From positions 36,744 to 100,743 of the forward strand of contig JAGWMQ010000001.1 of assembly GCA_028873125.1 (NCBI GenBank): a stretch of 64,000 nucleotides of DNA. The letters are read 5' to 3'. The notes below the pieces were generated by a model, which ran no database searches, was not told where the DNA came from, and was given only the letters and a program-made list of their open reading frames with translations. The DNA is from Verrucomicrobiota bacterium. GTDB lineage: Bacteria > Verrucomicrobiota > Verrucomicrobiia > Limisphaerales > UBA11358. Shown one piece after another: positions 1 to 64,000 of the stretch. Within the stretch, counting starts at the first letter, position 1; each line of letters begins with the position of its first letter. Position numbers and translations under genes: made by a program.

Positions 1-595
1 GCTTTGCGCCGTGAAGGACGACCCGCCGGCGTCTTTCTTTCTGGCAACGGCCCGCTAGTGAAAATCGTCTCGGCTGCGATTGCACGCGACCACAAACGCC
101 GAGCGCGTGAGACCGGTGGCGAGCGGACTGTCGGAACATTCATCCAAAACGTGCATGTGTTCGTTCGTGAATCACTGGAGAAGGCCGACAAGCCGCCGGC
201 TGAAAAAGTCGTCGTATTCGATGAGGCGCAACGCGCGTGGAATGCTGACCAGAACCGGAAAAAGAATGGGCTGTAGGTTTCGGAACCGGAAACAATGCTT
301 TCAATCACGAATCGCCATCCAGACTGGGCGGTTCTTGTCGCGCTTGTTGGCGGTGGACAGGAAATCCACAACGGCGAAGCCGGGCTATCGGAATGGAGCA
401 AAGCTCTGCGCGAGAAATTCCCGAAGTGGAAAATCGCGGTTTCACCAAAGGCGCTCGAAAAAGATGCCAGCACTGCCGGGCATCGTCTTTTCGCGGACGG
501 CAAGGCTGGCTCCCTTGCGATACAACCCGCCGATGCCGCAAAACAAATCAATGAATGTCAGCCTGCGAGAAGGACCGTTGCGGTTGGTGCGGTAG
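1..595 (+). pseudogene. Disrupted 3' portion of a DUF2075-type (Schlafen-like) P-loop NTPase gene, running off the left edge
   Basis: Frame 1 encodes VVVFDEAQRAW (DEAQ Walker-B-like box). After an in-frame TAG at 277-279 the same frame continues with VALVGGGQEIHNGEAGLSEW, a signature I associate with DUF2075. Similarity then fades. A frame-2 ORF ends at 595, just before a hairpin terminator. Confidence 0.5.
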
Positions 596-626
596 ACGGG
601 GGAATCTTCGCGCAATTCGCTGGTAG

Positions 627-654
627 GGCGGCGCTGCTGCGCCGCCTCTTTTTT
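627..654 (+). terminator. Rho-independent terminator-like hairpin
   Basis: GGCGGCGC-tgct-GCGCCGCC perfect 8-bp stem followed by TCTTTTTT. Confidence 0.5.
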
Positions 655-698
655 CCGGCTGAGCGGCAGCGCAGCCCTACCGGCTTTTCGCTTTCCGC

Positions 699-926
699 TC
701 ACGCGTCCACTCCTTTGCACAGATCCGCCGTGGTGAGGCCAAGCGCCTTGGCAAGCCTGGCGACGTTTTTGATGCCGGGATTGCGCAGCCCGCGCTCGAT
801 GCCGCTGATGTAGGTGGCGTCGAGGCCGGCGCGTTCGGCGAGTTTTTCCTGGGTGAGTTCGCGGGCTTCGCGTCGTTGGCGGACGTTCAGCCCGAGCGTG
901 GAGAGGATTCCGTTGCGTTTCGGCAT
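699..926 (-). CDS. XRE (Cro/C1) family helix-turn-helix transcriptional regulator
   Basis: 75-aa ORF; LTQEKLAERAGLDATYISGIERGLRNPGIKNVARLAKALG is a canonical XRE HTH. Confidence 0.85.
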   Translation of the reverse strand: MPKRNGILSTLGLNVRQRREARELTQEKLAERAGLDATYISGIERGLRNPGIKNVARLAKALGLTTADLCKGVDA

Positions 927-998
927 GACTGATAGTCCATCCGAAACGCGGGGAAAGGTCTATGGACAATCAGCCAGGTCAGGAAAGCGGCGGGAGGC

Positions 999-1400
999 TC
1001 ATTTCAGCCAGTGGATTTTGATTTCCTTCCCGATTTCCTTGAATTCGGGGTCGCCGGTCACGAATTCGGCGTTTCTGATCTTGGCCAGCGCCGCGCCAAA
1101 GCAGTCGGCATAGGACATTTTCCGCGCGGCCTTGAATATGGCAGCCTGGTGGGTTTGCTGCAGGTCGGCGGGAACAATCTCAATGGGCATGGTGGCCATC
1201 TCCCGGACCTTTTGCCCGGCGGCTTCCTGTGAAACCTCGCGCATCGTGTTGTAACAGACTTCACCCCAGTTCACCACGCTCATCAACAGTTTGTGGCGTT
1301 CGGAGGTGGCCTGCGCCAGAATTTTTTCCACCGCTTCCGCTGCCGGCTCGTCTTCAAAGAACGCAACCAGCGCCCAACTGTCCAAAACCTTGGTCGCCAT
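999..1400 (-). CDS. vapC: PIN-domain toxin (VapC-like) of a type II TA pair
   Basis: 133 aa. N-terminal acidic residue in KVLDSWALVAF and C-terminal FVTGDPEF fit a PIN fold. The start lies 1 nt after the stop of the upstream AbrB-type antitoxin. Confidence 0.8.
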   Translation of the reverse strand: MATKVLDSWALVAFFEDEPAAEAVEKILAQATSERHKLLMSVVNWGEVCYNTMREVSQEAAGQKVREMATMPIEIVPADLQQTHQAAIFKAARKMSYADCFGAALAKIRNAEFVTGDPEFKEIGKEIKIHWLK

Positions 1401-1401
1401 G

Positions 1402-1647
1402 TCAGAGTTCCCGCTCCCGTTTGCGATCTTCCATCATCGCTTTCATCACCCCGGTTCCCTTGAGCGAACCGCGCAGGCTTCGGATGTAGGCGCGGGTGAT
1501 GGGTTTGAGCAGGATGCCCTCCGGCGTGGCGTGAACCGTGGCTTTCGTGCCTTCCTCAATCTCAAATTCCCGGCGCAGACGGCGCGGAATGACGACCTGC
1601 CCTTTCGTGCCGAAATTGACCAATTCCGTCTTTTGTGTCGCAATCAT
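1402..1647 (-). CDS. vapB: SpoVT/AbrB-type antitoxin (VapB/MazE-like)
   Basis: The internal ATG at 1647 gives 81 aa. KGQVVIPRRLRREFEIEEGTKATV is the AbrB swapped-hairpin motif. The gene lies directly upstream of the PIN gene. Confidence 0.8.
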   Translation of the reverse strand: MIATQKTELVNFGTKGQVVIPRRLRREFEIEEGTKATVHATPEGILLKPITRAYIRSLRGSLKGTGVMKAMMEDRKREREL

Positions 1648-1833
1648 GTAAAATGTTATACCACAATCTCGAATATGCCAATCGCCCTGGTCATCTTTGG
1701 TAATTGATATTTCAGTGGTTTGCGAAATGAGCTGCTCGTCGAGGGCATTGGAAATAACTTCTCGAATCGCATGTTCAACTTCCCAATTTTCCAGAACTTC
1801 TTCGATGTTCAGGTCAAAAGATCGGGTTGCCAT
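1648..1833 (-). pseudogene. N-terminal remnant of a GHKL-type ATPase, fused in frame to the vapB ORF
   Basis: The upstream extension of ORF 1402..1833 reads EEVLENWEVEHAIREVISNALDE...WHIRDCG. This resembles the N-box and first strand of HATPase_c_3-like ATP-binding proteins. The ATPase-like sequence ends abruptly at the vapB start. Confidence 0.4.
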
Positions 1834-1852
1834 AAATGTTATAGTTGTCTTT

Positions 1853-3253
1853 TTACGAAAGCTGTCTCCGCCACCGCGCCAATTGCTTCGCGACTTCTTT
1901 CGTTCCTGGCGCGCCGGTGAGGTTGCGTTTGGCCATTGCGATCTTCAAATCGAACACGCCCAGCGCGTCGCGGCCAAAGGTTTTGTCCACGGACTGCAAA
2001 TCCTCAAGCTTCAGTTCCCGGAGCGTGGCGTGCTTTTTTTCCGCGAGCGCCACGACCGCGCCGACGACGTGGTGCGCCTGCCGGAAGGGCATTCCTTTCT
2101 TCACCAAATAATCCGCGAGGTCGGTCGCCAGTAACGCCGGGTCGCTCGCGGCGCGTTCACACGCGCCACGATTCGCCCGCGTGTTGCGCAGCATCGCGGC
2201 CAGCAGCCTCACGGTGGCGCGCACGGTGTCGGCGGTGTCGAACAACCGTTCCTTGTCCTCCTGCAAATCGCGGTTGTAGGTCATCGGCAGCCCCTTGAGC
2301 AGCGTGAGCAGCGCCACGAGGTTGCCGACGACGCGGCCGGTCTTGCCGCGCGCCAGTTCGGCGACGTCGGGATTTTTCTTCTGCGGCATCAGCGACGAGC
2401 CGGTGGTGTAGGCGTCGGCAATTTTGATGAAATTGAATTCCGCGCTCGCCCAGAGAATCAAATCCTCCGCCAGCCGCGAGCAATGCACCGCCAGCAGCGC
2501 GGCGGCGGCGCAAAACTCGACGGCGAAATCGCGGTCGCTCACGGCGTCCATGGAATTTTGGGTGAGCTGAAGCTTGCCGCTGGCGTCCACGAAACCGAGC
2601 AGCTTGGCGACGAGTTCGCGCTTGAGCGGGAGCGTGGAGCCGGCCAGCGCGCCGCCGCCGAGCGGGCAGACGTTCACGCGCGAGTGGCAGTCCCAAAGCC
2701 GCTCGCAATCCCGCTCCAGCATTTCGACGTAGGCGAGCAGATGGTGCGCGAGATAAACCGGCTGGGCGCGTTGCAAATGCGTGTAGCCAGGAATCAGCAC
2801 GTCGGCATTGTTTTCACCCAGCAGGACAAGCGCGCGCTGGAGGTCGGCGATCTCGCCTAGCAAGGCGGTGATTTCATCGCGCAGCCAGAGCCGCACGTCG
2901 AGGGCCACCTGGTCATTGCGCGAGCGGCCGGTGTGCAACTTGGCCCCGGCGGGAACCCGCCGGGTCAGATCGGCTTCGATGTTCATGTGAACATCTTCGA
3001 GTTCGACCCGCCACCTGAATTCCCCGGCCCTGACCTCCCGGCCGATGGCGTCGAGGCCCCGGACGACGGCGCGCAATTCCTTCCGGGTCAGCACGCCGAT
3101 TTTGTGGAGCATCTGGGCGTGGGCCATGGAACCAAGGATGTCGTGCCGCCACAGCCGGCGGTCAAACGAGATGGATTCGGCGAATCGCGCGACGTCCGCG
3201 GCGGGGCCGCGCGTGAACCGACCGCTGCGGGAGAGGGGAGATTTTCTCTTCAT
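1853..3253 (-). CDS. argH: Argininosuccinate lyase
   Basis: Lyase-1 signatures TGRSRNDQVALD and GSSLMPQKKNPD. The start is set at the internal ATG (MKRKSPLSRSGRF), because the ORF's upstream 94 aa are low-complexity and not lyase-like. Confidence 0.95.
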   Translation of the reverse strand: MKRKSPLSRSGRFTRGPAADVARFAESISFDRRLWRHDILGSMAHAQMLHKIGVLTRKELRAVVRGLDAIGREVRAGEFRWRVELEDVHMNIEADLTRRVPAGAKLHTGRSRNDQVALDVRLWLRDEITALLGEIADLQRALVLLGENNADVLIPGYTHLQRAQPVYLAHHLLAYVEMLERDCERLWDCHSRVNVCPLGGGALAGSTLPLKRELVAKLLGFVDASGKLQLTQNSMDAVSDRDFAVEFCAAAALLAVHCSRLAEDLILWASAEFNFIKIADAYTTGSSLMPQKKNPDVAELARGKTGRVVGNLVALLTLLKGLPMTYNRDLQEDKERLFDTADTVRATVRLLAAMLRNTRANRGACERAASDPALLATDLADYLVKKGMPFRQAHHVVGAVVALAEKKHATLRELKLEDLQSVDKTFGRDALGVFDLKIAMAKRNLTGAPGTKEVAKQLARWRRQLS

Positions 3254-3727
3254 GCGTCGGCCTGTTTGTAACGCAAAGAAACTCGAAGGCAAAGGGATTT
3301 TCGGCGCGCCATTTGCGGCGGAAAAGCGCGCGCGGTTGTCAACTGCTGAATTTCGACCGCGGCCCCACGTGATTCGCGTCGTGGCCGGCGGCTCCCCGGC
3401 CGGGCTGCCGGAACTGTCCGGTGAGGCAAAACGGAAATCCCAACCAAACCCCGGCGTGTTTGTCTCCCTTGGCAAAGATTCACCCGGCATATTCGGGCTT
3501 GGTTCCGCGACCCGCGACGGACGGCGTTGCGTCATGAAGCGGCCGCTGGACGGTTTGGCCGGCAGCCATGATTCCCCTCAAGCGCAGAGGAAGGGTTCAG
3601 CCCCCCGCCTCCCGTGGTTTCAGGAACAAATCCGGAGGTGGAACCTCTCATTCCAGGCGCAATTGGGCTGACATGGAGTTCACCCAAAGCAATGAGCCAA
3701 AACCGAACGAAGAAAGGAAAACGAATT

Positions 3728-4895
3728 ATGAACATCGGAAAAAATCAAACAAAACAAGCCAGACAGAACCGATTCCCCGACGAGGGTAAAAATAGGACGG
3801 CAAAGGCCGGGCCGCCGGAAAGCTCGATCAGCCGTCGTTCGTTTTTGCACCAGGGGATTGCTGCCGGCGCAGGCGCGGTTGCGCTGGGGCTGTTGCCCGA
3901 CAGCGCGGCAGCCGACAACGGACTTACGCGCGGAGACGCCGCTATCCTGCGATTCCTGTCGGCGATCGAAATCCTGGAGACCGATGCCTGGCAGCAATAC
4001 AACGAGCTGGGCGGCATCCAGGACAGCGAAGTTCCCGGCGGCAGTGGGAACGCGCCGTACACGGCTGCCCTGGCGGTGCTGGATTCCGATATGGCCCAGT
4101 ATATCCATGACAACACCGAAGATGAATATACCCACTTTGAGTTCCTCAATGCCTATCTGGTTGCGCACAGCGCGGCCCCGGCCAATCTGGGCCGCTTTCG
4201 CACCTTGCCGAGCAGTCTGGCGACCGGCGCGCAGCAAATCGGCCGGCTCACCAACCTCATGCGACTGACTGTGGACACCAGTTGGTGGACGCGCTACCGC
4301 AGCCGGACCCAAAACCCGGATTTCGGCGACACCTTTCCCCATGCCGTGCCCGGCTTGAGCCAGGGGCAATTCCCGGGCATCCCCAGATCCGATGCCGACC
4401 TCATGCCGGCCGATCACCTGCAGGCCATCGCCAATACGGCGGGCTTTCATTTTGCCATCATCGAGCAGGGCGGCACCAGTCTTTACCCGTCGCTCACAAC
4501 GGGTTACCCATCGGGAGGCGTTGCGCATTTTGTTGAGCATCGGCCCCACCGAGACGATGCACTTTCAGACCTGGCAGGACAAGGCAGGCAATGCCCCTCC
4601 GCTGACCGATCCGACAAACGGGTTGGTGTTTCCAGATCTGAATGCCGCCCCACTGGGAGGCGAGGACTTCTCGACCAATCTCATCATGCCTGAGCCCACT
4701 ATATTTCTGAACAGAAAATTCCCGGTCTGTTCGATCATCCGGCCGACAGAAACCCATGGGGCGGCAATGGGCGTGGTGAAGTTCCTCACGGACACAGGAC
4801 TGTTCCGCGGTCAATCCCCCGAGTTCTTTGCGGTCCTCATGGAATTGGCCGACGCGGCGGATGCGGCGCGAGGCGAGGGGAGGGAAATCCGTTGA
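3728..4895 (+). pseudogene. Tat-signal Ferritin_2-like (di-iron) protein gene interrupted by a +1 frameshift near 4493-4497
   Basis: Twin-arginine leader SRRSFLHQGIAAGAGA and ferritin-like motifs DAAILRFLSAIEILETDAWQQY and EDEYTHFEFLNAYL in frame 2. The homology (QRVTHREALRILLSIGPTETMHFQTWQ...) continues in frame 0 (ORF 4392..4895). Confidence 0.7.
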
Positions 4896-5032
4896 CATTG
4901 ACAGTCAGCGGGGCGCGCTTTGTCAATTCGGCAGGGCGCGCTCTCATCTCCATCCAATTTTGCGCATTTCAAACAACTGGTTTTTTCTTGGCGCGTGACT
5001 TCTGGAGCCGCTTGGACTCGGTCCGACGCTAT

Positions 5033-6859
5033 CTATCTGGGATGGGAGCGAAAGGGGATGGGGCCGCCAAACGGCTGTGCCGGCGCACCAAGACCAACGA
5101 AGGGTGTCGGATTGGCTGAACGCCAAGAGGATGCGCGCGGGGCAGGCAACGAACGAGTAATTCTCCGGGGAGGCAGACGAGCCGGCGCGGGTCGCAAGGA
5201 ATTATTCAGATGAAAACCCGGCGCCGGCGCCCGACGCATTTCCTGTGGACGCGGATTCATTCGCCAAACCGGCAGGGCAACCTCGGGCTGGCGTGGGAAG
5301 ACTCGCGGCGAAAAAGCCGGGAGTTGCCGCGGCAGCGCGCCCTGAAAATCGGGACGAGAAAACCTGCGCGGCGACGGGTTGTAATCGGGCTTCATCGAAC
5401 GAGCCGGCGGTTGCGAAACTGGCAACCGCATTGCGCCTTCCTTCCATCTGGTTCCCGAGGGTCGCCCTGCCGGCGCCGTGAGTGTCAGCGACTTCGGCGC
5501 CGAGGCCTGGTGCGGCCAAAACACCCAGGAACCCGTTGAACTTTGACCCGTGAACGGGCGCGTCATCACTAAATCACGAGGCTTGATCCGGATCGGTCGC
5601 CGGCCAGTCGCAACCGGCAAAAATAGACTCCGGGGCGCCGGGCCATGGGGATCGGGCCGATAAATCACCCAAGCATGACCGAGCCTTTCCAGCCGGTCGG
5701 GCATCGAGAAGCGGCCCGTCCCGCGGGACATTTTGCGGATCGCCACCGGACGAAGCGGCGTGTGCGTCGCGGCTTCCACGCGCTTTAGATCAATACCTTG
5801 ATTAAAAAGGTGATGCTGTGAGTCCACCAGGAAACCCCTGTGCGGTCTGGTCCGATGGAAGATATCATCCGCGTCGCCATCGGGTCGGAAATGCCGGAAC
5901 GGATGCCGGTCGCAGAAGTGGACAATGTCAATGAACGTGAAAAAGATTGGTCTGAGGCCAAAATCGAAATTGAAACTGACCGCGAAGCCGTGGAACGTCC
6001 AGCCAATTCCGGGAACGAAGCAGGCCCCTGGGGGCAACGGCGCCCAGCCACAATAAAACGGTGACGCCCTCCAGCACACCCACGCCGGGCCCCACACCCG
6101 ATCCGGACACCAGACCCAACCGTAACGCGGATGGTTGCACCACCGGCCATAATGAAACGGCGCCCAGCCCCAAGAATAATACGAGTTCCAGTACCAGCCG
6201 CAGTCCGTCCACAGCCAGTAACCGCCGTTGCGGTAAGGCCGCCAACCTCGATCCGTCACGACCACCGCCGGTTGCCAGCACCAACCGTAGCCGGGCAGGT
6301 CCAGCCACGTTCCATAAGGGGCCAGCGCGTCGTGGAAATAATTGGCGGACGGCGGCGGCGATTCGGGCGCTTCCGCCATTGTGGGCGGTCGCACGACGGA
6401 GTTTTCGGCCGGCGCGCCCGTTTCCGGCGGCGGTGTGGTTGCCGGCGCCGCGGACACCGCCATTTGACTTGAGCCGGCGGAAGTGCGCTGGACCAAAGCC
6501 TGAAGCACGGAAGACGAGATGCCCAGGTCCCGCAGATATACGATTTGATCCGCTGTAAGCGGAGGCGAAGCCGGCGAGTTTTGAACATAAGCAATAATCA
6601 CGCTGTCCCTGACGCCGGATTGCGCCATGCGGAGGATTTGGGCCAAGTGGGGCGGCAAATTGATGCGGGCGGGCTGGACTTCCGTGGCCGGCGCAACATT
6701 TGTGTCCGCTGGAGCGGCGGCGGGAGGCGCGCCGGGTCCACTGCCGGCCGCGGCGGAGTCCGTTTTGTCCGCCGCAATGAGGGACAGCAAAGACACTGCT
6801 CCTACCGCCCCGGCGGTCATCATCATCATCATTTTCCAATTCGGCGTTTTCATTCTCAC
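5033..6859 (-). CDS. Secreted Trp-rich protein (YGW/HYGRW repeat core, DUF6600-like) with Pro/Arg-rich tail
   Basis: 608 aa with an N-terminal signal-like segment. The core YGWCWQP...[23 protein letters not shown] is typical of W-rich HYGRW proteins. No competing ORF on the other strand looks real. Confidence 0.7.
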
Positions 6860-7070
6860 CGCGTCTGCCGGGTTCTGTTTAATGAGACGTAAGCGCGCAA
6901 GAAACCATTTTCAAGGTAAGAGGCACTGGGACGGGCCAGGTTCCCAAAAAATTATTGGTTGTCCGGTGCGCTCCCCATCCGTTCCAGGACATTTGCAATT
7001 CGTTTCAACACCAGCGATAATTTCTCTGCGTCGCGTGCCTGTCGTAAACGATCCGCCAGTTGCCCGGAAT

Positions 7071-7925
7071 ATGCATTGCCAGCTTGCCAGGCCGGTTTCA
7101 GGGAAGTTTTCCCGTGATGAGGCGGCGGGCTTCACCCTCCTCGAGTTGCTGGTGGTGATCGCCATCATCGCCATTCTGGCGGCGCTCCTGCTGCCGGCGC
7201 TGTCGCGGGCGCGGATGCGGACGCAGGGCATCGCGTGTCTGAACAATACGCGGCAGTTGGTCCTGGCCTGGCAGCTCTATGCGGGCGATCACGACGACCG
7301 GCTGCCCTACAATCTGGGCATGGCCGGCTCGTCGCTGCGCACCAACCTCAACTGGGTCAACAACGTCATGACCTGGGGAACCGATCCCGACAACACCAAT
7401 CCGGCCACGCTCACCGAGGCGAGCCTGGGCCCGTACGTGGCCGGCAACACGGCCACGTACCATTGCCCTTCCGACCACGCCTTGAGCGCGTCGCAGCGCG
7501 CCGCCGGCTGGAGCGTCCGCATCCGCAGCTATTCGATGAACGCGCTGGTGGGCGACGCCGGTGAACTCTCGGCCAGGGGCTTCAACGTCAACGATCCCGA
7601 CTACCTCCAGTTTTTCAAACTGGCACGAATCCCGCAGCCGGCGGAGATCTTCGTGTTCCTCGACGAACACCCCGACAGCATTGACGACGGGTATTTCGTC
7701 AACCGCGCCTACGAGCCAGAGTGGATTGATTTACCGGCGTCGTATCACGACGAGGCGGCTGCGTTTTCCTTTGCCGACGGCCACAGCGCATTGCATCGCT
7801 GGACGCAAGCCGGCACGCGCCCTCCGGCGCAACCCGACGCCGCGCATCTGCCCATCCCGCTTTCCAGCGGCGACCACGCGGATTTCGACTGGGTCACCGC
7901 CCACATGAGCGTCGAACACAACTAA
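7071..7925 (+). CDS. Prepilin-type N-terminal cleavage/methylation domain protein of the H-X9-DG class
   Basis: [25 protein letters not shown] prepilin motif, and C-terminal [14 protein letters not shown], which is H-X9-DG (TIGR04294-like). The start is set at the ATG at 7071 just upstream of the pilin motif. Confidence 0.85.
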
Positions 7926-7939
7926 CGGAACAACTTGCA

Positions 7940-8695
7940 TCAAAGGAATTGCCGGAGCGCCCGTTCGTCGCCAATCGTGCCCAGCAGGTAGAGTTTGCCG
8001 CCTTCTGTCCAGGCGGCGGTGAACAGACGGTTGACGCCGGCCAGTTGCGGCGGGGCCGCGACGGGCGCGTCTTTCACCGCCGCCCGCTCCACCACAAAGA
8101 GCCACAAATCACTCCGTTGGCCGGGTGGGAGCGGTCTTGCGGTCCGGAAACAAATCATGGAAACCGCCGCCCCCTGCCAGCGTTCAATCGCACAGCCGGT
8201 GAGCGTCGTCTTTTGCAGCGGCGCGGGCAGCACGTAATCTGCCGGCGCGCCGTGCCGCGCGAGGTAGGCGCGGATCTGGGTCGGGTCGTTCGTCGTCAAA
8301 TCCATCGCGTAACCGCGCAGCGCGATGCCCGACATCCGGCTCCGGTAAATGGCAAAGGTGTTGTCGCCCCCGCCCGAGCGGAACCAGAGCGTGGTCAGGG
8401 CGAGCAACGCCACCACGGACGCCGCCGCCGCGAGAATGAGGCGGGGCTGCCGGAAAATGGCTTTCCTCCGTGCGGTCTCTTCGGAAATGATCTGTTCCTT
8501 CAATCCGGCTGGGGCGGCGATCTGCCGGAACCGGTCGCGGAGCGTGTTTTGCCGCGCGTCATGATCCTCCAGCCAGCGCCCGAGCGCCGGGTCGTTCCGG
8601 GCCAGCGCCAGCACCGCGGCAATTTGCGGGTCGTCCGCGTCCACCGTGCCGGGGCGGTAGAGCAGCAAAATGGTTTTGATTTCGTCTTGATTCAC
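7940..8695 (-). CDS. Putative membrane anti-sigma factor
   Basis: 251 aa with a single central TM (LILAAAASVVALLALTTLWF). Its start overlaps the stop of the upstream ECF sigma gene by 4 nt. Confidence 0.6.
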   Translation of the reverse strand: MNQDEIKTILLLYRPGTVDADDPQIAAVLALARNDPALGRWLEDHDARQNTLRDRFRQIAAPAGLKEQIISEETARRKAIFRQPRLILAAAASVVALLALTTLWFRSGGGDNTFAIYRSRMSGIALRGYAMDLTTNDPTQIRAYLARHGAPADYVLPAPLQKTTLTGCAIERWQGAAVSMICFRTARPLPPGQRSDLWLFVVERAAVKDAPVAAPPQLAGVNRLFTAAWTEGGKLYLLGTIGDERALRQFL

Positions 8696-9216
8696 AGATT
8701 CGTGGGTTTGGAGCGCGCACCGGTGGTCCGGCCGATCAGCAATTGGTGCAGCCGGCCCAGGCCGCGCGTCAGGCGCGATTTGACGGTGCCCAGCGGTACG
8801 CCGAGAATTTCGGCGATCTCGTTGTAGGAACAGTCCTGCAAATAGAACAGCGCGACCGGCGCTTGGTAAAGGTCCTCAAGCTGGGCCAGGGCTTGAAGCG
8901 CCTGCGCGGCGTCGAGGCCGCCGCCCACGTCCGGGGAAACGGCTGGCAGGTCCGCGCCCGCGTGTTCAAGTTCGACGTGCGGAAAGCGGGTTTGCCGGCG
9001 CCTCGCGCCCAGGAATTCGCGGTGCAGCGTGGTGAACAACCAGGTCTTCACTTTGGAGGCGTCGCGCAATTGATGGCCTTTGGCCGCCCAGACGCAAAAC
9101 GTCTGCTGGGTGAGGTCGCAGGCTTCCGCCTCGTTGCGGGTCAGGCTGAAGGCGAATTGATAAAGCGCCTCGTAGTATCGGGTCACCAGACTTTCGAAGT
9201 CAGCGGTTTCAGCCAT
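8692..9216 (-). CDS. ECF-type RNA polymerase sigma-70 family factor
   Basis: Region 2 (YEALYQFAFSLTRNEAEACDLTQQTF) and region 4 HTH (YNEIAEILGVPLGTVKSRLTRG). Confidence 0.9.
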   Translation of the reverse strand: MAETADFESLVTRYYEALYQFAFSLTRNEAEACDLTQQTFCVWAAKGHQLRDASKVKTWLFTTLHREFLGARRRQTRFPHVELEHAGADLPAVSPDVGGGLDAAQALQALAQLEDLYQAPVALFYLQDCSYNEIAEILGVPLGTVKSRLTRGLGRLHQLLIGRTTGARSKPTNL

Positions 9217-9232
9217 GGCGCGGCGTCCAAGT

Positions 9233-9315
9233 TAAGAGCGGTCGGCGCTGGAAATGTTCCCGTCGAATTTGACGGAAACTTGTTTCGGGAACAAATTGTG
9301 TCTCCATTCATCTCA
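9233..9315. promoter_or_regulatory. Divergent pair of ECF-like promoter motifs (GGAAC-N18-TCTYA on each strand)
   Basis: Plus strand: GGAAC 9288-9292, 18-nt spacer, TCTCA 9311-9315, facing the PEP-CTERM gene. Minus strand: GGAAC (complement of 9256-9260), 18-nt spacer, TCTTA (complement of 9233-9237), 16 nt before the sigma gene ATG. An inverted repeat GTTCCCGTC/GACGGAAAC lies at 9256-9279. Confidence 0.35.
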
Positions 9316-9454
9316 ATTGGCAAGGGCGCTGCCAATTGCGGGTGGTGAATAGGTTCCCAATGGAAGGACTGGAAGTCCTTTACCACACGTGATATTAAAG
9401 TGATAAATAAGGCTTCGTTGCTCGCGGGGGCGCGCCAAGCGAAAGGAGAATGCC

Positions 9455-10054
9455 ATGAAAATAACATCAAGAACGACGGTCAGCCATCAGATTTTGAGCC
9501 TTTTGTTCGCGTTGGGGGCGGCGTCTGCCGCCTTTGGGCAAAATGGACCCGAACGCGCCACCGCCACGCTCAACGGCGTGCAAAACGGCGGTTTGTATGA
9601 TTACACCATCAGCCTCGACAACACCGGCACTGTTCCCATCGGGACTTTCTGGTATGCCTGGATACCGGGTCAATTTTACCTCCCGTCCGCTCCGGCCAGC
9701 GAGGCGCCGCCGACCGGTTGGACGGCCAGCACCCCTTCACTTGGTGGAAATTATTCCATTGAATACTCGGCCAGTTCGTCGGCTGACTATTTGCAACCGG
9801 GATCGTCGCTGAATTTCGACTTCACCAGTTCAGACACCCCGGCCACCTTGGCCGGGGATTCCTCCAGCTATCCCGGAACGCCGATTGGAACCTCTTATCT
9901 CTATGAAGGCGCCGCCTTTTCCGACCAAGGCTACCAATTTGTCGTGCAGTCCATCCCGGAACCTTCGGTGGCGGGTTTGTTGACGGCGGGTTTTCTCGGC
10001 TTGGCGTCCGCCCGGCGGTGGAAGTTGCGAAGGCCGGGCGCCACCACCGTTTGA
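9455..10054 (+). CDS. PEP-CTERM sorting-domain secreted protein
   Basis: Signal peptide, then C-terminal IPEPSVAGLLTAGFLGLASARRWKLRR (PEP motif, TM and basic tail). AGGAGA lies upstream of the ATG. Confidence 0.85.
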   Translation: MKITSRTTVSHQILSLLFALGAASAAFGQNGPERATATLNGVQNGGLYDYTISLDNTGTVPIGTFWYAWIPGQFYLPSAPASEAPPTGWTASTPSLGGNYSIEYSASSSADYLQPGSSLNFDFTSSDTPATLAGDSSSYPGTPIGTSYLYEGAAFSDQGYQFVVQSIPEPSVAGLLTAGFLGLASARRWKLRRPGATTV

Positions 10055-10092
10055 GGAAATATCGGGGCACGATGGTTCGGTTCGGGAAACCA

Positions 10093-10124
10093 ACGGACGG
10101 CAAAAGAAGCCGTCCGTGAATTTT
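10093..10124 (+). terminator. Terminator-like hairpin after the PEP-CTERM gene
   Basis: ACGGACGGC-aaaagaa-GCCGTCCGT followed by GAATTTT. Confidence 0.45.
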
Positions 10125-10636
10125 CCGCACATTTTGACCGGTGCTCGGGGATGGCAGACGGATTTCTGCTCTGGGGACGAGGGGGCGGTGAACGATGATG
10201 CTGCGCCAGGAGCGCTGCTGGAGTTGGCGTCAGGAGGCACTGTGGTCGGTCAAAAAATTCCCGGCAGAGTTGACAGAAGCCCGGCTCAAGGGCACGTCGA
10301 GACGGCTCGTTCCAAAGACAAGGATGTTTTTGTCCAAAGTCTCTCTGGCCGTCGCCGAGGTTTTCCTATTTTCCTTCGGATTTTGGCCTTCGGCTTCGGC
10401 CGCAACCAATTAACGTTGCCTTCGAAAATTTCTACTTTCTCCGGGAACTTTTTCTTCCCTCGTTCGTCACACTGTTCTGAATGGCTGAGGAAGGGTTTGA
10501 AGACGCGGCGCCAAGAAACCTGCGCGGTACGAATCGTTATGGCGTGCTCCAAAATTTTTGGGTCGTGCGGGAGAAATACGTTGGCGGCGGGGAAAAAACA
10601 GTGCAACACCAGTCCGCCGCGCGAGGAAAGGACGGC

Positions 10637-12526
10637 ATGAGAACATTGAGAAACATTGGAACAACGAGAGGATTGCAGACAACCTTTTGCCTCTTGGGCG
10701 CTTGGGCGTTTGCTGGCGCGGCGTGCCTTGTCCGCGCTCAAAGCGCCTACACCCAACACAACCTGGTTTCCGACGTGCCGGGCCTGGCGGACATCACCGA
10801 CACGAATCTCTTGAACCCATGGGGCATCGCGTTCAGCGCGACGGGGCCGTTTCGGATTTCCGACAATCACAGCGGATTGTCCACGGTTTACGATGGCACG
10901 GGCACGCCGCAGTCGCTCGTCGTCGCCATTCCGCCGCCGGCTGGCGGCGCGCCACCCGCCGCGCCGACGGGAATTGTTTTCAACAACACCACCAACTTTA
11001 TTGTTGCGTCCAATGCGGCCGCGAAATTTATTTTCGCTACGGAAGACGGTACCCTCTCGGCCTGGGCCAGCGGAACCGATGCCGTGCTGAAGGTGGACAA
11101 TTCCGCATCGAGCGCCATTTACAAAGGCCTGGCCCTGGGCAGCGCCAACGGCAGCAACTACCTTTACGCCACCGATTTTCACGATGGCAAGGTGGACGTG
11201 TTTGATGAAGAATTTAATCCCGTCGCCTGGCCGGGCGCCTTCACCGACACGAACATTCCGGCGGGGTTTGCACCCTTCGGCATCCAGACCATCGGGACGA
11301 ACGTGTTTGTGACTTACGCGAAGCAGGATGCCAACGCGGAAGACGACGTGGCCGGGCCGGGCTACGGTTACGTGGACATCTATGACACCGGCGGAAACTT
11401 GGTGAAGCGATTCATCTCGAACGGTGCGCTGAATTCGCCCTGGGGCATGGCGGTGGCGCCGGCGAACTTCGGGCTGTTCGCCGGGCAACTGCTGATTGGA
11501 AACTTTGGCGACGGAACGATCAACGCCTTTGATCCGGCGAGCGGCACACTGGTGAGCACGCTGAAGGACACCAACGGCGCGCCGATTGCGATTGACGGTC
11601 TTTGGGGCTTGAAGTTCGGCAACGGCGGTAGCGGCGGCGATACGAACACGCTTTATTTCACCGCCGGCATCGCCGCGGGCGGAGCGGTCGAGGACCATGG
11701 TTTGTTCGGCAGCCTTTCAGTGGCCGTCCCGTCGCGGAACCCCACCGCAGCCAATGTCAGTGTCCTGAACTATCAGTTCAATCCAGCGACCGCCAACATC
11801 AATGTCAATGACACGGTTATTTGGACTTGGCCCAGCGGCTCCTTTGACCACAACGTCACCAGCACGAGCAATCCCCAGTCATGGCCAGCCTCGCTCACCG
11901 AGAATGGCCCGTATTCCTTTACCAACACTTTCACGGCTGCGGGCACCTATCCGTATGAATGCACAATTCATGCTGTCAGTTTCGGGATGAAGGGCACGAT
12001 CATCGTCGCCGCGCCGGACGTGCCGCCTGCGGCTTTGCTCTTCAGTCCGGGTTCCGGCGCCGTCTTCGCCGCTCCCGCCAACGTCACGCTGCGCGCCGCG
12101 GCCGGAGACACCGACGGGTCGGTGACCAATGTGCAATTCCGGGTCGGCGCGACCGTGCTGACCAACCAAACGACCGTTCCGTTTTCGGCGGTCGCCGCCA
12201 ATCTGGCCGCGGGCAATTACACGCTTACGGCCATCGCCGCCGACAACGGCGGGTTGACGGCGACCAATTCCGTGGACATCAGCGTGGTTACGCCGACCGC
12301 GGTGACGCTGACGAATCTGGCGGCGACTTCCGGATCGAATTTTCAATTCAGTTATTTGGTCAACACGGGCTTGACTTACATCGTGCAAATGTCCACCAAT
12401 CTGGCTGCGGGCAATTGGATTCCCGTGGCCACCAACACGGCCGCCAGCAATCCCGCCGTATTTGTGGACCTCCACGCCACGAACAATCCGGCCTTTTACC
12501 GCGTCGGCCGGCTCCCCAATCCCTAG
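10637..12526 (+). CDS. Secreted TIGR03118-like beta-propeller fused to a cupredoxin (type-1 copper) domain, Ig-like domains and a C-terminal FYRV module
   Basis: N-terminal half matches TIGR03118 from memory (YTQHNLVSDVPGLA, NPWGIAFS, LIGNFGDGTINAFDP, GLWGLKFGNG). The cupredoxin part has FDHNVTS and YPYECTIHAVSFGMKG (His, Cys, His, Met ligands). The start is at ATG 10637 with an AGGAAAGGA upstream. Confidence 0.85.
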   Translation: MRTLRNIGTTRGLQTTFCLLGAWAFAGAACLVRAQSAYTQHNLVSDVPGLADITDTNLLNPWGIAFSATGPFRISDNHSGLSTVYDGTGTPQSLVVAIPPPAGGAPPAAPTGIVFNNTTNFIVASNAAAKFIFATEDGTLSAWASGTDAVLKVDNSASSAIYKGLALGSANGSNYLYATDFHDGKVDVFDEEFNPVAWPGAFTDTNIPAGFAPFGIQTIGTNVFVTYAKQDANAEDDVAGPGYGYVDIYDTGGNLVKRFISNGALNSPWGMAVAPANFGLFAGQLLIGNFGDGTINAFDPASGTLVSTLKDTNGAPIAIDGLWGLKFGNGGSGGDTNTLYFTAGIAAGGAVEDHGLFGSLSVAVPSRNPTAANVSVLNYQFNPATANINVNDTVIWTWPSGSFDHNVTSTSNPQSWPASLTENGPYSFTNTFTAAGTYPYECTIHAVSFGMKGTIIVAAPDVPPAALLFSPGSGAVFAAPANVTLRAAAGDTDGSVTNVQFRVGATVLTNQTTVPFSAVAANLAAGNYTLTAIAADNGGLTATNSVDISVVTPTAVTLTNLAATSGSNFQFSYLVNTGLTYIVQMSTNLAAGNWIPVATNTAASNPAVFVDLHATNNPAFYRVGRLPNP

Positions 12527-12547
12527 GCCGACGCGCAGTCTTTTCGC

Positions 12548-13477
12548 ATGCGATCGCCTCGAATGATCCCGGGCGTGCTGGCACTGGGCCTGTTGCTTTC
12601 GTGGCCGGCGAAATCGGGGAAAAATTTATTGCCGCCGCCGGGGGGCAACGCGCCGGTTCGTGTGTTCGCCGCCACGGGCGTGGTTGAATCGCTCCAGCTG
12701 GACGACAAGACCGCGGTCATCCGCAACGACGCCATCTCCAATTTCATGGCCGCCATGACCATGCCGTTCCAGGTCAAGGACGCCGGAGCCCTGGCCGGCC
12801 TGAAACGCGGCGACAAAATTTCGTTTCGACTTCACGTGACCCGGACGGAAAGCTGGATTGACCGGATCGTGAAAATCGGAGCGGCGGAGCCGGCGGCAAG
12901 TCCAAAGGCTGCGGAGGCCTCCCCGGCCGCGGCGCCACCCCCGCAGCGGGCCGATTCCATACTGGACTACGCCTTCACCAACGAGCTTGGGCGGCCGGTC
13001 CGTTTGAATGATTTCCACGGGCAGGCGCTGGCGGTCACCTTCTTCTACACGCGCTGCCCGCTGCCGGACTACTGTCCGCGGCTCTCGAAAAATTTTCAGG
13101 AGGCCTCGCAAAAACTCGAAGCGATGGCTCAAGCGCCCACCAACTGGCATTTTATTTCCGTTTCGTTCGACCCGGCATTTGACACTCCGTCCGTGCTGAA
13201 GGCCTACGGCCAGAGCTACGATTACGATCCGAAACACTGGAGTTTTCTGACCGGGCCGCCGGACAAAATCGCCGAACTGGCGCGCGCGGCGGGGGTGGCA
13301 TACGAAGCGGAGGGCGGCACGATCAAACATAATTTCCGCACGCTTATCGTTGACGCCACCGGCCATTTGCAGATGATTTTCCCGACCGGCGGCGACTTAT
13401 CGGGGGAAATCGTTTCGGAAATCCTCAAGGCCGCCGCGGTGACAAATCAGATGGTTTCGCAAAACCAAAACCGGTGA
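12548..13477 (+). CDS. CusF-like copper-binding domain fused to an SCO1/SenC thioredoxin-fold copper chaperone
   Basis: The N-terminal domain FMAAMTMPFQVKD...LKRGDKISFRL is CusF-like. The C-terminal domain FFYTRCPLPDYCPR...HNFRTLIVDATG is SCO1/SenC-like, but with CX5C instead of the usual CX3C. Confidence 0.8.
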   Translation: MRSPRMIPGVLALGLLLSWPAKSGKNLLPPPGGNAPVRVFAATGVVESLQLDDKTAVIRNDAISNFMAAMTMPFQVKDAGALAGLKRGDKISFRLHVTRTESWIDRIVKIGAAEPAASPKAAEASPAAAPPPQRADSILDYAFTNELGRPVRLNDFHGQALAVTFFYTRCPLPDYCPRLSKNFQEASQKLEAMAQAPTNWHFISVSFDPAFDTPSVLKAYGQSYDYDPKHWSFLTGPPDKIAELARAAGVAYEAEGGTIKHNFRTLIVDATGHLQMIFPTGGDLSGEIVSEILKAAAVTNQMVSQNQNR

Positions 13478-14256
13478 AACTGAAACGGACAGCCGCGGCG
13501 GCGCTGGCGTTTGCCCTTCCAGCCGGCGCCACGTTTATTTTCATTTCCTGTTCCACCACTTCGCACCCCATCGTCGCGCCGCTGGAAATACCCGGCGCGC
13601 ATGACGTCGGCAACCAGGTCTGCGCGCAGTGTCACGCGGACATTGTCCGCGAATTTCCCGCCAGCCCCCACGCGCACTTGGCGCTGGCCAACGCGGGCGC
13701 GCCCGGCGGCTCCGGCTGCGAATCCTGCCACGGTCCCGGCAGCAAACACGTCGAGTCCGGCGGCGCAGCCCGATTCATCATCAACCCCCGCCGCGACCCC
13801 GACGCCTGCTTCCGCTGCCACCTCCAGGTCCGCGCCGCATTTGAATTGCCCGACCATCACCCCGTCATCGAGGGCCGGATGAGTTGCATGCAATGCCACG
13901 ACCCGCACGGCGGCGACATCTACAAGACCTCCGGCGGCCTGGCGATGGCGCGGCGGAATGAGACCTGCGCCCAGTGCCACCGCGAACAGACGCGCCCGTT
14001 TGTCTTCGAGCATCCGGCCGTGCGCGAAGGCTGCACGACCTGCCACGACCCGCACGGCTCCGTCAACCGCATGTTGCTCACGCAGGCCGACGACAATTTG
14101 TGCCTCCGTTGCCACGCCCAGACGCAGGCGGCGCCCGGCCGGATTTACATCGGCAACGTGGACCACACGGCGCTCCTGCAAATCGGCACCTGCTGGTCCG
14201 CCGGCTGCCACACGGCCATTCACGGTTCGGACGTGGACCCGCGGCTGCGATACTGA
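13474..14256 (+). CDS. Lipoprotein multihaem c-type cytochrome (7 CXXCH + 1 CX4CH)
   Basis: Lipobox FISC. Haem motifs: CAQCH, CESCH, CFRCH, CMQCH, CAQCH, CTTCH, CLRCH and CWSAGCH. PFVFEHP and IHGS motifs are typical of paired-CXXCH MtrA/DmsE/NrfB-like proteins. The GTG start overlaps the SCO stop (GTGA). Confidence 0.9.
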   Translation: MKLKRTAAAALAFALPAGATFIFISCSTTSHPIVAPLEIPGAHDVGNQVCAQCHADIVREFPASPHAHLALANAGAPGGSGCESCHGPGSKHVESGGAARFIINPRRDPDACFRCHLQVRAAFELPDHHPVIEGRMSCMQCHDPHGGDIYKTSGGLAMARRNETCAQCHREQTRPFVFEHPAVREGCTTCHDPHGSVNRMLLTQADDNLCLRCHAQTQAAPGRIYIGNVDHTALLQIGTCWSAGCHTAIHGSDVDPRLRY

Positions 14257-16710
14257 ATGAATGAGAAGTTCCAAACTTCAAGTTCCGGGTTCCAAAAAGT
14301 GCCAAACTCCAAGCTCCAGTCCGGCTCCGGTTTGAAGTTTGGAACTTGGAACTTCTTTGGAATTTGGTGTTTGGAACTTGGAATTTTGTCTTCCGTTTCC
14401 GCCGCCGGGGTTGGTCCCACCAATCTCCCGCCGCCGGCGCCGGTCAAAATCAATTTCGATCGCGACGTGCGCCCGATTTTTGAAGGCAGTTGTTTCCGCT
14501 GCCACGGCCCGAGGGAACCGAAAAACGATTTCCGCCTCGATGTCCGCTCCCAGGCGGTGGAAGGCGGGGACGCCAACACGAACGACATCGTCCCGGGCCA
14601 CAGCGACCGGAGCGAACTCATCCGCTACGTGTCCGGGCTTGACAAACGGGTCCATATGCCGCCGCGCGACAGCGGATTGCCGGCGCTGACGCGTGAGCAG
14701 GTCGCCGTGCTGGAGGCGTGGATTGATCAAGGCGCGCCCTGGGGCACGAACGCCGGACCGCCGGCGCTCGTCTTCGCCCTCACACCGACGCTGCGCGGCT
14801 TCGACGCGCACGGCGACCGCGGAAAATTCCGCGAACTGGAAGGCGTTCCCGAAGGCTTTGGCGGCGGCGTGGAAAATTTTTTCAGCCGGCAACGGAACGC
14901 CGGCGCCGTCCTGACGGTGGAAGGCCGCGCCCTGCTCCCCGAACGCGACCTCAAGCTCGCGCTCAAGCTGGAAAAGGACGACATCGGTTTCGTGGACGGC
15001 GGTTTTGAAACGTGGCGGAAGTATTACGACGACACCGGCGGGTATTATCCGGGATTCACCCCGTCCACGTATTCCCCGGGTCGGGACCTCCACGTTGACA
15101 TGGGACGCGCCTGGATGGATTTCGGACTGACCCTGCCCCGCGCGCCGAAAGTGGTGCTCGGTTACGAATATCAATCGCGCCAAGGCAACGAATCCACGCT
15201 GGCGTGGGGAACGGTCCTCCAAACCAGCGGCGCCAAAAACATTTATCCCAATGTCCAAGGCGTGAGCGAACACACGCACCTTTTGAAACTTGAACTCACA
15301 GACGAATGGCTTGGCTGGAACATTGAGGACCGCGCGCGCGGGACATTTTACCGGCTCGGCGAATCGCGCAACGACACGCCCGCCATCCCGATCCTGTCCG
15401 GCGGCACGCAGCGCCTGGATCAAAAGGTGACCTACACGCGGGGCGCGAACACCTTCCGCGTCGAGAGGCAGGTCACGGACTGGTGGCGCGTCTCCGCCGG
15501 CAGCCTGTATTCTCGCTACGATGGCACGACGCTTTTCAATCTGACCGCCGCGGATGTCTCCTGCGCGCCGGTTCCGGGCGCCTATTGGCGGTCGGAAGGC
15601 GTCACTCTGGAACGCGATTCGCGCGTGGCCAGTCTCGCCAGCCTGTTCCTTCCGGTGAAGGGCTTTAGCCTCTCGGCCGCCGGCCAGGCCGAGTGGACGC
15701 ACGAGAAGGGGTTTGGCGACGTGGCGCTGGATTTTGGCGACCCCAATCCTGCGTTTCCCGGCACGGTGAGTGCGAACCAGAACCAGACCGAATTTTCGGA
15801 GAATCTCGACGCTCAATTCAACCGGCTGCCCCACACCGTGGTGTTCGCCGAGACGCGGCTGCAACAGGAGAGCATCGGACAATCCGACGAGGCGGACAAC
15901 GCCATCGCCTTCCTGGACGGCGCCGGGGCCATTGGCCAGCGCACCGACGCGCTCAATCATCTTTACGACACACGCGCCGGCTTCACCTCCTCGCCGTGGT
16001 CGTGGCTGGAATTTGGCGGCCACTACCGCCGCCGCGACAGCGACACCGGCTACGACCATTCCAGCGCGCAACCCGGCAATGGCTATCCGGGCTTCATCAA
16101 TCACCGCGACATCGCGATGGACGAGATCGCGGGGCGGCTGGCGCTGCGTCCGGCGTTCTGGTTGAGCGGGCGGCTGACCTACGCCTGGAACGTGTCGCGT
16201 TATTCCGCCGCAACCGCGGGAGCGACCAATTTTGACGGCAGCCTCGCCGCCCCCGGCGGCCCCCTTCTGGCCGGACGCACCGCATCGCACGTTGCCGGAC
16301 TGAATCTCATGATCACTCCCGCGCAAAGGTTTTACTTTTCCGGCGCGTTCACCTACAGCTTCTCCCGGACGACCACGGCGGACAACGGCGATGCCGCCGT
16401 CGTGCCCTATCGCGGCGACGTTTTTACCGTCAGCGCCGGCGCGGGTCTTGTGCTGGACGCCAGGACAGACTTGAACGCCACCTATGTATTTTCGCGGTCA
16501 GCCTACGGGCAAAACAATACGGCGGGGCTGCCCTTGGGCCTCGATTTCACGCGCCACGAACTGCTCGTGGGCGTCACGCGGCAACTGTCCAAATGCTGGT
16601 CCGGCGCGCTGCGTTACCGCTTTTCCCAATACGCCGAACCCAGTTCAGGCGGGGCGAACGACTTCACGGCCCACGGGATTTTCGCCACGCTCAATTATAA
16701 ATGGCCCTGA
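14257..16710 (+). CDS. PSCyt1-type monohaem cytochrome domain fused to a large putative outer-membrane beta-barrel
   Basis: DVRPIFEGSCFRCHGP...MPP...LEAWIDQGAPW matches the Planctomycete cytochrome C (PSCyt1) domain. The remaining ~650 aa show alternating hydrophobic strand patterns rich in Y/G/S/T, ending in GIFATLNYKWP (aromatic OMP-like terminus). The ATG abuts the stop of the multihaem gene. Confidence 0.7.
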   Translation: MNEKFQTSSSGFQKVPNSKLQSGSGLKFGTWNFFGIWCLELGILSSVSAAGVGPTNLPPPAPVKINFDRDVRPIFEGSCFRCHGPREPKNDFRLDVRSQAVEGGDANTNDIVPGHSDRSELIRYVSGLDKRVHMPPRDSGLPALTREQVAVLEAWIDQGAPWGTNAGPPALVFALTPTLRGFDAHGDRGKFRELEGVPEGFGGGVENFFSRQRNAGAVLTVEGRALLPERDLKLALKLEKDDIGFVDGGFETWRKYYDDTGGYYPGFTPSTYSPGRDLHVDMGRAWMDFGLTLPRAPKVVLGYEYQSRQGNESTLAWGTVLQTSGAKNIYPNVQGVSEHTHLLKLELTDEWLGWNIEDRARGTFYRLGESRNDTPAIPILSGGTQRLDQKVTYTRGANTFRVERQVTDWWRVSAGSLYSRYDGTTLFNLTAADVSCAPVPGAYWRSEGVTLERDSRVASLASLFLPVKGFSLSAAGQAEWTHEKGFGDVALDFGDPNPAFPGTVSANQNQTEFSENLDAQFNRLPHTVVFAETRLQQESIGQSDEADNAIAFLDGAGAIGQRTDALNHLYDTRAGFTSSPWSWLEFGGHYRRRDSDTGYDHSSAQPGNGYPGFINHRDIAMDEIAGRLALRPAFWLSGRLTYAWNVSRYSAATAGATNFDGSLAAPGGPLLAGRTASHVAGLNLMITPAQRFYFSGAFTYSFSRTTTADNGDAAVVPYRGDVFTVSAGAGLVLDARTDLNATYVFSRSAYGQNNTAGLPLGLDFTRHELLVGVTRQLSKCWSGALRYRFSQYAEPSSGGANDFTAHGIFATLNYKWP
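14267..14386. repeat. Heptamer-periodic palindromic repeat (CCAA-type arm then TTGG-type arm)
   Basis: Left arm gttccaaacttcaagttccgggttccaaaaag...ctccaagctccag. Right arm tttgaagtttggaacttggaacttctttggaatttggtgtttggaacttggaatt. The arms are mutually complementary in several registers. Confidence 0.85.
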
Positions 16711-16809
16711 TGATTCCATCAGAAACGGCACAAGGAAAATAAACCGTCCGGCATGAGGCAAAAACCGCATTGCCGCCGGGATGCGGCTGTGGAATGTTCT
16801 TCCGAAGTC

Positions 16810-17583
16810 ATGAGCGAGTTCAAATTCGCCTGTCCGGTGTGCGGCCAGCACATCCGCTGCGATTCGTCACAGAGCGGCTCGGCGATGGGATGTCCGACGT
16901 GCTTCCAGAAGATCATCGCTCCGAACGCCCCTGCGACCGACGCCTCCAAATACATCCTGACGGGCACCAAGGCCGGCGAACGGCCTTCCCTGAAAATGGC
17001 CGGCCAGGGCCCTGCTCCCGGCCCGGTCTCCCGGGGGGTTCCAGGCGCGGTCGTGGTCGTGGTCCTGCTGCTCGGCATCGCGGCGGCAGTGGCGTTTGTG
17101 TATCACGGAACCCTTTTCAAACCGGCACCGGCCGGCGACGTCAAATGGACGCTGAACCTGGGCGCCATGACCATTCCAGACGCGCCCGCCGCCGGACGGA
17201 TTCATGGAACGGATTTCACCTGCCGGCGGGCGGTGCTGGAAGGCGGCGGATTGACGCTGCGTCAGGGCGGGCACGGCGTGCCGGACCTCAGCGTGACCAT
17301 TTACCTGCACGCCAAGCGCAGCGCGGTCCTGGCGGGACAAAATATCCGCATCGCCGCCAATTTCGCCGACGCGCCGCCCGTCCGCTTGCGCTGCAAGGAA
17401 ATCCCGCCGCAAATGAAGACGGAGACGTTCGAAGGCGGCTACGCCCTGCGCCTGGAATTTGGCGCCTTGGCCGGCAAACGGCTGCCGGGAAGAATCTACC
17501 TGTCCACGCCGGACCCGATGAAAAGCTACGTGGCCGGAACGTTCAACGCCGAAATCCGCCAGCCCAAGCCAAAGCGGCCGTGA
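16810..17583 (+). CDS. Zinc-ribbon / single-TM protein of unknown function
   Basis: FACPVCGQHIRCDSSQSGSAMGCPTCFQKI (CxxC...CxxC), then TM VVVVVLLLGIAAAVAFV and a ~150-aa C-terminal domain. The start is set at ATG 16810. Confidence 0.6.
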   Translation: MSEFKFACPVCGQHIRCDSSQSGSAMGCPTCFQKIIAPNAPATDASKYILTGTKAGERPSLKMAGQGPAPGPVSRGVPGAVVVVVLLLGIAAAVAFVYHGTLFKPAPAGDVKWTLNLGAMTIPDAPAAGRIHGTDFTCRRAVLEGGGLTLRQGGHGVPDLSVTIYLHAKRSAVLAGQNIRIAANFADAPPVRLRCKEIPPQMKTETFEGGYALRLEFGALAGKRLPGRIYLSTPDPMKSYVAGTFNAEIRQPKPKRP

Positions 17584-17708
17584 CTTGTGGCCATCCTACA
17601 ATGACCGAGGAATTTCAAATGCCGAACTCCCAACAAAAATCCCCTTGGCCGCTCCGGCCTGGCCATTCGTGAGTCACCGGGATTTCGGAACCGTCATTCC
17701 ACAAGCCA

Positions 17709-18221
17709 ATGTCTAAAACGCATCGTCCGGCGGCCGCGATTATCAGTTTGCTGGCCGGGAGAGGGCAAACCCTGGCGCTCGCCGAATCCTGTACGGGCGG
17801 CTGCCTTGCGCACCGGCTGACCAACGTGCCGGGGGCCTCAACCATTTTTCTTGGCGGCGTGGTGGCTTACAGCAATGCCGCCAAGATGAAATTCCTGGGG
17901 GTGCGGCCGGCAACGTTGCGGCGCCACGGCGCGGTCAGCGCGGCGACCGCACGCGAAATGGCCGAGGGCGCGCGAAAAAGATTCGGCGCGGACTTTGCCG
18001 TCGCCGTCACCGGGGTGGCCGGCCCGGGCGGCGGATCCAAGGCCAAACCGGTGGGAACGGTTTTCCTGGCGTTCGCCGGGGCGTCCGGGGTCCGGGTGCG
18101 GCGCCAATTCAACCCCGGCACTCGCGGGGCGTTCAAGAGAATCACCACCAACCAGGCCTGGGAAATGTTGCGCTCGCGCCTGGCCGAGCCCGAGGCCGCC
18201 CGCCGCCGCGGGAAGCCTTGA
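17709..18221 (+). CDS. CinA C-terminal domain protein (nicotinamide-nucleotide amidohydrolase PncC-like)
   Basis: LALAESCTGGCLAHRLTNVPGAS, GGVVAYSN and AVAVTGVAGPGGG are CinA/PncC hallmarks. Confidence 0.85.
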   Translation: MSKTHRPAAAIISLLAGRGQTLALAESCTGGCLAHRLTNVPGASTIFLGGVVAYSNAAKMKFLGVRPATLRRHGAVSAATAREMAEGARKRFGADFAVAVTGVAGPGGGSKAKPVGTVFLAFAGASGVRVRRQFNPGTRGAFKRITTNQAWEMLRSRLAEPEAARRRGKP

Positions 18222-18315
18222 CTTCCGGAGCCGCCCCGCGGCGACGGCGGATCCAAACGCGCAACTTTGGCCCGACTCCGGAGTTCAACGGGTAAGACTC
18301 AACCCGGAAAATTTT

Positions 18316-18873
18316 ATGCGCCCGCTCTGCGTCACTTTCATCGTTGCCGGCTGCTGGTTTGCCTTGGCGTCCGGCGCCCAGGAGGCCACCAACGCGCCCA
18401 AAACCGAAATCGAGAACTTCGAGGCGCAGACCAACGCGGTCATCATCAAGGGCTTCGGCCAGGTCGGTTCGGTGACGACGGACGCGGGCGTCATTTCCGT
18501 GCGCTGCAAGGAATCCGACGATGTGAGCGCCGGTCGGAAGGCCTACGGCCTGACCGTGGTCTTCGATGGTAACCGCCGCGAGCACGAACGGGAGGTGGTG
18601 GACGATGACGAAATGGATTCCCTGCTAAACGGTCTGGATTATCTGGGCAAAATCACCTACGACGCGACGCCGTTGCCCGGTTTCGAGGCCACTTACACCA
18701 CCCGCTCCGGCCTGCGGATTGTGGCCTACAGCAGCCGGCGCCAGAGCGGCATCCAGAAATTTCTGGAATTTGGCGGCGACCCGCGAATTTCCCTCACCCC
18801 CGATCAACTGGCGCAATTTCAAAAATTGATCGAGCAGGCCAAAAAGACTCTGGATTCGCTGAAGGCGCGGTAA
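18316..18873 (+). CDS. Secreted hypothetical protein
   Basis: ATG at 18316 gives the signal peptide MRPLCVTFIVAGCWFALASGAQE. The upstream part of ORF 17995..18873 overlaps the CinA gene and is Arg/Pro-rich noise. Confidence 0.55.
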   Translation: MRPLCVTFIVAGCWFALASGAQEATNAPKTEIENFEAQTNAVIIKGFGQVGSVTTDAGVISVRCKESDDVSAGRKAYGLTVVFDGNRREHEREVVDDDEMDSLLNGLDYLGKITYDATPLPGFEATYTTRSGLRIVAYSSRRQSGIQKFLEFGGDPRISLTPDQLAQFQKLIEQAKKTLDSLKAR

Positions 18874-18875
18874 CT

Positions 18876-20528
18876 CTATTTCCGCAAAACGGTGTCGCGC
18901 TGTGCCCACTCGGGGCGGGCGTCGGGATAATCCAGATTGTAGTGCAGCCCGCGACTTTCGGGACGCTGCTGGGCGCAGCGAACAATCACCTCCGCCACCG
19001 TGGCGATGTTGCGCAATTCCAGCAGGTCGGCCGTCACGATGAAATTCCAGTAGTATTCCTGGATTTCCTCCTGCAGGTTGGCGATGCGCTTGGCCGCGCG
19101 CGCCAGGCGCTTGTTGGTCCGCACGATGCCCACGTAGTCCCACATGCAGCGGCGGATTTCGTCCCAGTTGTGCGAGACCACGACCAGTTCGTCGACGTTG
19201 GCCGCCTGCCCCGGCTGCCACAGGGGAATCGTCGCCTCGATCTTCGGCTCGGGATGGGAAAGAATCGTTCCGGCGGCGCGATGGGCGCACACCAACGCCT
19301 CCAACAGCGAATTGCTGGCCAGCCGGTTCGCGCCGTGCAGGCCCGTGCAGGCCACTTCGCCCACCGCAAAGAGCCCGGCGACGTCCGTCTGGCCGTCCAC
19401 GGTCGTCACCACGCCGCCGCACTGGTAATGCGCCGCAGGCACAATGGGAACCGGCTCCTTGGTGATGTCCAGGCCGTAACGCAGGCAGGTTTGATAAATG
19501 TTCGGAAAGCGGTCCATGATGAAGCGCGCCGGTTTGTGCGTGATGTCCAGCCACACGTGCTCAGCGCCGCTCCGTTTCATCTCGCTGTCAATCGCCCGCG
19601 CCACCACGTCGCGCGGCGCGAGCGATTTCAGGGGATGATACGCGTCCATGAACTCGCGGCCTTCAATGGTTTTGAGCACGCCGCCCTCGCCGCGGACCGC
19701 CTCGCTGATGAGGAAGGATTTCGCCCGCGGATGATACAGACAGGTCGGATGAAACTGGACGAACTCCATGTTGGCCAGGGTCGCCCCCGCGCGATACGCC
19801 ATGGCCACGCCGTCGCCGGTCGCAATGTCGGGATTGGTCGTGTAGAGATAGACCTTGCCGCAGCCGCCCGTGGCCAGCAGGGTGACCGGCGCGGTGAACG
19901 CCCAGACCCGCCCGTTTTTCTTGTCGAAGACGTAAGCGCCGAGGCAGCGATTGCCGTTTTTCTGCCCGATTTTCCGGCTGGTGATCAGATCAATCGCCAG
20001 GTGGTTTTCAAAAATCTGGATGTTCGGCTGCCTGGAAATCGCGTTGAGCAGCGCGCGCTCGATCTCCCGCCCGGTCACGTCCTTGGCGTGCAGGATGCGC
20101 CGCTTCGAATGGCCGCCCTCGCGCCCCAGGTCCAGTTCCCTGCCGCCGTCCCCGCCAGGGGCCTCGCGCTCGGAAAACTTCATCCCCAGTTCCATCAATT
20201 CCCGGATCCGCGCCGGGCCTTCCTCGACAATCGTGCGCACGACGGCTTCCTTGCACAGGCCCGCGCCCGCCGCGAGCGTGTCGCGCACGTGCAGATCAAA
20301 GGAGTCTTCCTTGCTGGTCACCGAGGCGATGCCGCCCTGGGCGTAGTTCGTGTTGGATTCGGCGCGGTCCTTTTTGGTGACGATGGCCACGCGCCCGCGC
20401 GGCGCGGCCTTGAGCGCGAAGGAAAGCCCGGCGATGCCGCTGCCCAGAACGAGAAAATCAAATGGTTTCACCAGACGGAAAATAAACGCAAAGGCCCAAA
20501 GGCGCGAAGAAATAATCGGTATTGTCAA
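18876..20528 (-). CDS. nadB: L-aspartate oxidase
   Basis: FAD fold [27 protein letters not shown] and [12 protein letters not shown]. The start is uncertain: TTG at 20528, or GTG at 20471 ([12 protein letters not shown]), which gives a more typical N-terminus. Confidence 0.92.
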
Positions 20529-20556
20529 ACCGGCGAGACGGTGTTACCAATAGGGG

Positions 20557-20814
20557 ATGCAAACATTGACGTTGAAAGTTCCCGACGACCTGGCGGAACG
20601 GCTGGACCGCCGGGCGCGTGACTTGAACCGCTCCAAATCCGAAATTGTCCGGCAGGCGCTGGCGGCGCAGCTCAATGGCGGAGGGAATTTTGAAAGCCTC
20701 CTCGACCGGGCCGGTGATTTGGTCGGCAAATATGCGGGCAGCAAACATTCGAGCGATAAACGCAATCTCAAGACCCTCGGGCTTAAAGGCCTCGGACGAT
20801 GGAAACGGTCCTGA
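20557..20814 (+). CDS. Ribbon-helix-helix (CopG-like) antitoxin
   Basis: MQTLTLKVPDDLAERLDRRARDLNRSKSEIVRQAL is an RHH motif. The gene overlaps the downstream PIN gene by 16 nt. Confidence 0.75.
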   Translation: MQTLTLKVPDDLAERLDRRARDLNRSKSEIVRQALAAQLNGGGNFESLLDRAGDLVGKYAGSKHSSDKRNLKTLGLKGLGRWKRS

Positions 20815-21215
20815 CCGATGCCTGCCCGCTCGTGGCTCTTCTCAACCATCGCGACGTATATCACGATTGGGCGCGCGAGCAATTCAAACACTTTTCAAGT
20901 CCGCTGCTCACGTGCGAAGGCGCAATTACCGAAGCGGCTCACATGCTTTACTTCGATGGCCTGCCGCCGTGGGGTGTCTTGGAATTGTTCAAACGAAAAA
21001 TCATTGTGGTTCACTTTGAACTCGAATCCCGCCTCGACCGCGTCCTCTGGCTGATGAAAAAACACGCCGACACGCCCATGGATTTCGTGGACGCCTGCCT
21101 GGTGGCGATGACCGAGGAAAAGCGCGATTGCAAATTGCTGACGCTGGACTCCGATTTCCGGATTTATCGCCGCTTTGAGCGGCAAACGATCCCGCTGATC
21201 GCGCCGGGCAGATAA
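20799..21215 (+). CDS. vapC: PIN-domain toxin (VapC-like)
   Basis: VLTDACPLVALL (first acidic residue), CEGAITEA, DFVDACLV and LLTLDSDF fit the four PIN acidic positions. Confidence 0.8.
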   Translation: METVLTDACPLVALLNHRDVYHDWAREQFKHFSSPLLTCEGAITEAAHMLYFDGLPPWGVLELFKRKIIVVHFELESRLDRVLWLMKKHADTPMDFVDACLVAMTEEKRDCKLLTLDSDFRIYRRFERQTIPLIAPGR

Positions 21216-22091
21216 TCAAATCCGCGCATTGTCAATCAACCGGGTTTTGCCGATGAACACGGCCAGCGCCATGCGCGTGCCCGCAGTCACCCTGGCAACG
21301 GGGTCGAGCGTGTCCGGCTCGAAAAATTCCACGTGATCCAGCCGCGCGTCCGGCTCCTGCCCGATGAACCGTTTCAAATTCGCCTTCAATTTTACAGCCG
21401 GAATCATCCCGGCTTCCTTGACGGTGTCCTGCGCCCTTCGAATCGCCCGCCAAAGCACCGTCGCCTGCCGCCGCAAATCGCCGGAGAGATAACGGTTGCG
21501 CGAACTCATCGCCAGCCCGTCCGGCTCCCGCACCGTGGGCGCGACGACGATCTTTGCCGGAAAATTCAGGTCGCGCGCCATGCGTCTGACGATGGCGGCC
21601 TGCTGAAAATCCTTGGCGCCGAAAACCGCCGCGTCCGGCGGCACGATGTTGAACAGCTTGGCCACCACCGTCGTCACCCCGCGGAAATGCGCCGGCCGCG
21701 ACGCGCCTTCCATCGTCCGCGACAGCTTTTCCTCGGCTACCAACGTGCTGAATTCCGCGCCGGGCGGGCGCGGATACATTTCGGCGTCGCCGGGCGCGAA
21801 GGCGGCGTCCACGCCCTCGGCGCGGCACAACTTCAAGTCGCGCTTCAAGTCGCGCGGATAGGTTGAAAAATCCTCCCGCAGCCCGAACTGCGTAGGATTG
21901 ACGTAAATGCTCACGACCACCTTGCCGCGCGGTCCGGCAATCTTCCGCGCGCGGCGGACGAGGCTCAAATGGCCTTCATGCAGCCAACCCATGGTTGGCA
22001 CGAGCACGATGCGCTGGCCGGCGCGGCGCCACTTCTGGGCGAGCCGTTGCATGGCGGCGACGGAAGCGACAATTCTCACGCCTTGAACCAT
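21216..22091 (-). CDS. panC: Pantoate--beta-alanine ligase
   Basis: VPTMGWLHEGHLSLV, YVNPTQF and FGAKDFQQ motifs. ATG 22091 is preferred over the TTG at 22115. Confidence 0.92.
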   Translation of the reverse strand: MVQGVRIVASVAAMQRLAQKWRRAGQRIVLVPTMGWLHEGHLSLVRRARKIAGPRGKVVVSIYVNPTQFGLREDFSTYPRDLKRDLKLCRAEGVDAAFAPGDAEMYPRPPGAEFSTLVAEEKLSRTMEGASRPAHFRGVTTVVAKLFNIVPPDAAVFGAKDFQQAAIVRRMARDLNFPAKIVVAPTVREPDGLAMSSRNRYLSGDLRRQATVLWRAIRRAQDTVKEAGMIPAVKLKANLKRFIGQEPDARLDHVEFFEPDTLDPVARVTAGTRMALAVFIGKTRLIDNARI

Positions 22092-22217
22092 GAAGCAGTC
22101 GAGACGGGCAATCAATTCAATTGTCGGCGGGCAACCCGGCGACGCCAGGCGCGGGTCCCGGGCAAACTCCGCCGCGCTGCGGCGGCTGGAAGGGAGGAAC
22201 GAGGGCGTGCTGCTCTT

Positions 22218-22263
22218 TAGAATTATTCCAATTATTGACAGCCGGTGGCGCGGTGGCTATGTT
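22218..22263 (+). promoter_or_regulatory. Sigma-70-like promoter with an AT-rich direct repeat (possible Fur-type operator)
   Basis: TTGACA 22235-22240, 17-nt spacer, TATGTT 22258-22263. AATTATT occurs twice (22221-22227 and 22230-22236), overlapping the -35. The ATG of the Fur-family gene follows only ~10 nt after the -10. Confidence 0.4.
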
Positions 22264-22272
22264 TCGAATATT

Positions 22273-22734
22273 ATGCAATGCGACCGGGAAAAGCCGGGCG
22301 GCGATCTGACCAACCGCCTGACGACCGGCGGTTTTCGCTTCACGCCGCAACGGCAGCACGTCTATGACGTGCTCCTGCGGAAGCGCGATCATCCGACGGC
22401 GGACGAGGTCTTCATCCGCGCCAAGCGGACGATGGCCGACATTTCCATGGCCACGGTTTATAATTGCCTGGACGCGCTGGTCCAGTGCGGCCTGGTCCGA
22501 CAGGTCACGCTCGACCGCGGCGCCACGCGGTTTTGTCTGAACATGCGCGAGCACGGCCATTTTTATTGCGACGAATGCGGCACGATTACGGACGTGGATT
22601 TGCCGGCCAAGGCGCCGGCCGCCGTCCCGCTGCCCAGAGGTTTTCTGGCGAGGCGGTTTGAAATCGCCATCCACGGCGTCTGCCCGGATTGCGCGAAGAG
22701 GAAGAAACGCCGCTTCGCCGCGGCCACAAATTAG
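22273..22734 (+). CDS. Fur-family metalloregulator
   Basis: [32 protein letters not shown] and the C-terminal HGVCPDC are typical of Fur/Zur/PerR proteins. It lies 23 nt upstream of sufB. Confidence 0.85.
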
Positions 22735-22757
22735 CTCTCAACCGATTCAACGAATCT

Positions 22758-24206
22758 ATGCCCACCGCAACCGACACCATCGAGAATCTGGTCAAACAGG
22801 AATACAAGTACGGTTTCTACACCGACGTGGAGACCGAGTCGGCCCCCCCGGGCTTGAGCGAGGACATCATCCGGTTGATTTCGACCAAGAAACAGGAACC
22901 CGGCTGGCTGACCGACTGGCGCCTCAAGGCTTATCGCCACTGGCTGACCATGACCGAGCCGGCGTGGCAGAAGGTCCATCACGGCCAAATCAATTACCAG
23001 GACATCACTTATTACAGCGCGCCCAAGCAGAAGAGCGGCGGCCCGAAGGGCCTCGACGAGGTGGACCCGAAGCTGCTGGAGACTTACGAGAAGCTGGGCA
23101 TTCCCTTGAAGGAACGCGAGCGGCTCGCCGGCGTGGCGGTGGACGCGGTGTTTGATTCCGTCTCGGTGGGCACGACGTTCCAAAAGCAACTGGCGGAAAA
23201 GGGGATCATTTTCTGCTCGATGAGCGAGGCGGTGCAAAAGCATCCGGATCTGGTGAAAAAATATCTGGGCATGGTCGTGCCCTACACCGACAATTTCTTC
23301 GCCGCGCTGAACTCGGCGGTCTTCACCGACGGCTCGTTTTGCTACATCCCCAGGGGCGTGCGCTGTCCGATGGAGCTTTCGACCTATTTCCGCATCAACG
23401 CCGCCAAGTCCGGCCAGTTCGAACGCACGCTCATCATTGCCGATGACGGCGCCCAGGTGAGCTACCTGGAAGGCTGCACCGCGCCCATGCGCGACGAAAA
23501 CCAGTTGCACGCCGCGGTGGTGGAACTGATCGCCCTCGACAACGCGCAGATCAAGTATTCCACGGTGCAGAACTGGTATCCGGGCGACGAGCAGGGCCGC
23601 GGCGGCATTTACAATTTCGTCACCAAGCGCGGCCTCTGCAAGGGCCGCAACTCAAAGATTTGCTGGACACAGGTCGAGACCGGCTCGGCCATCACCTGGA
23701 AGTATCCGAGCTGCGTCCTGCTGGGCGACAATTCCAAGGGCGAGTTTTATTCCGTCGCCGTCGTCAACAATTTCCAGCAGGCCGACACCGGCACGAAGAT
23801 GACGCACATCGGCCGGAACACCCGCAGCACCATCGTGTCCAAGGGCATCTCCGCCGGGCGCGGCCAGAACAGTTACCGCGGCCTGGTGAAGATCCAGAAG
23901 AGCGCGGCCAACGCCCGCAACTTCTCGCAATGCGACTCGATGCTCATCGGCGACAAATGCGGCGCGCACACGTTCCCCTACATCGAGGTGAAGAACACCT
24001 CCTCCTCCGTCGAGCACGAGGCGACCACCTCGAAGATCGGCGAGGACCAGATTTTTTACTGCAACCAGCGCGGCCTTTCGACGCAGGACGCCGTCAACAT
24101 GATCGTCAACGGCTTTTGCAAGGAGGTCTTCAAGGAGCTGCCGATGGAATTTGCCGTCGAAGCGCAGAAACTTTTGGGCGTGAGTCTGGAAGGAAGTGTC
24201 GGTTAA
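22758..24206 (+). CDS. sufB: Fe-S cluster assembly protein SufB
   Basis: Strong SufB-like sequence throughout ([38 protein letters not shown]). Confidence 0.95.
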
Positions 24207-24272
24207 GACACGAATTTCCGCGAATTCACACGAATTCAATTTTCATCGGTGAAAATTCGTGTAATTCGTGTC
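24207..24272. repeat. AATTCGYG-family palindromic element between sufB and sufC
   Basis: gacacgaatttccgcgaattcacacgaattcaattttcatcggtgaaaattcgtgtaattcgtgtc. The CACGAATT units on the left pair with the AATTCGTG units on the right. Confidence 0.85.
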
Positions 24273-24286
24273 AAAAAATTTAAACC

Positions 24287-25057
24287 ATGAGCAAACCAAT
24301 TCTTGAAATCAAAAACCTCTCGGCGGGCGTCGAGGACAAACAAATCCTCAAGGGCGTCAGCCTCACCGTCGGCGCGGGCGAAGTCCACGCCGTCATGGGA
24401 CCGAACGGCTCGGGCAAGAGCACGCTGGCCGCGGTGCTGGCCGGGCGCGCCGGTTACGACGTGACCGGCGGCGAGGTCCATTACAACGGCCACGACCTGC
24501 TGGACCTCGCCCCGGAAGAACGGGCGCGCGAAGGCCTGTTCCTCGCCTTTCAGTATCCGGTGGAGATTCCCGGGGTGAACAGCACCTATTTTCTCAAGGC
24601 CGCGCTCAATGAAATCCGCAAGGCCCAGGGCCAGCCGGAACTGGACGCCATGGAGTTTCTGCAACTGGTCCGGGACAAGATCAAGTTGCTCGACCTCAAC
24701 GAGGATTTGCTCAAACGCTCGGTCAACGAGGGCTTTTCCGGCGGCGAAAAGAAGCGCGCCGAAATTTTCCAGATGGCCGTGCTGGAGCCGAAGCTGGCGA
24801 TCCTGGACGAAACGGATTCCGGCCTGGACATTGACGCGCTCAAGGTCGTTTCCAGCGGCGTCAACAAGCTGAAGCGCGCCGACAACGCGCAACTGGTCAT
24901 CACGCATTACCAGCGCCTGCTGAACTACATCATTCCGGACTTCGTTCACGTCTTGGTGGACGGCCGCATCGTCCGCACCGGCGGCAAGGAATTGGCGCTG
25001 GAACTCGAGGAAAAGGGCTACGACTGGATTCTGAAGGCCGAGGCGGTCGCGGCCTGA
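24287..25057 (+). CDS. sufC: Fe-S cluster assembly ATPase SufC
   Basis: Walker A GPNGSGKSTL, signature FSGGEKKR, Walker B LAILDETDSGLD. Confidence 0.95.
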   Translation: MSKPILEIKNLSAGVEDKQILKGVSLTVGAGEVHAVMGPNGSGKSTLAAVLAGRAGYDVTGGEVHYNGHDLLDLAPEERAREGLFLAFQYPVEIPGVNSTYFLKAALNEIRKAQGQPELDAMEFLQLVRDKIKLLDLNEDLLKRSVNEGFSGGEKKRAEIFQMAVLEPKLAILDETDSGLDIDALKVVSSGVNKLKRADNAQLVITHYQRLLNYIIPDFVHVLVDGRIVRTGGKELALELEEKGYDWILKAEAVAA

Positions 25058-25314
25058 GGGCATGGCCGGCTTCACGGACGGGCTGCAGGGCAACTCACCA
25101 TCGCCTCCACCGCGCTTTCCACGCTGATGCCGGCCATCCAGCGGCAGTCCATCCGTCATCTTCGGCAATTTGATTGCGAGTCCGAACGATGACGTTCGCC
25201 GGGAAAACCATCGTCGTCGTCACGCTGCTGGCCAATCAGATTCGGCAGATCGTCTGCCGGGCCGATTCCTCGCAACCCGGGTCCTTCGTGAATTGGCGCT
25301 GGCTTCCCGCTGCA

Positions 25315-25348
25315 CTTTGGACTTTAGACTTTGGACTTTGGACTCTAG
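25315..25348. repeat. Heptamer repeat array (TTTGGAC-type), ending 11 nt before the murJ ATG
   Basis: ctttgga ctttaga ctttgga ctttgga ctctag, the reverse complement of the GTCCAAA units seen in uvrC. Confidence 0.8.
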
Positions 25349-25358
25349 CCTCCGCGCG

Positions 25359-26939
25359 ATGTCGCAAATGCTCAAATCCTCCGGCGCCATGGCCGGGGCC
25401 ACCCTGGCCAGCCGGATGTTTGGTCTGGTTCGCGAAATCGTCTATGCGCGTTTCATGGGGGTGGGCTGGGTCACGGACGCCTTCATGTTTGCCTTCACCA
25501 TCCCCAACCTTTTCCGAAGGTTGCTGGGCGAAGGCGCCCTCACGGCGGCGTTCATCCCCATCTTCAAGGAAAAGGAAAAAATACACGGCGAAGTCGCGAT
25601 GTGGCGCGCGGCCAACGCCGTGATTTCGGGCCTGGTCGTGGCCGCGGCGGTCATCATCGCGCTGGTCCTGGCGGGCATTTCCATCGCCCTGGCCGCGCAT
25701 CCCTTCGCCGCCAAGACGGAGCTCATGTTGCGGCTGCTGCGCGTGATGTTTCCCTACATGCTGCTGGTCTGTCTGGCGGCGGCGTTCATGGGCATGCTCA
25801 ATGCGCGCGGCCATTTCTTCATCCCGGCGATGGGCGCCACAACGCTCAACGTGGTGATGATCGCCTCCGTGCTCTGGCTGGCGCCGCGGTTGGGACTCCA
25901 ATTCCCCAGGGAGGAACGGTTGCCGCACCAGATCTTCGCGCTGGCCGTCGGCGTGCTGGCGGCGGGCGTGGCGCAGGCGGCCTTTCAACTGCCGTCCCTG
26001 TGGGGCGAAGGGTTCCGCTACCGCTGGGTTTCACCCTGGGGCGACGAGACGGTGCGGCGCGTGGTTACCAAGATGGTGCCCGGGGCGATCGGCGTGGCGG
26101 CCTTTCAAATCAACGTGCTGCTGGTCCAGTTCCTGGCCTTCTGGGTCGGAACCGGCATCCTGTCCTCGTTCACCTACGCCGTGCGGCTGATGGAATTTCC
26201 GCAGGGCATGTTCGGCATTTCGCTGGCGACGTATCTGCTGCCCACGCTCTCCGGGCTGGCGGCGGAAAAAAAGTATCCCGCATTCCGGGCCACCCTGCGG
26301 CACGGGCTGGGGACGCTGATTTTCCTGAACTGGATCGCCGCCGTGCTGCTGGTGGTGCTGGCCGTGCCGATTGTCCGCCTGCTGTTTGAACACGGCAAAT
26401 TCACCGCGTTGGCCACCGAGCAGGCCGCCTTCGCGCTGATGTGCCTGGCGCCGGGATTGGTGGCCTATTCGTCGGTCAACATCATGGCGCGCGCGTTCTA
26501 TGCCCTCGGCGACGTGCAAACGCCCATGAAAGTCAGCGTGGTCTGCCTGGTGCTTAATTTCCTGCTGGCCGCCCTGCTGATCGTGCCCCTCCAGCAAGGC
26601 GGCCTCGGTCTGGCAAACACGGCCACGTCCGCGGGCAATGTGGCCCTGCTGCTGTTCGCGCTGCGCAAAAAGCTGGCCCGGCTCGAAATGGAGCCGCTGC
26701 GCCGGACGCTCCTGCCGCTCGCGCTGGCCGGTGTTTCGGCCGGATGGGTGGCCTGGCTCGGCTGGCGGTATTGGGATCGGCACCTCGGCCACGGCACGCT
26801 CGCGCTGAAAATCGGCGCCGTGTTTGCGCCGGCGATCCTGGCCGGGGCCGTTTATGGAACCTTGGCGCTGGCGTTCAAAGTTCCGGCGGCCAGGGAGATG
26901 GCGGATCTGTTCCTGGCCAGGACCCGGCGGTCGGGTTGA
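25359..26939 (+). CDS. murJ: Lipid II flippase MurJ (MviN)
   Basis: SRMFGLVREIVYARFMG, DAFMFAFTIPNLFRRLLGEGALTAAFIP and a multi-TM body are MurJ hallmarks. The start is at ATG 25359. Confidence 0.9.
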   Translation: MSQMLKSSGAMAGATLASRMFGLVREIVYARFMGVGWVTDAFMFAFTIPNLFRRLLGEGALTAAFIPIFKEKEKIHGEVAMWRAANAVISGLVVAAAVIIALVLAGISIALAAHPFAAKTELMLRLLRVMFPYMLLVCLAAAFMGMLNARGHFFIPAMGATTLNVVMIASVLWLAPRLGLQFPREERLPHQIFALAVGVLAAGVAQAAFQLPSLWGEGFRYRWVSPWGDETVRRVVTKMVPGAIGVAAFQINVLLVQFLAFWVGTGILSSFTYAVRLMEFPQGMFGISLATYLLPTLSGLAAEKKYPAFRATLRHGLGTLIFLNWIAAVLLVVLAVPIVRLLFEHGKFTALATEQAAFALMCLAPGLVAYSSVNIMARAFYALGDVQTPMKVSVVCLVLNFLLAALLIVPLQQGGLGLANTATSAGNVALLLFALRKKLARLEMEPLRRTLLPLALAGVSAGWVAWLGWRYWDRHLGHGTLALKIGAVFAPAILAGAVYGTLALAFKVPAAREMADLFLARTRRSG

Positions 26940-27039
26940 CGCCCGCCGAAAGGCAAGGTCTCCCTGTCTCCGGCGTCTGCGTGCGACGGGGGCAAATCGG
27001 AATCAGAAAGTTGGCTTTGGCTTGGCGCCGTGTTAAATT

Positions 27040-27252
27040 ATGGGCGTGAGCTTCTTCAAGCCCAACCTTGACCATTATGGACGCCGGGCGCGGGGTGTCC
27101 TGGGTGCGCTCTGTCTCATCGCCGGAATCATCGTGGCCGGCGACTACTCCTTGTGGGGCTTGATTTTGGTGGGGGCCGGGCTTTTCGCCATATTTGAATC
27201 CATGCGCGGCTGGTGCCTCCTGCGCGCCTGCGGCTTCAAAACCAAAATCTGA
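27040..27252 (+). CDS. DUF2892 (YgaP-like) small membrane protein
   Basis: 70 aa with two TM segments and C-terminal MRGWCLLRACGFKT, typical of DUF2892. Confidence 0.65.
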   Translation: MGVSFFKPNLDHYGRRARGVLGALCLIAGIIVAGDYSLWGLILVGAGLFAIFESMRGWCLLRACGFKTKI

Positions 27253-27285
27253 CCGTTCACCCGGCGCCGCTCCCGCTTTTCCGCT

Positions 27286-28395
27286 TCAGCCCGATTGCGG
27301 CTCGACGACGATTTTCAACGAATCGTCCGCCGGCCGCGCCGCCAGCGCAATGGCCGCCGGCGCCTGTTCCAGCGGAAACCGGTGGGTGATCAAATGCCGC
27401 GCATTGAGTCGGCGGGAAAAAACCAGGCGTGCCGCCTCGGCCTGCAGGGTGAGGTCCGCCGAATAACTGCCCAGCAAATCCTTTTCCTCCATGCAGATGG
27501 CCGCCGGGTCAATGCCCAGGGTCCCGCCGTGCCGGGTGTGGGCGAACAACAAAACCTGTCCGCCGCCCCGCACGGCCCGGAGCGCCTGCCGCGTCGCTTC
27601 GTCGGAAGGAACAGCGATAATTGCCGCGTCCAACGTCCCTGGCCCAAAGCCCAATCTCCCCCCTGCGCCGCGTCGTTCCCCAAACTTGGGATTTGGCACT
27701 TCGAGCTTGGAACTTGGAACCAACTTCGTCCATTCCGCGCCCCATCGTCTGGCCAGCCGCAGACGCGACGCCAGCAAATCCGTCGCCAGGACCCGCGCGC
27801 CCCTTAATTTGAGCAGCCGCGTGAACATCAGACCAATCGGCCCCTGCCCCGCCACCAGCACGCGGTCGCCTCGCAAAAGGTTCAGGCGATGAATCGCCTT
27901 CAAGACGGTGTTGACCGGTTCGAGCAGCGCGCCCTCCTCAAAGGAATTCTTCGCCGGAATCTTCACCAGGCCCGGCAATGCGAAGTCCATCACCCGGACG
28001 TACTCGGCAAAGCCGCCGCCGGCCGGCTCGAATCCCGCCGTGATGCCCGTGCGCCGGTACTGCGGACACTGGGCGAAAGCGCGGTGCCGGCAAAAATGGC
28101 ACTGCAAACACGGCACGTGATGATGCAACGCCACCCGGTCGCCCGCTTTGAACCCCAACTTCGAACTTCCAACTCCCAGCTTCACAATTGTCCCGGCCGT
28201 TTCGTGCCCGAAAATGCGCGGTGGCGCCGGCGCGCCCGACTGGATTTTTTTGATGTCCGTCGGGCAGACACCGCACACGGCCACCCGGACCAGCAATTCG
28301 TTGGGGCCGATCCGCGGCACGGGCACCGACTCGACGCGCACGTCATTGACGCCGCGATACACCGCCGCCCGCATCGTTTTGGGAATGGCAAGCAC
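27286..28395 (-). CDS. Zinc-dependent medium-chain dehydrogenase/reductase, carrying repeat-derived in-frame segments
   Basis: VCGVCPTDIKK, GHETAGTIV, GDRVALHHHVPCLQCHFCR (structural Zn Cys cluster) and VAGQGPIGL (Rossmann fold). The segments LVPSSKLEVPNPKFGE and GVGSSKLG are encoded by heptamer-repeat DNA. Confidence 0.85.
   Translation of the reverse strand: MLAIPKTMRAAVYRGVNDVRVESVPVPRIGPNELLVRVAVCGVCPTDIKKIQSGAPAPPRIFGHETAGTIVKLGVGSSKLGFKAGDRVALHHHVPCLQCHFCRHRAFAQCPQYRRTGITAGFEPAGGGFAEYVRVMDFALPGLVKIPAKNSFEEGALLEPVNTVLKAIHRLNLLRGDRVLVAGQGPIGLMFTRLLKLRGARVLATDLLASRLRLARRWGAEWTKLVPSSKLEVPNPKFGERRGAGGRLGFGPGTLDAAIIAVPSDEATRQALRAVRGGGQVLLFAHTRHGGTLGIDPAAICMEEKDLLGSYSADLTLQAEAARLVFSRRLNARHLITHRFPLEQAPAAIALAARPADDSLKIVVEPQSG
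27682..27728. repeat. Heptamer repeat copy inside the dehydrogenase CDS
   Basis: aaacttgggatttggcacttcgagcttggaacttggaaccaacttcg, translated on the minus strand as VPSSKLEVPNPKF. Confidence 0.75.
28153..28183. repeat. Heptamer repeat copy inside the dehydrogenase CDS
   Basis: ccccaacttcgaacttccaactcccagcttc. It shares an identical 20-mer aacttccaactcccagcttc (28164-28183) with uvrC positions 45432-45451. Confidence 0.75.
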
Positions 28396-28491
28396 CGGAA
28401 GAGCTTAACCACGGAAGGCCCGGAACTCACGAACTCTTTCCAATGCCGGCGGGAAAATTCCCCGCGTTGACGCCCGGCGATTGGCCATTTT

Positions 28492-28522
28492 AAAATTCGT
28501 GCCCATTCGTGAAATTCGTGTC
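28492..28522. repeat. AATTCGYG-family repeat copy
   Basis: aaaattcgtgcccattcgtgaaattcgtgtc. Confidence 0.7.
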
Positions 28523-28662
28523 TGAAGACCGGCTGGACACCCATTCCACCAATTTTCACCAACCGGACTCGAAATTTTTCACTTTTTCATCACCTCCTCG
28601 CCCGGCGGCGGCTCAATTCGGGCCTCGCTGAAGTTGCAATGCGCTGATTTACAGACATTTGA

Positions 28663-28691
28663 GATTCGTCCCAATTCGTGCAATTCGCGTC
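28663..28691. repeat. AATTCGYG-family repeat copy
   Basis: gattcgtcccaattcgtgcaattcgcgtc. Confidence 0.7.
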
Positions 28692-28722
28692 TAAAAAACG
28701 TTCAAAATTTTTCAAAAAAGTG

Positions 28723-28751
28723 TTGACAGCCCTCTGGACTTTTGGGATATT
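28723..28751 (+). promoter_or_regulatory. Sigma-70-like promoter upstream of the secreted-protein gene
   Basis: TTGACA 28723-28728, 17-nt spacer, GATATT 28746-28751, about 30 nt before ATG 28783, in an AT-rich stretch. Confidence 0.4.
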
Positions 28752-28782
28752 GGGCGCACACACGGTAACATAAACAACGAAT

Positions 28783-29415
28783 ATGAGAACTAAAACACTA
28801 CTCTGCGCGGCCGGAGCCTTGGCCGCGAGCCTCGCCGTCTCCTCGGCGCAAACCGTCTATTCGGCCAACGTGGTCGGATATGTCAATGTGCCAATCACAG
28901 GGGGCCAGTATGCCCTGCTCGCCAATCCGTTGGATAACGGTACCAACACTCTATCCAGCCTTTTTCCCAATGCACCTGTTGGGAGCACGATTCTAGTGTG
29001 GACCGGAACGGGCTACCAGAGTTCTGGCATGGGATTTGGAGGCACGTGGTCAACTAATTTGGTCATTACCCCGGGCGAGGGGTTTTTCGCGAATATGGCC
29101 TCGACCATAACCAATACGTTTGTCGGTAATGTCGCCGTGGCCCCTGGCTCGAGCGTAACCACTCCTTTCAGTGCGGGCGTTTATGCGCTCGTCGGCTCGC
29201 CAATTCCGTATTCTGATACTTTGTCGGGAACCAACCTAAACTTGCAGCTCGGTACCGGAAGCACGATTCTGGTATGGACGGGCAGTGGGTTTCAGAGTTC
29301 TGGCGTGGGCTTCGGAGGCACATGGTCAACCAACTTGACCATCACTCCGGGTGAAGGTTTCTTTGTGAATTCAGCAACTGCCACCAACTGGGTTCAAACC
29401 TTCCAAACACAATAA
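28783..29415 (+). CDS. Secreted protein with an internal tandem duplication
   Basis: Signal peptide MRTKTLLCAAGALAASLAVSSAQ. Two copies of GSTILVWTG(T/S)G(Y/F)QSSG(M/V)GFGGTWSTNL(V/T)ITPGEGFF. Confidence 0.7.
   Translation: MRTKTLLCAAGALAASLAVSSAQTVYSANVVGYVNVPITGGQYALLANPLDNGTNTLSSLFPNAPVGSTILVWTGTGYQSSGMGFGGTWSTNLVITPGEGFFANMASTITNTFVGNVAVAPGSSVTTPFSAGVYALVGSPIPYSDTLSGTNLNLQLGTGSTILVWTGSGFQSSGVGFGGTWSTNLTITPGEGFFVNSATATNWVQTFQTQ
28981..29370 (+). repeat. Intragenic duplication (114-nt units at 28981-29094 and 29257-29370)
   Basis: The two units encode near-identical 38-aa segments. The DNA copies differ mostly at third codon positions. Confidence 0.8.
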
Positions 29416-29475
29416 ACACCTGCACAATTGTAAAAATAAAATAACGAATAATCAAACCTGAATAGCAAATAAATT

Positions 29476-30099
29476 ATGAAAAAAGTTATCACAGCATCTG
29501 TGTTGGGGATGGGAGCTTCCTTGGCGATGGTCATCCCATCGTATGGGCAAGGAACCGTCTTCTTTGGAAACTATGCCCCGGGAAGCGGTGTCAATGCGCC
29601 AGTGACATTTGCTGTTGCCGGAACTGCAAATGGCAACGCCGTTACGGCTGGTGAAGCCGTTGGCTCGGAGTTCATGGCAGGCCTTCTTTACTCCCTAGAC
29701 GGAGGCACAACGTGGAAGACTGACACCGCCGCCAACTCTGGTGCGTATCCGGCTCCGTTCTACTCAACCGATGGGAATGCGGGTGGTGGGGCGGGATACT
29801 TTGGTATTGGTTCAACCGTTACGCTCCCGAGTTGGACGTCGGGCTCTGTGGAGTTCATAGTGCAGGCTTGGTTCGGAGGCGCGACGTATGCTGCTTCACA
29901 ATCGAATCCAGCGGGCTGGTTCGGGGCATCGGCTCCGGTTACGGTTCCTGGAACTTCGATTGGTTCGGGAACAACGCCGCCAGGATACCTGACAGGTTTG
30001 TCCGGATTCACCGTTTCACCCGTTCCCGAGCCGACGAGCTTGGCGTTGGCGGGCTTGGGCGGTTTGTCGCTGCTGGCCTTCCGCCGCCGCAAAGCGTAA
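29476..30099 (+). CDS. PEP-CTERM sorting-domain secreted protein
   Basis: Signal peptide, then C-terminal VPEPTSLALAGLGGLSLLAFRRRKA. Confidence 0.85.
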   Translation: MKKVITASVLGMGASLAMVIPSYGQGTVFFGNYAPGSGVNAPVTFAVAGTANGNAVTAGEAVGSEFMAGLLYSLDGGTTWKTDTAANSGAYPAPFYSTDGNAGGGAGYFGIGSTVTLPSWTSGSVEFIVQAWFGGATYAASQSNPAGWFGASAPVTVPGTSIGSGTTPPGYLTGLSGFTVSPVPEPTSLALAGLGGLSLLAFRRRKA

Positions 30100-30142
30100 T
30101 TCTATAATCCTGCGGTAAAAACCAGAGTGTTTTTCCATCACG

Positions 30143-30174
30143 CCAGCCACGGCAAACCCGTGGCTGGTTTTTTA
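30143..30174 (+). terminator. Rho-independent terminator
   Basis: CCAGCCACGG-caaac-CCGTGGCTGG perfect 10-bp stem followed by TTTTTTA. Confidence 0.7.
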
Positions 30175-30222
30175 TTCGGCCCGGTTGTTGCAGTCGGAAG
30201 GGGAGCCTGTATTGTATAAAGG

Positions 30223-30495
30223 ATGAAAACAGTCACCATCAATATTTCGCTCAATTCCGAATTAGCCGAGTTCGCCCAGGCCGACGCCCGGGCGGAAGCC
30301 TTCGATTCCCTGAACGAATACATGCGCCAACTGATTCGCCAACGACGCCAGAAAAAAATCGAAGAGGACATGAAATTTCTGGAACGAGCCATCGCCGGCG
30401 CGCCGCCCGGCGACCCGTCGGATGAAGAAATGCGGGAAATCGTAAGCACACAAAAGGCGGTCAGGCAAAGAATGCGCCATGCGCGTGGTATTTGA
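30223..30495 (+). CDS. RHH/ParD-like antitoxin
   Basis: 90 aa. TINISLNSELAEFAQADARAEAFDSLNEYMRQLIRQ resembles ParD/CopG-type antitoxins. The 3' end overlaps the PIN reading frame that starts at 30479. Confidence 0.65.
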   Translation: MKTVTINISLNSELAEFAQADARAEAFDSLNEYMRQLIRQRRQKKIEEDMKFLERAIAGAPPGDPSDEEMREIVSTQKAVRQRMRHARGI

Positions 30496-30890
30496 CGCCA
30501 ACGTGGTGTTCGCGGGCACCGGTTTGGCGCGGGGAAGCGCATCGTTGTTTGATTGCCTTGGCACGACGCCGTGTGCAGGCTTTTGCCACGGACGAAATGT
30601 TGGAAGAATTGCGTGGGCTGACGAGGGAACGCCAATTTAAGTGTCCGCATCCGCCACAGACAATGGTGGATTGGTATTGCGAGCGGGTCAGGCGGGTGGA
30701 CCCCGCGCCATTAGGCAAACAACGCAGCCGCGACGCCAAGGACGATCCGTATCTGGCGTGCGCCTTGGCGGCGGGCGCAAAAATCGTCGTTTCGCGTGAT
30801 GATGATTTATTGACATTGGAAAAACCTTTTGGAATTGAAATCATCACGCCGCGGGAATTGCTGGCGAGACTGGCCAAAGCGCCGGCTTGA
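30479..30890 (+). pseudogene. PIN-family toxin (TIGR00305-like) with a +1 frameshift near 30515-30525
   Basis: ATG 30479 encodes MRVVFDANVVFAGTG, the canonical PIN N-terminus with the first Asp. The rest of the domain (WRGEAHRCLIALARRRVQAFATDEMLEEL...KDDPYLACALAAGAKIVVSRDDDLL) is in the next frame (ORF 30492..30890, TTG start). Confidence 0.6.
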
Positions 30891-30974
30891 ATCAAGCAAG
30901 GCGCGAGGTCAAGATCACAAAAAAACGCGAGGAGAAATATGAAACTGAAATTCGCGAATCCATTTGGAGTTGAC

Positions 30975-31052
30975 ATGAGACTGCCAGGCTTACGTTGGCG
31001 GGCTTGGGCGGTTTGTCGCTGCCGGCCTTCCGCCGTGAAAAGCGTAATTGAA
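30975..31052 (+). pseudogene. Orphan PEP-CTERM tail remnant
   Basis: Encodes ...LAGLGGLSLPAFRREKRN-stop. Positions 30992-31049 are a ~58-nt near-copy of 30043-30101, the 3' end of the PEP-CTERM gene. Confidence 0.45.
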
Positions 31053-31300
31053 AATTTATCCCTTCACGCCCCGCTCTGGCGCGCAAGCTCGGTTATCGAA
31101 GAGCCGCAGTCCGCCTGAAAAAATTAAAAAACAAGAGATGAGGCGATGGGGAAATATGCCGAGGGCCTCCATGCGCCGCACTTTTTTTGCTTGCGCCGCC
31201 CCGGAAACCTGCTTTATTCTTCAGTTAACGAGAATGAATCCCGCCGTGCGGGAGTGTTAATGCGCCAATTCAGTTTCATGCCACAACCGACGAGGGTGTC

Positions 31301-32026
31301 TTGAGCCGCCCTTTCCCTCCACGTCATTCCTTTTCCGGTTCGTTTGTCAGGGTCAATGGCAAAATCCGCGCCCGTGAAGTGCGGGTCATTGACGGACATG
31401 ACAAGAATCTCGGGGTCCTGTCCTTGAACGACGCGCTGGGGCTGGCGCGGCAACAAGGGGTGGACTTGGTGGAAATTTCGCCCAACGCCACGCCGCCGGT
31501 CTGCCGGTTGGTGGACTACGGCAAGTTCCGCTACGAACAGGCTAAAAAGGAAAAGGAATCCAAGAAACGCCAGCACGCCTCCACCGTCAAGGAGATACAG
31601 CTCAGCCCGCGCATTGACCCGCACGACCTGAGCGTCAAGGTCGCGCACGCGGTTGATTTCCTCTGCCAGGACATGAAGGTGAAGGTGGCGCTCCGGTTCC
31701 GCGGCCGCGAGATGGCCCACCAGGAGATCGGCTTCGAGGTGGTGCGGAAATTTCTGGGCGAAATCGCCGCCTACGGGCATCCCGATTTTGAACCCAAGCT
31801 GTTGGGCCGCGGCATCCACGTGATGGTCAGTCCGTTGCCGCGCAACAAACGCGCCAAGAACTCCCGACAGCCCGAAGACGCGTCGGTGCCTGCGCCGGCG
31901 AACGCCTCGGCTCCGCCCGACGTGCCGTCGCCGCAAACGGTCGCGGTGCGCGCCGCCGGCGCGCCGCCGCCAGGCGGCTTTGCGAACAATCCCTTCGCCA
32001 ATCTCGAAGTCGCCCGCGACAAGTGA
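31301..32026 (+). CDS. infC: Translation initiation factor IF-3
   Basis: RVNGKIRAREVRVIDGHDKNLGVLSL, LVEISPNATPPVCRLVDYGKFRYE, VKEIQLSPRIDPHD and LRFRGREMAH. There is no in-frame ATG. TTG 31301 is the only candidate start I see, and non-ATG starts are normal for infC. Confidence 0.9.
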   Translation: MSRPFPPRHSFSGSFVRVNGKIRAREVRVIDGHDKNLGVLSLNDALGLARQQGVDLVEISPNATPPVCRLVDYGKFRYEQAKKEKESKKRQHASTVKEIQLSPRIDPHDLSVKVAHAVDFLCQDMKVKVALRFRGREMAHQEIGFEVVRKFLGEIAAYGHPDFEPKLLGRGIHVMVSPLPRNKRAKNSRQPEDASVPAPANASAPPDVPSPQTVAVRAAGAPPPGGFANNPFANLEVARDK

Positions 32027-32029
32027 CGG

Positions 32030-32340
32030 GTTGGGCGCTCTCCATGAACCGGAACGCCAAACACCGGCTCGGCACATGGGTTGGACCGTCGAAACACGCC
32101 GAGCGGGTGCTCGGCGCTCCGAAGGCGCGGTTCATGGCTCCGTTGCGCGATTCGAGAATCGTGGAGGCTCTCCACGAACCATTCCAGCGGGGCGCCCAGT
32201 CCTCCGCGCGCCGCGGTTGGGAAAGGAGAAGCTTGGATCCCGGAGGGCGCGCATGGAGTGACGCGCCCTGCCAATCTCGGGTTCAAGATTCCGATGCGTG
32301 TCCATTCTTGGCGGTCGAAACTTTCCAAGTCGTTCCGCCT
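32030..32340. repeat. GC-rich repeat/hairpin block filling the infC-efflux intergenic region
   Basis: CTCTCCA(T/C)GAACC motif in direct copies (32036-32050, 32167-32180) and an inverted copy (cggttcatgg, 32128-32137). Perfect 8-bp hairpin AGGGCGCG/CGCGCCCT at 32244-32269. Confidence 0.55.
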
Positions 32341-32347
32341 TGGACCA

Positions 32348-33778
32348 TCACTGCCGGCTGGTTTCTTCCCGCCAGCCGCCGCCCAGGGCCTGGTACAGGT
32401 TGATTAAATTGAACAGGCGCGAGTATTGGGATTGAATGAGGTTTTGCCGCGCAGTGTCGAGGGTTTGCCGGGCGGCGAGCACGTCCAGAGCGCTGTCCAC
32501 GCCGTTGTGGAAGCGGGCGAGGGCCAGTTGGTAATTTTGTCGGTCGGCCTTGAAGAGCGCCTGGTTGGCGGCCAGTTGCGTCCGGACGGCGGCTTGCGCC
32601 GCCAGAGAGTCGGCCGCTTCCCGGAAGGCGGTTTGAATGGTCTTTTGGTAATTGGCGGCTTCGATCATTTTGCCGGCCTCGACGGCCTTCAGTTCATTCC
32701 AGGCGGTCCCGGCGGCGAAAATGGGCCACACGAGTTGCGGCGAAAAGCCCCAGGTTTGCGAACCGGGCGCGAACAAGCCTTCCAAGGTTGTGCTGGCCGT
32801 GCCCGCCGAACCGGTGAGGGTGATGGTCGGGAAAAAGGCGGCCCGGGCGGCGCCGATGTTGGCGTTGGCGGCCTTGAGTTGATGCTCGGCGGCGAGAATG
32901 TCCGGACGGCGTTCCAAAAGGTCCGACGGCAACCCGGCCGGGATGCTGGACAGGCAAATGCGGGGATTGAACGGCCGGGGCGGCGGCAGGTCCGCGGGCA
33001 GGGGCCGGCCCACCAGGAGCACCAAATAATCCCGGGCTTGGGCGAGCAGTTGCTCGTAGCCGGCCACGGCGGCGCGCGCGGTTTGCGTCTGGATTTCGGC
33101 GGCGTTCAAATCCAGCCGGGAACGGACGCCGGCCTCGTAGCTTTCTTGGGTCAACTCGTAGGCCTGCTGTGCCGATTTGAAAGTTTGTTGCGCCACGGCG
33201 AGCTGTTCGGTCAACTCCCGTTCCGTCAGGTAGGCGGCGCCCACCTCGGCCACCAGCGCGATCTGGGCGCTCCTGCGGGCTTCTGCGCTGGCAAAATAAG
33301 TTTCCAACGCCTGCCTTTTGAGGCTGCGCACGCGCCCGAACAAGTCCAGCTCATACGCGGCGACCCCCAGGCCCACGTTGTACTGGCTGTAGGTTGTCCC
33401 CTCGCCTTTGCCGGCAAAGCCGTAGGCAATGCGCTGGCGCGTGCCGTTGGCGTCCACGTTCACGGTGGGAATCAAGGCGTTCCGCTGGACGTGGTAGAGG
33501 TCCCGCGCCTGTTCGACGTTCAGCATCGCCACGCGCAGGTCGGGGTTGTTGGTCAAGGCCAGGCCGATCAGGGCCCGCAGGCGCGGGTCCCGGAAAAATT
33601 CGCGCCAGCCGACGTCCGCCGCCGGGACCGCTGCCGCCTTGGCCGGATTCCCGGACTGTCCGGGCGCCTGGGGCCAGGTCGGCGCGATGGCTGCGGCGGG
33701 ACGTTTGTACCTGGGAGCGAGGGTGCAGCCGGCCAGAACGACGGCGCCCAATGTCAGGATGAAAACCGTTTTTTTCAT
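32348..33778 (-). CDS. RND efflux outer-membrane factor lipoprotein (NodT/OprM family)
   Basis: Lipobox LAGC and a two-repeat OMF architecture. Overlaps the RND pump gene by 4 nt. Confidence 0.9.
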
Positions 33779-36700
33779 GGCTCTTGCGCGGGTTCAACAG
33801 GTGCGGGCGCACCCGGCCGGCGGGTCCGGCCCTTGAATATCCGCCGGATGATGACAAAGAACACCGGCACGAAAAGGATGCCCAAAAACACCGCCGCCGC
33901 CATGCCGCCGATGACGCCGGTGCCGATGGCGTTCTGGCTGGCGGAGCCGGCGCCGGTGTTGACGGCCAGCGGGAGCACGCCGAGAATGAAGGCCAGCGAC
34001 GTCATCAGAATCGGGCGCAACCGGATTTTTGACGCTTCCAGAGTGGCCTCGATCAAGCCCTTGCCCTCGGCCAGCAGGTTTTGCGCAAATTGGACGATCA
34101 GAATGGCGTTCTTGGTCGCCAGGCCGATGGTGGTGATGAGGCCCACCTTGAAGAAGACATCGTTGGGCAGGCCGCGCAGCGTCGCCGCCAACAACGCCCC
34201 CAGCACGCCCACCGGCACCGCCAGAATGATGCTCAAGGGAATGGACCAGCTTTCGTAAAGGGCGGCCAGGCACAAAAACACCACCGTGACCGAAATGGAA
34301 TACAGCGCCGGCGCCTGCGCCCCGGACAGGCGTTCCTGGTAGGACTGGCCGGTCCATTCGTAGCCGATGCCGGCGGGCAGTTTTTGGGCCATCGCTTCCA
34401 TGGCTTGCATGGCCATGCCTGAACTCTTGCCGGGGGCGGCGGCGCCGACAATTTCCACGGCGGGAAATCCGTTGTAATGCTCCAGCCGCGGCGAGCCGTA
34501 GGTCCATTGCAAGGCGGTGAAGGACGAGAGCGGCACCATGGCGCCGCTGCTGTTGCGCACGAACACCTTGCCGATGTCCTGCGGCAACATGCGATGCGCC
34601 GCAGCCAGTTGAACGATCACCTGCTGCACGCGATTGCCGTTCACGAAATTGTTCACGAAGGTCGAGCCGAAATCCGCCTGCAACGTGGAGTTGATGTCCG
34701 CCAGCCCCACGCCCAGGGCGCTGGCCTTGTCCCGGTCCACCTGGATTTTCAATTCCGCCGTGTCTTCCATGCCTTGCGGACGCACACTGGCCACGTCGGC
34801 GTTGGTCGCGGCCATGGCCAGCAATTCGTTGCGTGCGGCCATGAGTTGGGCGTGGCCGAGGCCGCCCTGGTCCTCCAGCTCAAAGTCGAATCCGGCGACG
34901 GTGCCCAGTTCGGGGATCGGCGGCGGATTGAACGGGAAAATGACGGCGTCCTTGATGGCGGAAAATGCCCCGAAGGCCCGGGTGATGATGGCCTGCACGT
35001 GGTGGGCCGCGCCGTGGCGCCGGCTCCAGTCCTTCAGATGCACAAACGCGATGGCCGCGTTCTGTCCGCTGCCGCTGAAGCTGAAGCCGGCCACGTCAAT
35101 CACGTCCTGCACCTCCGGCTGTTTCAGGTAGTAGTTTTCCATCTGTTTGAGCACCGCCAGGGTGCGGGCTTGTGTCGCGCCCACCGGCAATTGAATGCTG
35201 GTGATGAAATAACCCTGGTCCTCGAGGGGCAGGAAGGACGTGGGCAACCGGTGATACAGCCAGCCGACCGCCAGCAGAATGGCCGCGTAGGCCAAGAGCC
35301 ACCGCGGCGCATGGGCCAGCATGCGCGAGACCATGGCTTGATAGTCCCGGGCGCCCGCCGTGTAAAAGCGGTTGAACCAGCCGAACACGCCCTTCCTGGC
35401 CAGGTGATGTCCCTGCTCCACCGGCTTGAGCATCGAGGCGCACAGCGCCGGCGTGAAGGACATCGCCAGAAAAATCGAGAACAGCATGGACGAAACCATC
35501 GCCAGCGAAAATTGCCGGTAAATGGCCCCGACCGACCCGCCAAAAAGGGCCATGGGGATGAACACCGCCGTCAACACCAGGGCGATGCCGATCAGCGCGC
35601 CCGTGATCTGCCCCATGGACTTGCGCGTCGCCTCGCGCGGCGACAGCCCCTCCTCGCTCATGATGCGTTCGACGTTCTCCACCACCACGATCGCGTCGTC
35701 CACCAGCAGCCCGATGGCCAGCACCATGCCGAACATCGTCAGCACGTTGATCGAAAAACCCGCCAGCCGCATGATGGAGAACGTCCCCATCAATGCCACC
35801 GGCACCACGATGGTCGGGATGAAGGCGGCGCGCAGGTTTTGCAGGAAAAGGTAGATCACCAGGAACACCAGCCCGAAGGCCTCCAACAGCGTGTACACCA
35901 CCTGCTCGATGGAGGTGTGGACGAAGGCCGAGCTGTCGTAGGGGAAATCCACCGCGACGCCCGGCGGGAAGAATTTGGAAAGCTGCGCGACCTTGGCGCG
36001 CACGGCGTCGGCCACGGCCAGGGCGTTGGCCGTGGGGGTCAACTTGATGCCCACCGCCGCCGCCGGCCGGCCGTTGACGCGCGCCTGGACGCTGTAATTC
36101 TGCCCGCCCAGGGCCACCCGGGCCACGTCGCGCAGGTAAACCCGCGAGCCGTCGGGATTGACGCGCAGGACGATGTTCTCAAATTGCTCGGGGGTCCGCA
36201 GCAGGCTTTGCCCCTGCAACACCACGTTCAGTTCCTGGCCATTGACCGCCGGCAACGCGCCCAACTGTCCGGCGGCGACCTGGACGTTCTGCGCGCGGAC
36301 GGCCTGGACCACGTCATCCGCCGTCAGGCCAAAGCTGTCCAGTTTGGCCGGATTGAGCCAGATGCGCATGGCAAACTCGCTGCCGAACAAATCCGCCTCG
36401 CCCACGCCGGGGAGGCGGCGGATGGCGTCGAGGACTTTCGAGGCGATGAAATTTCCCAGCTCGACCTGATTCATGCTGCCGTTCTCGGACGACAGGGTGA
36501 AGAACATCAGGAAGTTATGGGTGGCTTTGGCGACGACGACGCCCTGCAACTGCACCGCCGCCGGCAGGTTCGGCATGGCCAGTTGCAATTTGTTTTGCAC
36601 CTGCACCTGGGCGATGTCCGGGTTCGTGCCCGGCTCGAAATAAAGAATGATCTGCGCCTGCCCCGAGGACTGGCTGACCGACGACATGTAGAGCAGGCCG

Positions 36701-36918
36701 TCAATGCCGTTCAACTGCTGCTCGATCACCGAGGTCACCGTGTTCTGCAAGGTCTCGGCGGAGGCGCCCGGGTACGTGGCGGTGATGGACACCGACGGCG
36801 GGGCGATGCTGGGATACTCGGCGACGGGCAGCTTGGTCAAGGACAACGCGCCCGACAACAGAATCAGCAGCGAGATCACCCAGGCAAAAATCGGGCGGTC
36901 AATGAAAAACCTTGGCAT
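33775..36918 (-). CDS. RND multidrug efflux permease (AcrB/MexB-like, HAE1)
   Basis: 1047 aa. [24 protein letters not shown]-terminus and typical 12-TM AcrB-family sequence throughout. Confidence 0.95.
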
Positions 36919-36929
36919 GACGACTTTCC

Positions 36930-38111
36930 TTAATTGGCCGCGTTGGTGGGCGATTCAAACGGCACCGGCTTGACCGTGACTCCCGGCCGGACTTTTTGCA
37001 GCCCGGCCAGAATCACCCGGTCGCCCACCTTCAACCCGCCGGTGATGATCCATTTGCCGTCCACCGCCGATCCCACCGTCACCGGCCTCTCCTCCACCTT
37101 GTTGTCGGGGGTCACGACCATGACCGACGGTTTGCCGTCCGGGCCATAGGTCACGCCGCGCTGCGACACGGTGATCGCCTTCGCATCCACCGCCTGCTCC
37201 AGCCGGGCGCGCGCGAACATTCCGGGCATCAGCAGGTGGTCGGGATTCGGAAAAAGGGCGCGCAACGTCACCATGCCGGTCGTCGGGTCCACGGTGATGT
37301 CCGAGAACAGCAGCCTGCCCGGATGCGCATAGGTCGTGCCGTCCTCCAACAACAAGGTCACCTTCGCCTCTCCCGGCGCCAGGCTCTTGAGTTGGCCGCT
37401 TTCAAATTCGCGCCGCAATTTCAAGACCTCCGTGCTGGATTCCGTGAAGTCAAAGTAAATGGGATCCAGTTGTTGAATCACCGCCAGCTCCGTCGCCGAG
37501 TTCTGGCCGACCAACGCGCCCTCCGTCACCAGCGCCGGCCCGATGCGCCCGGATATGGGCGCGGTGACGGTGCAGTAACCGAGGTTCAACGACGCCGTTT
37601 CCAGCGCCGCCTTGGCCGCCAGCACGTCCGCCCGGCCCTGCGCCGCCGCCGCCACCGCGTTGTCGTAATCCTGCTTGCTGACGGCCGCAATTTTGACGAG
37701 TTTTGTGTAGCGCCGGGCCAGGGCTTGATTTTGCCGGTTGTTGGCCGCGGCCTTCGCCAGGGCCGCCTTGGCGCTGTCGTACGCCGCCTGGAATGGCGCC
37801 GGATCAATGCGAAAGAGCACCTCGCCCTCCTTTACGTCCGAGCCCTCCTCAAAGACCCGCTTGAGCAGAATGCCCGCCACCCGCGCGCGGACCTGGGCGG
37901 TGCGCACCGGGTCAATCCGCCCGGGCAGGTCGGTGGTGATCGGCAGGGATTCAGTGGTGATGGTGACGACGCCGACCTCCGGAGGCAGGGTGGCGTGAGG
38001 CGGCGGTTGGCGGCCGCAACCGCTCAAGAGGGCCAGCGCCAGAATCGCCGGCGCAATCCCCGGGACGCCTGCCGGAACGAGGAGGCGGCGCGGCATGAAA
38101 TGTATGTTCAT
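36930..38111 (-). CDS. RND efflux periplasmic adaptor (AcrA/MexA-like membrane fusion protein)
   Basis: Lipobox LSGC, with hairpin, lipoyl and beta-barrel regions typical of MFPs. The start is at ATG 38111 to avoid overlap with the TetR gene. Confidence 0.9.
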
Positions 38112-38154
38112 ATCCTTGAGTGAGTGTTCACTAACCTTGAAAAAGCCGGGCCGC

Positions 38155-38847
38155 CTAGTTTTCACCGAAGAACAAGGCGAGCGCCTTCGGATTGTAGTAC
38201 GTGGCGATGGCCTTGTCCGTCAGACCCATCCCGCGGAGCGCAAACCAGACGGCCTGGTTCCGCAATTCCTCCCGCGAGACGCCGTAGTCAATTACCGGCC
38301 TGCGCGGCAGATGCGCCGACGCCAGCCAGGCGGCCACGTGATGCGCAAACCGGGCGTGGTTGCCCCTGGAAATCGGGCCTTTGACGGCGTCACCGGCGGC
38401 GATGGCCGCCTTCAAGCAGGCCTCCATGCGGGCGCAAAAGCAGTCAAAACGATTCCGGTAAAGGAGCCGCGCGAACACACCGTCCTCCAGCAAGCTGTTG
38501 ACCATCAAGCGGTGATAGGTTTCGGGGGGAATCGCTCCCGCGGGCCGGCCCAACACGATCACCGAGGTCAGATAATAAATCAAATGAACCAAGGTGGAGG
38601 TGGAGGCCTCCAAACCCCTCAGTTTTTCAACGACCGGACTGGATTCCCGGCAACTGAAGTTGTGGATTTCGCCGTAAAGCGCCTCCTTGCCGGGGAAATG
38701 CTTGTAGAGCAGCGGCTCCGAAACGCCGGCCGCCCGGGCCAGCTCCCGCGTGGTGGTCGCCGCGAAGCCCTTGCGCGCAAACAGCGGCAAGGCGGCCTTC
38801 ACGATGGCCCGTTTGCGATCTTCGGCGGACATGCGCCCCTTTTTCAC
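38155..38847 (-). CDS. TetR-family transcriptional regulator
   Basis: FARKGFAATTTRELARAAGVSEPLLYKHFPGKEAL is the TetR HTH. It heads the efflux operon. Confidence 0.9.
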   Translation of the reverse strand: MKKGRMSAEDRKRAIVKAALPLFARKGFAATTTRELARAAGVSEPLLYKHFPGKEALYGEIHNFSCRESSPVVEKLRGLEASTSTLVHLIYYLTSVIVLGRPAGAIPPETYHRLMVNSLLEDGVFARLLYRNRFDCFCARMEACLKAAIAAGDAVKGPISRGNHARFAHHVAAWLASAHLPRRPVIDYGVSREELRNQAVWFALRGMGLTDKAIATYYNPKALALFFGEN

Positions 38848-39054
38848 GCGCGCAAGTTAGTAACCGCTTACCTTCCTGTCAAAGGAAATTCTCCCGCGCC
38901 CTTTCCAGCGCCCGGACGACGCGGAATGCCGGAGGTGAGGCCGCCGGCTGAGGCGAACCCGGATTCAGGCACTGTCACATCCTCGCACGAGCGATGGAGC
39001 AAACACGGGCCGGGCGCAGCGAGCGGCCTCTTTCAGGATTGGCCTCGCGCCCGT

Positions 39055-40152
39055 TCAAAATGTCCAGTTGATGCCGGCGGAGATATAGACCTGGCCGCCG
39101 AGGTCCAGGTGTCCCTCGCGGCCCGCGCCGCTGAGGGTCACGCCGGTCATGGGCATGTATTGCGCGCCCAGGTAGATGTCGCCATTGGCCACGGGGTGAT
39201 AGACCAGCGTGGCGTTGACGTAGCCGCCAAAGACAGCGTCGGTGCCGCCGATCTGGCCGTGATTCTGCGCCACGCTGCCCCCCGACGCGGTGATCGCCTC
39301 GTCCCATTTAAGGTCGCCGGTTACGAGGCCGGCGGCGGGGCCGGCGCCGACATACAAGCCGATTTGCCGGCCGACATCCCAATACAACGTCGGCCCCAGT
39401 CGGAAGCTGAACAGGGTCACGTCGAGCGAACGGGTTCCCGTGACCGTGCTGGAAACGGCGGGGAGATGGTTCGTTGCCGTGGGCAGGTCGGAAATGGTCG
39501 GGCCGAGGCCGCCGGGGCCGCCGTGGTAGGGCGCGGCCGGCAGGAGGATGTTGCCGACGTCGAACGAATAAAGCGAGCGCGTGACCGAAGCCGACATGGG
39601 CTGATTATCGCTGATATGAATGGGCAGCAGACCGAAGCCAAATTCCCAGCCGACTTTCGCCCTCCCCAACCTCCAGTAACTGTCGCCGTAGGCCAGGTCG
39701 AAGCCCAGATACGGCGCGTCGTCGCCGCTGCCGCCGCCGGTGGCGGTGAAGGATTGGGTGCGGGTCAGGCGCAACGCGCGCGTCGCGGGATCATACTGCG
39801 AGGCATTGTCGTAGCCCCAATAGGACGTTTGGTTGCCCGCATCGCCGGTTTGATCCACCCGCACGTAGCCGTCGTCATAAACGCCCGGTGTGCCGCTGCC
39901 GGAGACGGCAAAATTGCCGCTCATGCCGAATTGGGCGCGAATGTTCAGGCCGGTCAGCAGGCCGAGCCGGAAATGACGCGTCCAGTTGTCGGGGTTGTTG
40001 TACCCCTCGGTGCCCAGGACGCGCGACAACGCCTGTTCGGGGGAAAGACGTTGCGCCGGGACCGCCGGCACAAGTGCCGCGAGGCAACAGAGCACCCCGA
40101 GGCCGCGGCGCAGGCGCGCAGGACCGGAAATTTTCTGGCGGAGGGGGCGCAT
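39055..40152 (-). CDS. Putative outer-membrane beta-barrel protein
   Basis: Signal peptide, Gly/Tyr/Thr-rich alternating strands, and a C-terminal YISAGINWTF ending in Phe. Confidence 0.55.
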   Translation of the reverse strand: MRPLRQKISGPARLRRGLGVLCCLAALVPAVPAQRLSPEQALSRVLGTEGYNNPDNWTRHFRLGLLTGLNIRAQFGMSGNFAVSGSGTPGVYDDGYVRVDQTGDAGNQTSYWGYDNASQYDPATRALRLTRTQSFTATGGGSGDDAPYLGFDLAYGDSYWRLGRAKVGWEFGFGLLPIHISDNQPMSASVTRSLYSFDVGNILLPAAPYHGGPGGLGPTISDLPTATNHLPAVSSTVTGTRSLDVTLFSFRLGPTLYWDVGRQIGLYVGAGPAAGLVTGDLKWDEAITASGGSVAQNHGQIGGTDAVFGGYVNATLVYHPVANGDIYLGAQYMPMTGVTLSGAGREGHLDLGGQVYISAGINWTF

Positions 40153-40155
40153 GGT

Positions 40156-41547
40156 TCACGGATTCTGGAAGACGCGATAGAACCGCGAGCCGGTGTTGGT
40201 CGGCGCGCTGATCGTGGTCGGCGGTCCGTAGTCAATCCACTGTGTCCGGTCCGCCGGCGCCACGACGGCCGGCGGCGCGATCCGGGCGTTGGTGAAGGTG
40301 GCGGTGTCGCTGTAAACCACCGTGTAACTGCGCCCTTGGGTGGAAGGAAATTCCAGCAGCACCGCGCCGTCGGGCAATGGGACGAGGCGCGTGATGTTCA
40401 GGTTGGTGCTCGTCGTCGTCGCCTTGGGGGCGGACCAATCGGGCGGCGAGACGCCCAGGGCGGTGTAATTGGAATTGGCCACGGTGACGGGCAGCCGCGT
40501 GGGCACAAAATACTTCAGGAGCAGGTCCACACTCCGATTCGTCTCCAGCGTGTTCGCATAAACCACGAACGGTTGGCCGTCGTTGGTGCCGACGGCGTTG
40601 AACAGGACGTTGGTCAGGCCGGACACGATGACCCGCGCCGACGGGACCGCGTTTGTGCCGCGGTTCGACAACCGGACGGTTTGATTCATCAGACCGGTCT
40701 GCGGATCGTAGGTCATGGCCGAGACGTTGGTGGCGATCAAATTGGTGGAAAGATAATTCGCCACCACGATGTTGGTGCCGGCCGAATTATTGGCGGGGTT
40801 GGCATCCAGCAAACCCGGTGCGATCAGCGTCGAGGAAAATGGGAACACGCCGGCGTTGGCCGGCTGAACGGTCAATTGGAAATTTTGGGAACCGCCGTTG
40901 GTCACCCTGCCCAGGCTGAACAGCAGCGCGTTGTTGGTGAACGTATAGGCGGCGGGCGAAGCGCGGATCAGCATTGCCCCGGCGGGCAGGGTGTTGCTCA
41001 GCATGACGCCGGGCACAGTGTCCGGCCCGGCGTTGGTAACGGTCACCCCAAGCGTCATCCAGTCGTTGACGAAGACGCTTTGGGCGGGGCCGGCGAGTCG
41101 CACGCCCAGATCGGCCTGCGCGCTGACTACCTGGACGACAACGTTGGTCGAAAGGGTGTTGGTGGTGTTGACCTGGACCGTGTTGGTGAGGAAGCCGTAC
41201 GCCGTCGGTTCGAGGGTCAAAGTCATCTGCGCGTTGGTGCCGGCGGGCACTGGGCCAAGCAGAAAGATGATGTGGTTGGCGGTGTTGGTGACGCTGCCCA
41301 GGCTGGAGCTGGCAACCTGCACCAAAACCGTCTCCGAAGGCGAGTTGGTCACGGAAACGTTCGGCAAAGGACTGCCCGTGGAGTTGGTGACGGTGAGGGT
41401 GTAGGTCACGAAACTGTTGGTCGTCACCACGAGGTTGGTTGAAGCGACCACCGAGAGGCCGAGGCTCTGCGCGCCCGACTTGGCCGCAAGAAGGACCAGC
41501 GCCGGCGCGAGCAGCAACATGGTCTTGAAATGGCCGGGACGGTTCAC
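40156..41547 (-). CDS. Secreted DUF11-repeat (conserved repeat domain) protein with a C-terminal FYRV module
   Basis: Signal peptide. Repeated YTLTVTNSTGSPL / LGVTVTNAGPDTVPGV motifs typical of DUF11. Ends in GSRFYRVFQNP. Its stop is 3 nt from the start of the barrel gene. Confidence 0.65.
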   Translation of the reverse strand: MNRPGHFKTMLLLAPALVLLAAKSGAQSLGLSVVASTNLVVTTNSFVTYTLTVTNSTGSPLPNVSVTNSPSETVLVQVASSSLGSVTNTANHIIFLLGPVPAGTNAQMTLTLEPTAYGFLTNTVQVNTTNTLSTNVVVQVVSAQADLGVRLAGPAQSVFVNDWMTLGVTVTNAGPDTVPGVMLSNTLPAGAMLIRASPAAYTFTNNALLFSLGRVTNGGSQNFQLTVQPANAGVFPFSSTLIAPGLLDANPANNSAGTNIVVANYLSTNLIATNVSAMTYDPQTGLMNQTVRLSNRGTNAVPSARVIVSGLTNVLFNAVGTNDGQPFVVYANTLETNRSVDLLLKYFVPTRLPVTVANSNYTALGVSPPDWSAPKATTTSTNLNITRLVPLPDGAVLLEFPSTQGRSYTVVYSDTATFTNARIAPPAVVAPADRTQWIDYGPPTTISAPTNTGSRFYRVFQNP

Positions 41548-41676
41548 GCTGGAACAACCGAATCTCTCTTACATCACCGGCAGGATGCGAAAGTTCCGCG
41601 AGTTGGGCAATCCCCCGTTCGGCGCCCTTGATATTTTGGGCTTTCCGCCGGCGACTCCTTTTGCCAGTTTCAGGTT

Positions 41677-42003
41677 ATGGACTCGGATGAACGCGAAATC
41701 CTCAGTTTTCTGAAATCCTGGGGAAGCAACTTTGTGGCTGCCCGCGAAATCAGCCGGCGCGCCGGCGGCAAGCGACGTTTTCACGACGACCCCGAATGGG
41801 CCAAACCCGCCTTGTTGCGGCTGGCCGCGCGCGGCATTCTCGAAATGGATGCCATGGGTCATTTCCGCCTCATTCCCAAATTCAGAAGGGGCAAGATGGC
41901 GCGGCGGACCCCATCCGAAGAGGCTGAATCGGCCGAGGAAGGCAGCGCGGACACCGAGGACGCCGGTGATGTCTTCCGGGGCGAAGATTACGACGAACCG
42001 TAA
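41677..42003 (+). CDS. Small hypothetical protein (possible winged-helix) with an acidic tail
   Basis: 108-aa ORF with coding-like composition; no recognisable family. Confidence 0.45.
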   Translation: MDSDEREILSFLKSWGSNFVAAREISRRAGGKRRFHDDPEWAKPALLRLAARGILEMDAMGHFRLIPKFRRGKMARRTPSEEAESAEEGSADTEDAGDVFRGEDYDEP

Positions 42004-42017
42004 TCGCCCGCGCGTCC

Positions 42018-42938
42018 ATGCCCGCCGCGCTCCTCACCACGCTGCTGTTTGCCATCTCGGCGCTCTGCGCCTATCGCACCGCCCGGCAAATCGGGGGCGT
42101 CGAGGCGAACTTCTGGCGCATCTGCACGGCGACGGTCTTCCTGGGACTGTGGGCCAATCTGTTCGGCGACGGACTCGGGGGCGCGGCGTTTCCCATTTTT
42201 GTGTTGAGCGGTGTGCTGGGCATCGGCGTGGGCGACAGCGGCTATTTTCAAGCCTTGCCGCGGTTGGGCAGCCGCCGGACGGTCCTGCTGACGCAATGTC
42301 TCACCGCGCCCGTCGCCGCCCTGGTGGAATGGCTCTGGCTGGGCACGCGGCTGAACGTCCCTGAAATCCTCTGCATCGCCGTGATTCTGATCGGCGTGGT
42401 GATCGCGCTGGCGCCGGAGGAGCATTTGAAAATTCCGGCGCGCGATTTGCGGACCGGCATTTTGTTCAGCCTCGTGTCCGCGCTGGGCGGGTCGCTGGGC
42501 GCGGTGCTCATCCGCAAGGCCTATGCCGTCGCCGAGGCGGCGGGCGAACATCCCGACGCGGGCACGACCGGCTATCAGCGCGTGCTGGGCGGGTTGTTCA
42601 TTCCGGGACTGATCCTGCTGGCGGTCAAATGGCGCGCGGCCCGCGGGCGGCGCAGTTTTTTCGAGGTCGAATCCTTGCGCGCCACCCGCGACAAATGGCG
42701 GCGGCTCTGGCCGTGGCTGCTGGCCAACAGCCTGGCCGGCCAGACGCTCGGCGTGACCTGCATGCAATGGGCGCTCAAAACCACGCCCACCGGCATCGTC
42801 ACCGCCGTCATCGCCACCACGCCGCTGGCGCTGTTGCCGCTGACGCGGTTTGTGGAGGGGGAAAAAATCGGACTCCGCCCGCTGCTGGGCGCGCTCATCG
42901 CGGTTACGGGCGTGATTGGCCTGGCGCTATGGTACTGA
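42018..42938 (+). CDS. EamA/DMT-family transporter
   Basis: About 10 TM segments with duplicated EamA-like halves. Confidence 0.75.
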   Translation: MPAALLTTLLFAISALCAYRTARQIGGVEANFWRICTATVFLGLWANLFGDGLGGAAFPIFVLSGVLGIGVGDSGYFQALPRLGSRRTVLLTQCLTAPVAALVEWLWLGTRLNVPEILCIAVILIGVVIALAPEEHLKIPARDLRTGILFSLVSALGGSLGAVLIRKAYAVAEAAGEHPDAGTTGYQRVLGGLFIPGLILLAVKWRAARGRRSFFEVESLRATRDKWRRLWPWLLANSLAGQTLGVTCMQWALKTTPTGIVTAVIATTPLALLPLTRFVEGEKIGLRPLLGALIAVTGVIGLALWY

Positions 42939-42948
42939 ATCAACTTTT

Positions 42949-42981
42949 CAATTCGCGGCAATTCGCGTACTTAGCGGATTC
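42949..42981. repeat. AATTCGYG-family repeat copy downstream of the EamA gene
   Basis: caattcgcggcaattcgcgtacttagcggattc. Confidence 0.65.
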
Positions 42982-42994
42982 ATTTTAACATCCG

Positions 42995-43672
42995 ATGCTT
43001 AAATCCGTTTTCCAGCCGCTCGCTGCCTGGTACCTGGGCGCGCTCAAGACCGGCGGCTACCCGCTCATCGTGCTGTTGATGACCCTGGAAAGCTCCTTTC
43101 TGCCGATCCCGGCCGAAGTCATCATCCCGCCGGCGGCACACCTGGCGTGGGCGGGCGACGGCCTGCGCCTTTTCGCGTTTCACTTGTCCGGCTGGCCCGC
43201 GCAAATCGCCATCGTGGCGGCCGGCGTGCTTGGCTCGTGGCTGGGCACGACGCTGATGTATGGCCTGGCGCGGATGGCGGGCCGCCCGCTGGTGTTGCGC
43301 TATGGAAAACTCGTCTTGTTTCCGCCGGAAAAACTGGAGAAGGCCGAGCGCTGGATGTCGCACTACGGCCCGATGGGCGTGCTCATTGCGCGGCTGCTGC
43401 CGGGCGCCCGCCAACTCGTGGGCATTCCCACCGGCATCGCGCGGATGGATTACAAGCTGTTTTCCATCTTCACCCTGCTGGGCGCGGCCATCTGGTGTTC
43501 AGTGCTCTGCTGGCTGGGCGTCCGGATCGGCGCCGACGTCAGCAAAGGCGAGATGCACCGCGTCATGTTCTGGGTCGGCGGCGTCGCCCTGGCGCTGGGC
43601 GCGCTGTATTATTTTTTCGTCCACCGGCACCTGACCGGGAAGACCGGCGGCCGGATGCCCAGGGCGGAATAA
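42995..43672 (+). CDS. DedA-family (SNARE-associated) membrane protein
   Basis: LESSFLPIPAEVIIPPA, GRPLVLRYGK and GIPTGIARMDYKLF are DedA motifs. Confidence 0.88.
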   Translation: MLKSVFQPLAAWYLGALKTGGYPLIVLLMTLESSFLPIPAEVIIPPAAHLAWAGDGLRLFAFHLSGWPAQIAIVAAGVLGSWLGTTLMYGLARMAGRPLVLRYGKLVLFPPEKLEKAERWMSHYGPMGVLIARLLPGARQLVGIPTGIARMDYKLFSIFTLLGAAIWCSVLCWLGVRIGADVSKGEMHRVMFWVGGVALALGALYYFFVHRHLTGKTGGRMPRAE

Positions 43673-43688
43673 AGATCCGTCCCCGCCG

Positions 43689-44093
43689 TCATTTGACGAA
43701 CTGAACGCTCCAGGGATACTTGTAATCCTCGCCGTTGTTGGCCTTGACGCCGGCGATCACGGCAAAGACCAGCCCGGCCAGGCCGATCAAAATGACCATG
43801 GGAACGAGCAAATAGCCGATGCAAAAGAACGAAAGCAGAATCGCCGCGAAGGCCCCTGCAAACGCGGCGAGGGTCACGGTGATCTGAAAATTCAACGCGG
43901 CCTTGCCGTGAACGTCCACGGACGGAAAGTCGTTTTTCTTGATCTGCCAGAAGATGAGCGGACCCAGAATGTTTCCGAAGGGAACGAACAAGCCGGCCAG
44001 GGCGCCCAGATGGCAGAGCATGTTCCAGGCGCGGGCGGGCTTGTCATCCGGCGGCGGGACCGGCGGCGGGGTCGCGGTTTGAGGTTCAGACAT
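43689..44093 (-). CDS. DUF4870-like membrane protein
   Basis: WNMLCHLGALAGLFVPFGNILGPLIFW...HGKAALNFQIT matches the DUF4870 pattern from memory. Confidence 0.75.
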   Translation of the reverse strand: MSEPQTATPPPVPPPDDKPARAWNMLCHLGALAGLFVPFGNILGPLIFWQIKKNDFPSVDVHGKAALNFQITVTLAAFAGAFAAILLSFFCIGYLLVPMVILIGLAGLVFAVIAGVKANNGEDYKYPWSVQFVK

Positions 44094-44244
44094 GGGTATC
44101 GTTTCTTAAGTTCAGTTGTTCTATATGCCGGTTTAATTCATCGCGCAACCCCCAAAACGACATTTTTTTGGAGGCGCCCGTCCGCGCGCCGCACGGATCG
44201 GAAATTCCTTTGCGCCCCCGCGCCTTTGGATAAACTGCCGGGTT

Positions 44245-45924
44245 GTGACCGAGACCATCCGCAAGAAGCTGGGAACGCTCCCGCACAAGCCGGGCATCTA
44301 CCTGATGAAGGACCGGTTCGGCACGGTCATTTACGTCGGCAAGGCGCGCGACCTGCGCAAACGCGTCAGCCAGTATTTCCATCCGTCGCGGCGGATGGGC
44401 TGGGACCTGAAGTTCAACGCCCTGGTCGAGGCGATTTGCGATTTTGATTTCCACGTCGTCCGCAGCGAACCGGAGGCGTATCTGCTCGAAGGCAGGCTCA
44501 TCAAGGAGTTTCATCCGCGCTACAACGTGAGCTTTCGCGACGACAAGCGGTTTCTGCTGCTCAAGGTCAATTTGAACGACCCGATCCCGAACTTCACTCT
44601 GACGCGGCTCAAGAAGGACGACGGCGCGCGTTACTTCGGACCCTTCTCGAATTCCGGCGCGTTGCGCAACACGCTGGCGCTGGTGCGGCGGCAGTTCAAT
44701 CTCCGCGGCTGCCGCGCCTTCACGCCCGGCGGGGGCGATTACAAGCACTGCCTCTACGCGCACCTCAAATACTGCACCGCGCCCTGCATCGGCAACGTGA
44801 CGCGCGAACAATACCTGGAGCAGGTCAAGGCCGCGTGCGATTTCATCGAAGGCCAATGCGCCGAGATGAAGGATCAACTGGAAACCGAGATGAAAAAGGC
44901 CGCCGCGGCGCAGGATTTCGAGAAGGCGGCCGCGCTGCGCGACCTGCTCCGCGACCTGAAGGAGACGACGCGCAAGGAGCAGAAATTCGAGCGCGTGCCC
45001 TACACCCTGCCGCTGGCGGTGGATCCGGGACGCGACCTGGCCGAACTGGCGGCGGCGCTGGGCCTGCCCGCGCCGCCGCGGCGCATCGAAGGCTTCGACA
45101 TCTCCAACATCAGCGGCACCTTCGCCGTCGCCTCGCTGGTCAGTTTCAAGACCGGCCGGCCCGACCGCGCCAACTACCGGCGGTTCAAGATCAAAACGGT
45201 CGAGGGCCAGGACGATTTTGCGAGCATGGCCGAGGTGGTGCGGCGGCGTTACACGCGGCTGCTGAACGAGTCCAAAGTCCAAAGTCCAAAGTCCGGAAGC
45301 GAACACGGCGAAGCCATTCCGGAGGAATTGCAGAAGCTCGTGGACGTGACCAGCAGGAAGGTGCGGCGCCAGAGTTGGAAACCCAAAGCGGCAACACCCG
45401 AAGCTCTAACGGGCGGAATTTCCCAACCTCCAACTTCCAACTCCCAGCTTCGAACTCCCGGCCCCCAACTGCCCGACTTGATTCTGATTGACGGCGGCAA
45501 GGGGCAATTGAGCGCCGCGTGCGAGGAACTCAAAAAGCTTGGCCTCGAAAGAATTCCCGTCATCGGGCTGGCCAAGGAATTCGAGGAGATTTACCGGCCC
45601 GGCGCAAGTCAGCCGCTCCGGTTGGGCTTGGACCATCCGGCGGTGAAATTGCTTCAGCGCATTCGCGACGAGTGCCATCGCGTGGCCAATTCCTACAACG
45701 CGCAACTGCGGCTCAAGCGCATTTCGGAAAGCGTGCTGGACGAATTTCCCGGCATCGGCGAAGCGCGCAAGCAGGCCCTGCTGAAGAAATTCGGCTCGGT
45801 GCGCCGCCTGCAATTGGCGACGGTGGAGCAGATCAGGGAAGTAGCCGGCTTTGGCGGCCAGACGGCGGCGGAATTGAAGAAGTTCCTGGAGGCGCGGTCG
45901 GTGATCACTCCAAACGCCGCCTGA
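44245..45924 (+). CDS. uvrC: Excinuclease ABC subunit C, with a ~50-60-aa repeat-bounded insertion
   Basis: GIY-YIG motifs (PGIYLMKD, VIYVGKARDLRKRV), UVR domain, RNase-H-like LPDLILIDGGKGQL and C-terminal HhH. The extra segment lies between RRYTRLLNE and LPDLILIDGG. Confidence 0.95.
   Translation: MTETIRKKLGTLPHKPGIYLMKDRFGTVIYVGKARDLRKRVSQYFHPSRRMGWDLKFNALVEAICDFDFHVVRSEPEAYLLEGRLIKEFHPRYNVSFRDDKRFLLLKVNLNDPIPNFTLTRLKKDDGARYFGPFSNSGALRNTLALVRRQFNLRGCRAFTPGGGDYKHCLYAHLKYCTAPCIGNVTREQYLEQVKAACDFIEGQCAEMKDQLETEMKKAAAAQDFEKAAALRDLLRDLKETTRKEQKFERVPYTLPLAVDPGRDLAELAAALGLPAPPRRIEGFDISNISGTFAVASLVSFKTGRPDRANYRRFKIKTVEGQDDFASMAEVVRRRYTRLLNESKVQSPKSGSEHGEAIPEELQKLVDVTSRKVRRQSWKPKAATPEALTGGISQPPTSNSQLRTPGPQLPDLILIDGGKGQLSAACEELKKLGLERIPVIGLAKEFEEIYRPGASQPLRLGLDHPAVKLLQRIRDECHRVANSYNAQLRLKRISESVLDEFPGIGEARKQALLKKFGSVRRLQLATVEQIREVAGFGGQTAAELKKFLEARSVITPNAA
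45270..45294. repeat. Heptamer repeat (GTCCAAA x3.5) inside uvrC
   Basis: gtccaaagtccaaagtccaaagtcc, translated as KVQSPKS. Confidence 0.85.
45421..45459. repeat. Heptamer repeat (TTCCAAC-type) inside uvrC
   Basis: tcccaacctccaacttccaactcccagcttcgaactccc, translated as QPPTSNSQLRTP. Confidence 0.85.
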
Positions 45925-46198
45925 TCCATTTTGGATCGCGGCGCAAGTCCAACACGGCGCGGACAAGAACGGTGTTTTCTTCCACACGATAGTAAATGCC
46001 GTATGGAAATCGTTTCGATAAGAGGCGATGATATTTACCGAAGTGAATGATGTGGATACCGGCGTAAAGTTGGAGCGAATCAATGTCCGAATACGATGAA
46101 TTCAGAAAGTAACCGCCCAATCCAGGTTCGATGCGCTCGTAGAAATCAAATCCGTCAGCCAGGTCTCCGAGCGCGGACGACTGGATGACGATTTTCAC
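45905..46198 (-). CDS. RelE/ParE-family toxin
   Basis: The GTG start at 46198 overlaps the antitoxin stop (GTGA). YRLLSKRFPYGIYYRVEENTVLVRAVLDLRRDP is typical of ParE/RelE toxins. The 3' end overlaps the uvrC stop region by 20 nt (convergent). Confidence 0.75.
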   Translation of the reverse strand: MKIVIQSSALGDLADGFDFYERIEPGLGGYFLNSSYSDIDSLQLYAGIHIIHFGKYHRLLSKRFPYGIYYRVEENTVLVRAVLDLRRDPKWIRRRLE

Positions 46199-46413
46199 TG
46201 AAGTTTGGCGCGCAGTTGATGCTTGGCGGCTTCCCAGTCCAGCAATGTGTCTTCGCCGGTGGCGAGCTTGCGTTCCCGTTCGGCCAGGACGGCGCCGTGC
46301 CATTCCGGAGAAGGAACATCACGCTCATTTTGGGAGAGCTCGCTCCAAAGGTCTTCCATCAGCCGGAGTTTTTCCGGCAAGGACATCTGCCGCAAGTCCA
46401 CCGTCGCATTCAT
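46195..46413 (-). CDS. Addiction-module antitoxin component (TIGR02574-like)
   Basis: MSLPEKLRLMEDLWSEL...PEWH matches the putative addiction module component pattern. It lies immediately upstream of the toxin. Confidence 0.7.
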   Translation of the reverse strand: MNATVDLRQMSLPEKLRLMEDLWSELSQNERDVPSPEWHGAVLAERERKLATGEDTLLDWEAAKHQLRAKLQ

Positions 46414-46509
46414 GGTGGAAATTTACGCTGCGAATGGAATTCGGCAAGCCCGCTTTTTTCAAGAGGTTCCGTCCAGCAGTAAGGCGGCGGCGGAACTGAA
46501 CGTTCAAGT

Positions 46510-47040
46510 TCAACCCGGCGAAGCCGTTTCGATTTCTTCAGCCGGTCGTTTAGGCCGAATCAGATTTCTGAAAAAGAAAATCCAATAAATCGGCGCGAAA
46601 AAAGTGTAGGCGCTCAAGGAGATCAACAAATACCCGGCAATGACGAGCGGACTTGCGCGTAGCTTGCCTTCCACGCCGTTTCTCAGGACTTCACCTTCAG
46701 AAAAGAGGCAGACGAAGGGCATCAAATTGTTATAGGATCCAACAGCGCTGCCGCAATGTTCGCAAAACCACCCATCGGTCGTTCGCGGGTCAAAACAGTG
46801 GTGGCAGACCTCGACGGCGTCCGGCTCATGCAGTTTTCTTTCAAGGTTGGCGTCCCACGGATCAGGCGTCCATGGCGCTTGCCGAACCCACATGAGGAGA
46901 CGCCAAAGCGCGCCGAGCGCCAGGCCGACCAAGCCCAGTTGACCCACGAGGAGGTTCGGGTCGCTCACGTCCGCCATAGGAAGCTGTTTCAACTTCCCAT
47001 TGGGGATTCTCAATGTCAAGAGCGCGACGAAGACGTTCAC
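46510..47040 (-). CDS. Membrane protein with a central zinc-ribbon, translationally coupled to uvrB
   Basis: TM ([23 protein letters not shown]), CHHCF...FCEHCG, then TM ([26 protein letters not shown]). GTG 47040 overlaps the uvrB TGA. An alternative ATG is at 46977. Confidence 0.5.
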
Positions 47041-49157
47041 TTTCGCATTTGTTTCAATTTCCTGTAATGGACACGTTTCGATTGAAATCTTTCGCCACCG
47101 ACCATTCCTTTGAGTTCCTTGATCTGGTCGCGCAGCAGGGCGGCCTTTTCAAACTGCAATTCCCCGGCGGCGGCGAGCATTTCCTTTTCCAGTTCGCCGA
47201 TGGTTTCGGTCAGGTCCACATCCATCTTCGCGTCACGCAAAACTCCGTGGGCTTCCTCGCGTCGGGATTCATAGACGACGAGGCTTTCTTCGACGGCACG
47301 GCTGACGCTGCGCGGGGTGATGTGGTGCTCGGCGTTGTAGGCCAGTTGCTTCTCGCGGCGATACTTCGAGACGGCCAGGAATTTCTTGATGCTCTCGGTC
47401 ATCACGTCGGCATACAGAATTACTTCGCCGTGGAGATGGCGCGCGGCGCGGCCGGCGGTCTGGATCAAACTGGTTTCGCTGCGCAGAAACCCCTCCTTGT
47501 CCGCGTCCAAAATCGCCACCAGCGACACCTCGGGCAGGTCCAGCCCCTCGCGGAGCAGGTTGATGCCGACGAGCACGTCGAACTCGCCCTTGCGCAGCGC
47601 GCGCAACACCTCCACGCGCTCGATGGCGTCAATCTCGCTGTGCAGATACTGGACGCGGACGCCGATGTCGCGCAGGTAATCGGTGAGTTCCTCGGCGGTG
47701 CGCTTGGTCAGGGTGGTGACCAGGACGCGCTCCTTCTGGTCGGCGCGCTTGCGGCATTCCTCGATGAGGTCGTCAATCTGGCCCTGGAGCGGCTTGAGCG
47801 TGACTTGCGGATCCACCAGTCCGGTCGGGCGCACCACCAATTCGACCACGCCGGGCCTCCTTTGGTAGGGTGAACCGTCCTCCGCGCGCCGTTCGGATCG
47901 CGTGCTGGAGGCGGCGGGCAAGGGACTGCCCGCCCTGCCTAAACCGTTTTGCCGCGCCCATTCCAATTCCCGCGCGGCCGGGGTGGCGCTCACGTAAATG
48001 GTCTGGCCCTGCATGGCCTGAAATTCCGTGAACTTGAGCGGCCGATTGTCCAGCGCGCTGGGCAGGCGGAATCCGTATTCCACCAGGACGGTCTTGCGCG
48101 ACCGGTCGCCTTCATACATGGCGCCGATTTGCGGCACGGTGGCGTGCGATTCGTCAATCACCACCAGATAATCCTTCGGGAAAAAATCAATGACCGTGGC
48201 CGGCCGCGAGCCGGGCGGCCGGCCGGCAATGTGGCGCGAATAGTTCTCGATGCCGGAGCAGACGCCCATTTCCTCCATCATCTCCAGGTCGAATTCCGTC
48301 CGCTGTTTGATGCGCTGGGCTTCGAGCAGCTTGCCGTTTTTCTCGAACCAGGCGATGCGCTCGCCGAGTTCCTCGCGGATGGTCAGGATCGCCCGCTTCA
48401 TCTTTTCGCCGGTGGTCACGAATTGTTTGGCGGGAAAGACCGTGGCGGCGTCCAGGCCCTCGGTTTTGTTTCCCGTGAGGGGCTCGAAACGCGTGAGACG
48501 CTCGATTTCGTCGCCGAAAAATTCGACGCGCAGACCGTCCTCGCGTCCGGCGGGGCGGACCTCCACCGTGTCGCCGCGCACGCGGAAGTGACCGCGCTCG
48601 AAGGCGATGTCGTTGCGCTCGTATTGCAAGTCCACCAGGCGCGCCAGGAATTGCTCGCGGGACGGGCCGCCGCCGACGCGGATGGGAATGACCATGGCCT
48701 CGTAATCCTCCTTGCTGCCAATGCCGTAGATGCAGGAGACGCTGGCCACCACCACCACGTCGCGCCGCGAAAACAGCGAGCTCATCGTCGAGAGCCGCAG
48801 CCGCTCGATCTCCTCGTTGCGGCTGGAATCCTTCTCGATGAAGGTGTCGGTGCGCGGGATGTAGGCTTCGGGCTGGTAGTAGTCGAAGTAGCTGACGAAG
48901 TATTCGACGGCGTTGTTCGGGAAAAAGCCCTTGAACTCGGCGTAGAGCTGCGCGGCCAGGGTTTTGTTGTGGGAAATGACCAGGGTGGGTTTGTCCACCT
49001 TTTGGATGACGTTGGCGACGGTGAACGTCTTGCCGGAGCCGGTGACGCCGAGCAGCACCTGGTGTTGGGCGCCGGACACGATGCCTTCCGCCAGCTTCGC
49101 AATGGCTTGCGGCTGGTCGCCGGCGGGCTGGTAGGGCGCGACGAGGTCGAACATCAA
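47037..49157 (-). CDS. uvrB: Excinuclease ABC subunit B, with a ~32-aa GC-rich in-frame insertion
   Basis: [51 protein letters not shown] and the C-terminal UVR motif. Confidence 0.95.
47856..47950. repeat. GC-rich hairpin-containing element inserted in frame in uvrB
   Basis: Encodes [34 protein letters not shown] between the conserved ELE and [11 protein letters not shown]. Contains the perfect hairpin GGCGGGCA-agggac-TGCCCGCC at 47913-47934. Confidence 0.6.
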
Positions 49158-49266
49158 AACAGTTTAGGACGGATCCGCCCACAGTCAACGAGGCGCGGAT
49201 TTGAAACTTGCGCCAGGCGGATGGCTCAATGAAGATTTGCCGGAATTCACTGCGCGCCGTCGAATT

Positions 49267-50265
49267 ATGATCCGGTCGTTTGCCTTTACGACGCAAGGGA
49301 AGCTGCATACCGAGGACGTTGATCTGTTCCTCATGCCGACGCTGTTGGCGGACACGAACCTGTTTCTGTGGGTGGATTTGGAGAATCCGACGCCGGAGGA
49401 GGTGCAGTCCGTCCTGGCCGGGGTGTTTCATTTCCATCCCCTGTCCATCGAAGACTGCGTCACCGTCAGCTCCTCGCCCAAGGTCGAGGAATACACGCCG
49501 AAGGAGGGCGACCTGTTCACGCCCTATCTGTTCCTGGTGATTCACGCGGTGGATTACAGCCGGCAGGACGAAAAGTTCGCCACCAGCGAGCTGGATTTTT
49601 TTCTCGGCAAAAATTTTCTCGTCACCTATCACCAAAAACCGCTGCGAACCGTGTCGTTGATTGAAGAGCGCTGCGCGAAAGGCGCAATGCAGATTGCGCG
49701 CGCGCCGGACCGGGTCGCGCATTCGCTGCTCGACGCGCTCGTGGACGGTTACAAACCGGCGCTGGACGAACTGGCGCTGGATATCGCCGACGTGGAGCAA
49801 ACGGTCTTGCAGCATCCCGGCAAGGAGATGTTCCACCGTGTTCTGCAAATCAAGAAAAAAGTGCTGCATCTGCGGCAGATCATCGGGCCGCAGAGCGAGG
49901 TGCTGGCGCGGTTCGCCGCCGGGGAATTCAAACTCATCCGCCCGCATCTGGTGCCGTATTTTCGCGACGTTTATGATGCCTTGCACCGCATCGGCGAACA
50001 GGCGCAGACCTACACCGATTCGCTCACCGGCATCCTGCAGGTGTATCTCAACATGTCGTCCAACCAGACCGGGGAGGTCGTCAAGCTGCTGACGCTGATC
50101 ACCGTTATCACGACGCCGCTGATGATGATCGGCACCTGGTATGGAATGAATTTCCATGACATGCCCGAATTAAGCTGGAAACATGGCTATACCGTTGCGG
50201 GCGGGGTCACGCTGCTCTCCACGCTCGCGACCTATTTGTATTTCAAAAAGAAAAAATGGTTCTGA
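49267..50265 (+). CDS. corA: Magnesium/cobalt transporter CorA
   Basis: C-terminal YGMNFHDMPEL (GMN motif) with two TM segments. The start is at ATG 49267. Confidence 0.9.
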   Translation: MIRSFAFTTQGKLHTEDVDLFLMPTLLADTNLFLWVDLENPTPEEVQSVLAGVFHFHPLSIEDCVTVSSSPKVEEYTPKEGDLFTPYLFLVIHAVDYSRQDEKFATSELDFFLGKNFLVTYHQKPLRTVSLIEERCAKGAMQIARAPDRVAHSLLDALVDGYKPALDELALDIADVEQTVLQHPGKEMFHRVLQIKKKVLHLRQIIGPQSEVLARFAAGEFKLIRPHLVPYFRDVYDALHRIGEQAQTYTDSLTGILQVYLNMSSNQTGEVVKLLTLITVITTPLMMIGTWYGMNFHDMPELSWKHGYTVAGGVTLLSTLATYLYFKKKKWF

Positions 50266-50274
50266 ATCGTTGAA

Positions 50275-51153
50275 ATGAAAACCGGTTTCGCCTCGGCAAT
50301 TTTGCTTTTGTCGCTCATGCTCTCCCGCGCCGAAATGCAAGCCCCCATCCCGCTCTGGCCCAACGGCGCGCCCGGCGCGCTGGGCACCAACGCCTGGGAC
50401 ATCCCCACCCTCACGCCGTATCTGCCCGACCCGGCCGGGGCCGGCGGCGCGGCGATGGTGATCTGCCCGGGCGGCGGTTATGCGCACCTGGCGCCGCACG
50501 AGGGCCGGGATTACGCCCTTTGGCTCAACCAGCATGGCGTCACCGGCTTCGTGCTCAAATACCGGCTCGGCTCGCACGGCTACCGTTATCCGGCCGAGTT
50601 CGAGGACGTGACGCGCGCGATGCGCTGGGTGCGGGCGCATGCGGCGGATTACCGGATTGACCCGCAGCGCATCGGCATCATGGGGTCCTCGGCGGGGGGC
50701 CACCTGGCGGCGACGCTGCTGACGCATTTCGATGCCGGCAACCCGGAGGCGGACGATCCCGTGGCGCGGCAAAGCTCGCGGCCGGATTTGGGCATTTTGT
50801 GTTACGCCGTCATCACCATGGGCAAATACACCCATCAAGGCTCCAAGGAGAATCTGCTGGGCAAGCATCCGTCGCCAAGACTGGTGAAACTGCTTTCCGA
50901 CGAACTCCAGGTGACGGGCGACACCCCGCAATGTTTCATCTGGTGCACCTACGAGGACAAGACCGTGCCGATGGAAAACAGCCTGATGTTTGCCGAGGCC
51001 CTGCGGAAACATCACGTGCCGTTTGCCCTGCACATTTATCAAAACGGCGGCCACGGCATGGGACTGGCGGACAAGCCGCCGTTCGCGCATCCGCATCCGT
51101 GGGCGAATGATTGCCTGGTGTGGCTCAAACACCACGACTTTCTGAACGACTGA
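50275..51153 (+). CDS. Secreted alpha/beta-hydrolase (esterase/lipase-like)
   Basis: Signal peptide, oxyanion-region CPGGGY, nucleophile elbow GSSAGGH, late D and H (NGGHGMG). Confidence 0.85.
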   Translation: MKTGFASAILLLSLMLSRAEMQAPIPLWPNGAPGALGTNAWDIPTLTPYLPDPAGAGGAAMVICPGGGYAHLAPHEGRDYALWLNQHGVTGFVLKYRLGSHGYRYPAEFEDVTRAMRWVRAHAADYRIDPQRIGIMGSSAGGHLAATLLTHFDAGNPEADDPVARQSSRPDLGILCYAVITMGKYTHQGSKENLLGKHPSPRLVKLLSDELQVTGDTPQCFIWCTYEDKTVPMENSLMFAEALRKHHVPFALHIYQNGGHGMGLADKPPFAHPHPWANDCLVWLKHHDFLND

Positions 51154-51159
51154 GCGGCC

Positions 51160-52710
51160 CTATGGTTTTGATGCCGCGGCTGGCGGCGCGTTGGTCGGGG
51201 CGGGCGTGGTGGCCGGGGGCGGGGCGTTGGTTTCCGCCGGCAGTCCCAGTTGCGTGCGCAAAACGGCGCGCGCGGCGTAGGACAACATGGGTTGTTGCGG
51301 ACTCAACAGGCGGTTCACAACCATGCGGTTGATCTGGTCGAAGGGCGGCAGGGGGATGCGCTCGCGCGTCGCGGCCAACGGGCCGATGTTGGCGTTGTAA
51401 TTCTGATAAACCTTGATCGCCAACCGTTTGAATCCATCGGCGCGGGCGTCCTGCCCGATGGCCAGGTTATAGTACGACCGGGCGAGCAGTCCCTGGACGG
51501 CGGCGGTCACCTCGTCCTGCGAGGTTTGGTTGATGTTTTCCTGGACGCAGGCGACGGCGTACTGGTCCAAGGTCAGGTTGCGCGGCAAGGAGTTGGGGTC
51601 GCCGTCAATGATGGGCTTGTCGGGAAATTTTTGGGCGAGGTATTGAAACCATTTTTGCGCCTGGGCGATCCGGTTGTCCTGGTAAAGATAATAAACGGCG
51701 TCGCGCAGGAAATTCCGTTGGGCCGTGAGGATGCCATTCTTCTGGCCCGGATCGGATTCCTGGGCATACATGGTCTCGTAGGCCTCGTTGACCTTGGGGA
51801 TGATGTCCAGGTTGGGCGCCAGGGCATAGGTGTGCTCGAAGGGATCGGCGATGATGTGCCCGTGATGGAAAGTCTGGAGCATGGACTGGAAGATGACGCG
51901 CCGAAGCGACATCACGTCGAACGCCTTGTTCATGCCGGGATGCGCCTCGGCCTGTTCCAGACCCTTGGCGGCCCAGTAGATGGCGCTCGCCTCCGGCAGC
52001 CGCCAGTCGAACGGCCCCCATTCTTCGTCCACGTGCTTCACGTATTGCGGGTCCAACTTGAATTCTTCGTGGAGGCGCAGCGCGTTGGTTCTGGCCTCGG
52101 CGGTTTGCGGATGGATCAACTGCTCATAATTCGTTCCGTGGGGGCCGAAAAACGGCGTCATTTCCTCGGCCCATTCCTTTTTGTAATACATGTCCGCGTC
52201 GTCCATGTTCTGCCCCAGCTTGCTTTGGAAAATCCAGGCCAGTTGTTGGTAAAGGAGCGCGTTGTCGGGGTTGTACTTCAGGGCCTTGTCGCGCAACAAC
52301 CGCATGCCCGCCTGCACCCAGCGCCAGCGGTCGGAATAATCGCCGGGACCGTTCTCCTTGAACTTGACCGAGATGTTCCAGGCCATGTTCCAGGCTTCAA
52401 ACGCCCAGACCTGGGCGAAATGCGGCTCCAGGTCGGTGATCCAGTCGGCCAGTTGCACCATCTCGAAATACTTGTCCTCCAGTTGCAGATCATTGGCGCG
52501 GATCCAGAGGAAATTGGAAATCAATCCCCGGAACCCGCCCAGCGCGACGGTGGTGAAGGCCAGCAGCGGCGGGGCGTCCTTCAACGGCGCCGCGCGCGTC
52601 AGCCCCAGTTGCTGTCGGTCGGAGTTGAGGGACTTTTGGACCTGGCTGCCGCCGGCGAGCAGAACGGCGGCCAGCAGCAGCAGGATGAATTTCCTGGCGC
52701 GCCCGGTCAT
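51160..52710 (-). CDS. Membrane-anchored helical protein of unknown function (third gene of the ABC operon)
   Basis: ATG 52710 gives MTGRARKFILLLLAAVLLAGG, then a second TM, then ~450 aa of helical-repeat-like sequence and a Pro/Ala tail. The ORF's upstream 19 codons are heptamer-repeat DNA. Confidence 0.65.
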   Translation of the reverse strand: MTGRARKFILLLLAAVLLAGGSQVQKSLNSDRQQLGLTRAAPLKDAPPLLAFTTVALGGFRGLISNFLWIRANDLQLEDKYFEMVQLADWITDLEPHFAQVWAFEAWNMAWNISVKFKENGPGDYSDRWRWVQAGMRLLRDKALKYNPDNALLYQQLAWIFQSKLGQNMDDADMYYKKEWAEEMTPFFGPHGTNYEQLIHPQTAEARTNALRLHEEFKLDPQYVKHVDEEWGPFDWRLPEASAIYWAAKGLEQAEAHPGMNKAFDVMSLRRVIFQSMLQTFHHGHIIADPFEHTYALAPNLDIIPKVNEAYETMYAQESDPGQKNGILTAQRNFLRDAVYYLYQDNRIAQAQKWFQYLAQKFPDKPIIDGDPNSLPRNLTLDQYAVACVQENINQTSQDEVTAAVQGLLARSYYNLAIGQDARADGFKRLAIKVYQNYNANIGPLAATRERIPLPPFDQINRMVVNRLLSPQQPMLSYAARAVLRTQLGLPAETNAPPPATTPAPTNAPPAAASKP

Positions 52711-52721
52711 GGTCGAGGCAA

Positions 52722-52851
52722 CCTCCAAGTTCCAGGTTCCAAAGAAGCGCCAAGTTCCAAGTTCCAAGTTCCAAACCGCGCCGCGCGATGGCGGCTTTGG
52801 GAGTTTGGAATTTGAGACTTCCTTGGAACTTGGAATTTGGAGCTTGGAACC
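52722..52851. repeat. Heptamer-periodic palindromic repeat between the ABC permease gene and the downstream gene
   Basis: Left arm ctccaagttccaggttccaaagaagcgccaagttccaagttccaagttccaaa; ~20-nt GC-rich loop; right arm ctttgggagtttggaatttgagacttccttggaacttggaatttggagcttggaacc. Confidence 0.9.
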
Positions 52852-52852
52852 T

Positions 52853-54241
52853 TCATTGATTCGATGGCGCCGTGGCCAGTTCGCGCCGGCTGAACAGGAC
52901 GATGCCGATGAGCGCGATGATGCCGCCCAACAGCAGTACGATCTGCCCGAAGGCCGACACCAGGTCGCTCCACGGAATGCTTCGCCCGCCGCTCAACGAG
53001 TCAATCGGCGAGAAATTCTTCACCAGTCCGACGACGGCCAGGATGCCGCGGAAGGCCGGGAGCAGCACCGCGTCCGCGGCCGAATGCCCGCCTTCCGCGC
53101 CGGCGATGCCCACCGTGCCGTTGGACACCGCCTCGGCCAGTGTCCCGCTGGACGCCACCACCACCAGCAGCGCCAGCGAAAAGAACGCGGCGACCGGAAA
53201 GGACAGGAAGCTCGCCGCCATCAGACCGATGGCCGCCAGCAGTGCCATCCAGCAAAAAATGATGCCCAGCCCGCGCGCATAATTCAGCGCGAATCCGCCC
53301 TCGGGATAGAGCACCTCCATGCCGTCTTTGATTGGAAACAACAGCGTGGTGTCATTGGCATTCACAAACTGCACCGTCAGGACGCCGTCTTGGTCGAACA
53401 GGTCCGCCGGGATTTGAAATTCGTGGTAGGTGTCGGGCGCCAGGCTCATCGGCTCGCTGCGCCAGACGTTGGCCGTGCCCGGCACGCCCACCTGCCACAG
53501 GCCGACGAACGTGCCGGAGGGGCTTTTGCTGGCCGCGTTGAACTTCACGCGCAGTTGCAGCGGCTTGCCGCGCAGAAAATTCTTCTCCAGGCCCAGATCA
53601 ATCCGCCACCGGCGCTGGTAGGCCGGCGGCACGTCCTGAAGTTCGGCCTGGACTTCGTCGCGGATGGCCTTGAGCGCCGCCATTTTGTCCGCGTTCGACA
53701 GGTTGGCCAGTTTGGGATTTTGTTTCAGACGCGCCTGGAATATCTGCCGGGTCTGCGCCTCGATCTCGGCTTCCGGATTTTGCGGCTTGGCCGAGCCGCG
53801 CGCCACGAGCACCTGGGTGCGCAGAATTTCCCGCTCGGCCGCCGGCAGCGAGTGGGCGCGCCACTGCAGGAGGCCATAGACCCCGCCGCCGGACAAGGCC
53901 AGCAACGCGGCGTCCAGGGTCACGATGCCCAGCCATTTGCCCAGCCAGATCTGCCAGCGCGCCACGGGCTTGGTCACCACGACCTGTATCTGGCATTCCT
54001 CGACGTCGCGCGCCAGCGTGCCGCAGGAGAGCCACAGCGTGGACAGTCCCAGCAACGCGCTGATGACGCTCAGCGTGTAGGTGATCAAAATCTGCGTGAA
54101 CCCGCGCGCCGTGCCGTCGTCCTTGAGCAGCAACGGCAGGGCGACGACCGACGCCAGCAGCAACACGGCCACGACCAGGAACAGCCGGAATCGGAGCGCG
54201 GCCTTCCAGGTCAGTCCGGCGATGGCAAGAGTCCTTTGCAT
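52853..54241 (-). CDS. ABC-2-type permease-like membrane protein with a large extracytoplasmic domain
   Basis: ATG 54241 (MQRTLAIAGLTWKAALRFRLFLVV). N-terminal TM cluster, ~200-aa soluble insert, C-terminal TM cluster. Follows the ABC ATPase gene. Confidence 0.65.
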   Translation of the reverse strand: MQRTLAIAGLTWKAALRFRLFLVVAVLLLASVVALPLLLKDDGTARGFTQILITYTLSVISALLGLSTLWLSCGTLARDVEECQIQVVVTKPVARWQIWLGKWLGIVTLDAALLALSGGGVYGLLQWRAHSLPAAEREILRTQVLVARGSAKPQNPEAEIEAQTRQIFQARLKQNPKLANLSNADKMAALKAIRDEVQAELQDVPPAYQRRWRIDLGLEKNFLRGKPLQLRVKFNAASKSPSGTFVGLWQVGVPGTANVWRSEPMSLAPDTYHEFQIPADLFDQDGVLTVQFVNANDTTLLFPIKDGMEVLYPEGGFALNYARGLGIIFCWMALLAAIGLMAASFLSFPVAAFFSLALLVVVASSGTLAEAVSNGTVGIAGAEGGHSAADAVLLPAFRGILAVVGLVKNFSPIDSLSGGRSIPWSDLVSAFGQIVLLLGGIIALIGIVLFSRRELATAPSNQ

Positions 54242-54243
54242 CA

Positions 54244-54324
54244 GAATTTCAATCCGCTGATTCCGCGAATTTTCGCTGATTCTTTGTTTCCAAAAACGTC
54301 GCGTCAATTCGCGCAATCCGCGGG
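54244..54324. repeat. AATTCGYG-family palindromic element between the ABC ATPase and permease genes
   Basis: ...ttccgcgaattttcgctgattc...gtcgcgtcaattcgcgcaatccgcggg. CGCGAATT is on the left and AATTCGCG on the right. Confidence 0.7.
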
Positions 54325-54330
54325 TAAAAA

Positions 54331-55551
54331 TCACTTCTTGTTTCCCAGCAGCGACGACAGCTTTTCATCGGCTTTAGACAGGCCTGCCGCCGTTTCCTGC
54401 TCAACGTCCGGCGCGGGCGCGGCGGGCGGCGCCGCGGGCGCGGCGGCCTTGGCCAGCGCCTCCAGCCTTTTTTCATCCACGCGCGGGCTGGCGGCCGGAG
54501 CAGAGGGCTTGGGTTCAACCGGCGGACGGGCGGTTTGCGGGAGCGCCAGGCGTTCCAGGATTTTTTCCGTGGGCGGCTTTTCCTCGGCGCCCGCGCGCAG
54601 GTATTCGGCCACGCGCGCGCCGGAAATGGCGCCGGAGGTTTCGTGCGCCTCGCGCGCCTTTTCCACCACCTCCAGAAAGTAGCTCTCCAGATTTTGCGTC
54701 GGATTGTCCACGCGGACCTGGTCGGTGGCCGCGTCGTGATGGATGATTTCCAGGACGCGTTCCAGCGTCGGGCGCGGCAGCACCGGCGTGGTGATGCGCA
54801 GCGTGTCCGGCTCGGCGAGCAGTTCCCGGAGCGCGCCGGCCGCCTGGATTCGGCCGCCGTAATAAATCACCACGCGGTCGCAAACGTCCTCCACGTCCGC
54901 CAGCAGATGGCTGCTGAGAACCACGGTCTTGCCGCGGCGGGCCAGCGCCAGGATCAGATCCTTCACCTCCCGGCAGCCGATGGGGTCCAGTCCGGATGTC
55001 GGCTCGTCCAGGATCACCAGGTCGGGGTCGTTGATGAGCGCCTGGGCCAGGCCGATCCGGCGCTGCATGCCCTTGGAGAATTCGCCGACGGCGCGCGTGC
55101 GGACCTGGTTGAGGCCCACCATTTCCAGCAGTTGCTCGGCGCGGTTGGCGCGCTCGCCTTTTCCGAGATGAAACAGGTTGCCGAAAAAGTCAAGCGTCTC
55201 GCGCGAGTCGAGGTAGCGATACAGATACGACTCCTCCGGCAGATAGCCGATGCGCGCCTTGGTCTGGACGTGCCGCGGCGAATGGCCGAAGACCTGGATG
55301 TGCCCGCGCGTCGGGTACAGCAGCCCCAGCAGCAGCTTGACGGTGGTGGACTTGCCCGAGCCGTTGGGGCCGAGCAGCCCGAAGACCTCGCCGCGGCGCA
55401 CGTCGAAATCCACGTTGTCCACCGCCCGCGCCTTGGGGCGGTTCCAGAAGTCCTTGAAAACCTTCGTCAATCCGCGCACGGAGACGACAACTTCGGCGTT
55501 TGACTGCGGATCGCGAGTTGCGGATCGCGGTTTCAATTCGGCAACTGGCAT
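54331..55551 (-). CDS. ABC transporter ATP-binding protein with a ~170-aa C-terminal extension
   Basis: Walker A GPNGSGKST, signature FSKGMQRRIG, Walker B LVILDEPTSGLD, H-loop SSHLL. Ala/Pro/Glu-rich tail. Confidence 0.9.
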   Translation of the reverse strand: MPVAELKPRSATRDPQSNAEVVVSVRGLTKVFKDFWNRPKARAVDNVDFDVRRGEVFGLLGPNGSGKSTTVKLLLGLLYPTRGHIQVFGHSPRHVQTKARIGYLPEESYLYRYLDSRETLDFFGNLFHLGKGERANRAEQLLEMVGLNQVRTRAVGEFSKGMQRRIGLAQALINDPDLVILDEPTSGLDPIGCREVKDLILALARRGKTVVLSSHLLADVEDVCDRVVIYYGGRIQAAGALRELLAEPDTLRITTPVLPRPTLERVLEIIHHDAATDQVRVDNPTQNLESYFLEVVEKAREAHETSGAISGARVAEYLRAGAEEKPPTEKILERLALPQTARPPVEPKPSAPAASPRVDEKRLEALAKAAAPAAPPAAPAPDVEQETAAGLSKADEKLSSLLGNKK

Positions 55552-55926
55552 GGTTCTTTCAATTTTGCTTGTCGGCCGATTGTGTTAAGACAGCGGGGGG
55601 CCCGTTTTTGTCCAATCTTTTCGCGGCCATTTCAACCGGGACCCCCTGCGCCGGGCCGCCGTTTTTGGAAGGTGCGCAACATTTTTGCGCTTAGCAAGGC
55701 AATTGCCACGGCACCGCCTGCTGGCCGTCGGCCGAAAAAGCCGATCCTCCGGCGCCATCGAGCGCACGAGCCATGGCGGTCTTGAGGCATTCGACGGACT
55801 TGCTCCAAAGAAGATCGCCGCGGCGCCGGGAGCAGACACAAACAATCCTCGTTCCACCGCCCGCCGGCGACTTGTCAAACGCATCCGCAGGTTCGGCGAA
55901 CAACGGAAATTTCGGCTTCCCCAAGC

Positions 55927-56094
55927 TCACTGGGCGAACTTGCGAACCGGCTTGTCCACGGGCGTGAACACCTCGCTGGCGAGCCGTTTGAATTCCTCGC
56001 TGACCTCGCCGCACGTTTCCACAGCGTGAAGGTATGCAGCCACTTTCCGCTGCTCTTCACGTGGAAGCTGCTTGATTTCCTCAATGACTTCCAT
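55927..56094 (-). CDS. Small (55-aa) antitoxin-like ORF, not in the supplied ORF track
   Basis: Hand translation: MEVIEEIKQLPREEQRKVAAYLHAVETCGEVSEEFKRLASEVFTPVDKPVRKFAQ. The N-terminal EEIKQLPREEQ pattern resembles addiction-module antitoxin components. No intact toxin follows. Confidence 0.35.
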   Translation of the reverse strand: MEVIEEIKQLPREEQRKVAAYLHAVETCGEVSEEFKRLASEVFTPVDKPVRKFAQ

Positions 56095-56244
56095 CGCGCT
56101 CACGCGGTAAAACTAACCCGCCTTGGCCGCCGCGGCAAGCCGCGAGTGGGATTGCGTTGGGGGATGGCATCCTCTCGCTGCGTGGCGCTGCGCCGCCTCA
56201 ATCCAGGATCCTCAAATGAACGCGCCGCCATCTGAATGCGGCAT

Positions 56245-56273
56245 TTGACAGCGCAGGCTTATTGCATTCAAAT
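56245..56273 (+). promoter_or_regulatory. Sigma-70-like promoter upstream of the GH2 gene
   Basis: TTGACA 56245-56250, 17-nt spacer, TCAAAT 56268-56273, about 20 nt before ATG 56295. Confidence 0.35.
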
Positions 56274-56294
56274 AGGCCGCAAAGAAAGGCTCCT

Positions 56295-59036
56295 ATGTTC
56301 ATCTCAGGTTTGCAGAAATGGTTTCCGGGGCGGGCGGCGGCCGTTGACGAGCCGCGCCCTTCAGGGTTCCGACCTCGCCCCGCCCTGCGGCTGCTGGGGG
56401 CGCTGGCGCTTGGAATCGCCGGCGTCGCGTGCGCCCGGGAAACAGCCTTCCAACTGGGTTCGGGCTGGGAATTGCAGGACGCGGCCAAGGTCGCGGACCC
56501 GGGCGACCAGATCTCACGGACGGATTATCATCCCGCCGGCTGGCTTCAGGCCACGGTGCCCGGGACGGTCCTGACCAGTCTGGTGAACGACGACGTTTAT
56601 CCCGAACCGCTTTACGGGGAAAACAACCTGAAGATTCCCGACAGCCTCTGCCGCTCGTCGTATTGGTATCGCACGACCTTCACCGTGCCGGCATCCTGGC
56701 GCGGCCGGCACGTGTGGCTGCATTTTGACGGCATCAACTATATCGCCGAGGTCTGGGTCAACGGCCATGACGTGGGGGCGATCAAAGGCGCTTTTGCCCG
56801 CGGCATTTTTGATGTCACCGCCGACGTGGTCGCCGGAAAACCGGCGGCGCTGGCGGTGCACATCCTGCCGCAGCCGCATCCGGGCGAGCCGCACCAGAAA
56901 ACCCTGGCCACCGGCACCGGCCGCAACGGCGGCGTCACGGCCGAGGACGGCCCGACCTTTTTGTGCAGCATCGGCTGGGACTGGATTCCAACGATTCGCG
57001 ACCGGGACATGGGCATCTGGCAAAAGGTCGCCGTGTCGGCCAGCGGCCCGGTGGTATTGCAGGACCCGTACGTGACTTCGGACCTGCCGCTGCCGCGGAC
57101 GGACCCGGCGGACTTGACGGTGCGGGTGACGGTGCATAACGCGACGGAGGCGGCGCAATCCGGCACGCTGACCGGCAAGGGCGGCGGAGGCATTCATTTC
57201 CGCCAGAAAATTTCGCTCCAACCGGGCGAGACGCGCACCATCGTTTTTTCGCCGGCCACGACGCCCTCACTGCGTCTGGAGCATCCCCGGCTCTGGTGGC
57301 CGAACGGTTACGGGCCGCAAAATCTCTACAAGCTGCGTCTGAAATTCACCGCGGACGGCGCGGTTTCGGACGAGCGGGTCGTGACCTTTGGCGTCCGCCA
57401 AATCACCTATTCGGTTCCCGGCTCGGACAACCTGACCTTGTCAGTCAACGGCGTGCCCGTGGCGGCCAAGGGCGGCGACTGGGGAATGGACGAGGCGATG
57501 AAGCGGATTCCGCGCGCGCGGCTGGACGCCATGGTGCGGATGCACCAACTGGCCAACTACACGATCATCCGCAACTGGGTCGGCCAGAGCACCAGCGAGG
57601 ATTTTTACGAGATGTGCGACAAATACGGCCTCCTGGTCTGGGACGAATTCTTCCAGCCCAACCCCGCCGACGGCCCCAATCCGGACGACCCGAAATTGTA
57701 TCTGGCCAACGTGCGGGAAAAGATTCTGCGTTTCCGCAACCATCCGTGCATCGCGCTTTGGTGCGCGCGCAACGAAGGCAACCCGCCGCCGGAAATCGGG
57801 GAAGGCATCCAAAAGTTGATCAACACCCTCGATCCGGGCCGGCTCTATCAACCCAGTTCCACCTCCGGCCGCGGCGTCCACTCGGGTGGGCCGTATCACT
57901 GGCGCACGCCGCGGGAATTTTATTCCTTCCCGGAAAGCGAAGCCTTCAAAACCGAGATTGGCTCGATGTCTGTTCCGACGCTGGAAGCGATTCATGGCAT
58001 GATGCCGTCCAAGGATTGGAACGTCATCAACGACGACTGGGCCGAGCACGATTTCTGCAAGGGCGCGCAGCAGGGCGACCGGTATCCGGGCATCCTGGGC
58101 CGCCGTTACGGGCCGATTCTGAGCCTGGCCGATTTCGTGCGCAAGGCCCAGCTCGCCAACTACGAGGCCTTTCGCGCGATGTACGAAGGGCGGTTTGCGA
58201 AGCTGTTTCATCCGGTCACGGGGGTCATCACTTGGATGAGCGACCCGGCCCAGCCGAGTTTCGTCTGGCAGCTTTACAGCCATGATCTGGAGCCAAACGC
58301 CTCGCTGTTCGCCGTGCGCAAGGCGTGCGAGCCGGTGCACGTGATGATGAACCAGGCCAATTGGCACGTGATGGTCGTCAACAACACGCCGCGCGCACTG
58401 GCCGGCCTGACCGCCAGGACGCGGGTGTTCGACCTGAACGGGACGTTGCAATACACCCACACCGCCGCGCTCACGGCCGCGCCCAGCGCGGCCACCGACG
58501 TTGGAGACATTGCGTTTCCGGAAAACCTTTCACCGGTTCATTTCGTCAAATTGGAATTGCGCGATGCGCAGGGCAAACTGATCTCCGACAATTTTTACTG
58601 GCGCGCCGCGACCAACCAGCCGGATGACTTTCAGGCCTTGAACCGGTTGCCGTTGGTGGCGCTGGACTTCCGGGCGACCCGCCACGAGAAACATGGGAAA
58701 TGCCTCCTGGACGTCACGGTGCACAATCCGACTCATTCGGTGGCCCTCCTGGCGCATCTGCAATTGCGCCGGGCACATTCAGGCCGGCGCGTCCTGCCGG
58801 TGTTCGACAGCGACAACTACTTTTCGCTGTTACCCGACGAAACCAGAACGCTCACCATCGAGGCCGCGGCCGCAGATTTGCGCGGCCAGGCGCCGCTACT
58901 GGCCGTGGACGGTTGGAATGTGACGGCAAAGCCCGTTCCCGCGTCCGGCAGACAGGTGGCGGTCGCCCCCAACAGCGAAGCGCTGGTCATTGGCCGGCAC
59001 CATCCGCCGCTGGACCTGAGCCAGATTGAAAAATAA
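56295..59036 (+). CDS. Glycoside hydrolase family 2 (exo-beta-glucosaminidase / beta-mannosidase-like)
   Basis: VWLHFDGINYIAEVWVNGHDVG (GH2 sugar-binding domain), NHPCIALWCARNEGNPP (acid/base NE motif), FKTEIGS (nucleophile region), plus C-terminal Ig-like domains. Confidence 0.9.
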   Translation: MFISGLQKWFPGRAAAVDEPRPSGFRPRPALRLLGALALGIAGVACARETAFQLGSGWELQDAAKVADPGDQISRTDYHPAGWLQATVPGTVLTSLVNDDVYPEPLYGENNLKIPDSLCRSSYWYRTTFTVPASWRGRHVWLHFDGINYIAEVWVNGHDVGAIKGAFARGIFDVTADVVAGKPAALAVHILPQPHPGEPHQKTLATGTGRNGGVTAEDGPTFLCSIGWDWIPTIRDRDMGIWQKVAVSASGPVVLQDPYVTSDLPLPRTDPADLTVRVTVHNATEAAQSGTLTGKGGGGIHFRQKISLQPGETRTIVFSPATTPSLRLEHPRLWWPNGYGPQNLYKLRLKFTADGAVSDERVVTFGVRQITYSVPGSDNLTLSVNGVPVAAKGGDWGMDEAMKRIPRARLDAMVRMHQLANYTIIRNWVGQSTSEDFYEMCDKYGLLVWDEFFQPNPADGPNPDDPKLYLANVREKILRFRNHPCIALWCARNEGNPPPEIGEGIQKLINTLDPGRLYQPSSTSGRGVHSGGPYHWRTPREFYSFPESEAFKTEIGSMSVPTLEAIHGMMPSKDWNVINDDWAEHDFCKGAQQGDRYPGILGRRYGPILSLADFVRKAQLANYEAFRAMYEGRFAKLFHPVTGVITWMSDPAQPSFVWQLYSHDLEPNASLFAVRKACEPVHVMMNQANWHVMVVNNTPRALAGLTARTRVFDLNGTLQYTHTAALTAAPSAATDVGDIAFPENLSPVHFVKLELRDAQGKLISDNFYWRAATNQPDDFQALNRLPLVALDFRATRHEKHGKCLLDVTVHNPTHSVALLAHLQLRRAHSGRRVLPVFDSDNYFSLLPDETRTLTIEAAAADLRGQAPLLAVDGWNVTAKPVPASGRQVAVAPNSEALVIGRHHPPLDLSQIEK

Positions 59037-59094
59037 GGCCTTGTCTCGCGGACGTTGAAGACGACGTTTTCACCGCATTACCAGCCTGAAATCG

Positions 59095-60879
59095 TCACGT
59101 TGCCGGCGGGTGGGCCGAGAGCCAGAACCGGATCTCCGTCGCCTTGGGATTGTCCGGGTCCAGGGCCAGCACCTTCAAATAATGTGTCCGCGCGCGCTCC
59201 GGGTCGTCCAATTTTTGCGCGTATAAATTGCCCAGCTCCAGATGTACGCGCGCCTGGTCGGGATGAGTGGCCAGGATTTTTTCCAGCTCATTCCTCGCGT
59301 CCAGCACGTAACCCGAGGCCGTGAGCGCCAGGGCGAAAATGTAGCGCGCGTCCGGCGAATCGGGCCGGATTGCCAGGGCCATCTCGTCGGCCTCCAGCGC
59401 CTGCCGGTAGTGGTGCAGCCGATACGCCAGCACGCCATAATTGTATTGCGCCTCGAACCAGCTCGGGTCCTTCTGCGCCGCGCTGCGATAGGATTGCATG
59501 GCCAGTTCGGTTTGGAATCCCTGTTCAAATTGCTGGGCCATGGTGAAATCCCGCTCGGCCTTCGGCCGGTCGCCCGCCGCCGGCTTGGGTGGCGCCGGGT
59601 AGGAATAGCGCGGGAACGTGGGAGGCGCCGGCCGGGCGGGACGGGGAGCCGGTGCGACGACCAGCACGCGGTCCGCCGGCGGCAGTTGCGAGGCGCTGTT
59701 GGCGGAGGTTTTGGCCTGGCCCTTTTCCGGGGCGGAGGAACCAAACCAACGGAGTGGATTCAGATGACCGGCGAAACTTTTTTTCTCTGGCGCCTTGTCC
59801 TCCGGCGGCGGCTCGATGGCGGGAGACTCGGCGGAGGCCTGGGTTTGGGGAGCGACATTAAGGACCGGTTCGGGTCGGACCTGCACAACCTGCGGGCTGG
59901 CCGCGGTCTCCGGCGGCGGATGGGACGGGGCGGCGGCCACGCGGGACGGTCTGGAGGGTTGCGGCACGGGGCGCGATTCTTTCGGTGTTTGCGATTCCTC
60001 CGTTTCCGGTCTGTGGCGCGGTTGGATCGGCGCGGGGACGACGGCGGCTTCCGTCTGGAATTTGGGCGCCGAGGATTGAGATGGCGCGGCGGGCGGCGGT
60101 TGGGACGGGGCGGGGGTCGGCTGTGCCGGCGGTTTTTCCTGCCGCGACTGGAGGAGGGTGCGGACGGCCTCCCAATCAGCCGGACGCGGTTTGAGCGCCA
60201 GATAGGCGAGGTATTCCCGACTGGCCAGCGCGCGGTTGCGCAGGAATTCGTCTTCCACGACCGCCAGGTTCAGCAGCGCGGGCGCGTAGTCGGGATGGGC
60301 GCGCACGGCGGTGGCGAAGTATTGCACGGCCTCCTGTGGAAGGCCCCGCTCCAGCCGCGCCAACCCCAAACCGTTGAGGGCCTCGGCATGGTTCGGATTC
60401 AACAGCAGCGCGGTGCTGAATTTTTTTTCCGCCTCGGCCAGGTCGTGCCGCCGCAACTGCGCCAGGCCGAGTTTGACCCAGCCCTTCGCGTCGTTGGGGC
60501 GGCGGAGGGTGTAGGCGGTGAACTCATCCCGGGCGGCGCCGGGATTGTTCTGCTCCAGCCACAGACAACCCAGGTTGTAATGCGCTTCCACCAGGTCGCG
60601 GTCCAGGGTCAGCGCGCGTTGATACGCCAGGGCGGCGTCGGCGGGCCGCCCGGCGCGCTGCTCGGCCACGCCCAGATAATTCCACGCCTGCGCGTTGGTG
60701 GCCAGCAACGACGTGGCAATCTTGAATACGTCCACGGCCGCCGCGGCCTTTCCGCGATCCAGCAATTCTTTGCCGCGCAGCAACGCCCGCGGTCCGGGTG
60801 GGGCGCAACCGGCCACGATAACGGCCAGGGCGATGAACGCCAAGCCGCCGCGGCGAATGCGATTTTTTTTGGCCGACAT
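59095..60879 (-). CDS. TPR-repeat lipoprotein with a central Pro-rich linker
   Basis: Lipobox VAGC. Multiple TPR units at both ends (AWNYLGVAEQRAG..., AEALNGLGLARLE..., YNYGVLAYRLHHYRQALE...). Confidence 0.8.
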   Translation of the reverse strand: MSAKKNRIRRGGLAFIALAVIVAGCAPPGPRALLRGKELLDRGKAAAAVDVFKIATSLLATNAQAWNYLGVAEQRAGRPADAALAYQRALTLDRDLVEAHYNLGCLWLEQNNPGAARDEFTAYTLRRPNDAKGWVKLGLAQLRRHDLAEAEKKFSTALLLNPNHAEALNGLGLARLERGLPQEAVQYFATAVRAHPDYAPALLNLAVVEDEFLRNRALASREYLAYLALKPRPADWEAVRTLLQSRQEKPPAQPTPAPSQPPPAAPSQSSAPKFQTEAAVVPAPIQPRHRPETEESQTPKESRPVPQPSRPSRVAAAPSHPPPETAASPQVVQVRPEPVLNVAPQTQASAESPAIEPPPEDKAPEKKSFAGHLNPLRWFGSSAPEKGQAKTSANSASQLPPADRVLVVAPAPRPARPAPPTFPRYSYPAPPKPAAGDRPKAERDFTMAQQFEQGFQTELAMQSYRSAAQKDPSWFEAQYNYGVLAYRLHHYRQALEADEMALAIRPDSPDARYIFALALTASGYVLDARNELEKILATHPDQARVHLELGNLYAQKLDDPERARTHYLKVLALDPDNPKATEIRFWLSAHPPAT

Positions 60880-60909
60880 CCGCGGGGGTGGTAGCATTCA
60901 GGCTCTGGA

Positions 60910-61992
60910 GTGTCAAGAAACGCGCAGAGCCTGTGGCGGTCCTGGTTGACCACCGTCGTCGTCGGGTTTTCCGTTGCGCAAACCCGCGCCGCCGGCGCGT
61001 TCGCCTTCGGCGGGCCCGGGGGCGCGACGGCGCGCGTGGTGGTCGTGCAAGACCCCCGCGCCACGGTTGCCTTCCAGCCGGACACCAACCGTGTCCAGGC
61101 CATGGTCAACCGCGGCATCATGGAGTTCACCGGCCGTCCGACGCCGGCCGGGGCTTGGCGCAGCGTGGTCTCCACGAACGACGTGGTCGGCATCAAGGTC
61201 TTTTCCGCCGCCGGCGCCATCAGCGGCACCCGCCCGGCCGTCGTCGCCGCGGTCGTCCGCGGACTGCTCGACGCGGGATTGCCGCCGCGGCACATCATCA
61301 TCTGGGACAAGCGCGCGGACGATTTGCGCGCCGCCGGATTTTTCGCGCTGGCGGCGCAACTGGGCGTCCGCGCGGCGGGCGCGGTGGAGACGGGCTACGA
61401 CCCGACGAATTTCTACCTGCCGGACAGCCCGGTAATTGGCCAGCTCCTTTGGGGCGACTTGGAATTTGGCAAAAAAGGCCCCGACGTCGGCAAGCGCTCC
61501 TTCGTCACCAAGCTCCTCAGCCGGGAAATCACCAGGGTCATCAGCATCGCGCCGCTGTTGAACCAGAATGATGCGGGGGTTTGCGGCCAGCTTTACAGCC
61601 TGGCGATGGGCAGCGTGGACAACACCCTCCGGTTTCAGGACGACCCCGGCCGGCTGGCGGTGGCCGTGCCGGAAATCTATGCGCTGCCGTCCGTCGGCGA
61701 CAAGGTGGCGCTCAACATCACCGACGCCCTCCTCGGCCAGTATGAGGGCGGCGACAGCGTCCTGCTGCATTACGCCACGGCGCTGAACCAGCTCTGGTTC
61801 AGCCGCGACCCCGTGGCGCTCGATACGCTGGCGCTCCGGGAACTGGACCGCGAACGCCGCGCCGCCGGCGCGCCCGAGTTCAAACCCGACACGCAAATCT
61901 ACACCAACGCCGTCCTGCTCCAACTGGGCGTGGGCGACCCGGCGAAAATCAAGATGGAGAAAATCATTGCCGGGCGGGGCTCTCCAGGATAA
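60910..61992 (+). CDS. DUF362-domain protein
   Basis: VGIKV...NDAGVCGQLYSLAMGSVDN...SRDPVALDTLALRE pattern resembles DUF362. GTG start and an N-terminal signal-like segment. Confidence 0.65.
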   Translation: MSRNAQSLWRSWLTTVVVGFSVAQTRAAGAFAFGGPGGATARVVVVQDPRATVAFQPDTNRVQAMVNRGIMEFTGRPTPAGAWRSVVSTNDVVGIKVFSAAGAISGTRPAVVAAVVRGLLDAGLPPRHIIIWDKRADDLRAAGFFALAAQLGVRAAGAVETGYDPTNFYLPDSPVIGQLLWGDLEFGKKGPDVGKRSFVTKLLSREITRVISIAPLLNQNDAGVCGQLYSLAMGSVDNTLRFQDDPGRLAVAVPEIYALPSVGDKVALNITDALLGQYEGGDSVLLHYATALNQLWFSRDPVALDTLALRELDRERRAAGAPEFKPDTQIYTNAVLLQLGVGDPAKIKMEKIIAGRGSPG

Positions 61993-62006
61993 AGGATTTT
62001 TCGGCC

Positions 62007-62618
62007 ATGAAACCCCGCCTCCTGCTCCTGCTGCCGCTGGCTGTGAGTCTCTTGTCCGCCGGCTGCGCTTCCAACCGCCCGCTGGTCAGCGCCTGGCGCG
62101 ATCCTCATTTCTCACCGACCCCGGCGGATACAATCGCCCTGACCTCCCGACCGCTGCCCGGTCCCGGCGACGCCGAACTCCAGCACGCCCTGGTGGCCGA
62201 GTTGCAACACGCCGGATTCCGCCTGGCCCCGCCCGACCAGGCCGATTACACGCTGGCTTTCGCCGTCGAAGACGAGGGAGGCGAAATTATCGTGCCCGCG
62301 TCGAGAATTGTGCCCCAATCTGTGCCGCCAACGCGAATCCTTGCCGTTCCCGGCGCGGCCTTTGAAGTGCCTGGAAGTTCAGCGGAAGGGCCGCAACAAT
62401 TGCCTGCGCCGCCGGCAGCGACAGATTACGTTGACAAAGGCATCCGCCTGTTTCTTTACGCCAATCCCAAGACCCATCCGGGCGGCCTTCAAACCGCGTG
62501 GGAAGGTTGCATTGACGCCGGACATAAAATCTCCACGGAGCGCGAGCCTGTCCTCCTCCGGACGTTGCTCGCCTATTTCGGGCGCGACTACACCGGCCGT
62601 GTCAGCCTGGCGAAATGA
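62007..62618 (+). CDS. Hypothetical lipoprotein
   Basis: MKPRLLLLLPLAVSLLSAGC lipobox; 14 nt downstream of the DUF362 gene. Confidence 0.6.
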   Translation: MKPRLLLLLPLAVSLLSAGCASNRPLVSAWRDPHFSPTPADTIALTSRPLPGPGDAELQHALVAELQHAGFRLAPPDQADYTLAFAVEDEGGEIIVPASRIVPQSVPPTRILAVPGAAFEVPGSSAEGPQQLPAPPAATDYVDKGIRLFLYANPKTHPGGLQTAWEGCIDAGHKISTEREPVLLRTLLAYFGRDYTGRVSLAK

Positions 62619-62692
62619 TCCGCCCTGGTCGGAATTTTCCAAAACCACCCCGTGTCCCGGGCGCTGACTTTGATTCTCCCCCGGCCTTGAGT

Positions 62693-63340
62693 TCACGGCG
62701 CCGGCGCCGAAAGCAGTTCGGCGCGGTAGGCTTGAATCGCGTTGAGCATGAATTGCACGGCCACCGCCGCCAGCAGCAGGCCCATGACGCGGATGGCGAT
62801 GCTCATGGCGATCGGGTTGAGCCAGCGCGCCCCGCGCACCGCCAGCCGGAAGATGAGATAACACACCAGCGCCACCACCACGATGCAGCCGTAGAGCGCG
62901 ACGTGTTGCGGGATGGTCTTGGCCTCGTTCTGGAGCAGGATGGTCGTGGAAATCGCGCCCGGCCCGGCCAGCATGGGGATGGCCAGCGGCGTGACGGCGA
63001 TGTCCGGCTTCTCGATGCCGGCCCGCTTTTCCTCGTGCGTCTCCTGCACGCGCGACCGCTGCACGCGCAGCATGTCCAGCGCGATGATGAGCAGCACGAT
63101 GCTCGCGGCGATTTGAAACGCCGGCATGGTGATGCCGAAGATTTTGAAAATGGACGTTCCCGCGGCGGAAAAGGCCAGCAGCACCACGGCCGTCGTGCAA
63201 CAGGCGATGCGCGCCGTGCGCAGACGCTGGGCGGGCGTGTCGTTCGGCGTCATGGCCAGAAACGCCGGCGCCGTCGCCAGCGGGTCCACAATCACGAACA
63301 GTGAACTGGCCGCCAGCACGATGTATTCGGGCAAACTCAT
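62693..63340 (-). CDS. MarC-family (UPF0056) integral membrane protein
   Basis: LFVIVDPLATAPAFLAM and TPLAIPMLAGPGAIST are MarC signatures. Confidence 0.9.
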   Translation of the reverse strand: MSLPEYIVLAASSLFVIVDPLATAPAFLAMTPNDTPAQRLRTARIACCTTAVVLLAFSAAGTSIFKIFGITMPAFQIAASIVLLIIALDMLRVQRSRVQETHEEKRAGIEKPDIAVTPLAIPMLAGPGAISTTILLQNEAKTIPQHVALYGCIVVVALVCYLIFRLAVRGARWLNPIAMSIAIRVMGLLLAAVAVQFMLNAIQAYRAELLSAPAP

Positions 63341-63508
63341 TCCGACCGTATTAGAAACGGATTCCGGCGAAAGTCAAACCGCGGATCGAGACGAATAAGC
63401 GCCGGTTGAAAATCCATTGGCGCAAAATGAAATCGTCCTGGGAAGAATCCGGCTTGGCGGCGAAGTTCCGTTGTTTTCTTCCGGCCCGGCGCAAGGTAAC
63501 GTCCTCTC

Positions 63509-64000
63509 ATGCGCGCCGTCACGTTGACCACCGACTTCGGCACACGCGACTGGTTCGTCGGCACGATGAAGGGCGTCATCCTGGCGATTGAGCCGCGCGC
63601 CGTCGTGGTGGACCTGACGCACGAGGTGCCGCCGGGGGACCCGCGCGCCGGGGCGTTCGCGTTGATGGCCGGCTGCCGGTTTTTCCCGAAAGGCACGGTG
63701 CACGTGGCCGTCGTTGATCCCGGCGTCGGGGGTCCGCGCCGGGCCATCGCGGCGCAGACGGCCGATTACTGGTTTGTCGGCCCGGACAACGGCGTGCTGT
63801 CCTGGGCGCTGGCGCGCGAACGCGTCAAAACCGTCCGGCAGTTGGAGGCGCGGAAGTATTTTCTGGAGCCGGTCAGCCGGACGTTTCATGGACGCGACAT
63901 TTTCGCGCCGGTGGCGGCGCACCTCTGCCGCGGCCTGCCGGCCCGACAACTGGGACGCGAGTTGAAGGACTGGGTCCGCCTTCCCTGGCCGGAGCCGGTA
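63509..64000 (+). CDS. SAM hydrolase / SAM-dependent halogenase family protein (DUF62), 3'-partial at the window edge
   Basis: Hand translation from ATG 63509: MRAVTLTTDFGTRDWFVGTMKGVI...VHVAVVDPGVGGPRR...FVGPDNGVLSW...FHGRDIFAP. Open to the last base of the window; not in the supplied ORF track. Confidence 0.85.
   Translation, partial: MRAVTLTTDFGTRDWFVGTMKGVILAIEPRAVVVDLTHEVPPGDPRAGAFALMAGCRFFPKGTVHVAVVDPGVGGPRRAIAAQTADYWFVGPDNGVLSWALARERVKTVRQLEARKYFLEPVSRTFHGRDIFAPVAAHLCRGLPARQLGRELKDWVRLPWPEPV

Follow-up and report, generated by a model that had tools for sequence, protein, structure and literature searches.

An in-frame linker flanked by heptamer arrays in the nuclease domain of a verrucomicrobial UvrC

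How does a DNA repair enzyme come to carry 66 extra codons, bounded by tandem heptamer repeats, inside its nuclease domain? The question is raised by the uvrC gene (44245–45924, + strand) of a soil Verrucomicrobium, which is located in a 64-kb window, the whole stretch of 64,000 nucleotides that was analysed.

The linker and its place in the UvrC fold

The uvrC gene was identified from the list of open reading frames, Pfam, PDB sequence matches and Foldseek, and encodes a protein of 559 aa from a GTG start. Pfam placed the domains as GIY-YIG (aa 16–94), UVR (aa 207–240), RNase H-like endonuclease (aa 270–481) and (HhH)2 (aa 498–553), an order that PDB sequence matches and Foldseek (2nrt, 3c65, 2nrr) confirmed. 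Residues D285 (..EGFDIS), D416 (..LIDGG) and H478 (DECHR) align with the equivalent residues of 2nrt and 3c65 and show no variation across 83 sequences. We take these to be the Asp/Asp/His of the UvrC 5'-nuclease site, a triad that is reportedly catalytic.

Two conserved anchors frame the linker. The upstream anchor is the helix end RRYTRLLNE (aa 334–342; 45244–45270, + strand), which matches ..RRRYTRVLKE of 3c65 and RRYSK of 2nrt and is covered by a helix at residues 324–345 of the AF2 model. The downstream anchor is the strand LPDLILIDGG (aa 409–418; 45469–45498, + strand), assigned from PDB alignments and from an AF2 strand at residues 412–416 (pLDDT 85–93); its Asp416 corresponds in the alignment to the Asp in ..VDGG of 2nrt. 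The linker site is the junction of this helix and the β-strand bearing the second active-site Asp of the RNase H-like 5'-endonuclease domain.

Between the anchors, the 66 codons at 45271–45468 (aa 343–408, + strand) translate as SKVQSPKSGSEHGEAIPEELQKLVDVTSRKVRRQSWKPKAATPEALTGGISQPPTSNSQLRTPGPQ. An earlier note, made from the sequence alone, had reported an in-frame segment of this position and length, and both its coordinates and its translation proved exact. The anchors are separated by 0–4 residues in the solved structures 3c65 (B. stearothermophilus), 2nrt (T. maritima) and 8b0q (D. radiodurans), and here by the interval from 343 to 406/409; the loop of about 5–15 residues that the note had given for E. 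coli and Thermotoga UvrC was generous, if anything. The Pfam UvrC_RNaseH match likewise spans 212 residues against a 159-position profile. Compared with the UvrC structures that have been solved, and with some relatives in Limisphaerales, the segment is genuinely inserted in frame. The note had also called the host enzyme essential, which UvrC strictly is not.

In the AF2 model, residues 346–406 have a pLDDT below 50 and contain a single helix (aa 360–376). In a Foldseek alignment of the model to 3c65 (TMt 0.82, 215 columns for 152 residues) the RNase H-like fold is kept, and the prediction is that the linker loops out, with low confidence, while the rest of the domain stays intact, which agrees with the surface loop that the note had expected from a structural model. 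Since the model is poor overall (mean pLDDT 58.8), the description of the linker as disordered but for one helix rests on low confidence and composition. Identical sequence spanning the insert is present in contigs of two unrelated metagenomes, one from soil and one from mine drainage, and the insert is therefore no assembly artefact.

A conserved helix between two heptamer arrays

The core of the linker, GEAIPEELQKLVDVTSRKVRR (aa 355–375; 45307–45369, + strand), was delimited from alignments of homologues and of Limisphaerales loci. Its consensus, GEAIPxELQKLVDxTSRKVRR, recurs in most of the 120 closest homologues and is widespread in Limisphaerales (Limisphaera sp. VF-2 among them), and Pro359 is almost invariant. 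Over the 21 codons there are 8–9 synonymous differences against 2–6 nonsynonymous ones. Such conservation shows that some of the linker, at the least, is more than junk. The 126-nt linker interior has no second copy within the window; only the arrays recur.

The 5' array, (AGTCCAA)x3.7 at 45269–45294 (+ strand), was found by TRF with 100% matches and encodes (E)SKVQSPKS. It begins 2 nt ahead of the linker, within the Glu342 codon, and overlies the native Glu-Ser-Lys codons of the junction, where the insert-free relative L065 has GAGTCCAAGCCG (R-E-S-K-P). The tract is retained in perfect form in the relatives L201, L012 and L009. It is identical at 27/27 nt to L201 and L012, as opposed to only 63–67% identity for the codons of conserved residues elsewhere, and such strict identity across lineages could reflect a function at the DNA or RNA level instead of neutrality. 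Among metagenome loci with the exact array, SKVQSPK was read in the sense direction in 52 and antisense in 11 of the stop-free stretches of at least 300 aa (n = 63); the corresponding counts for stretches below 150 aa were 11 and 16.

The 3' array (45421–45470, + strand) is a degenerate array of CCAACTT/CCAGCTT type that encodes PPTSNSQLRTPGPQ and was delimited by TRF and by alignment to the relatives L201 and L202. TRF described it as (CCAACTT)x4.9 at 45423–45456 with 77% matches and also as a period of 14 at 45430–45470. It exceeds the arrays of L201 and L202 by three units, with an alignment gap of exactly 21 columns (21 nt). Both uvrC arrays carry a TCCAA core on the + strand, and TRF thus bears out the earlier observation that two heptamer arrays of the same orientation bound the segment.

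In the nearest relatives, the 3' array is one half, the right arm, of a pair of inverted heptamer arrays. The stretch of L201 and L202 that would correspond to a left arm is (GGAAGCT)n, mostly complementary to their right arm, and its counterpart here may be the possible decayed left arm GAGTTGGAAACCCAAAG ('QSWKPK'; 45369–45388, + strand). DNA folding of the uvrC flanks gave z-scores of 0.51 (45360–45480) and −0.69 (45262–45400), no better than shuffles. Because the window has no significant hairpin at this site, the left arm is proposed from the comparison with L201 and L202 only. The idea that the 3' flank still forms an inverted-repeat hairpin was dropped after folding.

Variation among relatives and heptamers elsewhere in the window

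Linkers were compared across 80 Limisphaerales loci by a full-protein MAFFT alignment. A linker of 8–119 extra residues is present in 71 of these loci as well as in all of the 120 closest homologues (77–84% identity), and is absent from the other nine loci, which are more distant (63–68% identity). The alignment of orthologues that had been proposed as a check on the insertion thus divided: the comparably long linker of every close relative, with a core that could be aligned, spoke against it, and the nine distant relatives and the solved structures spoke for it. From anchor to anchor, the 80 loci range from 3 aa, the native junction with no insert, to 119 aa, all in frame. The linkers of the 120 closest homologues measure 20–82 aa, every one read through in frame. 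No frameshifted allele at the linker was found in the 80 genome loci, of which 13 were checked by tblastn and were all single-frame; a frame change in L079 sits downstream of the linker. The assembled contigs of the two metagenomes hold a single allele with no array indels.

The core and the arrays vary independently, and presence or absence as a whole unit with fixed boundaries was not seen. The core occurs without arrays in L004 and L014, and arrays occur without the core in L203/P0098 and L031, with L203 retaining both arrays around an unrelated 14-nt spacer. In L020 and P0063, the whole linker is replaced by other repeats. The flanks vary strongly in length and sequence even between proteins that are 80–85% identical, and the core has been lost or replaced at several points of the tree. 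The same site is occupied in relatives by heptamers of other sequence, by octamers or by REP hairpins of GTAG type; examples of the last are L011 (z −8.4, with a CTAC tag) and L020 (z −5.8). The linkers of more distant relatives contain further conserved motifs (TDAAA.., APWVPKPP). Across the loci, tandem arrays number 3.3/kb within the linker versus 0.49/kb in the remaining parts, and periods of 7, 14 and 21 account for 25/40 arrays inside the linker versus 61/255 outside. The commonest heptamer unit over the 80 loci is AAAGTCC, with arrays in 8 of them.

The heptamer family extends beyond uvrC. The 18-mer GTCCAAAGTCCAAAGTCC has six matches in the window at three or fewer mismatches, compared to 0.06 expected. 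Period-7 CCAA/TTGG arrays with at least three exact copies number five in the window and none in 200 shuffles, and this tetramer ranks first among all 256 for such arrays. Eight arrays with a TCCAA/TTGGA core were counted versus none in shuffles, so that tandem 7-bp units occur at unlinked loci beyond chance.

The uvrC family is found at five other places in the window. An AGTCCAA-family array (25314–25344, − strand; ACTTTGG x4.4 on the + strand) lies about 15 nt upstream of a probable murJ ATG at 25360, the MurJ Pfam domain beginning at aa 93 of the long ORF. Two arrays are in frame in a Zn-dependent alcohol dehydrogenase gene (27286–28395, − strand): CCAACTT x4.1 at 28155–28183 (+ strand, antisense to the gene), which includes at 28164–28183 an exact copy of the 20-mer AACTTCCAACTCCCAGCTTC of the uvrC 3' array, and AACTTGG x5.4 at 27683–27720 (+ strand), in a hypervariable loop. 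Repeat families of the uvrC type adorn two loops of this enzyme and its homologues. Inverted, hairpin-capable heptamer pairs make up the remaining two places. At 52715–52860, probably in intergenic DNA, (CCAAGTT)n ... (CTTGGAA)n arrays detected by TRF form a long hairpin (−41.3 kcal/mol, z −7.0), and at 14285–14395 inverted TTCCAA.. / TTGGAA.. arrays directly follow the stop codon of a multihaem cytochrome (z −2.4). A search of the window with Rfam at gathering thresholds and a tRNA scan returned no matches. The uvrB gene has an in-frame insert of its own, 31 residues long, with no second copy in the window.

Origin of the linker and comparison with known systems

The linker is probably a permissive, disordered surface loop that has been colonised repeatedly by genome-wide short repeats, making it a composite, lineage-specific structure and not a one-piece insertion. 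Three layers may be distinguished. The oldest would be the helix motif, gained early in Limisphaerales and held as a peptide by purifying selection. The second would be the (AGTCCAA)n microsatellite, which either grew in place at the native GAG-TCC-AAR (Glu-Ser-Lys) codons or arrived there by recombination. The third would be the 3' stretch, stemming from an element made of inverted heptamer arrays, its left arm having decayed and its right arm having gained three units (21 nt). Both arrays would belong to a genome-wide family of about four units with a TCCAA core, present as intergenic hairpins and in frame in another gene.

New repeats were presumably supplied by replication slippage and by unequal or ectopic recombination between dispersed arrays, and the REP hairpins at the uvrC site of relatives by transposition. 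Selection may purge only frame breaks, stops, and arrays so oriented that the gene encodes the hydrophobic LWTLDFG, leaving the flanks presumably neutral. Since the unit is 7 nt, only three-unit steps or compensated changes would survive. The enzyme would tolerate such changes because the catalytic Asp sits at one end of the strand and the loop joins the other.

It is unlikely that the whole insertion, flanks included, is an adaptive module, for example a basic, flexible tether whose helix would dock UvrB, DNA or some other partner, the repeats serving as material for tuning its length. The order-wide conservation of the core with mainly synonymous changes would suit such a tether, as would its Lys/Arg/Ser/Pro-rich flanks, the extra conserved motifs of distant relatives and the array that is DNA-identical in several lineages; however, the flanks are hypervariable between proteins of 80–85% identity, several branches have lost or replaced the core, nine relatives lack the linker altogether and the same repeat peptides appear in unrelated enzymes.

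A contingency locus is very improbable. Slippage of the heptamer tract by ±1 unit would there cause a reversible frameshift upstream of the 5'-nuclease site and the HhH region and so yield a switchable, repair-deficient (mutator) subpopulation. A perfect tract of a non-triplet unit does lie within the coding sequence of a repair gene and stays perfect in L201, L012 and L009, and it has been speculated in print that NER genes decorated with repeats favour mutators (PMC3733652). The tract has just 3.7 units, however, and the 3' array is degenerate (77% matches). No frameshifted linker allele occurs in the 80 genome loci, the listed homologues are all in frame, the contigs of two metagenomes hold no indel variant, and the same arrays reside in a dehydrogenase gene and in intergenic DNA. 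The broader proposal that uvrC and other genes with this repeat family are reversible frameshift switches, the tract identity reflecting selection for proneness to slippage and not for the peptide, earns equally little credence. If true, it would imply a contingency-type mutator or a repair-off subpopulation in free-living soil Verrucomicrobia.

The earlier suggestion of a repeat-bounded cassette, taken as a single mobile unit with direct heptamer repeats at its ends that inserted whole and could excise by recombination, is largely refuted and hardly tenable. The flanking arrays share orientation and a TCCAA core, and the middle part is missing from some close relatives (P0098/L203), but the spacer between the arrays of L203 is unrelated and is not a recombination scar. 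Moreover, the interior has no other copy in the window, core and arrays are independent in relatives, the two arrays differ in unit and in history, and the core is far older than the arrays. An assembly or annotation artefact can practically be dismissed: Logan unitigs break near the arrays (~45258 and ~45295), but the same sequence stands in two independent metagenomes, homologous linkers are found in hundreds of independent assemblies, no Rfam match was obtained in the window, and inteins are longer than 66 aa, so that chimera, intron and intein were rejected on independent assemblies, homology and size.

With colonisation by short repeats as the preferred reading, the locus is a clean natural experiment on the tolerance of a conserved enzyme fold for foreign sequence: within one bacterial order, the UvrC nuclease-domain junction accepts 0 to about 120 extra residues, and six or more repeat families have supplied them. 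The notion of selfish DNA inside protein-coding genes would be widened from palindromic REP and RPE elements to tandem heptamer arrays, whose 7-nt unit forces 21-nt steps. Pipelines for annotation, orthology and structure prediction will meet repeat-derived peptides in core genes of Limisphaerales. The conserved linker helix may mediate a UvrC interaction peculiar to the lineage, and as a candidate it is small and testable.

Several known systems bear comparison. Conserved signature indels resemble the core helix, an insertion that is confined to one clade, occupies a fixed position in a universal enzyme and is common to most Limisphaerales, but the uvrC site is hypervariable in length and the motif has been lost repeatedly. 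Phase-variable contingency loci, which act by slipped-strand mispairing at intragenic SSRs, share a perfect non-triplet tract in coding sequence; here, by contrast, the units are few, the gene is a housekeeping one, its bearer is a free-living soil bacterium, and no frameshifted alleles were found in 80 loci and the contigs of two metagenomes.

Dispersed heptamer repeats of about four units are known as GGGNATC in Xanthomonas and Nostoc (PMC4692102), and cyanobacterial STRR are 7-bp repeats that form hairpins (PMC2670836). The likeness extends to 7-bp units, about four per array, many loci per genome and hairpins when paired, as well as to sites just before starts or after stops, which the arrays at 25314–25344, 14285–14395 and 52715–52860 fit. 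The phylum and the units are different, and the TCCAA core is not G-rich and thus has no G-quadruplex potential. A literature search for heptanucleotide repeats in Verrucomicrobia found no paper.

A close parallel is with intragenic REPs, tagged GTAG or CGTC, and Rickettsia palindromic elements (RPE), which lie in frame in protein genes (Ogata et al. 2000; Di Nocera et al. 2013, PMC3733652; review PMC10969869). They too are short genome-wide repeats in frame in conserved enzymes that add 20–80 residues at loops or linkers, and NER genes (uvrA, uvrB, 'excinuclease ABC complex proteins') stand out among the genes that host them; the relatives L011 and L020 have true REP hairpins at the uvrC site itself. 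The uvrC flanks of the window differ in being tandem heptamer arrays and not palindromes, with no fold (z 0.5 and −0.7) and no GTAG/CTAC tag seen on reading 45271–45468, and the middle of the linker is a conserved, non-repeat peptide motif. Verrucomicrobia are already known from the literature to carry in-frame REPs in NER genes, and the verrucomicrobium Opitutus terrae had the most intragenic GTAG REPs (PMC3733652). The tandem heptamer arrays of uvrC are a variant of this known pattern, in which selfish repeats lie in frame within repair genes.

Position and structure of the UvrC linker

The uvrC gene (44245–45924, + strand) encodes a 559 aa protein in which the ORF list and Pfam place GIY-YIG, UVR, RNase H-like endonuclease and (HhH)2 domains. 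The translation of an in-frame segment of this gene (45271–45468, aa. 343–408) matches exactly the one in an earlier note made from the sequence, which regarded it as extra to the usual UvrC loop. This is borne out by solved UvrC C-terminal halves (PDB: 3c65, 2nrt, 8b0q), where 0–4 residues separate the helix ..RRYTR.L from LPDLxxxDGG; in the window UvrC, the same junction runs from residue 343 to 406–409.

An AlphaFold2 model of the window UvrC, calculated from 83 sequences, was poor overall (mean pLDDT = 58.8), with the endonuclease core at 85–93. Residues 346–406 fell below a pLDDT of 50 and contained only one helix (360–376). In a Foldseek search, the model hit 3c65 (TMt 0.82; a 152-residue target over 215 alignment columns) and 2nrr (TMt 0.83), so an intact RNase H-like fold with the insert looped out is predicted. 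Asp416 lies at the opposite end of the strand LILIDGG from the insert and aligned to the Asp of ..VDGG in 2nrt, a residue reported to be catalytic (Karakas et al. 2007).

The insert sequence was identical in contigs of two unrelated metagenomes. Logan unitigs (runs X2 and X3; window 45229–45295) end or start at approximately 45258 and 45295, the edges of the 5' array described below; these breaks are consistent with graph branching from either the repeat or strain variants.

Linkers and core helix among relatives

The site has a linker of 20–82 residues in every one of the 120 best database homologues of the window UvrC (77–84% identical and annotated as Verrucomicrobiae-type MAGs). A wider set of 80 loci came from a one-genome-per-species scan; their labels are mainly Verrucomicrobiota, Verrucomicrobiia or Limisphaerales, with others on a few MAG records. 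By full-protein alignment, 71 of the 80 have linkers of 8–119 residues and nine relatives (63–68% identical) have three native junction residues only (R-E-S/A-K-P-M/L-P-D-L). The note's own refuting case, a comparable linker in near and distant UvrC proteins alike, is thus borne out by half: the 120 close homologues all have such a linker with an alignable core, and the nine more distant relatives and the solved structures have none. The linker is read in frame in all 80 loci, with no frameshifted linker allele among them. The uvrC gene of one MAG (L079) changes frame at 4251–4265 (query residues 416–444), downstream of the linker; the gene is either misassembled or a pseudogene.

Most linkers, including that of Limisphaera sp. 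VF-2 (L062), have in common a core helix motif with the consensus GGEAIPQELQKLVDETSRKVRRG (45307–45369 in the window). In a neighbour-joining tree made without the linker columns, core-less linkers were scattered, which indicates, on this tree, repeated loss or replacement of the core. Over its 21 codons, the window differs from the relatives L001, L011, L201 and L202 by 8–9 synonymous and 2–6 nonsynonymous changes, a pattern that fits purifying selection on the core peptide; L012 departs with 3 synonymous and 8 nonsynonymous differences. Linkers of more distant Limisphaerales (L042, L043, L052, L054, L056–L059) have extra shared motifs (..DDVS.., TDAAA.., APWVPKPPxKxxLPDL); a larger structured module may have been inserted ancestrally and then trimmed in the window's subclade. 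No further copy of the insert interior was found within the window.

The sequence around the core is hypervariable among relatives and resembles translated repeats, with flank peptides SKVQSPKS, EDGGLKMEDG..PSSILHPPSS, ESGKVGKWESG..PLSHSPTFPP, GRARSPSEPRRAGDSAPYQ and VGQASSLSQ..DRRDACPT. In the 80 loci, tandem arrays occur at 3.3 per kb in the linker versus 0.49 per kb elsewhere; periods of 7, 14 and 21 make up 25/40 linker arrays versus 61/255 outside, and the linker units vary between genomes. REP hairpins are present in the uvrC linkers of L011 (z −8.4, with a CTAC tag) and L020 (z −5.8). At approximately 4020–4100 of L001, an AGTCCAA array is split by an element encoding VHPPPSDSGATRS with AGTCCA on either side, which looks like a nested insertion; this peptide is also present in several other homologues.

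Heptamer arrays within and beyond uvrC

The two heptamer arrays that the note had placed at the ends of the segment, in the same orientation, were recovered by TRF as (AGTCCAA)x3.7 at 45269–45294 (100% matches) and (CCAACTT)x4.9 at 45423–45456 (77% matches), with a period-14 call at 45430–45470. They are far above chance: an 18-mer of the 5' array has 6 matches at ≤3 mismatches versus 0.06 expected, the window has 5 period-7 CCAA/TTGG arrays versus 0 across 200 shuffles, a count in which CCAA/TTGG heads the 256 tetramers. As the junction DNA of an insert-free relative (L065) reads GAG-TCC-AAG-CCG, the 5' array is seated on native Glu-Ser-Lys codons and may have grown from them. A close relative, L201 (P0002, 84% identical), has the same array at the same place with 4.4 perfect units; in another, L203 (P0098), it is followed by 14 unrelated bases and (CAACCTT)x5, without the core. 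The nine array codons of the window are identical to those of L201, L012 and L203 at 27/27, 27/27 and 26/27 nt, compared to a codon identity of only 63–67% for conserved amino acids outside the linker. The 5' array may have been homogenised or regenerated, or else be constrained in its DNA sequence itself. L201 and L202 have an inverted pair as 3' flank, with (GGAAGCT)n and (CCCAGCT/CCAACTG)n on either side of a spacer; the right arm of the window exceeds theirs by 21 nt, exactly three units or seven codons.

Five further sites in the window have arrays with a TCCAA/TTGGA core. One (25314–25344), the uvrC 5' array in reverse complement, precedes the probable start codon of murJ (ATG at 25360) by about 15 nt. 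At 52715–52860, apparently in the gap between two genes of unknown function, an inverted pair (CCAAGTT)n / (CTTGGAA)n folds into a long hairpin (−41.3 kcal/mol, z −7.0); it matched no Rfam family. Another inverted pair (14285–14395, fold z −2.4) directly follows the stop of a multihaem cytochrome gene (13474–14256) and falls within the first 45 codons of ORF 14257–16710; this ORF has a PSCyt1 domain at aa. 79–138, and the gene's true start probably lies past the repeat. The last two (27683–27720 and 28155–28183, the latter having an exact 20-mer in common with the uvrC 3' array) are read in frame in a Zn-dependent alcohol dehydrogenase gene (L-iditol 2-dehydrogenase-like; 27286–28395, − strand).

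In-frame repeat insertion is not special to uvrC. The 120 closest dehydrogenase homologues have two variable loops at the array sites (26–37 and 40–87 residues) with UvrC-linker repeat peptides: QSPKSKVQS..TLDFGH (inverted AAAGTCC pairs), VGQASRLS..DRRDACPT and SHPMGEGVRRTGEG. The neighbouring uvrB gene (47037–49157, − strand) contains an insert (47850–47948, − strand) of about 31 in-frame residues (query 403–435) relative to solved UvrB, whose DNA has an 8-bp stem, GGCGGGCA..TGCCCGCC; no second copy was found in the window. Its peptide is similar to the ..RRAGDSAPYQ REP-type peptide of relatives' UvrC linkers.

Of the heptamer units in the 80 loci, AAAGTCC is the most frequent (8 genomes), and three of its arrays lie just upstream of an ATG. 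Four different genomes have a (GACTTTG)n array 15–20 nt before an ATG (the window's murJ array; L005 5136–5168; L020 6795–6828; L048 5039–5071), which points to a preference of this repeat family for 5'-UTR or promoter-proximal sites. At least 120 metagenome contigs (L081–L200) contain the exact 5'-array 26-mer, many within long open frames and none in uvrC; their GC of 36–69% places it well beyond Limisphaerales. Where a frame stays free of stops for 300 aa or more, sense SKVQSPK outnumbers antisense LWTLDFG 52 to 11, versus 11 to 16 in stretches below 150 aa; this orientation filter explains the same direction of both uvrC arrays.

Origin of the linker and known systems

The linker is best read as a permissive disordered loop with three layers: a conserved helix motif of old origin, a 5' microsatellite on native junction codons, and what is left of an inverted heptamer element, its right arm grown by 21 nt. 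Behind the observed anatomy, distribution and biases we infer neutral flanks and mutation likely by slippage and ectopic recombination between dispersed arrays, with transposition for the relatives' REPs; selection would be limited to frame, stops and hydrophobicity. The single repeat-bounded cassette of the earlier note fails, since its parts occur independently of one another, its interior has only one copy in the window and the core long predates the arrays. Phase variation at the uvrC array is unlikely and finds no support, with 0 frameshifted alleles in 80 loci and a single allele in two metagenomes (contigs only).

In-frame palindromic repeats within genes are known as Rickettsia palindromic elements (RPEs; Ogata et al. 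2000, cited in PMC10969869). Intragenic GTAG/CGTC REPs reach their highest number in the verrucomicrobium Opitutus terrae, often lie in nucleotide excision repair genes, and led the authors to speculate on mutators (Di Nocera et al. 2013, PMC3733652). Xanthomonas and Nostoc have dispersed heptamer repeats with some four units each (PMC4692102), and cyanobacteria have 7-bp STRR hairpins (PMC2670836). New in the window uvrC are in-frame tandem heptamer arrays, where RPEs and REPs are palindromes. Also new are the use of one UvrC junction as an order-wide hot spot for many repeat families and the conserved, lineage-specific helix in the middle of the linker.
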